In this document: positions 1 through 32,000 of the stretch, piece by piece
Layout of the letters: each line of letters begins with the position of its first letter
Numbering within the stretch: position 1 is the first letter of the stretch
Assembly (NCBI GenBank): GCA_016933055.1
Contig: JAFGBS010000004.1
Span: forward strand, 120,001-152,000
Direction: 5' to 3'
From: Promethearchaeota archaeon
Lineage (GTDB): Archaea; Asgardarchaeota; Lokiarchaeia; Sigyniarchaeales; Promethearchaeaceae
DNA length: 32,000 bases
Notes under the pieces: generated by a model
The model's input: only the letters and a program-made list of their open reading frames with translations
What the model was told of the DNA's origin: nothing
The model's database searches: none
Made by a program: the position numbers and the translations under genes

Positions 1-160
1 TTTTCATCGGGCTTAGGAAACCAGGGGATGATAGAAACCCAATCTTTCACGATCTCTCCTAAACCCAATATGAGTATTTTATTATTCAAAAATATCACAT
101 CTTAACTTGAGTGATATTAATGTATTTCAAAAGTTAGAAAAATATATGGATAGAATTGAT

Positions 161-2266
161 CTATTTTTCAATCTGATTTACTAATCGATCCAATTCTTCA
201 TCCAAGTCTGCAATTTTAAATTGATCCACTTTCATCTCAAAAGAAGCATCTTGGGAATATTTACTTGGAGTTACAGTGCCAATCACCACTAAGTCAATCA
301 TGTAGAGATTATCAATAATTTCTTTCTCAAAATCTGGATAGTCTTGATCTTGCCTTTTCACATGGATAGTTAATGCATCTTGATGAATCAAATTCTCTGC
401 GTCTTCTCCAAAAAACGTTAAGGGTATTGTTCCAGTGTTATCTTCCAAAATAGAGGAAAGTATCATCCTATGTTCTGACTTTATGGGCCCTTCTTCACAA
501 GTACAATTCGTTTTCTCAAATGAGATATTTTTCAAACATTTTGCGCAGGCTTCATAAGTGAAAATACGATTCACCTTGGAAATATGACCTTTTACTTCAT
601 ATTTACCTTCTTTATCAATAGTAGCAATTGGTTGATAAGATCCTGAAAATTGTAAAGGTTTTGAAGATTGACTCGGTGAATAAAAATCCGATACTATATG
701 CGGCTCGGTTAAAGTAAAATCAACATTTCTTTCTAATGCTGAATAAGTTCCGAATGACGCTGTGGTAGCTCCCATTCTACTCTTTTTAATTCTAGCACGT
801 GTAACTCTAATTGATTCTCCCTCACTAAGGTCTGCAAATTCTTCAGCTTGATCTTCCCAAAATGAGAGTTGAATTGCTCCTGTATTATCACTGACATGAA
901 TAGAAAACACTTTTAGACTTTTACCCTCAGATGTTGTAATGGTCTTTAAAGGATCGGGGATTTGGGTTATCTGTCCTTCAAAAGAATACATTCCCTCTTT
1001 TTCTAATAGTTCTTCAATTGGTTTTATAGAATTAATAAACGAGGAATGATCCTTATTTTCTATAGATAATAGGGAGGATGGACGAAACACGAGTTCTGAT
1101 CGGTCTTTATCTTGATAATATGGCTGCACACTTAAATTTTCCAGCTTAATTTTATTCCCAATATCCGTATTTTCTAATTTTTCAGTATCTTTTCCCCAGA
1201 ACACAATAAAAATGGATCCTGTATGGTCTTGAAGAAGTATTCTTTGTACTTTTCCCTCCTCTCCTCCTTCGCGTGCAAATTTACGGACATCACTTTTCAT
1301 TCCTATCTCTCCAATAACTGATGCGCGATTAAATGAAGAATCAATATCTCCTATAGGAACTATTTCAAGAGGTTTAGCTTGTTTCTTAACAGACAATTTC
1401 GATCCATTTTTAAAGGTCAATTCCAGTTTTTCAGGATCATTATATTGAGGTTTCGCTATGAGGTTTTGTATTAACACAGTAGCCCCTTCTTGAACATTCT
1501 CCAAAATTTCTGTATCATTTTCCCAAAAAACTACGGGAATACTTCCCGAATCATCTTGAATAATTATTCTTTGAACATTTAAATCCTCATTAGTTGCTTT
1601 TTTTTTTACTGTACGTTTTTCAAATATTCGATCAATAACTCCCTCAACTGTAACCATATTTTTATTGATAGATGTATTAGGTGTGATCTCAGAAATTTTA
1701 ACTTTAAATTGTGAATGATCTAGGACAGGATATTCTGAAGGATCAACATCTAATGGTGAAATTTCAACATCTCCTCGTAAACCTACATGAATTTCTAAAT
1801 TTTGATCTCGATTACGTCTAATTTGTCCATTTAAAACTCGAACCAAAGAATTGATCTTAAAAGAATCATCTAGAATTCGATTTGCCCGTTCATCCCATAA
1901 TAGTACTTTTATTTGTTTTTTTGAATCATATATCCAAAACGAGCTAAATTGACCTTGTTCTCCACTTTTTCTTTTAAAGGTTCGAATATCAGAAAAATCT
2001 ACTACTCTGCCCACGACATTGATATTTTGGGTGGACTCAGATAATTGTTCAATAGTATAATCTTGTTCGCTGGATTGTTTTATTGCTTGGGAATCAACTT
2101 CAAGCCCCAACTCTTTGGTGATGACAAATAAAGCCGTTTTTGCATCAATCCACCCTTTCATTTTTTCAATAGTCTCTTTAACCTTGATATCAATTTCTTC
2201 TCGAGTTAAACCATGTTCTTCCAATTTTGTTATATATTCTTCTTCCGATGCCAAAATCCACACCAT
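161..2266 (-). CDS. rpa: Replication protein A (multi-OB-fold ssDNA-binding protein with C-terminal Zn finger)
   Basis: About five OB-fold repeats with the D-x-S/T-G-x-I-x-h-x-h-W/F signature (DSKKQIKVLLW, DDSGSIPVVFW, DHTGSIFIVFW, DNTGAIQLSFW, DNTGTIPLTFF). The last OB carries CAKC...CTC. The ORF track starts at 2320; ATG 2266 or TTG 2254 is a more plausible start. Confidence 0.9.
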   Translation of the reverse strand: MVWILASEEEYITKLEEHGLTREEIDIKVKETIEKMKGWIDAKTALFVITKELGLEVDSQAIKQSSEQDYTIEQLSESTQNINVVGRVVDFSDIRTFKRKSGEQGQFSSFWIYDSKKQIKVLLWDERANRILDDSFKINSLVRVLNGQIRRNRDQNLEIHVGLRGDVEISPLDVDPSEYPVLDHSQFKVKISEITPNTSINKNMVTVEGVIDRIFEKRTVKKKATNEDLNVQRIIIQDDSGSIPVVFWENDTEILENVQEGATVLIQNLIAKPQYNDPEKLELTFKNGSKLSVKKQAKPLEIVPIGDIDSSFNRASVIGEIGMKSDVRKFAREGGEEGKVQRILLQDHTGSIFIVFWGKDTEKLENTDIGNKIKLENLSVQPYYQDKDRSELVFRPSSLLSIENKDHSSFINSIKPIEELLEKEGMYSFEGQITQIPDPLKTITTSEGKSLKVFSIHVSDNTGAIQLSFWEDQAEEFADLSEGESIRVTRARIKKSRMGATTASFGTYSALERNVDFTLTEPHIVSDFYSPSQSSKPLQFSGSYQPIATIDKEGKYEVKGHISKVNRIFTYEACAKCLKNISFEKTNCTCEEGPIKSEHRMILSSILEDNTGTIPLTFFGEDAENLIHQDALTIHVKRQDQDYPDFEKEIIDNLYMIDLVVIGTVTPSKYSQDASFEMKVDQFKIADLDEELDRLVNQIEK

Positions 2267-2390
2267 TATGATATTATGTTGATGGAATTGAAAAGTTGAC
2301 TCATATATGTTTCTATCCAAGTCTTAATAATTGTAGGACCGTACAGAAAATCAGCGCGTAATTCCTATATCTATACGTTTCACCCATGAT

Positions 2391-3143
2391 CTAATCGATT
2401 AACTCTGAAAGTACCGTGGTTTTTAATTTTCGGATCAAATCGGGTTGCATCTCCCCATGCAAGCGATCAAATTGTTCACATACCATAGATCGAACTCCTA
2501 CGATATCAGGTTGAAGCTTATTTATACTGTTCAAATCTTTAAAATTCAGCGAACCTGCTAGTGCTATCCCTATTCCTTGACTTCTACACTTGTCAACAAA
2601 TAGGTGTAATTCGTCCATAGAGAGATGAGTGAATAAAGATTTTCCATTTTTCTGTTTAGTATCTAGCATTGCAATGCACGCTCCACTCGAAGATGTAATT
2701 TCAGGGATTATTAGGGGATCTATAGATGCTCCAATTTCTCTTTGATCTGCATATCCCACAATTACAATCTTAATCTTATGGTCATATTCATGAACCGCAT
2801 CCACAATGGATCGGCTTAAAACAATCCCCTCTTCTTTCGTCTTAGGTCCTAATAATCCAACCTTAATATAATCTACATCTAAATGAGCGACACCAAACGC
2901 TGCCATACTTGCGGTACCTGGCAGATAAGGAAAATCCCCTATTGCAACGCTAAATTCTATCGGTTTTTTACCATTCTTTCTAAATGAATTTATCCGATCT
3001 TTAACCTCATGAATTAGGGGGATTATTGGTGCTCCTAATGATCCCTCTAATGGATTCTTTAAATCCAAGATATCGGGATTTTCTCGTATAATAATATCCA
3101 CTTCTTGCAGATTTTTAGCAGATACTAATGTTTTTATTCCCAC
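2391..3143 (-). CDS. mfnB: (5-formylfuran-3-yl)methyl phosphate synthase (4-HFC-P synthase, methanofuran biosynthesis)
   Basis: Family motifs LVSAKN..E, DILDLKNPLEGSLGA, SVAIGD, DYIKVGL, MLDTKQK, ALAGSL, PDIVGVRSMVC; GTG start. Confidence 0.9.
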   Translation of the reverse strand: MGIKTLVSAKNLQEVDIIIRENPDILDLKNPLEGSLGAPIIPLIHEVKDRINSFRKNGKKPIEFSVAIGDFPYLPGTASMAAFGVAHLDVDYIKVGLLGPKTKEEGIVLSRSIVDAVHEYDHKIKIVIVGYADQREIGASIDPLIIPEITSSSGACIAMLDTKQKNGKSLFTHLSMDELHLFVDKCRSQGIGIALAGSLNFKDLNSINKLQPDIVGVRSMVCEQFDRLHGEMQPDLIRKLKTTVLSELID

Positions 3144-3207
3144 TGAAGGTCCCTATCTTGAATTTTCAATCATGAGTTTAAAATATTTTCTAACCGAACA
3201 CGGGATG

Positions 3208-3957
3208 TTAAGTTAGATTATAAAATGATTGTATTTCACTTGGTTTAATAATTCCCTTGTGGAGTGCAGTTGCTACAAGAGCACCATTGAAACCTTGTGA
3301 TTTCAATGCATTGATATCTTTCATATCCTTAACCCCTCCCCCGACGATGAAGTTGACTTTTGGATATTGTGTCCGGAGATTTTTATAATCTGATGCACTG
3401 TCTCCTTCCATTGAACCTATTTTAGCTAAATCGAGTAGAATTATTTCCATAATATCACGTTCCAGTAATTTCTCCATGATTTCTTTTATATCCATTCGTG
3501 CAATTTCCGCACTTTCTGAGATCAATTTTTGATGTTTCATATCAATACTTACAATGATGTGTTCTCTTCCTAGTTCATTAATTGTGTCATCAATTACACT
3601 AAATGAGTCTATAGTTTCCGTAGCAAGTATAATTTTAGACAAGCCTAAGCTTTTAAATTGTATAACATCATACAGATTACGAATACCTGCGTCTAACATT
3701 ATTTTTAAAGGAGAATCTTTTCCTAGCATACGCAATAAATCAAAATTAGGTTTTTCCCGGATGATCGAATCTAAATCTGCAATATAAACCTCAGCGAAAC
3801 CGAAATTATTGAAAAATGTTGTAATGAGGTCAATCGGTTGAGATGATATCGAAAATTTCATATGGATAGGGAGATATTCATTGCGAACACCTTTATTCGC
3901 GTGCACTGCTATACCATTCATTATGTCTATAACGGGAATGATTCGAAATTTATTCAT
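3208..3957 (-). CDS. HisA/HisF-related TIM-barrel protein (MJ0703-like family, C1-cofactor associated)
   Basis: IIPVIDIMNGIAVHA, YIADLDSI, LDAGI, IVSIDMK, ILLDLAKIG, IVGGGV, GALVATALH. It has the HisA-like fold with YIADLD in place of the HisA HxVDLD motif and lies next to mfnB. Confidence 0.8.
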   Translation of the reverse strand: MNKFRIIPVIDIMNGIAVHANKGVRNEYLPIHMKFSISSQPIDLITTFFNNFGFAEVYIADLDSIIREKPNFDLLRMLGKDSPLKIMLDAGIRNLYDVIQFKSLGLSKIILATETIDSFSVIDDTINELGREHIIVSIDMKHQKLISESAEIARMDIKEIMEKLLERDIMEIILLDLAKIGSMEGDSASDYKNLRTQYPKVNFIVGGGVKDMKDINALKSQGFNGALVATALHKGIIKPSEIQSFYNLT

Positions 3958-4039
3958 TTATCGAATTCCTAAATGTTGTAAAAAAGCGATCTAAATCAGT
4001 TAGTTGTTCATATTTAATAATTTTAACGCAAAGGGGGAG

Positions 4040-4047
4040 AAAAAAAA
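4040..4047 (-). terminator. Probable oligo(T) archaeal terminator of the histone gene
   Basis: T8 run on the minus strand about 50 nt downstream of the histone stop, within a pyrimidine-rich tract. Confidence 0.4.
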
Positions 4048-4093
4048 GGTTAATGTTAAATAAAAACTGATATCAAATAGCGATAAAATACGT

Positions 4094-4315
4094 TTATCCC
4101 TTGTATTTGATTGCTAGTGCCATATCATCTTTAGTGATTTTCTTTCTTTTCGCATGTTTTGCAAATTTAAGTGCTTGTTGGGTTAATTCAGTTGCAACTT
4201 CTTCCAGATTTAGAATTAACAAATCAACCGCATTGCGTGCTACAATATTTGCACCACTTTTCTTCATAAGTTTTCGAAGTGGACTCCATGCAAAAGATCT
4301 TTTCTTCTTTGCCAT
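4094..4315 (-). CDS. Archaeal histone (HMf-like fold) with short basic N-terminal extension
   Basis: Aligns without gaps to the HMfB pattern: FAWSPLRKLMKKSGA..V...A, HAKRKKITKDDM.LA. GGAGG Shine-Dalgarno at 4324-4328. Confidence 0.92.
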   Translation of the reverse strand: MAKKKRSFAWSPLRKLMKKSGANIVARNAVDLLILNLEEVATELTQQALKFAKHAKRKKITKDDMALAIKYKG

Positions 4316-4390
4316 TTTGAATTCCTCCGCAGATTGTTATACTCAAAAATTGTGTATAACAAACCACAATGAAAATACTACAACTCAAAT

Positions 4391-4407
4391 ATTTAAACTT
4401 TTTCACG
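4391..4407 (-). promoter_or_regulatory. Putative BRE-TATA promoter of the histone gene
   Basis: Minus strand reads GTGAAAAAG-TTTAAATAT (purine-rich BRE followed by a TATA box), about 75 nt upstream of the ATG. Confidence 0.55.
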
Positions 4408-4733
4408 TTTCGGTTAAAATTTGAACCGTTCTATTCAACTCGACAAAATGTATCAATAAAAACTCGTTAAAAAATTACCCACTCTTCCGGAAGAATTTGT
4501 CAACTCAAATCGAATTTTGTTAAAAATTTGAGTTAATATTCTCAATAAGGAGGAGGATTCAGATGTAAAACGACCATTACTCCGAGAAATCATACCTATC
4601 ATGATATACGCAGTAATTTAACAACACTACAAAACAATGGAATTCCCACAAATTTTTATAAAAATTAGATGAGCTGGTTATCACTTTAATACATAGCATA
4701 GATACTGTTGGAAAAAAAGAATGAAACACACAT

Positions 4734-5069
4734 TTAAGAAATCTTAAATAATGAAAACATCCGACGTTTGAATAACTCAAAACCTTCATATTGCTCTTCC
4801 GGTGTCGGTATTTTACCTCTTGGTTGAGTCATTTTACCGTATAGGGGTTCGAATGTAATTCTAACCTTCACTCCTTCAAATCGCTCAGCAAGTTTCTTTA
4901 ACTCTCGGTTAAGAAAAATCATAGTTTCTGTTTCGACATCTCCTAGGAGGTAGATATTATGGTTTATCCTTTTCCAATATTGTACAATATCGCTATCTTT
5001 TGAATCCGCTTTCCGAACATCTGCTACAGTTAAGTACCCTTCATAAATAGCTCTTCTTTTTCTACCCAT
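4734..5069 (-). CDS. Hypothetical protein (111 aa)
   Basis: ATG lies 12 nt downstream of the upstream gene's stop; protein-like composition; no family recognised. Confidence 0.65.
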   Translation of the reverse strand: MGRKRRAIYEGYLTVADVRKADSKDSDIVQYWKRINHNIYLLGDVETETMIFLNRELKKLAERFEGVKVRITFEPLYGKMTQPRGKIPTPEEQYEGFELFKRRMFSLFKIS

Positions 5070-5081
5070 CTCTGTCTCTTC

Positions 5082-6107
5082 CTATCTACGTAATGCGCGG
5101 GGATTCATCATCATTTTTTCTTCATCTGATGATATTTCCAATATGTATTGTTCATTTTTCATCACTTTACGGATGTGAATGATTTGCCTGAAGATTTCTT
5201 CTTTGAATTTTAACATCATTGTGAATAGCATTACTATACGGAAGAAATTCACGTCCTTATAATATTCCTCATCGTAGAAAAAGACATTAAATTTGCCACC
5301 AATATTGAGTTTTTTTTCATCAATTTTTGCTAAAATACGATCATCGCCTAGTAAAATTTCCCAATCCGATCCAATCGTTATTCTTTTTTCATCGAATGTA
5401 AAAATCTCCCATTTCTTTTCTTTTGTTTTTCCATCATCCCTTAAAAGGCAAAATGAAAAGATTTCCCCAATTTTTGGCAAACGCGTATGATTTTTCATAA
5501 TATTAATTACATATTTATATCGAGGTAATACGATTCGAAAACATGCAATTGTATCATCTGAACCTGTGCTGTTTGTGATAGACTCGGCAACCATCTCCTC
5601 AATAGAACCCAAAAATGCAACTGATTCCTCATTAAACCACTTTATGATCAGTCTTTTTTTTCCAATATCTTTTTCAGGAATGTCGTCCCACGTTGCAGAA
5701 TTATACCCGAATATACTATCTGCTTTCCCCCCCTCAATAACTTTTCCTACTAATTCTAAATTACGGGAAAAAAGCCGATTTTTTGCCATAAAGCGCTCTC
5801 GTTGGTAAATTCCTATCTCAGCATTATGTAAATCCGTTAACCAGAAATCTACTACACATTTTTTCTCGAATCTTTCTTTAGGATGCTCTTTTTTTGGATT
5901 TTTTGAGACTTTGGTTGTCTTTTTATCTTGCTTTGTCGTCTCCTTATTTAAGCTGATAAATTTATCAGCTATATCGTTTTCTAATTCATCGATTCCTTTT
6001 GAACTCTCCTTCTTGTGAACTCGGGTTATATGCGCATTTAGATTTTTATACCATTTTCCACAATGAGGACACTGAGTTTTTCCGTTCTTATCTGACATTT
6101 TCATCAT
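5082..6107 (-). CDS. Hypothetical protein: N-terminal C2H2-like zinc finger plus possible tubby/LURP-one/scramblase-like barrel
   Basis: CPHCGKWYKNLNAHITRVH; Lys-rich linker; beta-rich C-terminal domain ending in the hydrophobic helix NFFRIVMLFTMML. The CDS is well supported; the fold call is inference. Confidence 0.75.
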   Translation of the reverse strand: MMKMSDKNGKTQCPHCGKWYKNLNAHITRVHKKESSKGIDELENDIADKFISLNKETTKQDKKTTKVSKNPKKEHPKERFEKKCVVDFWLTDLHNAEIGIYQRERFMAKNRLFSRNLELVGKVIEGGKADSIFGYNSATWDDIPEKDIGKKRLIIKWFNEESVAFLGSIEEMVAESITNSTGSDDTIACFRIVLPRYKYVINIMKNHTRLPKIGEIFSFCLLRDDGKTKEKKWEIFTFDEKRITIGSDWEILLGDDRILAKIDEKKLNIGGKFNVFFYDEEYYKDVNFFRIVMLFTMMLKFKEEIFRQIIHIRKVMKNEQYILEISSDEEKMMMNPRALRR

Positions 6108-6181
6108 TTTATAATATGATTATAATTTACATCACAAAGATCCAAAGACCGTTAAACATCTTTCGTTTCATGGATCTTGTA

Positions 6182-6898
6182 TTATTCTATCTCGTGAGAG
6201 ACTAAGGTCCCTATTTTCGATTTTTCGAAATCCTCGGATAATAGTAATTTGAGATTATTCAGATCTATTCCATTAATGAAGCGAACTTGTATTTTACTTC
6301 TCTTTAATATCTCCCAGGATAACAGATCAAATATTTGGTATTTACCCGCTATTTTCTCTTGATTTGAACGTGATGTCAATAAAGTCTGTATTTCTGTCAC
6401 TTTAATTTTATCATATTTTTTAGCCTCTGGATATGTTTTTGGGTCTTTATTGTAAATTCCATCAACATCAGTTAACACAATTAAATTGCAATCCAAAACT
6501 TCACAAAGTTGCATCGCAACTGTCGTTGTAGATTGTTTTGGAATAAATCCACCTGCAACAAAAAGTTGATTTCGCGATCTCGCTAATCTTGCTTGATTTA
6601 TATTACTAATTGGGTCGGGATAAGTATTCTTATTTAAAACTGTAATGAGTACTTGGGCATTTATACGTGAAACCATTATGCCTAAATGATCTAGTGTAGA
6701 TTCCTTAAATCCCAATTTCCGTCCCGCATGGATATAGTAACGGGCAACCTTTCCTCCTCCGCATACCAAACCGATAATTTCTTTATGGGAGAGTACTATA
6801 TTTGCTAATTCTTGAATCAATTCTACTTTTAATTCCGTAGAATGTTGATGGAAAAATATCGATCCCCCGAATTTGATAATGTATCCCATTTGTTCCAC
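6182..6898 (-). CDS. pyrH: UMP kinase (archaeal type)
   Basis: IIKFGGS, VCGGGKVARYYI, D.LGI..SR.NA.LL, GGFIPKQSTTTVA, TDVDGIYNKDPK. The start may be 6889. Confidence 0.95.
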   Translation of the reverse strand: MEQMGYIIKFGGSIFFHQHSTELKVELIQELANIVLSHKEIIGLVCGGGKVARYYIHAGRKLGFKESTLDHLGIMVSRINAQVLITVLNKNTYPDPISNINQARLARSRNQLFVAGGFIPKQSTTTVAMQLCEVLDCNLIVLTDVDGIYNKDPKTYPEAKKYDKIKVTEIQTLLTSRSNQEKIAGKYQIFDLLSWEILKRSKIQVRFINGIDLNNLKLLLSEDFEKSKIGTLVSHEIE

Positions 6899-6955
6899 AA
6901 TAAACGAATTTGATTAAGAACATAGGGTTAAAATATATATTTTTATCCCTCGCCA

Positions 6956-7918
6956 ATGAATGATATGGAAGCTGAAACTGAAATCACAGTTCTTGTTCCT
7001 CACCGTATTTCAGGTTTTTTTCAAATAATTGAATCTGGTGGAGGACGCCCCGTGGATGACTTATCACAAATCGGATCACGGGGAGGGGGTCCATCATTAT
7101 CAATTTTTGGAAAAACCAAACTCAGTATTTTAGAATTTTTACAACCCTCAGAACCCTCTCAATGTACAATAACAATAAATGGACTAGAAGCCACTCAGAG
7201 TGCGAAAACTACCTTTTATGTATTTTCTCATTTTAGTTCCTTAATCAAACATCCTGTAAGACTTAAAATACAGCATGATTTTGAAATGCCATTAGGTGCT
7301 GGATACGGTTCTAGTGGTTGTGGAGCTATTGGGGCTGCTTTTGGATTAAATTATCTATTGAATGTAGAATTATCCTACAATCAAGCAGGAAAAATAGCTC
7401 ATATTGCAGAAGTGATGAATAAAACCGGATTAGGGACAGTTGGAGGCCAATTAACTGGAGGTCTCAGTATTACTACAACGGCGGGATATCCTTTTGAATT
7501 GGATAGAATTTTTTGTCCCCCCAATCTAAAAATTGTCTGTGCTTCCTTTGGATCTATTCCAACACAAACCATCATCGGGGATCCTGTCCAAAAACACCAT
7601 ATCAAGGAAGCAGGAGCGAAAGCCATGAACCGATTATTGAATCGACCGATTTTCAAAGAATTTATTCTGGTCTGCCAAAAGTTTGTGGAAGATATCAAAA
7701 TTTTGGGTTCTCCTGATATGGAAAATATAAAAGAATTGATGCGAGATCTGAATTCATTGGGTGTGTATGGTGCAAGTATGAATCAATTAGGAAAATCTGT
7801 TTTCTGCTTTTGTAAAACGGAAGAAATTAACAAAGTTAATGAGGTATTACAATCTTATGATCCGCCTATCGTAAAAGTTTTGGAATTATGCACAAACGGT
7901 CCCATTTTATCTCATTAA
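6956..7918 (+). CDS. pok: Pantoate kinase (GHMP kinase family)
   Basis: VPHRISGFF, PLGAGYGSSG, AHIAEV..KTGLGTV, ASMNQLGKSVF; phosphopantothenate synthetase is nearby. Confidence 0.88.
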   Translation: MNDMEAETEITVLVPHRISGFFQIIESGGGRPVDDLSQIGSRGGGPSLSIFGKTKLSILEFLQPSEPSQCTITINGLEATQSAKTTFYVFSHFSSLIKHPVRLKIQHDFEMPLGAGYGSSGCGAIGAAFGLNYLLNVELSYNQAGKIAHIAEVMNKTGLGTVGGQLTGGLSITTTAGYPFELDRIFCPPNLKIVCASFGSIPTQTIIGDPVQKHHIKEAGAKAMNRLLNRPIFKEFILVCQKFVEDIKILGSPDMENIKELMRDLNSLGVYGASMNQLGKSVFCFCKTEEINKVNEVLQSYDPPIVKVLELCTNGPILSH

Positions 7919-7920
7919 CA

Positions 7921-9186
7921 TTATAAATCCGTTCTAAATCGTAATATCGCTGCAATCCCTCCAAAAGTCGACCACAAGGTTTCTCCCTCCTCTGTTTCAC
8001 TAGAAATCATTTCCACTGAAGCTCCCGTATTCTCTGCTAATATAGCTAAATCTTCTATAATTTCTAATTCTTCTTCAATCGAATATAAACTAGATTTACA
8101 TTCTTCACATGATTCTTTACTTATAATATCTCTATAAGTCGGGAGATCCGCTTCTTTGACCGTTTTTGAGACGGTGTTTCCACATTGCTCGCATAATACT
8201 TTTACTCGGTAGGCATCCAATGCCTCTGATAGCAACAATGTTTCAACAGCAGCTCTTTCTAATGCAATTCGAACCTCCTTCTCACCATAGGTGACTAATC
8301 CTGTGTCTTTCGAGAGATTGTAGAGAAATCTTTGCATAAGATTCTTTTCTTTGACATACCGAACGTCTTCAATTTTATCTTGTATATTATATAACAGATC
8401 CCGTATTCCTTCTGCCCCTCCAACTCCAATATCTACAACATCTAAAATCTTATCTCTCAGTCTATAATCGAAATGATCTCCATCAGCGAATTTATTTTTA
8501 GTTTGTCCCGCACCACCAATAAAAATCCCTTCTAATGTTCCTTCTTCCTCTAAGGGTAAAAAAATCTCGTTAGATAATTCACCAACACGTTTAAGGAAAT
8601 AGGCAATTCCTTCATCATGTAACCTTTCAAACCGCCTTTGCGATTGACCTCCCGCTCGATGCTGACTGGAAACTCCGGAACTCGTTGTTTTAACTACTTC
8701 CATATGTGTACCTTTCACCCAACCAATTGCAGCTTCTTTATTATCAATAACTATTAGGCCATACAACTGCTTTTCTGTAAGCATATTCTCTAAAGGTTCT
8801 GTTAAAAACTCCGATGAGCAGTAATATTTAAAATTAGAAACCGGTTCAATTGGTTCTACAATGTATAATTCGTTCTTCTCAGTCCCAGGGCTATTTCCTT
8901 GTGGGATGGCACCGGAATATAAAATTAAACCGTTTGGAGGAAGCGATTTAATTGTTTTTAATTTTTGAATAAGCGCCGTTATACTATCAATTACGTTTTT
9001 ACGAGTCAGTTTTGACTTGATATTCGAACTCTCGTTTATTTCGTTTTTCAAATAATTAGATACATCTGATAATTTCCGTTCAGGCGGAATCATTAACGTG
9101 ATAAGTTCCGTATGAAAACCCTTTTTATCTCGGAGAAATTTTATCTGTTTGTTTAGTAGATATCGTTTGAAGCTGTCATCTGTCAT
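7921..9186 (-). CDS. prf1: Peptide chain release factor aRF1
   Basis: NIKS, YYCSSEF (YxCxxxF), GGQSQRRFERL, YGEKEV, FGGIAAILRF. It has a CxxC...CxxC mini-domain. The ORF track starts at 9198; MTDDSF (9186) is the likelier start. Confidence 0.97.
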   Translation of the reverse strand: MTDDSFKRYLLNKQIKFLRDKKGFHTELITLMIPPERKLSDVSNYLKNEINESSNIKSKLTRKNVIDSITALIQKLKTIKSLPPNGLILYSGAIPQGNSPGTEKNELYIVEPIEPVSNFKYYCSSEFLTEPLENMLTEKQLYGLIVIDNKEAAIGWVKGTHMEVVKTTSSGVSSQHRAGGQSQRRFERLHDEGIAYFLKRVGELSNEIFLPLEEEGTLEGIFIGGAGQTKNKFADGDHFDYRLRDKILDVVDIGVGGAEGIRDLLYNIQDKIEDVRYVKEKNLMQRFLYNLSKDTGLVTYGEKEVRIALERAAVETLLLSEALDAYRVKVLCEQCGNTVSKTVKEADLPTYRDIISKESCEECKSSLYSIEEELEIIEDLAILAENTGASVEMISSETEEGETLWSTFGGIAAILRFRTDL

Positions 9187-9311
9187 GGTGATACACAATT
9201 AGTATTACACTTTCTAAGCTACCCGGTTTCATAAAAATTTCGCTCGATTACCGAAAGGGAAAACCACAGATTAAAATGAAGACGAATATTACTGAAAAAG
9301 GTAGAATCAAA

Positions 9312-10100
9312 ATGGAACATATTCCCAAGAACCATCCACGAGCAGATTCATTGCGAACTCGACAGAGAATAATCGATGGATTACACGAAAACATCGTAAT
9401 AGAAGCAGGATTGATCGCCCATGGAAGAGGAGAAGCATTCGATTATTTAATTGGGGAACGAACCAACGATAACGCCATGCATGCAATAGAGGTGGCAGTT
9501 GCTGCTCTTTTCAGCGCAAAACATGCCGTTATAAGTGTAAACGGTAATGTTGCCGCATTATGCGCTGAAGAAATTGTCCGTCTATCTAAAATAACGGGTG
9601 CATTATTGGAAATCAATTTGTTTTATGGAAAACCGGGAAGAATAGAGGCAATTTCTAAGACATTAAGGGATGCGGGAGCTGATAATATATTGGGAATAAT
9701 CCCTTTTGAGTCCAGTGTAATACATAATCTGAGTAGTAACCGTCGTTTTGTGGATCCAAAAGGAATTAAAATAGCTGATACGGTGTTAGTACCTTTGGAA
9801 GATGGAGATAGAACTGAAGCTTTAAAAGAAGAGGGAAAAAGAGTCATTACCATCGACCTTAATCCACTTAGTCGCACTGCTCAACAAGCAGATATCACTA
9901 TTGTTGATAACATCATTCGTGTCATTCCTAGGATGTGTGAAATTGCCAAGGACTATAAACAACAATTAGATAAAAATAAGTTATTTAGGAAAGAGCTTCA
10001 AGAAAAAGTAATCAAGTGGGACAATGCAGTAAATCTGAGTAATGCTATGATGATCATCTCTACCTATCTAGAATCTAAAGTCTCTTTTAACAAAAATTAA
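9312..10100 (+). CDS. pps: 4-phosphopantoate--beta-alanine ligase (phosphopantothenate synthetase)
   Basis: HIPKNHPR..SL..R, GLIAHGRGEAFDYLIGE, VISVNGN, VPLEDGDRTEAL, IDLNPLSRT. The ORF track starts at 9276. Confidence 0.95.
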   Translation: MEHIPKNHPRADSLRTRQRIIDGLHENIVIEAGLIAHGRGEAFDYLIGERTNDNAMHAIEVAVAALFSAKHAVISVNGNVAALCAEEIVRLSKITGALLEINLFYGKPGRIEAISKTLRDAGADNILGIIPFESSVIHNLSSNRRFVDPKGIKIADTVLVPLEDGDRTEALKEEGKRVITIDLNPLSRTAQQADITIVDNIIRVIPRMCEIAKDYKQQLDKNKLFRKELQEKVIKWDNAVNLSNAMMIISTYLESKVSFNKN

Positions 10101-10169
10101 AAGCATTCCCACAATTACAACAATCATCACGGCATACGTGAGCTTCAAACGTAACGAACTGATGACTCT

Positions 10170-10709
10170 ATGGATAGCTCCGAAAATTCCTATATTATTC
10201 GTCCATGCACTTATCAAGATCTCTACAATGTGATCGAAATAAATGAGGTAGCGTTACCAGAAAATTATCCCTTTTATTTCTTCGAACAGATTTATGAAAA
10301 ATATCCTGAGTCTTTCTTGGTTGCAGAATTAACTGCAAAACCAAAATTCAGAAAAAAAAATTTACTCATAGGATATATCATGTGGAGAGTAGAACGTGGT
10401 ATTTCTACGTTTGGTGTTCAATTGGTGAAAAAAGGACATCTTGTTTCCATCGCAGTTTTAGAATCCTTTCGTCACCAAGGAGTAGCATCTGCTTTGTTGA
10501 AACAATCGATTATGCGAGTAAAAGCTTACGATGTGGATGAATTTGTATTAGAGGTGCGAGTTTCGAATGAGTCCGCAGTCGCTCTCTATGAGAAAAAATT
10601 TATGTTTGAAAAAGCACGGGTCATTGAACAATACTACCGCGATGGAGAATCTGCTTATTATATGGCTCTTCCGCGCAACAAACTGGATCAACTGACGAAT
10701 GGAGTTTAG
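10170..10709 (+). CDS. N-alpha-acetyltransferase, Ard1/RimI family (GNAT)
   Basis: LPENYP..FF, GHLVSIAVLESFRHQGVASALL, LEVRVSNESAVALY, YYRDGESAYYM. Confidence 0.92.
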   Translation: MDSSENSYIIRPCTYQDLYNVIEINEVALPENYPFYFFEQIYEKYPESFLVAELTAKPKFRKKNLLIGYIMWRVERGISTFGVQLVKKGHLVSIAVLESFRHQGVASALLKQSIMRVKAYDVDEFVLEVRVSNESAVALYEKKFMFEKARVIEQYYRDGESAYYMALPRNKLDQLTNGV

Positions 10710-10797
10710 AATACTTGAAGATAGAGTTTTTGTAAAATTCTATATTCTAGAAAAGAAAAGTTCAATTGGGAAGTAATAAAAAAAATAGTGGAATACC

Positions 10798-11019
10798 ATG
10801 AGTTGGAAATCAAGTCTGAAAAAGCGAATCGATGAACATAAACATTGTCCTGTTTGCGGAATTTCTATACCATTAGATAAAGAATTTTGTTCGATTGAAT
10901 GTAGAGATAAATACCAAGGTTATGATAAAAAGAAAAAACGAGGTAATATCATCCAAATCGTCTTAATTGCAGCAGTAATGGTAATATTTCTTGTGGTTAT
11001 GCCTTTTCTCCAAAGATAA
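10798..11019 (+). CDS. DUF2116-type Zn-ribbon membrane protein
   Basis: HKHCPVCGISIPLDKEFCSIEC followed by a basic run and one C-terminal transmembrane helix. Confidence 0.85.
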   Translation: MSWKSSLKKRIDEHKHCPVCGISIPLDKEFCSIECRDKYQGYDKKKKRGNIIQIVLIAAVMVIFLVVMPFLQR

Positions 11020-11095
11020 AACAACCCGTAGTAAATATCTAATCTCATGATCTTAATTTATTACATTAGGATTGTATGATTATCCTTAGAATCAA

Positions 11096-11220
11096 GCAGG
11101 GATAACCAAGCCAGGTCAACGGTGCCGGACTCAAGTTCCCTCCAAAATAGGTTACCGTTGGGTACTGGATGAGATATCCGGTCTCATAGGAGTACGAGCG
11201 TTCGAATCGCTCTCCCTGCA
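11096..11220 (+). tRNA. tRNA-Leu (anticodon CAA) with a 40-nt intron (11136-11175) at position 37/38
   Basis: Acceptor GCAGGGA/TCCCTGC plus discriminator A; D stem ACC/GGT; anticodon stem CCGGA/TCCGG with CT-CAA-G|A; long variable arm CTC-ATAG-GAG; T arm GAGCG-TTCGAAT-CGCTC; canonical BHB motif. CCA is not encoded. Confidence 0.96.
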
Positions 11221-11248
11221 AAAATCTCGTTATATATGTGACAAATCC

Positions 11249-11620
11249 ATGATAAACTTTCTCGCAGAAGAGGAACTCGAATATAAGAATTACACAATTA
11301 AATGTGGAATTACCGCTTTAGATAAAGGGTATCTTATATTAATCACCGATCAAGCACAATACGGTATTGGAGAGGTAGTTTTAGGAACACCTTCGATGCT
11401 TGAGGGTGGAAAACCTATCAGCTCACCAGCGATGATATTCGGTATTAAGCATAATATCCTTAGTAAAATTATCGCTGAACGTTCTTCAGTAAAATTCAAT
11501 CAACCATGCTTAGTGTTATTACATTTACAACAACCCGGAATACGTTCTGATATCCAAACAAAAACTGTTGTGGACTGCCTTAATAAATGTCTTGACAAAG
11601 TGACACATGCTCAGAAATAA
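11249..11620 (+). CDS. Hypothetical protein, possibly PAC3/PAC4 (proteasome assembly chaperone)-like
   Basis: 123 aa. Strand/helix pattern YLILIT...GIGEVVL...IFG...LSKIIAE...PCLVLL resembles PAC3/PAC4 by eye only. Confidence 0.6.
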   Translation: MINFLAEEELEYKNYTIKCGITALDKGYLILITDQAQYGIGEVVLGTPSMLEGGKPISSPAMIFGIKHNILSKIIAERSSVKFNQPCLVLLHLQQPGIRSDIQTKTVVDCLNKCLDKVTHAQK

Positions 11621-11765
11621 AACAATAGAAAAAATCCCTTTTTGGACGCAACAATTATTACAGTGGCGATATTTTTAGGAATGGAACCCCTCAGTAATAT
11701 TAAAGAAAGAATAACGATCGTTGTAAGAATTTATCCAAAATTAGATTGCAAAGAGGTTCATATTT

Positions 11766-14700
11766 TTGACATACATTAAACGGATTGTGATGACAGGATT
11801 CAAATCCTTTGGGGAGAAAACGGTTTCCATTAAACTAGCACCCGGATTTACATGCATTATTGGGCCTAATGGAGCTGGCAAATCTAATGTTATAGATGCT
11901 TTATGTTTTGCATTAGGTCGAGTAAGTAAGAAAACTATGCGAGCTAAATCCCTCAGTGATCTTATCTTTGCGGGTACAAAATCCCTTAAACCAGCGACAT
12001 CAAGCATTGTAAAGTTATATTTTGATAACTCTAATAAAGAGTTTCCGTATGAAAGTGATGAAATCGAGGTCGCTCGAACTGTAAAAGTTAAAGGAGGCTC
12101 AAAATTCACATTAAACGGTCAAACTACTACCCGAGAACAAATTTTAAACATTCTTGCTCAAGCTAATATTGATCCAGACGGTTCAAATCAGTTTATACTC
12201 CAAGGGAAGATCGTTGAGTTAACCCATATGAATGTAATTGATCGCCGTACTTTTATCGAAACTTTGATCGGATTAGAGAAATACGATAGTATGAAAGAAT
12301 CTACTTTTAAGGAATTAGAGAAAGCAGATAGGGATTTAGGTAAATTTGAAGCCATCTTTAAGGAAGTAACCAATCAGTTAAAGAAATACGAAAAGGAGAA
12401 AAATGATGCCCTACGATGGAAGGAACTGGATGATAAACTAAATCAATTAAATGCGGAATTAATTGCTCTGAAAATCGAAAAATTACGCAATGAAGAAAAG
12501 GAACTTGAAAGTAAAATTGACGAGATCTCGGTCCTAATTAAAGATCTGGAACAAAAACGGGATCGACAAAAAGAAAAAATTGATCAAGAAAATTTGGTGA
12601 TGTCCCAACTAGAAGGACGTCTTAATGAGAAAAATTCAGAACGAGAAATCATTGAAGAGGCATTATCAACGTTAAAATCTGAATTATCATCTAGAGAAAC
12701 GGAAATAAAACTGGCAAAGGATAGTATCACAAAATTAGAAGAACGAAAAGAGAAACTAGTAAATCAACAGGAACCACTAGAACCCAACCAAACCTATGAT
12801 GGTTTAATTACTATCTGTAACAAGGAAATAGAAGATCTTAAAAACCAGATCAAAGAAAAACAAGCTGCTGAAGAAGAAACCTACACAACAATTAAAGAAA
12901 AAGAGTCGGAAATAGCAACCATTGATGATGAAAAAAGTAATTTAAAAGCTGAAATTTCAAGTCTGAAGCAAGAGATCTCCTCTAATAATGCAGAAATTAA
13001 AATCTTGAAAGAGAATATCAAAAAATATAAAGAAACTCTTAAAGAAACAAAAGAAGATCTGAAAAATCTGAAAAAGGGTAAAGAAAGTATTGAGGAAGCT
13101 GTTCAAGAGGTTCAACAGGAATTGGATACTATTGACGAAGGTATTCGTTCCTTAAAGAAACAAATCGAGAATGAACAAGCTAAACAAAAGGAATTAGAAA
13201 CCAGTATTTCGGAACAAGAGGGAAAAGAATCAGGCATTAAACAACAAATTTCTGATTCTCAAGCGAGAATCTCTTCATTGGAAGCCGAAGATCGTCTTTA
13301 TACTGACCGGGTAAACGATTTGGAGAAGAAAATTAAACAACTGAAAGAAGATTATGAGCGAATTTCTGGTGGAAAAAAGGTTGAAGAAGCTTATCGTGCC
13401 TTAAAGGACAAGGAAACCAAAGCGCGAGAAGAAATCACCATTATCAAGAAAAAAATAGAAGATATAACTGAAAAGCAAAAAAAGGAAGAAAATGAGAAAG
13501 AACAAAATGAACTGAAAAGGAGATCATTGGAAAACGAAGTAACCGATTATAAAACCTGGTTATCGGGTGTACAAGCTGAGATCACCTTGAATCAACGGAG
13601 TTTAAAAAATTTTCAACGGGAGAAGTCCACTTCTGAACTCACAATGAATTCTGTAGAAAGTGAAATTAGTAAATTAGAGGATCAATTGAAGATAGCAACT
13701 AAAAACGCAGAATCTTCCAAAAAACGAATTGATAATTTGGAAAGTGAACGTAAAATTCTAACCGAAAATGTGAAAACAGCAGAAGAGGAATATGAAAATT
13801 CAAAAGTAGAGTTAGATAGCATCTTACAAATTCTCACCACACTCACCCAATTTATTGATGGAGCGGTTGGGGAGATTAAATCTGATATTCAAAATGCCAG
13901 TGAAACTTCATTAAATTCCTCCATATCCAATTTTCGAGATTTATTTGATGACATCATGGAAATTATCAAACCCTTGGGAGAATTAGGAGATGACGATACC
14001 TCGAAAATAAAAAATGAAATAAATCCTATGATGGAAACCATCAAGTTGTTTACTGAAAATGTGGATGATTCCTTAAGAGATATGATTAAAGAAGTTCGAG
14101 AAGCTAACGACGTTGCAATCCAGCAATCCACTAAAAACTTCGACCAATTGATTGCAGATTTTATTGACATAATTGAGGATACAAACCTTTCTTTGAAGAA
14201 ACTAACGATGTTCAAAGCTTCTGAATTACATAATCAACTTGAAGAGGTCAATAATGAATTGCATAAGTATACGGCTAAAGCAGCGGAAGAAAATGCAGAA
14301 ATTTCGAAATTTAATACTCTTTGGGAAGCAAAACAAAATGAGTATGAAACTTTAAGAAAATCCTATCAATCTTTATTGAGTGAGACTGAGCAATTTGAAA
14401 ATAAATTGAAAAATCTTGAAAAGGACCAAATTGAAAAAGAAAAATCTCTCCAAAACGCAATCACTAAAATTAAAGAAATTGATACCAAGGAAGCGCAATC
14501 CAAGGAGAATTCAGAATCCTTTTGGAAAATACAAAAAGAATGGAATCAGAAACTGGATGAAAGTATTACTAATCTCAACACAGTACAAAATGATATAAGA
14601 GAATTACGGGATGTCCAACGCTATTTAGATGAAATCGATGATATTGAAGTAGAAATTCAAACTATTCAGAAAAACGTGGAAGGAAAGAAAAATCTCATTA

Positions 14701-16187
14701 GTACTGAAACCCAAACTATAACAACATTACGAGAGGAATTAACAAAACAAGAAAAAACTATTGAGGCATTTAAATCAAAACGAGATGATTTTTGGAAAAA
14801 ACGAGAAGAAATTGATTCTAAAATCGAACAAGAAAATCAAACTCGCAATGAAGTATTAGAACGAATGCGTGGTTTACAAAATGTTAAGCGTCTAATGGAT
14901 GAAATAAAACAATTAGAACAAGAAGAATTAGATGCAAACGCACGCATCGATGAAATTAAAGATAAAAACACAATTATTGAGGATGAAATTACCCAATTAA
15001 ATGAACAAATCCAGAAAAAAGAAGATACTCTCAAACATCTCAGACAAGAAAAAGATACTTTTCAGCAGAATCTAAAAGAGTATAGTAAACTCATAAGTGA
15101 ATTGAACGCACACTCTCAAGAAAAACAGAACCGATTAAATAATTTATCATTAATGAAGTCCCGCGATTTGGAAATCCACCAAATTGAGGAAGAAATCGAT
15201 GAAATTGATATCTCTATTGGAGAAATGGATACAGAAATTCAAGAATTGTATCAAAAAGTAACGGAAAAGGAAGAAGAACGGACCTTAAAAAATGAAGAAA
15301 TTATAAAAATAACAACCGAGCGGGATGAATCCTGGGAAAAGCAAAAACAATTCCGGGATGAACTGGGTGAAATTACCTCACAACTCTCTAAGGAAATGGC
15401 AAATCTCGACACCTCAAAAAACATACAATCTGGGATTACTAACAAAATTGAAGAACTTTTCGAGCAATCCAAGGAATTTGGAAGCATCCCTCCTGTTCCT
15501 CCCAAAGAGACGGTGACTACGATCAGTGAGAAAATTCAAAAAACGAAAAATGACAAAACTGCTTTGGAACCAGTAAACTTGAAAGCCATTGAGTATTATG
15601 ATGAAGTTCGGGAACGATTTGATGAAATTGATATGAGAAGACAAACCTTACAACGTGAAAGGAAGGCAATACTGGATTCAATTGAAAGAATAGAATTAGA
15701 AAAAACACGGACCTTCATGAAAGCCTACCATGAGATCAATCGACATTTTAGCGGTACTTTTCAAAAGTTATCCCCAGGGGGATCCGCAAAAATGATTTTG
15801 GAACGACCTGATAAACCCTTTGAAGGTGGAATTCAGATTGAGGCTCGTCCTCGAGGAAAAAAAATTTCCTCTTTAGACATTCTATCGGGTGGAGAAAAAA
15901 CGCTAGTAGCCTTATCTTTTATTTTTGCGGTTCAAACACAATTTCCTGCACCCTTTTATGTAATGGATGAAATTGATGCCGCATTAGATGGACCTAACGT
16001 GCATCGTGTTTCTACTGTGATAAAAGAATTTGCAGATCAATCCCAATTTTTGGTAATAAGTCATCGTGAAGAAAATATTATGAACGCAGAAATGATTTAT
16101 GGCGTTTCCCAAACAGACGGATTAACGTCGATTTTTAGCGTTGATTTAGAAAAAGAAAAACAACGAATCGGACAAGAAACCGAGTGA
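11766..16187 (+). CDS. smc: SMC ATPase (condensin Smc-like), 1473 aa, atypical: no recognisable hinge
   Basis: GFKSF, Walker A GPNGAGKSN, FILQG Q-loop, EPVNLKAIEYY, signature LSGGEK, Walker B/D-loop YVMDEIDAALD, VISH. TTG start preceded by GAGGT. Followed by scpA and scpB. Confidence 0.95.
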   Translation: MTYIKRIVMTGFKSFGEKTVSIKLAPGFTCIIGPNGAGKSNVIDALCFALGRVSKKTMRAKSLSDLIFAGTKSLKPATSSIVKLYFDNSNKEFPYESDEIEVARTVKVKGGSKFTLNGQTTTREQILNILAQANIDPDGSNQFILQGKIVELTHMNVIDRRTFIETLIGLEKYDSMKESTFKELEKADRDLGKFEAIFKEVTNQLKKYEKEKNDALRWKELDDKLNQLNAELIALKIEKLRNEEKELESKIDEISVLIKDLEQKRDRQKEKIDQENLVMSQLEGRLNEKNSEREIIEEALSTLKSELSSRETEIKLAKDSITKLEERKEKLVNQQEPLEPNQTYDGLITICNKEIEDLKNQIKEKQAAEEETYTTIKEKESEIATIDDEKSNLKAEISSLKQEISSNNAEIKILKENIKKYKETLKETKEDLKNLKKGKESIEEAVQEVQQELDTIDEGIRSLKKQIENEQAKQKELETSISEQEGKESGIKQQISDSQARISSLEAEDRLYTDRVNDLEKKIKQLKEDYERISGGKKVEEAYRALKDKETKAREEITIIKKKIEDITEKQKKEENEKEQNELKRRSLENEVTDYKTWLSGVQAEITLNQRSLKNFQREKSTSELTMNSVESEISKLEDQLKIATKNAESSKKRIDNLESERKILTENVKTAEEEYENSKVELDSILQILTTLTQFIDGAVGEIKSDIQNASETSLNSSISNFRDLFDDIMEIIKPLGELGDDDTSKIKNEINPMMETIKLFTENVDDSLRDMIKEVREANDVAIQQSTKNFDQLIADFIDIIEDTNLSLKKLTMFKASELHNQLEEVNNELHKYTAKAAEENAEISKFNTLWEAKQNEYETLRKSYQSLLSETEQFENKLKNLEKDQIEKEKSLQNAITKIKEIDTKEAQSKENSESFWKIQKEWNQKLDESITNLNTVQNDIRELRDVQRYLDEIDDIEVEIQTIQKNVEGKKNLISTETQTITTLREELTKQEKTIEAFKSKRDDFWKKREEIDSKIEQENQTRNEVLERMRGLQNVKRLMDEIKQLEQEELDANARIDEIKDKNTIIEDEITQLNEQIQKKEDTLKHLRQEKDTFQQNLKEYSKLISELNAHSQEKQNRLNNLSLMKSRDLEIHQIEEEIDEIDISIGEMDTEIQELYQKVTEKEEERTLKNEEIIKITTERDESWEKQKQFRDELGEITSQLSKEMANLDTSKNIQSGITNKIEELFEQSKEFGSIPPVPPKETVTTISEKIQKTKNDKTALEPVNLKAIEYYDEVRERFDEIDMRRQTLQRERKAILDSIERIELEKTRTFMKAYHEINRHFSGTFQKLSPGGSAKMILERPDKPFEGGIQIEARPRGKKISSLDILSGGEKTLVALSFIFAVQTQFPAPFYVMDEIDAALDGPNVHRVSTVIKEFADQSQFLVISHREENIMNAEMIYGVSQTDGLTSIFSVDLEKEKQRIGQETE

Positions 16188-16194
16188 TTTGCCT

Positions 16195-17211
16195 ATGGGT
16201 AAAAAAACAACAACTAGTTCAAATTCAAAAAATTCTGCAGATTCTAATCAGTCTGGGACTAGTAATGACGCAGATTCAAAGAATAAAGAAAATCCTACCG
16301 GGAAAACTAAATCTTCGAAAAAGAACGTAAAAAAACATTCTGAAAATAACTCTGTAGAAATGAATGAAAAATCAGACAAAATAGTAAAAGAAGTAATAGA
16401 AGCTACCAATGATATTATAGAGAAAAAACAAAAAGAAGCAGAAGCAGAGGGGAAAACCGAACTTCCCGAGAAATTTTGGCAACAAGACGAGTGGAGAGTT
16501 TTATTAGATCCCAATCTTGTGAAATCCGATCAGATTACACAATATGATCTCTCGGCATTAATTACAGAATTCACAAATAAAATGTTAACTCAAGATTTAG
16601 TGGATTTCCGAATAAGTGGTATGGCGATCTATTCTACGGCAAAATTACATCATCGGAAAATACGAGATGTAATTGATGAAGAAGAACAGATTCAAATCCG
16701 CGAACTCCGGGATAAAGCGAGGAGAGAGATTCCTAAGGCAATGCCACAACCAATAAGGGAACCTCTTAAAATCGCTACCCGAGATGAATTATTCGATGCC
16801 ATGCGTGCTGCCATTATAGAGACCATGCAAAAACGGGAATTATTACGAAGAAAACGTATTGCACGGGAAAGTAAAAAAGCGGAATTAAAGATAGTTAAAT
16901 CGACTAACAAGTTACCTCTGGAAATTTTAAAACACATAATGGGTAAAGAGCGAACCGTAGAACAAACTTTGGATTATTGGTTTGATAAAATACGTTCACA
17001 AATTAAAAATAACGGAGGTAAACAGACAACTTACGATGAAATGTGTGAAAAAGTTATTGCTGCTGAAATTATAGATTCTTACGGGCAACGTTTGAAAAAT
17101 ATTGAATTGTTTCTGTCTCTGCTTTTTTTAAGTACAGCGGGACGTATAATGATTGACCAAGAAACCGATTTTGATGTAATAACCATTACAATACCACGAC
17201 ATATTTTATAG
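16195..17211 (+). CDS. scpA: Kleisin ScpA with long low-complexity N-terminal extension
   Basis: N-terminal domain YDLSALITEF...DFRISGMAIYSTAKLHHRK; TRDELFDAM; C-terminal winged helix LFLSLLFLSTAGRIMIDQETDFDVI. Directly downstream of smc; alternative TTG start at 16189. Confidence 0.85.
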   Translation: MGKKTTTSSNSKNSADSNQSGTSNDADSKNKENPTGKTKSSKKNVKKHSENNSVEMNEKSDKIVKEVIEATNDIIEKKQKEAEAEGKTELPEKFWQQDEWRVLLDPNLVKSDQITQYDLSALITEFTNKMLTQDLVDFRISGMAIYSTAKLHHRKIRDVIDEEEQIQIRELRDKARREIPKAMPQPIREPLKIATRDELFDAMRAAIIETMQKRELLRRKRIARESKKAELKIVKSTNKLPLEILKHIMGKERTVEQTLDYWFDKIRSQIKNNGGKQTTYDEMCEKVIAAEIIDSYGQRLKNIELFLSLLFLSTAGRIMIDQETDFDVITITIPRHIL

Positions 17212-17221
17212 GGGTATATAT

Positions 17222-18160
17222 ATGACGGAAAGAAAAAAAGAAGAACAAGTCAAACATGAATCTGAATCTAAAGAAGATAAAATAGAGGTATCATCACAAA
17301 ACGAAGATGTGCAAGTCGAATCAAAAATGGATATTTCAATTAACCGACCTGATGCTATAGAGCGCGTGGGTGAGGAATCCCTAGAAGAAGATAGAGAATT
17401 AAGTTCTGAAGATATTGAAAATATTGACTCTTTATTAGATAATCTTGAGGAAGATGAAGAGAATTCAATAGAACGAGAATTAGATAAAGAGCAAGACGAT
17501 GAGGTTAAGGTAATATCAGTAAAAGACTTAACCGAAAAGACAATTAAACGTAATACGATTGAAGCTGCTTTATTAGCGGCACAGAGACCAATCTCCATAG
17601 AAGAGATCAGCATTAAATTGGATTTATCAAAAACTGAAATCGAGAAGCTCATACAAGAACTAGCAGAAGACTATATGGATCGAACAACGGCAATCGAAAT
17701 CGTACAAATTGGTGAGGGATATGCAATGCAAATCAAGCCTGAGTATACTGAGAAAATCGTAAAATTTGCCTCGGGAGGTTTAATTCCAAAAGCAGTTATG
17801 CGAACTCTTACCATAATCGCTGTGAAGCAACCTTTATTAAAATCCTTATTGGTAAAAATGAGAGGGAGTACAGCATATGAGCACTGTAAATTTCTAATTG
17901 ACCGTGGATATGTTACATCATATAATAAAGGACGATCAAGCGTTTTGGAAACCACAGATCAATTTGCAGACACTTTTGGGCTATCTAGAGACACCGAAAC
18001 CTTGAAAAAACAACTTATTGATCAATTAGACATTCAAGCTATTGAAGAATCCCCAGAAGAAAACGAGGATTCAGAATCACATTATGAGATTGAAGAAAAA
18101 ACAGAGCTGCAAGAATCAGAATTATCTGATCCTAATGACTTATCAAAGGAAAAAGAGTAA
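17222..18160 (+). CDS. scpB: KITE subunit ScpB with acidic N- and C-terminal extensions
   Basis: IEAALLAAQRPIS, IEIVQIGEGYAMQIKPEY, TLTIIAVKQP, MRG, TTDQFADTFGL. Confidence 0.93.
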   Translation: MTERKKEEQVKHESESKEDKIEVSSQNEDVQVESKMDISINRPDAIERVGEESLEEDRELSSEDIENIDSLLDNLEEDEENSIERELDKEQDDEVKVISVKDLTEKTIKRNTIEAALLAAQRPISIEEISIKLDLSKTEIEKLIQELAEDYMDRTTAIEIVQIGEGYAMQIKPEYTEKIVKFASGGLIPKAVMRTLTIIAVKQPLLKSLLVKMRGSTAYEHCKFLIDRGYVTSYNKGRSSVLETTDQFADTFGLSRDTETLKKQLIDQLDIQAIEESPEENEDSESHYEIEEKTELQESELSDPNDLSKEKE

Positions 18161-18161
18161 T

Positions 18162-19841
18162 CTAATTGTTAATAATCTCAAGTATCTCTTGAATATCCTG
18201 TATATAAACGATTGAGGTTTTTGGACCCCAGAAATACTCCCTTTTATTTTCTAGTATATCAATAATTTCCTCCATAAAATGAGATCGTTTGGTATTTTCT
18301 GGACTTAAAGGAACCTCGTTCTCTTTTGGATACAATATAATAATATAATTATAATTGTCTTGATTTTTTTTCAAATATTCTAACACACTGGACACTGGAT
18401 CAAAAGAAATATTATGCCCTTGTCGAGGTAAAACCCACTCTCTTTGGGAAAAGGGATAAACCCCATATAAATCTAATGGAATCACACCAAAATAAGAAGA
18501 TATTACCATTGGTTCAATATGTTGATGCGACTTCACCAAAATCCCCTCTATCGCTGAAATCAATTCTCTGCCATCTGTAGTATTGAACAAAGTTTCAGTA
18601 TATTCTGGAACGAGTAATAATACAGAATTTTTTGGAATTCGATATTTATGATGTACTTGATTAACCATTCGATAAAAAATTGGTCGGGAAAATGAGACAT
18701 CTCCTTTCAATAGTAGTCCTTTTTTCCTTCCTAAGGGTATATTTTTTTCCAGTTCATTCCAATATTTGGCAATTTTTTCGTATCCTCTAATTAACTTTGG
18801 ATGAGATTGGATTCGTTGTTCAACTAATTCCCATAAGGTTCCTGCTCGGATAGATTCTCGAATAACCTTTAGTTCTCCAAAAGAAATATATAAATTGTGT
18901 TTGGCAATTAATTCAATTCCCTTATTATTCTGAGGTGTTGATAATTTCTTTCTAGATTTGAACAAAGAATTGATTTCTTTTGCACTGTAAGTCGAACAAA
19001 TTGGGCATGAACACGGTAGTTCAGTTAAATCAGCGATGTTACGGGTTCCTTCTAATGTAAAATATCTTCCTTCCTTTGCAAACAAGATATATGCCGCAGA
19101 ATCCATTAAATCTGCTCCTGTAGCAACAGCGAGAGAGAAAAATTGTGGTAATCCCAACCCAAACATATGTAATGGTTTATCTTTTCGAATGTACTTATTT
19201 ACAGTTAAAAAAATGTCAACACATAATTCAAAATCATAATCATTCATAGCTTTTACGATACCACCTACCGCATATACATCATAATCAAGACCATTCATTT
19301 CTTCACAGCATCGTTGTAACAAATCTGGGTATAAAGTTCCGTGAATAGGTCCATACCATGCGCTATTGGGGGAACGTCTTCTTGAAATATTATCTTTTGC
19401 CCGATTTAATGTCTGGATTATCTTATCTTTTGCTTTTTCATAGGAGTCATTTAATTGAACGGGCACGTCTAAAATCACGGGAAAGTCGGATTGAACTTTT
19501 TCTTGAAATAACTCAATTTCTTCTGCGGTAACCTCATTACTGGTTCCATACATATAGTGTTGGAATGCCCCAGAATCAGTTGCAATTAGACCAGGGTAGT
19601 CTAAATACGAATGTAATCCTTTTAACTGAGCCCTCAGCGAGTTCTCTTTATTTCTGAATAAAATATATGCGTTTGTAAAAAGGGCTGATGCTCCAAAATC
19701 TACAAATAATTCTTTCGGTGGTATCAAATTATCAATAGGAGAAACAACCGGCAGTAAATTAGGAGTGATTAAATTTTTTCCATTATGCGAAATTAATCCA
19801 ATCCGTCCTCCAGCATCGAATTTCTTTAATTCGTATTTCAT
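18162..19841 (-). CDS. tgtA: Archaeosine tRNA-guanine(15) transglycosylase
   Basis: GRIG...TPNLLPVV, DSGAFQ, LHMFGLGLP..F.LAVATGADLMDSAAY, Zn site CSCPIC...HNL, WELVEQR. Confidence 0.93.
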   Translation of the reverse strand: MKYELKKFDAGGRIGLISHNGKNLITPNLLPVVSPIDNLIPPKELFVDFGASALFTNAYILFRNKENSLRAQLKGLHSYLDYPGLIATDSGAFQHYMYGTSNEVTAEEIELFQEKVQSDFPVILDVPVQLNDSYEKAKDKIIQTLNRAKDNISRRRSPNSAWYGPIHGTLYPDLLQRCCEEMNGLDYDVYAVGGIVKAMNDYDFELCVDIFLTVNKYIRKDKPLHMFGLGLPQFFSLAVATGADLMDSAAYILFAKEGRYFTLEGTRNIADLTELPCSCPICSTYSAKEINSLFKSRKKLSTPQNNKGIELIAKHNLYISFGELKVIRESIRAGTLWELVEQRIQSHPKLIRGYEKIAKYWNELEKNIPLGRKKGLLLKGDVSFSRPIFYRMVNQVHHKYRIPKNSVLLLVPEYTETLFNTTDGRELISAIEGILVKSHQHIEPMVISSYFGVIPLDLYGVYPFSQREWVLPRQGHNISFDPVSSVLEYLKKNQDNYNYIIILYPKENEVPLSPENTKRSHFMEEIIDILENKREYFWGPKTSIVYIQDIQEILEIINN

Positions 19842-19845
19842 TCAT

Positions 19846-20595
19846 TTACACTCCATTTTTATCTTCATCATTTAAATCCTCAAATTCTAATGGATATGCC
19901 TCACCTACATTATTTTTAAAAAATGAATCTAATGTTCCCTCTTCACTAAGCTCCTGTATCCAATCGATCATCCCCACTTTTCTCAAAACACCCCAATGGA
20001 CTTCTTTATCTGTTGAGAACTGGGAGAAATTAGCACAAATAGTTGCACTTAGTTCGTCAACTCCGTATTCAGACGTGTCAACTTCCAAAATTCTCTCCTT
20101 TGGTAACACTTCTAATAAATTTTGAGTTGATTCAGATAAGATCTCTGCTTGCAGATTTTCAATAATTTTTAAAAATGAATATTGTCTTTGCACTAATCTA
20201 GTTCGTAAAATATTGGGATGACAACGTAAGACAATGCCAATTATATTCTTCCCAATTATATAATCAGTTGCACAGGAGAATTCTTTTTTTATTTGCATAA
20301 AACCATCAAGAATAATATCCACATAATGGGATTCTATTATTATAATGGAGGTATCTGCAAATTCAGTTAAAAATTTAGTCGCTACGACTTTTGCAGCTAT
20401 TTCATTTTTAACTATTTTCCCATCCGTATCATCGTCACTATCAGTATACAATCGATTTTCTACTACAAAATCTCCTAAAGAAAACATCCTTCCATCTAAT
20501 TCCTGCGAGATTTTATGAGTAAGAGAGGTTTTACCAGTACCTGGAGTGCCTGAAATTAAGATTATAAACGGGCAATGGGTTTTTTTCATATTCAT
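19846..20595 (-). CDS. Adenylate kinase 6 / Fap7-like NTPase
   Basis: ISGTPGTGKTS, IIIESH, VLRCHP.IL..RL..R.Y...KI.EN..AE, C-terminal IDW. Confidence 0.88.
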   Translation of the reverse strand: MNMKKTHCPFIILISGTPGTGKTSLTHKISQELDGRMFSLGDFVVENRLYTDSDDDTDGKIVKNEIAAKVVATKFLTEFADTSIIIIESHYVDIILDGFMQIKKEFSCATDYIIGKNIIGIVLRCHPNILRTRLVQRQYSFLKIIENLQAEILSESTQNLLEVLPKERILEVDTSEYGVDELSATICANFSQFSTDKEVHWGVLRKVGMIDWIQELSEEGTLDSFFKNNVGEAYPLEFEDLNDEDKNGV

Positions 20596-20807
20596 GGAAG
20601 TTTTAATTTGATTTTATTAGTAGATAATGGGATTTTCCACCTATATAGTAGAATTTACGTAGAATAAATATGTATTTTATCTTTCTAAAATTGTAAATTT
20701 CCATGATGATGCCCTCAATGTTGAACTTCTAAATTTATTTAGGATAGCAAAATCAATATTTTAATACATAAAACCGGTGATAAGCTACTTCTTACTCAAA
20801 AAAGGGA

Positions 20808-23150
20808 ATGATGATGAGTACACTAACTACTATTGAGGAAATTCAAAAACAACTAACACTGATATTGGGATTCTCTGGAAAAGAAAATTTAGATGTAGGG
20901 GAAATTATTGGTGTAGGGAAACTGACCAAAGAAAAAACCCATGAACTTGTGTTAAAAGTATTGGAATACCTTAAAGCCTATAATGCCATGCTGCGTGATT
21001 ATTCTGGGACGGAAATTTATTCCATCGAATTTGAACTTAAGAACTTCATGCCAAAACGTGAATCTCTAAAACTGTTACCTGAATCTATGATCTTAATTCC
21101 AAGAGAGTATAAAGAAACCAATACCATCATTCTTGCCTTGACTTATACAACTAGTTTATTAGATATGGACAAATCACAAGATTCCGTAGAAAAAATCTCC
21201 AAGTTATTCTTCGAAATATTGGAAATGACTCAACGCCCCGAACTTAATCAGCATGAAAAAACTGCTGTATTAACTAAATTTGCAAAAAGATTTGCACGAA
21301 AGGTTCAAGGAGAGTTGTTAGAACGTTCATGGAATAAGAAATTAATAGGCATAAGAACCGCTTCAGCAGATGATGAAATTAATTTAGAACCTTTTGGAGA
21401 AGTACAATCAAAATATAAGATCAAATGGAACCATACGGAACGGGATATTACCACTGAATCCCCCACTTATCGTAATCTTCAATTCACCCTACCCGATGAG
21501 GAACAGTTAAATCATATGAAATGGCAAATATCTGGTCCTAGTGGGTATTATATCGCTCAAAAAACGATAGATTTGGGAGTAAAGTTATTAAACATCGCGA
21601 ACACGGGGAGTATTAATGAAACTCAAGTCGGAATTGTAAAAACAATTATTGAAGAATTGGACTTTCGACTTGGATCTATTACTCATTTAAGCTCATATGA
21701 AGAAATTTTAATAGAAATCAAGCGCCATTTGCGTGAAATTAAAGACATTTTCATAGAGTTTAATCAAAAATTGGACAGATTCTTGCGATCTGGTTATAAT
21801 GGCAACATTGACGACATAGTTCGAAAGATTAAGGAACTGTTTATTGGCATAGATCCCTCCAAGAAAAAATGCATAGCTGACATTCTTAAAACTCAACTCA
21901 GCATAATTTATGAATGTGATATCAATGACCGAAATCAAGTAAGACTTATGGAAATTTCCCCTTGTATAAATTATTTTTACCAAATGATGGAAGCTTCTTT
22001 TTCGTTGTTAGAACCCAATGTGGAACGTTTTTTATCATATAACCATTTATTAAAACTGTTTTACAGATACGTAGATAATTTAATTGAAGCATTTGAACTT
22101 GAACAAACTCCCGCAAAATCATTGGGAGAAAGATATATCTCTAAATTTGCAGAGCAATTGATAATCAATCTTCATGAACGAATTATAAATAATCCGTTTT
22201 ATGTCCGTTATAACCATCAAATACTTAATGATGAATTCAAAAACATTATTCACACTACCGTGGAAAACTATGTTGATAATATCCCTATCCATCCCGAAGA
22301 TTTAATAAGATTCACAGAAATCATGCTAAATAAATATCGAGATAAAGTACAATCGCATTTAGAGGTTTTAAAATACGCAAGAGGACAATTAGAATTTCTC
22401 CTCAGTTATATTTTGCGATTCAACACATTAAATCGTTTTTTGAACGAACTTGATGAGGATAAGAGTTCACCAACATCTGAAATTTCTTTTCAGTTTTTTC
22501 AATTCTTACGAAAGAGAATAGGTGCTCTAGACATCGAATGGAAACATTACCTCTTGGAACTGATCACTGAATATCAACAATATGTGCGTTCTGTACCAAA
22601 TTTTGAGCTATGGTCGAAGTACCATCATGTAAGTAATCTTGTGGAATACTTGCGCACTTCCATACAAGAAAATATCGAACCGGATCGATTCATCAACATT
22701 TTGGACAGTTATATTGCCAAAATTGAAGATCCATCAGAAAAAGAAATAATGTTGTTAGTGTTTGAGCAATATGAATATAGTTTAGGCATAATAGAAGATT
22801 TTCCAACATATGTAAAACAAAAAATGTTGAAAATATTAACTCAATTGGACTATAAGATGGAATCATGTGCTCCTAAAACTTATCTCCGTCCTGATTTCAT
22901 ATTTTCTCATAATTCCACTATGGATTTATCGCATTTACACACAAAATTGGATTTTTTTAAATTTGTTTATGAATTTGAGCTGAAATATTTTTCAAAATTA
23001 ATTGCACGACCGGTTTGTTTGAAACTAATAAACCGGGACCAGATAGAATATGACCAACCTCTTATCTATAGTATGGATTTCAAGTTTTGGGAGAGTTTCT
23101 ATAAGGTGAGCTTATCAAATAACTGGTTTCAAATCCGATCCAAATATTAG
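20808..23150 (+). CDS. Hypothetical protein (780 aa, predicted mainly alpha-helical)
   Basis: Long ORF with normal composition; no motif recognised. Confidence 0.85.
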   Translation: MMMSTLTTIEEIQKQLTLILGFSGKENLDVGEIIGVGKLTKEKTHELVLKVLEYLKAYNAMLRDYSGTEIYSIEFELKNFMPKRESLKLLPESMILIPREYKETNTIILALTYTTSLLDMDKSQDSVEKISKLFFEILEMTQRPELNQHEKTAVLTKFAKRFARKVQGELLERSWNKKLIGIRTASADDEINLEPFGEVQSKYKIKWNHTERDITTESPTYRNLQFTLPDEEQLNHMKWQISGPSGYYIAQKTIDLGVKLLNIANTGSINETQVGIVKTIIEELDFRLGSITHLSSYEEILIEIKRHLREIKDIFIEFNQKLDRFLRSGYNGNIDDIVRKIKELFIGIDPSKKKCIADILKTQLSIIYECDINDRNQVRLMEISPCINYFYQMMEASFSLLEPNVERFLSYNHLLKLFYRYVDNLIEAFELEQTPAKSLGERYISKFAEQLIINLHERIINNPFYVRYNHQILNDEFKNIIHTTVENYVDNIPIHPEDLIRFTEIMLNKYRDKVQSHLEVLKYARGQLEFLLSYILRFNTLNRFLNELDEDKSSPTSEISFQFFQFLRKRIGALDIEWKHYLLELITEYQQYVRSVPNFELWSKYHHVSNLVEYLRTSIQENIEPDRFINILDSYIAKIEDPSEKEIMLLVFEQYEYSLGIIEDFPTYVKQKMLKILTQLDYKMESCAPKTYLRPDFIFSHNSTMDLSHLHTKLDFFKFVYEFELKYFSKLIARPVCLKLINRDQIEYDQPLIYSMDFKFWESFYKVSLSNNWFQIRSKY

Positions 23151-23162
23151 GAGGAAAAAAAA

Positions 23163-25523
23163 ATGATCGATGGAATAAGAAGACGAGAAACTGCTGAGGA
23201 ATCTGCTGATGTGTTTTTTCAGACAACAAAACGAATAATATCGCATTTTCGACGAGAAGAGGGTAAAAATAAAATTTATGAATTATGTGGAAAAGAAAAC
23301 ACACTCACAAATTTATTAATTGCATCCTCAGTAGTGCAAGCGTTCGATTACTGGGGGATCCACACTAAAGATCCGTTGGATACTAATGTTAGTTCCCTTA
23401 AATTGGACTTAATTGAAAAAACAGAAAAAAAAGAAATCTATAATGAATTTTCCTCCCTCGTTAAAGATACAATCGATTACGAAATCAAACTTTTAGAGTA
23501 TGAAAATTCTTTACTGAAAAAATGTGTAAACACAATCATCACTCTCCAAGGAGAAATACATGATAAAGAACGAGAAGAGATTTCTAAAGCCCTAGAGAAT
23601 CAACTCAATCAAATCCTCTTCAAATTTCCCATAGTATATTTCTATGATTATACAGGAGATCTTTTGGGTATTTCCAAGGAAGTAAGACGAAAAATAATCA
23701 AGGAATCTTCAGCTTTTAAACCTATAGGGAGAGCAATTGAAGAAGAATTAATTGAAGAAGAAAATATCGATCAATATCTAGAATTATCGGTTTTAAATGG
23801 TGTTCAAAGTGAGATGAGAACTAAATTCGAATTTGAGAATGTGAGAGAACTCAAAATTGAAACAATTCCAATGCATCTTATTTTAAACCAAATCTTGAGG
23901 AATCTATTGGAAGTTTTCCCCACTTCAACTTTAGGACTGGAAGCTTTTCAACATGCAATAAAGTTTCGAGAAGAATTAACAGCCAATTTTTCTCAGACCA
24001 ATAAACGAAAACGTGACTATGAATCATTTGAAAAAAATATTTTAGATCTCATTCAAGATGAATTATCCAAGATCAGCATTGAAAAAACAGCCAATTATAT
24101 AATTTATTTTCTTGAATGTTTGTTAGAATACAATTTTAATGAAATAACATCGTTGTTCAATCGGCTTGGAGTTATGGATATTCCCGAATTTGTGAATTTA
24201 TTTTCTGTAGATAAAAAACGAGTCAATCAAATCCTCAAAACCTATGGAATAAACAAAATGGATTTAATCAAAATTGGAAATCCTGTGAATAATCCATTAT
24301 CAAATGCAGAATCTGAGTTAGTTAAAATCAAGCAATCCAATCCCCAACTCCAGAATATTACCTTACAAGATTTATTGGACACAGGGGATCACGAATATAA
24401 TAATGTTATATCGGACATAGCCAGTCGAATTGGTATGAGTACAATAGATCTGCGAAAGTTCTATCATAAAAAATTACGTATCGAACAACGAATTCTCAAT
24501 GAAACCCCAATTACAAACTTATCCTCGATGATTCTTTTCTACGATCATGATGATATCTTATCGAATTTATGCAGAGAAGTGTATTTCCAAATGCTAGCAA
24601 AGATAACTAGGCAAATCAGCAGAATTTTGGAAACTTACAACAAAGTAAAGGAAGATCAATCCCGTTATCTTACTGCCTTAAAAAAATTGCATGAACATAG
24701 TGAAGACCAACAATGGGTGGTAGTAAAAATAGAAGAGTTGATAATTCAACGAATCACAAATCGACAAAAAGAACTAACAACAATCTTTGATGCAGATCGG
24801 GACCCATTCTTGGTGAACGGGTTTATTTTAGCTAGATTTTTGGATACGAAATTATCAGATGCTACAAAAATGTTAGAAACTCAACCCAGTTCCATTTATT
24901 CTGGTATTAAAGAATTACGTCTTCCTTCCGATATGATTTCTCCCATTTCATATAGCTTAGCATACGATTTACTGGAACGTTATAAAATGCTTCATGAGAA
25001 GAGAAAACTACAAGTTGAAGAAGCTAAACGGAGTGAATTTCTCAAAAGAAAACAAATCAAGGACAAAATCAGAGAAGATCAAAATCTGCATACCTTAGAT
25101 TGGATTGAACGACGAGTTACATCAAGCATGATGCGAATTACATCTAAAGGAATCACTCCAACTACATTATATTGGAATGAAGAAAAAGATGGTAAAACAT
25201 GTTCAGAAAATATGAAAAAACATAGTGAGTTAGGTACAAAAAGTACTATGGAGTTATTTACTGATTATTTCTATTTTGCAGTATCATGTATCAAAAAACA
25301 ATGGCCCGAATTCATATTGGATTCTCGAGATTCAATTAAAGATGAAGTTTATGCAATTATTTCTCAAGAATTATCTAAGAGAATAGGAAAAATCCCTACC
25401 GAGGAAGAAATTGATTCGGAAATAATTGAAGGGGAACGTTGGACTATTGCAAATCAATTATCAGACAGGATCGGAAAACAACTAGACAAAGTACTGTATC
25501 AAAAATTCAAAAAACACTTATGA
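23163..25523 (+). CDS. Hypothetical protein (786 aa, predicted mainly alpha-helical, with a coiled-coil segment)
   Basis: Long ORF; AGGAGG Shine-Dalgarno overlaps the upstream stop codon; no motif recognised. Confidence 0.85.
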   Translation: MIDGIRRRETAEESADVFFQTTKRIISHFRREEGKNKIYELCGKENTLTNLLIASSVVQAFDYWGIHTKDPLDTNVSSLKLDLIEKTEKKEIYNEFSSLVKDTIDYEIKLLEYENSLLKKCVNTIITLQGEIHDKEREEISKALENQLNQILFKFPIVYFYDYTGDLLGISKEVRRKIIKESSAFKPIGRAIEEELIEEENIDQYLELSVLNGVQSEMRTKFEFENVRELKIETIPMHLILNQILRNLLEVFPTSTLGLEAFQHAIKFREELTANFSQTNKRKRDYESFEKNILDLIQDELSKISIEKTANYIIYFLECLLEYNFNEITSLFNRLGVMDIPEFVNLFSVDKKRVNQILKTYGINKMDLIKIGNPVNNPLSNAESELVKIKQSNPQLQNITLQDLLDTGDHEYNNVISDIASRIGMSTIDLRKFYHKKLRIEQRILNETPITNLSSMILFYDHDDILSNLCREVYFQMLAKITRQISRILETYNKVKEDQSRYLTALKKLHEHSEDQQWVVVKIEELIIQRITNRQKELTTIFDADRDPFLVNGFILARFLDTKLSDATKMLETQPSSIYSGIKELRLPSDMISPISYSLAYDLLERYKMLHEKRKLQVEEAKRSEFLKRKQIKDKIREDQNLHTLDWIERRVTSSMMRITSKGITPTTLYWNEEKDGKTCSENMKKHSELGTKSTMELFTDYFYFAVSCIKKQWPEFILDSRDSIKDEVYAIISQELSKRIGKIPTEEEIDSEIIEGERWTIANQLSDRIGKQLDKVLYQKFKKHL

Positions 25524-25604
25524 TCTTTATTCAAGGAAATGAACCAAGATGTTTTAAACGAAGAAATCTTGAGTTTTTCATAATTCATTTGGTTGTGACC
25601 TATT

Positions 25605-25916
25605 TTGGCAAATTCTTTTCAAAAATTAATTGATGGAATTAGATCTAATTTATCTCTTATTGTTAAAGGAGTGTTTTCCGGCATCTTTTTAATACTAGGC
25701 CCATTACTTGCTATGTTGGTGAGAATTGGAGAGGCAGATATCGGAATTATCATAACCGTCGGGATGATTTCTGAAGTAATCGGTCTTATGTTATTCTGGT
25801 TAATAATCAGAACCGAATATTTAGCGGGATTAGATCCTGAAGAACGAAAGGCAACTTTCTTTGAAAAAATTCGATCAAAATTATTCAGTAAAGAATCTAA
25901 GAAATCTCAAGAATAG
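25605..25916 (+). CDS. Small membrane protein (two predicted TM helices)
   Basis: Two hydrophobic segments and a charged C-terminal tail; TTG start. Confidence 0.65.
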   Translation: MANSFQKLIDGIRSNLSLIVKGVFSGIFLILGPLLAMLVRIGEADIGIIITVGMISEVIGLMLFWLIIRTEYLAGLDPEERKATFFEKIRSKLFSKESKKSQE

Positions 25917-25930
25917 GAAAAAGGCATCTA

Positions 25931-26764
25931 TCAATAAGGGATGTTTTTAATACCCACAAGATAGGCTACAATATTGGCAATGAGAGCCATACTGGGTGTG
26001 AATATCGCAATAAACACTAACACCGTCAAGAATGTCCAATTTAGAATAACGAAAGGGATGGATAGTAATATGGCAGGAGCAATGAAATCTAATTGATCCA
26101 CACCCCACAGTGGTTCACCTCTGTTTTTATTTAATCGACGTTTTAACCATGAGCCGATAAGATCCCCTACCGCAGCACCATAAGATATTAACACTATCCG
26201 AGGAATCAATCGTAATAGACCGAACCATAGGGTTTCATGCAGTCGTGCACCCGTCATATACACCTTAAAAATGTTCACTGCAACATCAGGAGGAATATCA
26301 AATAATACGTATTCTCTTTGCCCTCCAAAAAATGCAATAATAGTATTTTCAATTCCTTCCCATGTAAAAAAGAAGATAGAATGGATAATCAATGCAATTA
26401 AAATGCCGAAAATTGGTCCTAAGATAAATCCTCGGATGGTTTTACCAGGTCCGAATAAACGATTTCCATCTTCACAAATAATTTCTTTATCTAACGGTTT
26501 TCCTCCTTTACCAAATAATAACATACCAGCATTAGATAAATATGCAGGCATGATCAGAACGATTTGTAAAATTAAAACACAAGTCCAATCATTGAGGTTC
26601 CATATGATATGATAAAACAATAATTGTCCAATAAACAACAATAAGAAGATACCACAAAGCACTAACGCCTTAGTTTTCCACCGTTTCTCTTGTGGATTCA
26701 ATTTACGGGCATTTCTAGTGTTGGCTTCTGAGAAAAATTCGTTATCTTTCATTAGTTCACTCAA
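25931..26764 (-). CDS. carS: CDP-archaeol synthase (CDP-2,3-bis-O-geranylgeranyl-sn-glycerol synthase)
   Basis: PAYLSN, PLD....DGNRLFGPGKTIRGF, GAAVGDLIGSWLKRR, GEPLWGVDQLDF. Confidence 0.92.
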   Translation of the reverse strand: MSELMKDNEFFSEANTRNARKLNPQEKRWKTKALVLCGIFLLLFIGQLLFYHIIWNLNDWTCVLILQIVLIMPAYLSNAGMLLFGKGGKPLDKEIICEDGNRLFGPGKTIRGFILGPIFGILIALIIHSIFFFTWEGIENTIIAFFGGQREYVLFDIPPDVAVNIFKVYMTGARLHETLWFGLLRLIPRIVLISYGAAVGDLIGSWLKRRLNKNRGEPLWGVDQLDFIAPAILLSIPFVILNWTFLTVLVFIAIFTPSMALIANIVAYLVGIKNIPY

Positions 26765-26828
26765 CTGTTTATTTTCTTTGAATTAAATCGAGTAAAAATA
26801 TTTTTGTTTTATAGAAATTATCTGGAAT

Positions 26829-28061
26829 TCATGCTTTTTCCTGGTCTTTCCGTTTTTTGAGTTTTAATGCCGTAAAAATCCCTTTTTCCTTAATCACTTT
26901 TTTTGTTAAATCCCCCTCGGTCATTGAAAAGAATTTTCGTCCAAATTTCTTCACTTTTTCCCAATCTATTGGGATAGCTAATCCAGGACCGTCCGGTAAC
27001 TCTAAAAATCCATCGTTCGGCATAATAGGTTCGGTTAAAATTCCATCTCGATATCGAGGTTCCCAAGATCCTGGTTCATAAGGGAATTCTAATGGATGAG
27101 TATAATCAGAAAGTGCAAATAAATGCATATTAATCCATTGACCGACACCATTTGTCCACGTATGCGGTGAGTATGATAATTGAGGATCATTATTACATGC
27201 GTTAATCACTTTCAAAGTATCAAAAATTCCAAATACGGTACAATCTGGTTGGTACAGATCATAACTGCCGAAATGTAAAAACATACGTGCTTCATGCCAA
27301 CCAGCATTTAATTCGGCACCAGCTATCTTTGTTTTTTTGCTAAAATGACGCAATTCTGCTAGTTCTTCATACATGTGCATCTCTAAGGGTTCTTCTAACC
27401 ATTCGATGTTACTTTTTTCTACCTGATCGATGAAATCTTTTGCTCTTTGCAGTGACCATGCAGGAGTTCGTTCCACAATCGTAACTCTCCATCCTTGATT
27501 CGCATCAACCCCTAATCGGATGGAAGGATTGACCAATAAGCGAGTTTGATTTATCACGTTAACATCTTCTTGCAAAGTCTTCGCATGGATCCGCAATTTT
27601 ACTGCATGATATCCCTCCTCATGTGCAGTTTTTATTATTTCTGAGTGATCCTTAGGACGACACACTTCACCCGTACTCCAATACACAGGAATTGACTTAT
27701 TTTGACCTCCGAGTAATTTCCACACTGGAATTCCTTGCATTTGCGCTTGAATATCGTAAAAAGCAGCTTCCATCCAAAAATTACGCCACCCAAGAAAACT
27801 TCCTTCAATAATTCGTTGATGACCTAACTCTATGTCAGTTGGATCCAATCCCAATAAATATGGAGCTAAAAGCCCCCCCAATCCCCCTCTCTCATCCCCA
27901 AAAGCGACACCTGCTGCCAATCCTGTAAATCCGTCATCTGTAGACAATCTTAGAAGAGTGAATCTATTATGAGTTTGAGGATACCCTGGGATCCAAGCGG
28001 GGTAAAACGGTTTTTTTAGTGGAATATTGATGTGCCACAATTCTACTTTAGTGATTTTCAT
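26829..28061 (-). CDS. Mandelate racemase/muconate lactonizing enzyme family protein (enolase superfamily); substrate unknown
   Basis: Capping domain TDDGFTG, LLGLDP, YDIQAQMQGIPVWKLLGG; K-x-R; metal ligands VDANQ, WLEEP, GAEL; QPD and PH catalytic positions. Confidence 0.9.
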   Translation of the reverse strand: MKITKVELWHINIPLKKPFYPAWIPGYPQTHNRFTLLRLSTDDGFTGLAAGVAFGDERGGLGGLLAPYLLGLDPTDIELGHQRIIEGSFLGWRNFWMEAAFYDIQAQMQGIPVWKLLGGQNKSIPVYWSTGEVCRPKDHSEIIKTAHEEGYHAVKLRIHAKTLQEDVNVINQTRLLVNPSIRLGVDANQGWRVTIVERTPAWSLQRAKDFIDQVEKSNIEWLEEPLEMHMYEELAELRHFSKKTKIAGAELNAGWHEARMFLHFGSYDLYQPDCTVFGIFDTLKVINACNNDPQLSYSPHTWTNGVGQWINMHLFALSDYTHPLEFPYEPGSWEPRYRDGILTEPIMPNDGFLELPDGPGLAIPIDWEKVKKFGRKFFSMTEGDLTKKVIKEKGIFTALKLKKRKDQEKA

Positions 28062-28130
28062 TATTCAACAGATCCCATTGGAATCTAATTACTTAAAAAA
28101 GTTTAGAGACTTTTAACAATTCCATTCAAG

Positions 28131-29285
28131 TTAATTGCTGCGGAGGATGTGGAGAAGCGTTTGTGGAATGTCCTTGTAATCAGAAACCGGATAAAATTTT
28201 CCATGACCCGCTTCCGCAATATTTCTGCAAATTTTTAATCCCTCATAATGCAACTTCTTCGGGGGCGGCATAGCGATAACATGAAGTTTTGGATAATTTT
28301 TTGCAATTAATGATGGATTTTTCCCCCGATTATAGTTTCCATCGGTAATAAGGATACCGAACTTCTTCTTTCCCTTTACTTTATGTAGCTCGTTTAGTCC
28401 TCTTTTTAACGCATTTTCAATATTGGTGAATCCCACTGCTTCGGAATCTAGAATCTCATCGATCAATTTTGAAATGGGGGTCTTGGATATCTCTTCATTA
28501 ATTGCTTTCAACACCATGGAATTGGAATTAAAGAGAATAATGGCAAATCTATGTTTCCGCATGGTATAAGTCAGAATACTGGTTGTAAGAGCTGCATTCA
28601 CTAAAGATCTTCCATACATTGATCCACTAGTGTCTAATATCAGAACGATTGTTTTCTTCAGTTGATTTCGTTCTACTCCCACTATATCTTGATAAGTAAT
28701 ATATCGATACTCTCCTTTTTCTAAAACGTTCGTAAATGTTTGATTTAAATCAAATTCCACCATTCCCGGATAATACGGTACTCGAACTCGTTCCATTCCT
28801 TTCTCTATTCCTCGTCCTGCAACATGCAAGGTGGTTTTCAGAATAACATTACGAGCTAGTTGACGAAGCAATGTCTTGTACTTCTTCGGGGCTATTGTTC
28901 TGACCATAAAGAAGATATTGAGAAGAACCGTCCCCTTGGATTGAGATTCCATTTCGGAAAAAAAAGATGTACCTTCATTCGTGAAAAGAGCACTTGATGC
29001 AGCAAAAATATTCGTTTTTAGTAATGCCATAATCGCCTTTGGATTCTGGTGCTGAATTGCCAGACTTGTCATTTCCTTTATCTCGGTAAAGGGTAGCGAT
29101 TTACTGAGATTTTCGTAATATGAAGGCTTCTGACTTCCCCGAATGATTGCTGCACTCATCAAGTCCTTATTTGAGGTTCGGTTTGGAATTCTTAGAGTAT
29201 CTTTTTCTCGATCCAATTCTGCTTCATCGGTTGGACTAGAAACCTTGGCAGCTATTAAAAATCCTTTAAAACTGAGTGGACACAA
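28131..29285 (-). CDS. VWA-domain protein (CoxE-like MoxR partner)
   Basis: MIDAS LILDTSGSM, GFTNIENAL, LITDG; PGMVEFDLNQT. The start is uncertain (29285 or 29159). Confidence 0.88.
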   Translation of the reverse strand: MCPLSFKGFLIAAKVSSPTDEAELDREKDTLRIPNRTSNKDLMSAAIIRGSQKPSYYENLSKSLPFTEIKEMTSLAIQHQNPKAIMALLKTNIFAASSALFTNEGTSFFSEMESQSKGTVLLNIFFMVRTIAPKKYKTLLRQLARNVILKTTLHVAGRGIEKGMERVRVPYYPGMVEFDLNQTFTNVLEKGEYRYITYQDIVGVERNQLKKTIVLILDTSGSMYGRSLVNAALTTSILTYTMRKHRFAIILFNSNSMVLKAINEEISKTPISKLIDEILDSEAVGFTNIENALKRGLNELHKVKGKKKFGILITDGNYNRGKNPSLIAKNYPKLHVIAMPPPKKLHYEGLKICRNIAEAGHGKFYPVSDYKDIPQTLLHILRSN

Positions 29286-30193
29286 TCATGTATTACATCT
29301 TTCAATGAACTTTCAGAACTTTCTTCTAACTCAATTTTTGTGGATAAAGCCATTTCAGCAGCTTCGTACCAAAATTCTACTGTTTCTAGTGGAAGAGCAT
29401 TTGAATGATTGATAATATAGGTTAACATCAATGTTGCTAAGTCTATTCCTGCTCGTATGGATGCAGATCGTTGCAAATTTGGATGGTTTCTTGTGATACG
29501 CGAGATTTTAGCAGCCATAGTTGCGATTTTCTTCAAAATTTCGATTTCCACAATACTCCTTTTTTTTATTCCACTTCCGGTTACGATGAGAAAATCCGTT
29601 AATTTCTGGATTATGATTTCAATCTCTTCTTCTTCGTTTTGATAGGCTAGGTTTAACCACACAAAACGATCCTTTAGAGCCTCTCCGAGGGAGCTCGTAC
29701 CAACATGTGCACGCGGATTAATTGTTGTTATTACCAGGAACCCATTTTTGCTGTACAGTTGTTTCAATTTGGGAATATCTAGAAATCCTTCATCCAATGC
29801 TGATAGAAGAACATTTTGAGTGCTTTCAGGTAATCGATTCAATTCATTAATGAATAAAACATCCCCCGCTTTCATGGCTTTTGACAAAGGACCATATATA
29901 AAGGCATCTTCATTATAACCCTTTTCTAAAACAATTGGAGGATCGAAATATCCCGTTAGAACATGGCTTAATACATCTTCCGATCCATCAACCCGAATAA
30001 AATTTTTATCCATATATGCGGAAAATGCACGTGCAAGAGTTGTTTTCGAGGTACCAATCTCTCCTTCCAACAAAATATTTTTACGTGAATGGTAGGCAAT
30101 TAAAATTTTTTTTAATTCGGCAGACCGACCAACAATTTTGTATTTATGTTGAATTTCGCGCACTTGAGAATCTAAATCCATAGGTGTTACCAA
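29255..30193 (-). CDS. MoxR/CoxD-family AAA+ ATPase
   Basis: IVGR..EL, Walker A GEIGTSKT, LTGYFDP, GPL..AM..G, variant Walker B FINE, NRLP...QNVL, EALKDRF. Confidence 0.9.
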   Translation of the reverse strand: MVTPMDLDSQVREIQHKYKIVGRSAELKKILIAYHSRKNILLEGEIGTSKTTLARAFSAYMDKNFIRVDGSEDVLSHVLTGYFDPPIVLEKGYNEDAFIYGPLSKAMKAGDVLFINELNRLPESTQNVLLSALDEGFLDIPKLKQLYSKNGFLVITTINPRAHVGTSSLGEALKDRFVWLNLAYQNEEEEIEIIIQKLTDFLIVTGSGIKKRSIVEIEILKKIATMAAKISRITRNHPNLQRSASIRAGIDLATLMLTYIINHSNALPLETVEFWYEAAEMALSTKIELEESSESSLKDVIHDCVHSVLKDF

Positions 30194-30204
30194 TGTACCT
30201 AAAC

Positions 30205-32000
30205 TTATGATATTTTAGAAATCGCAATCGCTGCTTGCCCCACACTTATTCCCGCATCTCCAGGAGGAACGTTATTATGGTGTAATAAATGAACAGCGTA
30301 TTGATTCTTTTGTTCTAATTCTCGAAGATGATTATAAAATGCGTCGTATATTTGATCATTATATGCGACTCCACCACTCAATCCAATATATTTGGCAGAC
30401 TTGTTAACCGCTGTCCGAAAACAACCATATGCAAAGATTTTCCCAATAGAATTTAAGATAGAAGCAGCAATATCGGGAAGGTTATTCGGAGAAAACGAGT
30501 GGTTAGATGCTATTGTTATCAATTTTTTGATTAATAATTCAGAAGGAATTACATGGCTTTCGGAATTATTGTCAAGATGAGCAATTATTTCAGATGAAAA
30601 ATCATATTTAGATGGATTTCCAGTATAGGATGATCCTTCCAGCCTCATTGCTGGCTCCCCCCGATAATATTTTCGGTCACACACTCCTAAAATATTCGAA
30701 ACCGAATCCAATAATCTCCCACAACTGCTCGAATAGGCAACATTTCTACCCAATTTATAACTAGTAAGAATGGAATCAAGTTCTTGGATTCTGTGTGTAA
30801 GTTTGTCTGCAATTTTTAACTTGTCAGCGTACTCCTTTGCTTTTTCTAATCCAAACAGTTGCAATAAAAAACCTACTACCATGCGTGCCGGGTAGGTTAC
30901 ACATAGATCTCCTCCCACCATAGGAATGTAGGATAGATGGTAAGTTCGTTCCATAGTTGCATAGGAGCCATAAATAATTTCCCCTCCCCAGACTTTTCCA
31001 TCTAGACCATACCCTACTCCATCGAGTGTTGCGACTACAGCAGGGATATTTCTATCAATTTTATTATCCACTAATAAACTTGCTGCATGAGCAAAATGAT
31101 GTTGCACATTAAATGAGAGGGGAATGCCCATCTCTTCTTGGAAATTATGTGCCAATCGTGTGGATTGAAATCGAGGATGGAGATCCATTGCTATATAATC
31201 AAGTTGGCTATTCTCCAACTTCAACAGAGATTTCATGTGTAAAATGGATTTTTTAAGGAATTCATAGGTCTCAAGATTATTTACATTTCCAATATGCTGA
31301 GTAGGGAAAAGACGATGGCCTCTAGATACCAATCCGGTGGAATTCAACTCAGCACCCACAGCAATCCCGCCTGTAATATCTGGATTAAATGGAAGGGGGA
31401 GATATTCGGGTACATATCCTCTCGACCTTCGTAACAGTTTGGTATAAGAGTTTTGCACCCGTATTACGCTATCGTCTACTCTTTGATAGATTTCCCTATT
31501 ATGTAATAAAAATCCGTCTGCTAAATGACTGAGTTGCGCAACTACCGTGTCGGGAGATATTGCCATCGGTAGGTCGGAAAAATTACCACTAGTAAATATT
31601 AATGGAACCTTCCCGATTTGTTGAAATAACAAATGATGGATGCCTGCGTACGGTAGCATAATACCAATATTGTGTAATCCTGGTGAAATAGAATCATTAA
31701 GAGATCCTGGTTTTTTTGGTAACAGTACAATAGGTCGACGGTATGAAAGGAGCTCTGATTTTTCTTTTTGGGTGTATTCAACATATTGATTAGCAGAATC
31801 TAAATTTGGTACCATAACAGCAAAGGGCTTAGTCTTTCTTTTGCGTTTTCTTGTCCGAATGGTCTCAATAACTTTAGGATTTCGTGCATCCCCCACAATA
31901 TGCACACCTCCAATCCCCATAACTGCGAGAATCTTTCCCGATAGGATATACTTCGCAGCAATTTGAATAGATTTTGTAGATTCCAAAGAAATTTTATTTC
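30205..32000 (-). CDS. hypF: Carbamoyltransferase HypF ([NiFe]-hydrogenase maturation), 5' part lies outside the window
   Basis: GIGG.H, KPFAVM, MLPYAGIHHLL, TSGN, DDSVIR, RRSRGYVP, DLHP, QHHFAH, LDGVGYGLDG..WGGE, SSSCGRLLD, GDAGISVGQ. The frame is open to the window edge. Confidence 0.96.
   Translation of the reverse strand, partial: NKISLESTKSIQIAAKYILSGKILAVMGIGGVHIVGDARNPKVIETIRTRKRKRKTKPFAVMVPNLDSANQYVEYTQKEKSELLSYRRPIVLLPKKPGSLNDSISPGLHNIGIMLPYAGIHHLLFQQIGKVPLIFTSGNFSDLPMAISPDTVVAQLSHLADGFLLHNREIYQRVDDSVIRVQNSYTKLLRRSRGYVPEYLPLPFNPDITGGIAVGAELNSTGLVSRGHRLFPTQHIGNVNNLETYEFLKKSILHMKSLLKLENSQLDYIAMDLHPRFQSTRLAHNFQEEMGIPLSFNVQHHFAHAASLLVDNKIDRNIPAVVATLDGVGYGLDGKVWGGEIIYGSYATMERTYHLSYIPMVGGDLCVTYPARMVVGFLLQLFGLEKAKEYADKLKIADKLTHRIQELDSILTSYKLGRNVAYSSSCGRLLDSVSNILGVCDRKYYRGEPAMRLEGSSYTGNPSKYDFSSEIIAHLDNNSESHVIPSELLIKKLITIASNHSFSPNNLPDIAASILNSIGKIFAYGCFRTAVNKSAKYIGLSGGVAYNDQIYDAFYNHLRELEQKNQYAVHLLHHNNVPPGDAGISVGQAAIAISKIS

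Follow-up and report, generated by a model that had tools for sequence, protein, structure and literature searches.

A long Smc protein with an all-helical apex in place of the hinge in an order of Lokiarchaeia

The hinge of SMC proteins is treated as universal: SMC subunits dimerise constitutively through it, it binds DNA, and several models also make it a DNA gate. A gene in a 32,000-nt stretch of a Promethearchaeota archaeon genome (contig JAFGBS010000004.1, positions 120,001 to 152,000; hereafter the window) raises the question of whether an Smc can be built without one, and what would then hold its arms together. A preliminary description of the DNA had proposed an unusual SMC architecture in a probable Asgard archaeon. 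Both points are supported, by the combination of Smc heads, no hinge, no zinc hook and longer arms reported below, and by homologues named Promethearchaeota or Lokiarchaeota. All coordinates given refer to the + strand of the window.

Smc heads, duplicated arms and a missing hinge

The gene (11766..16187, stop included) encodes 1473 aa from a TTG start, which matches the position of the ATG in the orthologue from Ca. Harpocratesius. In Pfam and NCBIfam searches, SMC_N covers residues 3–1451 (7e-41), TIGR02168 scores 587.7 bits over the whole protein, above its cut-off of 567.35, and the archaeal-type model TIGR02169 scores 622.7 bits, under its cut-off of 729.4. These 588–623 bits compare with 42–131 bits for the Rad50, ASRP and arcadin-4 models. 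The N-terminal ATPase head half (11766..12275; aa 1–170) carries Walker A GPNGAGKS, R59 and Q-loop Q146, with K39, R59 and Q146 invariant, and the C-terminal half (15576..16184; aa 1271–1473) carries the LSGGEK signature, Walker B FYVMDEID, the D-loop and H1433. All ATPase motifs (Walker A, Q-loop, signature, Walker B/D-loop and H-loop) are kept, and are invariant in 14 orthologues, bearing out the canonical heads claimed at the outset. The closest solved structures are the Smc heads of Pyrococcus and B. subtilis (E 1e-116 to 1e-60; Pyrococcus 5xei, 4e-116). The heads are ordinary Smc ABC-ATPase halves, and the product would be the Smc subunit of a kleisin-kite (ScpAB-type) complex.

Searches with PF06470 (SMC_hinge), Rad50_zn_hook and the MukB hinge, a check set beforehand for aa 500–950, gave no match at E<=1 either in that region or in the whole protein. 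Four orthologues likewise gave no PF06470 match at E<=1, while the canonical Smc paralogue of a relative, used as a positive control, matched at 5e-32. Cysteines are present only at residues 30, 47 and 351, with none past residue 351; the whole sequence contains no CxxC, and the hinge glycine motif G-x6-G-x3-GG is absent from it. The earlier statement that the protein has neither hinge nor zinc hook therefore holds. Profile positions 1–506 of TIGR02169 align to aa 3–508, and positions 680–1181 of TIGR02168 to aa 963–1461. Because these alignments skip the hinge block, ~455 aa, comprising more coiled coil and a helical apex, occupy the place of a ~170-aa hinge block. We found no published description of the missing hinge; in reconstructions of eukaryotic SMC origins, the P. 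syntrophicum operon has been used as a 'condensin/cohesin-related' complex with the missing hinge unmentioned (bioRxiv 10.1101/2024.01.07.573240, supplementary text).

The arms measure ~450–570 aa. Within the N-terminal coiled-coil arm (12276..13817; aa 171–684) lie tandem ~100-aa modules at aa 353–457, 458–554 and 555–650 (N1 versus N2, z 9.4; N2 versus N3, z 4.0), and within the C-terminal arm (14241..15575; aa 826–1270) tandem ~90-aa modules at aa 895–984, 985–1074 and 1075–1164 (C1 versus C2, z 6.9; C2 versus C3, z 7.3). The arms would accordingly appear to have been lengthened by tandem duplication of ~90–105-residue coiled-coil modules, in steps near the coiled-coil superhelical period. 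The module size agrees with the ~91–100 aa steps in which Smc arm lengths, natural and engineered, are tolerated (PMC5344682).

Partner genes and a separate paralogue lineage

The Smc gene is followed by two further genes, with gaps of 7–10 nt between the three. The ORF of the middle gene opens at TTG 16189; its start is most likely the ATG at 16195 (16195..17211; 338 aa), preferred because an identical protein on record has 338 aa. The product scores 15.9 bits against PF02616, below the cut-off, and that family is matched by 7 of 24 homologues; homologues also carry the name kleisin from JGI. The top PDB matches of the family profile are, in collinear order, the ScpA N-domain (6ivh) and the Scc1/ScpA C-terminal winged helix. 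These sub-threshold, collinear matches, together with the homologue names, suggest a divergent kleisin of the ScpA/Rec8/Scc1 family, in which the first ~95 aa form a tail rich in Lys, Ser and Asn. The third gene (17222..18160; 312 aa) encodes the kite protein ScpB (PF04079, 7.1e-34; TIGR00281, 94.4 bits, cut-off 89.2), the only one found in this genome, extended by an acidic N-terminal region of ~110 aa and an acidic C-terminal one. The complete smc-scpA-scpB operon first described is thus firm for ScpB (PF04079, 7e-34), and for the kleisin depends on the weaker collinear matches. The long Smc-kleisin-ScpB operon is kept in Ca. Harpocratesius. Genes near the long Smc have housekeeping functions (eRF1, phosphopantothenate synthetase and archaeosine TGT).

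A survey of Asgard orthologues, as proposed in the preliminary description, covered 153 genomes of this order and found the apex in 130 of them, always within an ORF of ~1480–1510 aa. Elsewhere the apex is all but absent: a search with it against 1.84 billion representative proteins returned only 30 matches; those whose domain content was checked were all long Smc proteins or members of a second class of ~1000-aa proteins discussed below. A misassembled or degenerate gene that lost its hinge by local error, the other check set beforehand, can be dismissed, since 130 genomes, three of them single-contig, share the architecture without internal stops in the apex-bearing ORFs, and the apex is conserved to 24–30% identity.

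The long Smc is not a standard Smc with its hinge deleted. It represents a paralogue lineage of its own that runs through one order of Lokiarchaeia, because close relatives also carry a canonical hinge Smc accompanied by a separate ScpB. Both P. syntrophicum MK-D1 and Ca. Harpocratesius have the long Smc, a canonical hinge SMC of ~1200 aa and an SMC5/6-like SMC. The earlier reading stands as to an unusual hinge-less Smc; that the protein is a separate paralogue and not 'the' Smc minus its hinge could not be seen from the sequence alone. The genome studied here, checked for a second hinge-bearing Smc, yielded an SMC5/6-like protein with a weak hinge and no canonical Smc; at a genome completeness of 91%, its loss is likely rather than proven. 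A canonical Smc is likewise missing from the other genome of this genus, five 99–100% complete genomes of genera g19 and g20 yielded none, and no strong hinge match was found in any g19, g20 or g21 genome. Neither this genome nor most genera of the largest related family yielded a condensin-type SMC other than the long Smc. The order also includes the cultured P. syntrophicum MK-D1 and a closed genome of 6.0 Mb.

In a tree of the heads, the long Smc forms a clade with support of 100/100, separate from that of the canonical hinge Smc (100/99). SMC5/6-like proteins from these genomes make up a third clade (100/100), and the long Smc falls on the canonical side, so an archaeal SMC5/6-related identity was rejected. 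Branches inside the long-Smc clade are short, which points to strong constraint.

The helical apex and the joining of the arms

The domain that replaces the hinge (13818..14240; aa 685–825) is acidic, with 13 K+R against 27 D+E (net −14), and all-helical in the predicted folds, much as the preliminary description had it for aa ~680–825. It contains a two-fold repeat: unit 1 (13842..13967; aa 693–734), a helix, a short break near 710–712 and a second helix, and unit 2 (14049..14177; aa 762–804), whose local alignment to unit 1 scores 61, ~6.5 sd above shuffled sequences (mean 27.3, sd 5.2, maximum 49). A predicted Gly/Asp-rich tip loop, GDDDTSKI (13986..14009; aa 741–748), is the sole non-helical stretch of more than 3 residues in both predicted apex models.

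Conservation is higher in the apex (0.69) than in the arms on either side (0.57–0.66), the apex alignment is nearly gapless down to 24% identity, and invariantly hydrophobic positions make up 33% of the apex, against 16–24% of the arms. These positions follow a/d/e-type spacing in four ~28-residue segments (683–709, 713–740, 749–778 and 782–810). Given the invariant fraction and this spacing, the pattern exceeds the needs of a two-stranded coiled coil; it fits a multi-helix bundle, and on such sequence features the apex would most likely be a homodimerisation module. AlphaFold2 predicted aa 560–950 as all-helical, with two long arm helices (aa 560–670 and 820–940) at pLDDT >90. The best Foldseek matches of this model were the coiled coils of MukB, Rad50 and Smc, and among the Foldseek and VIA matches of the predicted structure there was no hinge fold, only antiparallel coiled-coil hairpins. 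The apex itself had a pLDDT of 60–70 in this context and 76 when modelled alone (44–65 in the other four models). The two monomer folds differ, one having helix breaks at 710–712 and 779–781 and the other being a hairpin broken only at the tip loop (aa 741–744).

We favour, at a probability of roughly 0.6, an Smc subunit with arms of duplicated modules and a helical apex that replaces the hinge and holds two Smc arms together, in a condensin role. The alpha/beta hinge would have given way to a ~140-residue all-helical apex made of two helix-turn-helix units, which would form a multi-helix bundle and join the two arms at their head-distal ends, taking over what would be the one indispensable job of the hinge. 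The complex would still close into an Smc2-kleisin-ScpB2 ring or rod, serving as the chromosomal condensin. DNA contacts possible for a basic hinge would be missing from the acidic apex, and might be supplied instead by the heads and by the basic tail at the N-terminus of the kleisin. Where a relative has retained a canonical Smc-ScpB, the role of the long complex may be more specialised. Two precedents bear on such an exchange. B. subtilis Smc with its hinge swapped for a Rad50 zinc hook, the Smc(Zh) chimera, supports normal growth, which makes the fold of the dimerising domain irrelevant in that setting and replaceable if dimerisation is kept (PMC5344682); that chimera is artificial, whereas the long Smc is natural. 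RecN, a member of the SMC superfamily, dimerises via three apical helices, without hinge or zinc (PMC4255302), and is the closest precedent for the proposed helical-apex dimerisation.

Among the alternatives, it is possible, although unlikely, that the apex is a self-contained four-helix-bundle cap, with the tip hairpin folded back within one chain and no dimerisation. What joins the Smc subunits would then be limited to their ATP-engaged heads, the bridging kleisin and laterally zipped arms, leaving the far end open. A single chain could satisfy the wide hydrophobic seam just as well, the four ~28-aa segments are nearly equal and split by two short breaks and one loop, and the two-fold repeat sets the breaks at equivalent positions. 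The apex domain is also found as an autonomous unit, present twice in tandem in unrelated ~1000-aa proteins, where it cannot cap a long antiparallel arm because it sits near the N-terminus. Against this, B. subtilis Smc is inactive once its hinge can no longer dimerise (PMC5344682, introduction), exposed positions of the apex are strongly conserved, suggesting an interaction surface, and the fold predicted for the apex alone is an extended hairpin rather than a bundle.

Improbable in turn is an apex that mainly docks other proteins, tethering the Smc tip to chromatin or another structure by heterotypic helical bundling. Candidates for such docking are the same ~1000-aa proteins of relatives, which bear, besides two apex-domain copies, a basic, Lys-rich, histone-H1-like C-terminal tail; for the acidic apex itself, DNA binding is unlikely. 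This second class matches the apex HMM at E 1e-49 to 1e-61, values that are partly circular because alignment A4, from which the HMM was built, included most of these proteins; phmmer with the apex of the present protein alone finds them at E 5e-17 to 1e-8, which is independent support. However, they are found only in some genomes of the family to which this genome belongs and neither in this genome nor in the largest related family, whereas the long Smc is present in both families; being absent from most long-Smc carriers, the second class cannot be the main reason for the apex.

Whether as a cis-folded cap or as a docking site, the apex would then belong to a natural kleisin-kite SMC motor without any hinge- or hook-like distal dimer, an outcome we think rather doubtful. 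If true, the sole condensin-type SMC of most such Asgard archaea would work without a closed Smc-Smc ring, contradicting a required constitutive distal dimer, hinge gate or hinge DNA site.

Very improbable is a specialised SMC-like system, serving for instance defence against foreign DNA, DNA repair or a cytoskeletal role, which would have kept no more than Smc-like heads, in place of the chromosomal condensin. Relatives hold up to three SMC complexes, which leaves room for specialisation, and the tip and the kleisin and ScpB extensions are unusual. However, the long Smc is the only Smc1-4-type protein in most carriers, is almost universal in the order and has slowly evolving heads that score as Smc and not as Rad50, ASRP or arcadin-4; its neighbours are housekeeping genes, and its partners are a kleisin and ScpB, with no nuclease.

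Relation to known SMC proteins and significance

Like canonical Smc-ScpAB (Pyrococcus and B. subtilis; TIGR02168/TIGR02169; 5xei, 5xns, 3zgx), the long Smc has Smc ABC heads with all motifs, ~340 aa of head-proximal antiparallel arm that align to the Smc profile, and kleisin and ScpB genes directly downstream. It differs in lacking the alpha/beta hinge, in arms ~1.4–1.6 times longer and in the long charged extensions on its kleisin and ScpB. The canonical Smc of this order (for instance that of Ca. Harpocratesius repetitus, with 1206 aa, PF06470 5e-32 and an adjacent 196-aa ScpB of its own) co-occurs with the long Smc in many relatives, shares its head family and is 28–37% identical over heads and arms. 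In the tree of the heads, the nearest branch to the long clade (98/94, with a long-branch warning) is P0116, an f16 protein from another Asgard class: a reduced-hinge Smc of normal length (1202 aa) with an N-head 43% identical to that of the long Smc and a shortened but recognisable hinge (GDVFYSNGIIYGG; partial PF06470 match, E 0.01).

Rad50/SbcC and the archaeal ASRP/ClsN/Sph share the hinge-less coiled-coil hairpin and dimerise at a small apex, using a CxxC zinc hook (PMC9389158); the long Smc differs in having Smc heads and kleisin and kite partners, not Mre11. A Rad50/ASRP identity was rejected (70–131 bits versus cut-offs of 300–1087; no CxxC). RecN is bacterial, with a coiled coil of roughly one quarter the length, and lacks kleisin and kite; no sequence relation to the apex was detected in the search of 1.84 billion representatives, and a RecN identity was rejected on scores of 23–29 bits versus cut-offs >400, arm length and the adjacent kleisin and ScpB. 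A metagenomic, apparently actinobacterial SMC clade without hinge, a 'hinge-less' marine cluster, has been reported (PMC12153180); this cluster is bacterial, whereas the long Smc is Asgard archaeal.

A whole Asgard order thus carries an Smc-kleisin-ScpB complex with a purely helical tip. With a conserved all-helical tip on extra-long arms in place of the hinge, it illustrates one way of building a hinge-less SMC machine, and it is a natural counterpart to the engineered hinge-to-zinc-hook swap. The long Smc would permit testing which hinge functions loop extrusion or DNA entrapment truly require, and it bears on reconstructions of the origin of eukaryotic SMC complexes from Asgard ancestors.

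A hinge-less Smc and its distribution

The gene at window positions 11766–16187 (+) encodes a 1473-aa protein, here called the long Smc, and is the first of three co-oriented, tightly spaced genes. Its TTG start coincides with the ATG of the Ca. Harpocratesius orthologue. The Pfam family SMC_N covers residues 3–1451 (7e-41). The closest solved structures are Pyrococcus Smc heads (E 4e-116 to 5e-94), followed by B. subtilis and Geobacillus Smc (E 2e-69 to 2e-60) and then by eukaryotic SMC2, SMC3 and SMC1. The ATPase motifs Walker A, R59, Q146, LSGGEK, Walker B/D-loop and H1433 are all invariant in 14 orthologues. No Pfam match to SMC_hinge, the zinc hook or the MukB hinge was obtained at E ≤ 1 with either the full-length sequence or aa 500–950, the segment for which the preliminary description had proposed this search. 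Comparison with NCBIfam gave 587.7 bits for TIGR02168, over its cut-off of 567.35, and 622.7 bits for TIGR02169, under its cut-off of 729.4. Residues 3–508 align with profile positions 1–506 and residues 963–1461 with positions 680–1181; these alignments therefore leave out the profile's hinge block, and about 455 residues take its place. Cysteines are found at residues 30, 47 and 351 only, and both CxxC and G-x6-G-x3-GG are absent from the sequence. The Pfam, NCBIfam, motif and cysteine checks fully bear out the preliminary description of intact heads with neither hinge nor hook. Heads, phylogeny and the kleisin and kite partners concur that the protein is an Smc by descent; its architecture includes no hinge, and a zinc-hook protein is also excluded.

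To survey orthologues, aa 660–850, which contain the apex that replaces the hinge, were searched against 400 genomes of the phylum. The apex was matched in 130 of the 153 genomes of the window's order, almost always inside an open frame of 1480–1510 aa. By family, the carriers comprise 13/13 genomes in f1, which includes the window's genome, 1/1 in f2, 114/135 in f3, the largest family, and 2/4 in f4. They include the single-contig genomes G142, G134 (Ca. Harpocratesius repetitus) and the 6.04-Mb G137. Recurrence of the same hinge-less apex in 130 genomes, together with these single-contig carriers, rules out misassembly or a pseudogene, settling a concern that the preliminary description had raised. 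Outside the order, the 400-genome search gave only noise-level matches and two contaminated-looking bins of other Asgard classes, G063 (C70:3607–4176) and G039 (three partial ORFs), with apex identities of 92% and 36–38%, respectively. Misbinned Lokiarchaeia contigs seem more likely here than gene transfer. A search of the apex against 1.84 billion representative proteins returned 30 matches only.

Public records name the protein 'chromosome segregation protein SMC' or 'AAA family ATPase'. No description of a hinge-less Asgard Smc architecture was found in the open literature. The only 'hinge-less SMC' found there belongs to a metagenomic clade of marine and apparently actinobacterial origin (PMC12153180).

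The kleisin and ScpB partners

The second gene of the operon, at 16189/16195–17211 (+), encodes 340 or 338 aa, and an identical 338-aa record suggests that the ATG at 16195 is the start. Its product has no Pfam match of its own above threshold, with PF02616 reaching 15.9 bits over the C-terminal part. The 66 homologues all come from Promethearchaeota/Lokiarchaeota-type records; several are titled 'Rec8/ScpA/Scc1 (kleisin family)' by JGI, and the set includes P. syntrophicum DSAG12_00819. When a profile built from 24 homologues was compared with PDB sequences, the archaeal ScpA N-domain 6ivh was among the best matches (E 0.011, profile 109–216), together with Scc1 and ScpA C-terminal winged helices (E 0.03–0.3, profile 278–340). 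These matches lie in the correct order along the profile, and PF02616 was reached by 7 of the 24 homologues. From these comparisons the product of 16195–17211, with its own sub-threshold PF02616 match, was accepted as a putative divergent kleisin.

This protein begins with a low-complexity, basic tail of ~95 residues, rich in Lys, Ser and Asn. Up to about a third of the 24 homologues have a SAP, HeH/Ish1, Rho_N or helix-hairpin-helix domain at this position; homologues with such an N-terminal domain include P0080, P0094, P0098, P0099 and P0102. These are DNA-binding-type domains more familiar in eukaryotic nuclear proteins, and the N-terminal extension would fit DNA contact.

The third gene, at 17222–18160 (+), encodes a 312-aa ScpB (PF04079, 7e-34; TIGR00281 over its cut-off) with long acidic extensions, the sole ScpB found in the genome. 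Directly upstream of smc lies a 123-aa ORF at 11249–11620 (+), earlier described as PAC-like. That reading accords with its match to PF21758, a bacterial proteasome-assembling-chaperone-like family, and the match (E 1.2e-4, 22.2 bits) is below the cut-off of 27.

An SMC-evolution preprint (bioRxiv 10.1101/2024.01.07.573240) presents the SMC-kleisin-kite operon formed by genes 810/809/808 of P. syntrophicum as a condensin/cohesin-related complex. This is most likely the long-Smc operon, because the kleisin homologue is DSAG12_00819; the preprint makes no mention of the hinge of that operon.

The helical apex and the arms

Among 14 full-length orthologues, conservation has a local peak at aa ~685–825, with a mean of 0.69 in the apex (aa 685–825) versus 0.57–0.66 in the arms. 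The apex is also richer in hydrophobic residues (fraction 0.36 versus 0.26–0.27) and in invariantly hydrophobic positions (33% versus 16–24%), poorer in K+R (13/141 versus about 16–20%), and has a net charge of −14. Its hydrophobic residues follow an a/d/e-like spacing in four ~28-residue segments (683–709, 713–740, 749–778 and 782–810), and it contains an internal repeat, 693–734 aligning with 762–804 at a score of 61 (shuffle mean 27.3, sd 5.2). An AlphaFold2 model of aa 560–950 from a 27-row alignment is all-helical, with pLDDT >90 in the arms and 60–70 in the apex, short helix breaks at 710–712 and 779–781, and a single loop at 741–748. Folded alone (31 rows), the apex forms one alpha-hairpin with pLDDT 76, a confidence reached in one of five models only. 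Residues ~685–825 thus combine helical structure and conservation with a hydrophobic content beyond the needs of a two-stranded coiled coil. The extra hydrophobic seam would be buried either in cis, by the tip folding back to make a four-helix bundle, or in trans, in a bundle of two hairpins.

Searches of the 391-aa model against the PDB with Foldseek and of the apex model against 48,161 chains with VIA-align retrieved neither a hinge nor any specific fold relative. All matches were antiparallel helical hairpins of a generic kind (MukB elbow, Rad50 coiled coil, chemoreceptors, YscO and FliJ), and the best Z of 11.2 was below the noise mark of ~13 for helical models. Likewise, a profile of aa 560–950 matched only coiled-coil look-alikes and no hinge among PDB sequences, the best being the Smc coiled-coil fragment 5xg2. 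An ESM Atlas feature search with the apex gave only unnamed clusters at 0.86–0.87, below the trust level; distant rows with Rad50_zn_hook or SMC_hinge (0.76–0.79) were taken as chance.

The apex domain also occurs in a second, mostly ~1000-aa class of non-Smc proteins, detected by genome search in some f1 genomes and absent from the window's genome. Eight proteins of 620–1180 aa (six of 920–1180 aa) carry two tandem copies near the N-terminus, followed by a non-helical-looking region, then a coiled coil, and finally a Lys-rich tail resembling histone H1. With the apex HMM, E was 1e-49 to 1e-61 for the first copies and 1e-8 to 1e-20 for the second, values that are partly circular because the underlying apex alignment includes most of these proteins; phmmer with the window apex alone also recovered them, with E 5e-17 to 1e-8. 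Examples of ~920–1180 aa, in which Pfam found no match, are L026:4997–8122(−) from Ca. Harpocratesius and the proteins P0023, P0025, P0026, P0035, P0037 and P0043. The tandem copies identify the apex domain as an autonomous module.

Our preferred reading, with a probability of about 60%, is that the apex would form a multi-helix bundle joining two Smc chains and stand in the hinge's place as a constitutive distal dimer. This reading draws on two precedents: B. subtilis Smc in which the hinge was swapped for the Rad50 zinc hook did not lose growth (PMC5344682), and RecN dimerises via apical helices (PMC4255302). The main rival is a cis-folded cap without a distal dimer, which we consider unlikely. 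Burial of the seam in cis would suit such a cap as burial in trans would suit the dimer, and autonomous occurrence of the domain weakly favours a compact fold. Homodimer prediction with two copies of aa 640–870 (27-row alignment; score 0.00, pLDDT 55) counts neither way on binding. A docking role is a minor alternative: autonomous occurrence makes heterotypic contacts possible, and the class-2 partner is missing from most carriers, so that partnership is not the main function of the apex.

Up to the apex boundaries the N-arm is 514 aa long and the C-arm 445 aa, and both contain segments that align with one another. In the N-arm, aa 353–457 align with 458–554 (z 9.4 above shuffles) and 458–554 with 555–650 (z 4.0); in the C-arm, the 90-residue segments 895–984 and 985–1074 align at z 6.9, and 985–1074 and 1075–1164 at z 7.3. 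Earlier notes on the arms are confirmed by these alignments. B. subtilis Smc arms have a 91-aa functional period and a ~99-aa superhelical period, and natural Smc arm lengths cluster in ~100-aa steps with modes at 238, 341 and 515 (PMC5344682). Since the modules of ~90–100 residues are near these periods in size, lengthening looks like whole-period additions that would keep head and tip in phase. An SGGK motif in the middle of the N-arm (window 13365–13376, aa 534–537), with S534 and G536 invariant and K537 in at least 90% of 14 orthologues, may be a coiled-coil discontinuity, for example an elbow or joint.

Other SMC loci and the origin of the apex

The 400 genomes of the apex survey were also searched with the hinge family PF06470. 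Within the order, many genomes additionally encode a canonical Smc of ~1200 aa whose hinge matches strongly (E 1e-25 to 1e-35). In others the only match is weak (1e-4 to 1e-10) and comes from an SMC5/6-like protein. Ca. Harpocratesius has a 1206-aa canonical Smc (hinge 5e-32) followed by its own 196-aa ScpB, and a 1487-aa long Smc that precedes a kleisin homologue of 366 aa and an ScpB of 331 aa. With canonical, long and SMC5/6-like sets together, such genomes have three SMC complexes. The second, hinge-bearing Smc that the preliminary description had allowed for was not found in the window's genome (assembly 91% complete), nor in the second genome of the genus. A strong hinge was found in none of the genomes of the genera g19, g20 and g21, and a canonical Smc query against five 99–100% complete g19/g20 genomes found no better match than the long Smc and the SMC5/6-like protein. 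Most carriers thus have the hinge-less form as their only condensin-type SMC. This status argues for an essential chromosomal role of the long Smc, and a non-condensin function of its complex is a minor alternative.

Two further loci were noted in the window's genome. On contig C5 (L010:3275–9130(−)), the gene for an SMC5/6-like protein of 1128 aa that matches the hinge only weakly (18–23 bits) is flanked by genes for 406, 237 and 178 aa, the last winged-helix and Lrs14-like, which are probably its kleisin and kite set. On contig C17, a 1191-aa ORF (L011:3557–7132(−)), apparently an Mre11-Rad50 fusion, combines an Mre11-type phosphoesterase at aa 5–269 with a Rad50/SbcC-type ATPase that starts at aa ~420; it adjoins a HerA-type helicase (7136–8770(−)).

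A head-domain tree (44 sequences, 460 columns, LG+C20) was rooted on the SMC5/6-like clade. Support was 100/100 for the long clade, 100/99 for the order's canonical Smc and 100/100 for the SMC5/6-like clade. The sister of the long clade (98/94) was the 1202-aa Smc of f16, a family of another Asgard class, whose hinge is shortened and still recognisable; this placement is flagged as a meeting of long branches. A single clade of long and canonical Smc, corresponding to duplication within the order, was not rejected by the AU test (p 0.083). Under either topology the ancestor of the long Smc had a hinge, and the helical apex is a replacement at least as old as the common ancestor of the order.

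Follow-up and report, generated by a model that had tools for sequence, protein, structure and literature searches.

The window (the whole stretch of Promethearchaeota archaeon DNA analysed, 32,000 nucleotides, positions counted from its first letter) carries an SMC gene followed by an unassigned ORF and scpB, all on the plus strand:

11766..16187, plus strand: SMC gene, 1473 aa, TTG start (translation, Pfam/NCBIfam profiles)
13833..14177, plus strand: apex region of the SMC, aa 690-804, in the place of the hinge (profile dot-plot, AlphaFold2)
16189..17211, plus strand: 340-aa ORF in the kleisin (ScpA) position (by position, conserved in the operon of the short class)
17222..18160, plus strand: ScpB, the kite subunit (PF04079, E 7e-34; TIGR00281, 94.4 versus a cut-off of 89.2)

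Translation of the 1473-aa protein shows intact head motifs (Walker A GPNGAGKS, signature LSGGEK, Walker B FYVMDEID), the ABC-type head halves being split between the N and C termini. PF02463 spans aa 3-1451 with 140 bits, TIGR02168 scores 587.7, above its cut-off of 567.35, and the archaeal SMC equivalog TIGR02169 scores 622.7 bits, under its cut-off of 729.4. Neither the complete window SMC (P0001) nor its segment aa 640-900 nor P0025 gave a match to the hinge domain PF06470 at E≤1, and in the same run PF06470 matched canonical Asgard Smc sequences at E about 1e-32. The protein is a hinge-less SMC paralogue of canonical Smc, in a Lokiarchaeia-type Asgard archaeon; a sequence-only reading of this DNA, which had spoken of an SMC arm, is corrected in that the protein is not the canonical Smc. 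Canonical Smc and the hinge-less paralogue coexist in at least one related complete genome (G210), and no strong hinge-bearing canonical Smc was found in the genome of the window. With canonical archaeal Smc-ScpAB the paralogue shares homologous heads (about 30-48% identity in head regions), the ScpB neighbour and the head-arm-apex-arm-head layout. Canonical Asgard Smc, however, has 1165-1210 aa, a PF06470 hinge and no periodic arm repeat, and is exceeded by the hinge-less protein by 270-310 aa.

In place of the hinge, the apex region is predicted to be all helical, with the chain turning back at aa 739-765 (AlphaFold2, low pLDDT at the turn). It has an internal direct repeat at offset 69 (profile diagonal 690->759, score 1.36), and only 32 relatives were found in a search of 1.84 billion representatives. 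A non-hinge apex on long antiparallel coiled coils is also a property of other SMC-like ATPases, Rad50/SbcC and RecN. Rad50 models, however, give the 1473-aa protein only 70-127 bits (cut-offs 700-1087) while its heads score as SMC, the translated apex region contains no CxxC zinc hook, and the partner is ScpB, not Mre11. Modelled with AlphaFold2, aa 170-1300 are helical throughout and the chain reverses only once, at aa 739-765 (mean pLDDT 78), and phase tracking finds heptad periodicity throughout the arm. A long intramolecular antiparallel coiled-coil arm is thus a prediction only; B. subtilis Smc likewise has such an arm between ABC-type head and apex.

The protein falls in a long class of 1461-1505 aa. 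A short sister class (1290-1304 aa, nine distinct clusters) shares with it the apex and the operon of SMC, unknown ORF and ScpB, the same arrangement being seen at the short-class locus L051. The 340-aa ORF has 36% identity (E 4e-46) to the 404-aa ORF beside the short-class SMC and no significant Pfam or NCBIfam match; the ScpA (kleisin) family PF02616 aligns full length to its short-class homologue, a weak match at E 8.4 only.

Judged from sequence, aa 920-1189 of the C strand (window 14523-15332) are confirmed as three gap-free 90-residue units, each with an internal motif:

14523..14792, plus strand: C-strand unit C1, aa 920-1009, 90 aa, beginning at the invariant W920 (identity, hhalign, shuffles)
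14604..14636, plus strand: motif LRDVQRYLDEI, aa 947-957, where the heptad of C1 slips by one residue (phase shift centred near aa 953)
14793..15062, plus strand: C-strand unit C2, aa 1010-1099, 90 aa (identity, hhalign, window comparison)
14874..14906, plus strand: motif LQNVKRLMDEI, aa 1037-1047, where the heptad of C2 slips (phase tracking, conservation, AlphaFold2)
15063..15332, plus strand: C-strand unit C3, aa 1100-1189, 90 aa, which has diverged furthest (hhalign, profile shuffles)
15144..15176, plus strand: motif LSLMKSRDLEI, aa 1127-1137, where the heptad of C3 slips (phase shift near aa 1132-1138)

The sequence-only reading had placed anchors SESF-W, RDDF-W, KDTF-Q and RDES-W at W920, W1010, Q1100 and W1190, exactly where we find them, and the internal motif that it described recurs, starting at aa 947, 1037 and 1127. 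Ungapped identity of units 1 and 2 is 25/90, equal to the earlier hand count, and that of units 2 and 3 is 19/90 by recount (formerly 18/90); units 1 and 3 share 22/90. When offsets 20-199 are compared in the C arm, 90 comes out on top and 180 next (z about 4), and in a self dot-plot of the profile (121 homologues) the offset-90 diagonal is the strongest of the whole protein. Every in-register pair of C units outscores all 713 other 90-residue arm windows. Heptad-preserving shuffles never reach the score of units 1-2, either on the single sequence (z 5.1, 0/5000) or on profile columns (z 6.0, 0/5000), and for units 1-3 and 2-3 they give z 2.1 (p about 0.02) and z 2.6 each (p 0.004-0.005), respectively.

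With unit profiles, hhalign scores 76-82 for C units 1-2 (E 1e-10 to 1e-11) and 40-43.5 for unit 3 versus the other two (E about 4e-5), all alignments being full length and in exact register. The background is at most 37.5 for other coiled-coil segments inside the protein and up to 48 versus canonical Smc arms, so the score of unit 3 lies inside the range of unrelated coiled coils and the case for this unit rests on the register and shuffle tests. By these comparisons units 1 and 2 are clearly homologous; the homology of unit 3 is weaker but real, only modestly above the strict heptad-preserving null. A tandem-repeat search found nothing relevant at the DNA level, which argues that the duplication is old.

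The N strand is segmented too, with its own period (97/98/195) and with hhalign scores higher than those of the C strand:

12606..12896, plus strand: N-strand unit N1, aa 281-377, 97 aa, head-proximal (hhalign, unit tree)
12765..12794, plus strand: predicted N loop 1, aa 334-343, Pro/Gly-containing, +1 heptad slip (AlphaFold2, phase tracking)
12897..13190, plus strand: N-strand unit N2, aa 378-475, 98 aa (hhalign, unit alignment A4)
13071..13091, plus strand: predicted N loop 2, aa 436-442, KKGKES (AlphaFold2; unit-alignment indels fall here)
13191..13484, plus strand: N-strand unit N3, aa 476-573, 98 aa, by inference paired antiparallel with C1 (hhalign, unit mapping, window scan)
13368..13379, plus strand: predicted N loop 3, aa 535-538, SGGK, +1 heptad slip (AlphaFold2, phase tracking, conservation)

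Scores are 91-94 for N2-N3 (E 4e-13), 63 for N1-N2 and 53-56 for N1-N3. In a window scan of aa 230-590 and 840-1170 the best non-self matches always lie at ±97/98/195 or ±90/180 (scores 47-87), and the period is constant over 300+ residues on each strand. The same scan on canonical Asgard Smc gives scores of 31-47 at scattered offsets; a repeat signal in arms of normal length would have refuted the sequence-only reading, and canonical-length Asgard Smc arms lack one. Candidate flanking units N0 (~aa 183), N4 (~aa 574), C0 (~aa 830) and C4 (~aa 1190) gave only background in ungapped tests; that flanking segments are older modules is possible from their sequence but not established. Separately, aa 575-661 give weak in-register hhalign matches (score 45-46), and scan windows starting at aa 230-260, 560-590 and 840-870 still choose periodic offsets. 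A search with unit profiles for an ancestral unit in canonical Smc arms returned background (28-48), some of it on the wrong strand. Placing the extra residues by hhalign to canonical Smc was dropped: one coiled coil can be aligned to any part of another, which makes positions along the arm arbitrary, and the hinge of canonical Smc fell on coiled coil.

In the long class the C strand has heptad slips near aa 953, 1042 and 1135, and the N strand has them near aa 343 and 538. L1037, N1039 and I1047 of the C2 motif and G536 of N loop 3 are invariant (39 homologues). AlphaFold2 places two 92-residue helices between the N loops of the long class (pLDDT 78) and a helix kink at aa 1037-1038 in C2; for the short class (pLDDT 79) it predicts two N loops with one 92-residue helix between them. 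Helix length between breaks is 92 residues on the N strand and 90 on the C strand. In the short class, where the alignment holds nine sequences only, 1 of the 2 expected C-strand slips passed the threshold. Elbow-like breaks, suggested earlier, are borne out as far as one heptad slip per C unit at the motif and one predicted loop per N unit, but an elbow or bending is not demonstrated.

A comparison of orthologue lengths for steps of about 90 aa per strand had been proposed, and by two alignment methods the short class lacks 97-98 aa on the N strand and 77+13 = 90 aa on the C strand. In unit mapping, N2 and N3 of the long class fall on the same short unit, N2, and C1 and C2 of the long class likewise share a single short unit. 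Arms are indel-free among 121 long-class proteins, down to 43% identity; no full-length proteins of intermediate length occur among the matches, and no one-strand intermediate was seen. The two classes are reciprocally monophyletic sisters (SH-aLRT 96 and 100). Unit trees give (LN1,SN1)|(LN2,LN3,SN2) for the N strand (SH-aLRT 99) and (LC3,SC3)|(LC1,LC2,SC2) for the C strand (SH-aLRT 100), and with the antiparallel mapping the two strands rank their unit distances in the same order. Within the larger groups, LN2/LN3/SN2 and LC1/LC2/SC2 stay trichotomies, the best inner split having SH-aLRT 45. As read from these trees, the head-proximal units (N1; C3) are orthologous between the length classes and the other units form one group. 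SMC arm length here, as inferred from the alignments, changes in whole-period steps, one module per strand.

Directly observed are the repeats and their matching occurrence on the two strands, together with the heptad slips and the fact that the lengths fall into discrete classes. We consider it likely that the segmented arm arose by old tandem duplications matching on both strands, with length changing in a manner that keeps the period. The C-strand module of 90 residues would correspond to 13 heptads less one residue, the slip falling on the conserved motif L-x-x-V-x-R-x-x-x-E-I, and the N-strand module of 97-98 residues to a 92-residue helix plus a 4-10-residue Gly/Pro loop. The first duplication would be older than the split of the 1480-aa and 1296-aa classes, and a second change would separate the two, each strand differing by exactly one module. 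One module may amount to ~13 nm of coiled coil, roughly one superhelical period, so that gain or loss of a whole module would keep the rotational register between head and apex, the constraint for which B. subtilis Smc gives experimental evidence. Modules would pair by distance from the apex (N1:C3, N2:C2, N3:C1); this is inferred from predicted-apex distances and matching segment lengths, without coordinates, cross-links or covariation. The functional reason, a period-preserving change of length, is also inferred, and no experiment ties module number to function in the hinge-less family. As the arm is an antiparallel hairpin, each step needs matched changes at two distant sites in the gene. 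It should be noted, against the proposal, that every step requires two independent in-frame duplications about 1.3 kb apart. The earlier inference of arm lengthening by whole-period duplications is nevertheless supported, and is extended by the N-strand units, the sister clade shorter by one module and the mirrored unit trees.

The unit trees do not settle whether, at the last step, the long clade gained a module or the short clade lost one. Three modules could be ancestral, with the 1296-aa clade having lost one per strand, so that only the older duplication lengthened the arm; we hold this to be a serious possibility, though not the expected one. It is compatible with the reciprocal monophyly of the classes (SH-aLRT 96, 100) and with the unresolved inner trichotomies LN2/LN3/SN2 and LC1/LC2/SC2 (SH-aLRT 45). 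N2-N3 and C1-C2 are the most similar pairs, which fits a duplication near the split but is not decisive, because such a duplication leaves a loss soon afterwards possible.

That the units arose by duplication rather than convergence is itself inferred. Similar motifs might be imposed every 90-98 residues without any duplication if structure or binding sets a periodic constraint, for instance a break required at each superhelical turn or a partner that attaches every 13 nm, and the best-conserved unit positions do cluster at the discontinuity motif and the Trp anchors, away from which unit 3 is weakly similar. We regard this as very improbable, since the identities of units 1-2 (25/90) are spread across the whole unit with no gaps and a profile E about 1e-10, the short class departs from the long one by one unit on each strand, cleanly excised or inserted, the unit trees give orthology of specific units between classes, and canonical Smc arms, under the same superhelical geometry, are without such signal. 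Chance, with the repeat a mere product of low-complexity heptad-patterned coiled coil, is scarcely credible, effectively rejected for units 1 and 2 with a small residual for unit 3 alone: hhalign scores for unrelated coiled-coil profiles go as high as 48 (E about 1e-5 to 1e-6) and single-sequence diagonals at multiples of seven score well too, but 0/5000 heptad-preserving shuffles attain the units 1-2 score, all three in-register scores are unmatched by any other arm window, the period holds over 300+ residues per strand and an independent clade differs by exactly one period.

Duplication of whole modules can be compared with what is known of resized arms. In B. subtilis Smc of altered arm length viability recurs with a 91-residue period (Burmann et al. 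2017, Mol Cell, PMC5344682), which confirms the ~91-residue periodicity cited in the sequence-only reading. Natural SMC arm lengths have modes at 238, 341 and 515 aa, in steps of about 100 residues, and the superhelical period of ~99 residues is near the functional one of 91 (PMC5344682). The natural step in the hinge-less SMC, 90 (C) or 97-98 (N) residues, agrees with the 91-residue period of the engineered protein, so that in step size it does provide the natural example of the length rule that had been proposed. In that study, however, arms were resized by engineering and natural modes were taken from length histograms, and no sequence-homologous tandem modules are reported (PMC5344682); unlike B. 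subtilis Smc, the hinge-less SMC has modules that can be recognised as repeats on the two strands, with a discontinuity in each module, and it lacks a hinge. Tropomyosin is another coiled coil with long-range periodicity in which deletion of a whole period is tolerated (PMC5344682). Both have roughly equal sequence periods aligned to the superhelix, but tropomyosin is parallel and two-chain, and its periods, of about 40 residues, relate to actin binding, whereas the hinge-less SMC is an antiparallel intramolecular hairpin.

In the literature searched (subscription journals were outside its scope) we found no description of a hinge-less or long-armed Asgard SMC or of duplicated SMC arm modules, nor of the route by which natural SMCs pass between allowed arm lengths. 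Homologous modules duplicated or deleted in a matched manner on two antiparallel strands would be a concrete route, with one sister clade fixed at two clear modules and the other at three, and no other variation of arm length inside a class. Only tentatively, we suggest a distinct Lokiarchaeia-type class of SMC-kleisin-kite complex, with a helical apex for the hinge, equal segments of ~13 nm, conserved discontinuities on two strands and a segment number that evolution changes by whole units on both together. Should the discontinuities prove to be true joints, the protein would be an SMC with several elbows, its reach (about 65 versus 80 nm) set by module count. If true, the family would also be a natural experiment on arm length and period in SMC function. 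The family offers a natural length-variant pair, defined module boundaries and three evenly spaced discontinuities that may act as joints. The hinge-less SMC with its ScpB partner occurs in the archaeal lineage closest to eukaryotes.

The window's SMC has a modular arm that changes length in whole periods and carries no hinge. Its heads are intact as read from the translation, with Walker A, the LSGGEK signature and Walker B all in place, and the protein matches PF02463 (140 bits) and TIGR02168 (587.7 against a cut-off of 567.35). The genes and units that concern us are:

window 11766-16187, plus strand: smc, a 4422-nt ORF with a TTG start, 1473 aa
window 16189-17211: 340-aa ORF between smc and scpB, the kleisin position
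downstream of smc: ScpB gene (PF04079, TIGR00281)
aa 281-377, 378-475 and 476-573 of the SMC: tandem N-arm units N1, N2 and N3 (by hhalign)
aa 920-1009, 1010-1099 and 1100-1189 of the SMC: tandem C-arm units C1, C2 and C3
G000:C5:39556-42885, minus strand: second SMC-like gene, 1139 aa, on another contig of the same genome

Every one of the 120 homologues in the long class (43–82% identity) is 1461–1505 aa long, and those with names all come from Promethearchaeota/Lokiarchaeia-type Asgard archaea, Lokiarchaeum ossiferum among them. A MAFFT alignment of the 121 long-class proteins has no arm indels on either strand; its indels are confined to the termini and to the part after residue 740. At the start of smc (window 11766-11792), the first eight residues are missing from the alignment in >30% of database homologues. 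With the TTG start the protein regains the usual SMC beginning, M-x-Y-I-K-x-I preceding G-F-K-S-F, so these shorter forms are probably mis-called starts.

A sequence-only reading had proposed that the C arm (aa 920-1189, window 14523-15332) is built of three tandem 90-residue modules. Its anchors W920, W1010, Q1100 and W1190 are exactly where it placed them, and its motifs LRDVQRYLDEI, LQNVKRLMDEI and LSLMKSRDLEI begin at aa 947, 1037 and 1127. Ungapped identity between units 1 and 2 is 25/90, as counted by hand, while for units 2 and 3 it is 19/90 rather than 18; units 1 and 3 share 22/90. The three-unit repeat is genuine and clearly exceeds chance. When offsets along the C arm are scored, 90 ranks first and 180 second, with 90 plus or minus multiples of seven far behind, and each in-register pair of units scores above all 713 other 90-residue arm windows. 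In a profile–profile self dot-plot of the long family five clear diagonals reach 1.15–1.47 against a background of ≤0.85, at offsets 90 (C arm), 97, 98 and 195 (N arm) and 69 (apex region). Heptad-preserving shuffles, in which the null model was granted the correct register and spacing, gave the following: for the single sequence, units 1–2 have z 5.1 (0/5000) and pairs with unit 3 have z 2.1 (p ∼0.02), and for profile columns the values are 6.0 for units 1–2 and 2.6 and 2.6 for the unit-3 pairs (p 0.004–0.005). When each unit profile was aligned to the whole-family profile with hhalign, the other two units came out on top, each over its full length and exactly in register, units 1–2 with scores of 76–82 (E 1e–10 to 1e–11) and unit 3 with 40–43.5. 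Because unrelated coiled-coil profiles reach 48, unit 3 is accepted on register, shuffle tests and orthology, not on score. No gaps are needed to align the C units, those of L. ossiferum and of the short class of 1290–1304-aa homologues included.

The N arm is repeated as well, with hhalign scores of 91–94 for N2–N3, 63 for N1–N2 and 53–56 for N1–N3; the one-residue length difference among these units sits in a Gly/Pro loop. In a sliding scan with 90-residue windows the best non-self match always lies at ±97/98/195 for starts at aa 230-590 and at ±90/180 for starts at aa 840-1170, with scores over both arms of 47–87. In the flanks (aa 183-280, 574-661, 830-919 and 1190-1279) the hhalign window scans still pick periodic offsets, but these segments do not pass ungapped tests; the entire arm may be a chain of some five older modules.

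As a control we used eighteen canonical Asgard Smc sequences of 1165–1210 aa, drawn from genomes within the same phylum; those two that were scanned against Pfam have the hinge (E ∼1e–32). Their profile dot-plot has no standout diagonal (maximum 0.59), and the window scan gives 31–47 at scattered offsets, often on the opposite strand, without periodic signal. The same repeat signal in arms of normal length would have refuted the duplication reading; with neither a standout diagonal nor consistent offsets in canonical arms, this did not occur.

The window's SMC is a hinge-less paralogue of canonical Smc. The PF06470 hinge is absent at E≤1 from it and from its L. ossiferum homologue, and in the head-domain tree the long and short classes stand together apart from canonical Smc (SH-aLRT 100). 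A related complete genome of the same family (G210; locus L044, G210:C1:1711500-1716300) encodes a long SMC and, in addition, a canonical Smc of 1205 aa, which can be aligned with other Asgard Smc sequences over its whole length. The window's genome (91% complete) yielded no strong canonical Smc; there the sole hinge match, in the second SMC-like gene, is marginal (22.7 bits). With the long SMC as query, about 10 of the ∼75 genomes in this order yielded additional hits; these may likewise be canonical Smc, which is confirmed only for G210.

If arms grow by whole modules, orthologue lengths should differ by steps of about 90 aa per strand, and the short class bears this out. Its member P0140 (1296 aa, labelled Sigynarchaeota), a hit of the search with the apex region (aa 640-900), aligns with the window's SMC from one head to the other and lacks, by MAFFT, aa 482-578 (97 residues) together with aa 848-924 and 948-960 (90 residues), or, by hhalign, aa 376-473 (98 residues) together with aa 850-926 and 946-958 (90 residues). 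The ambiguous placement of the N-arm gap is the product expected of tandem repeats. The class comprises eight further clusters of 1290–1304 aa, one of them in the same operon order (SMC, 404-aa ORF, ScpB), and, truncated pieces aside, neither the long-SMC nor the apex search returned proteins of intermediate length.

Profile mapping places short N1 and N2 collinear with long N1 and N2, short N2 being also matched by long N3, and the two short C units collinear with long C2 and C3, the first being also matched by long C1. The unit trees split as (LN1,SN1)|(LN2,LN3,SN2) with SH-aLRT 99 and (LC3,SC3)|(LC1,LC2,SC2) with SH-aLRT 100 (L, long; S, short), their inner three-way splits unresolved. When the strands are mapped antiparallel (N1:C3, N2:C2, N3:C1), the trees of the two strands, and likewise their rankings of unit distances, mirror each other. 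Long and short classes are sister clades in the head-domain tree (SH-aLRT 96 and 100), and it follows from this and the unit trees that the first duplication predates the long/short split. In the last step, either the long lineage gained a module per strand or the short lineage lost one. With both duplications removed the strands are inferred to be ∼345–375 residues, near canonical arm length. The whole-period duplication reading is thus supported, and extended by the N-arm units, by a short class with one unit less per strand and by the mirrored trees.

The cited length rule of engineered B. subtilis Smc is found in Burmann et al. 2017 (PMC5344682): resized proteins have a viability period of 91 residues, near the ∼99-residue superhelical period, and natural arm-length modes lie ∼100 residues apart. 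The steps of 90 and 97–98 residues in the window's family (mean 94) fit this period. They also show the route between lengths, in which homologous modules of the two strands undergo matched tandem duplication or loss. We found no published account of such arm modules or of a hinge-less Asgard SMC, most subscription journals being outside the search.

Heptad phase was tracked through the 3.5-residue hydrophobic period of the family profile. On the C strand perfect heptads are broken by slips of one residue, with centres near aa 953, 1042 and 1135, which coincide with the recurring motif of each unit; with one slip per unit, the length is 90 = 13 × 7 – 1. N-strand slips lie near aa 343 and 538. 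AlphaFold2, run on aa 170-1300 with 39 homologues, models the chain as helical all along (mean pLDDT 78). Loops interrupt its N strand at aa 334-343, 436-442 and 535-538, with helices of 92 residues in between; the chain turns back at aa 739-765, the C strand is kinked at aa 1037-1038, and near the head it is broken at aa 1239-1249 and 1267-1273. In the model of the short class (pLDDT 79) a single 92-residue helix lies between two N loops, and confidence drops at the expected C-strand slips. Because the inter-break helices (92 N, 90 C) and the distances to the apex match, we infer, without reading it from model coordinates, that every N loop lies opposite a slip of the C strand, so that both strands would be interrupted together at three evenly spaced places. 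The suggested elbow-like breaks are partly supported by the C slips and the predicted N loops, at which the arm may or may not bend.

The 340-aa ORF next to smc matched no Pfam or NCBIfam family and is 36% identical to the 404-aa ORF adjoining a short-class SMC; possibly it is a kleisin that has diverged strongly. Upstream of smc, a 123-aa ORF (window 11249-11620) has a weak match, below cut-off, to PF21758 (E 1e–4), a bacterial proteasome-assembly-chaperone-like family.

At the apex, where the hinge would be (aa 690-804, window 13833-14177), the chain is helical and contains a direct repeat with an offset of 69 (aa 690 to 759), and neither CxxC nor PF06470 is present in this region. When aa 640-900 were searched against 1.84 billion representative proteins, only 32 relatives came back, members of the window's SMC family and a few non-SMC proteins. 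Since the latter (P0126, P0130, P0133 and P0141-P0145, 920–1180 aa) carry an apex-like domain near the N terminus, with two copies in P0133 and P0141, the apex module may also occur outside SMC proteins. These non-SMC proteins have lysine-rich C-terminal tails, that of P0141 resembling histone H1-like HC2.
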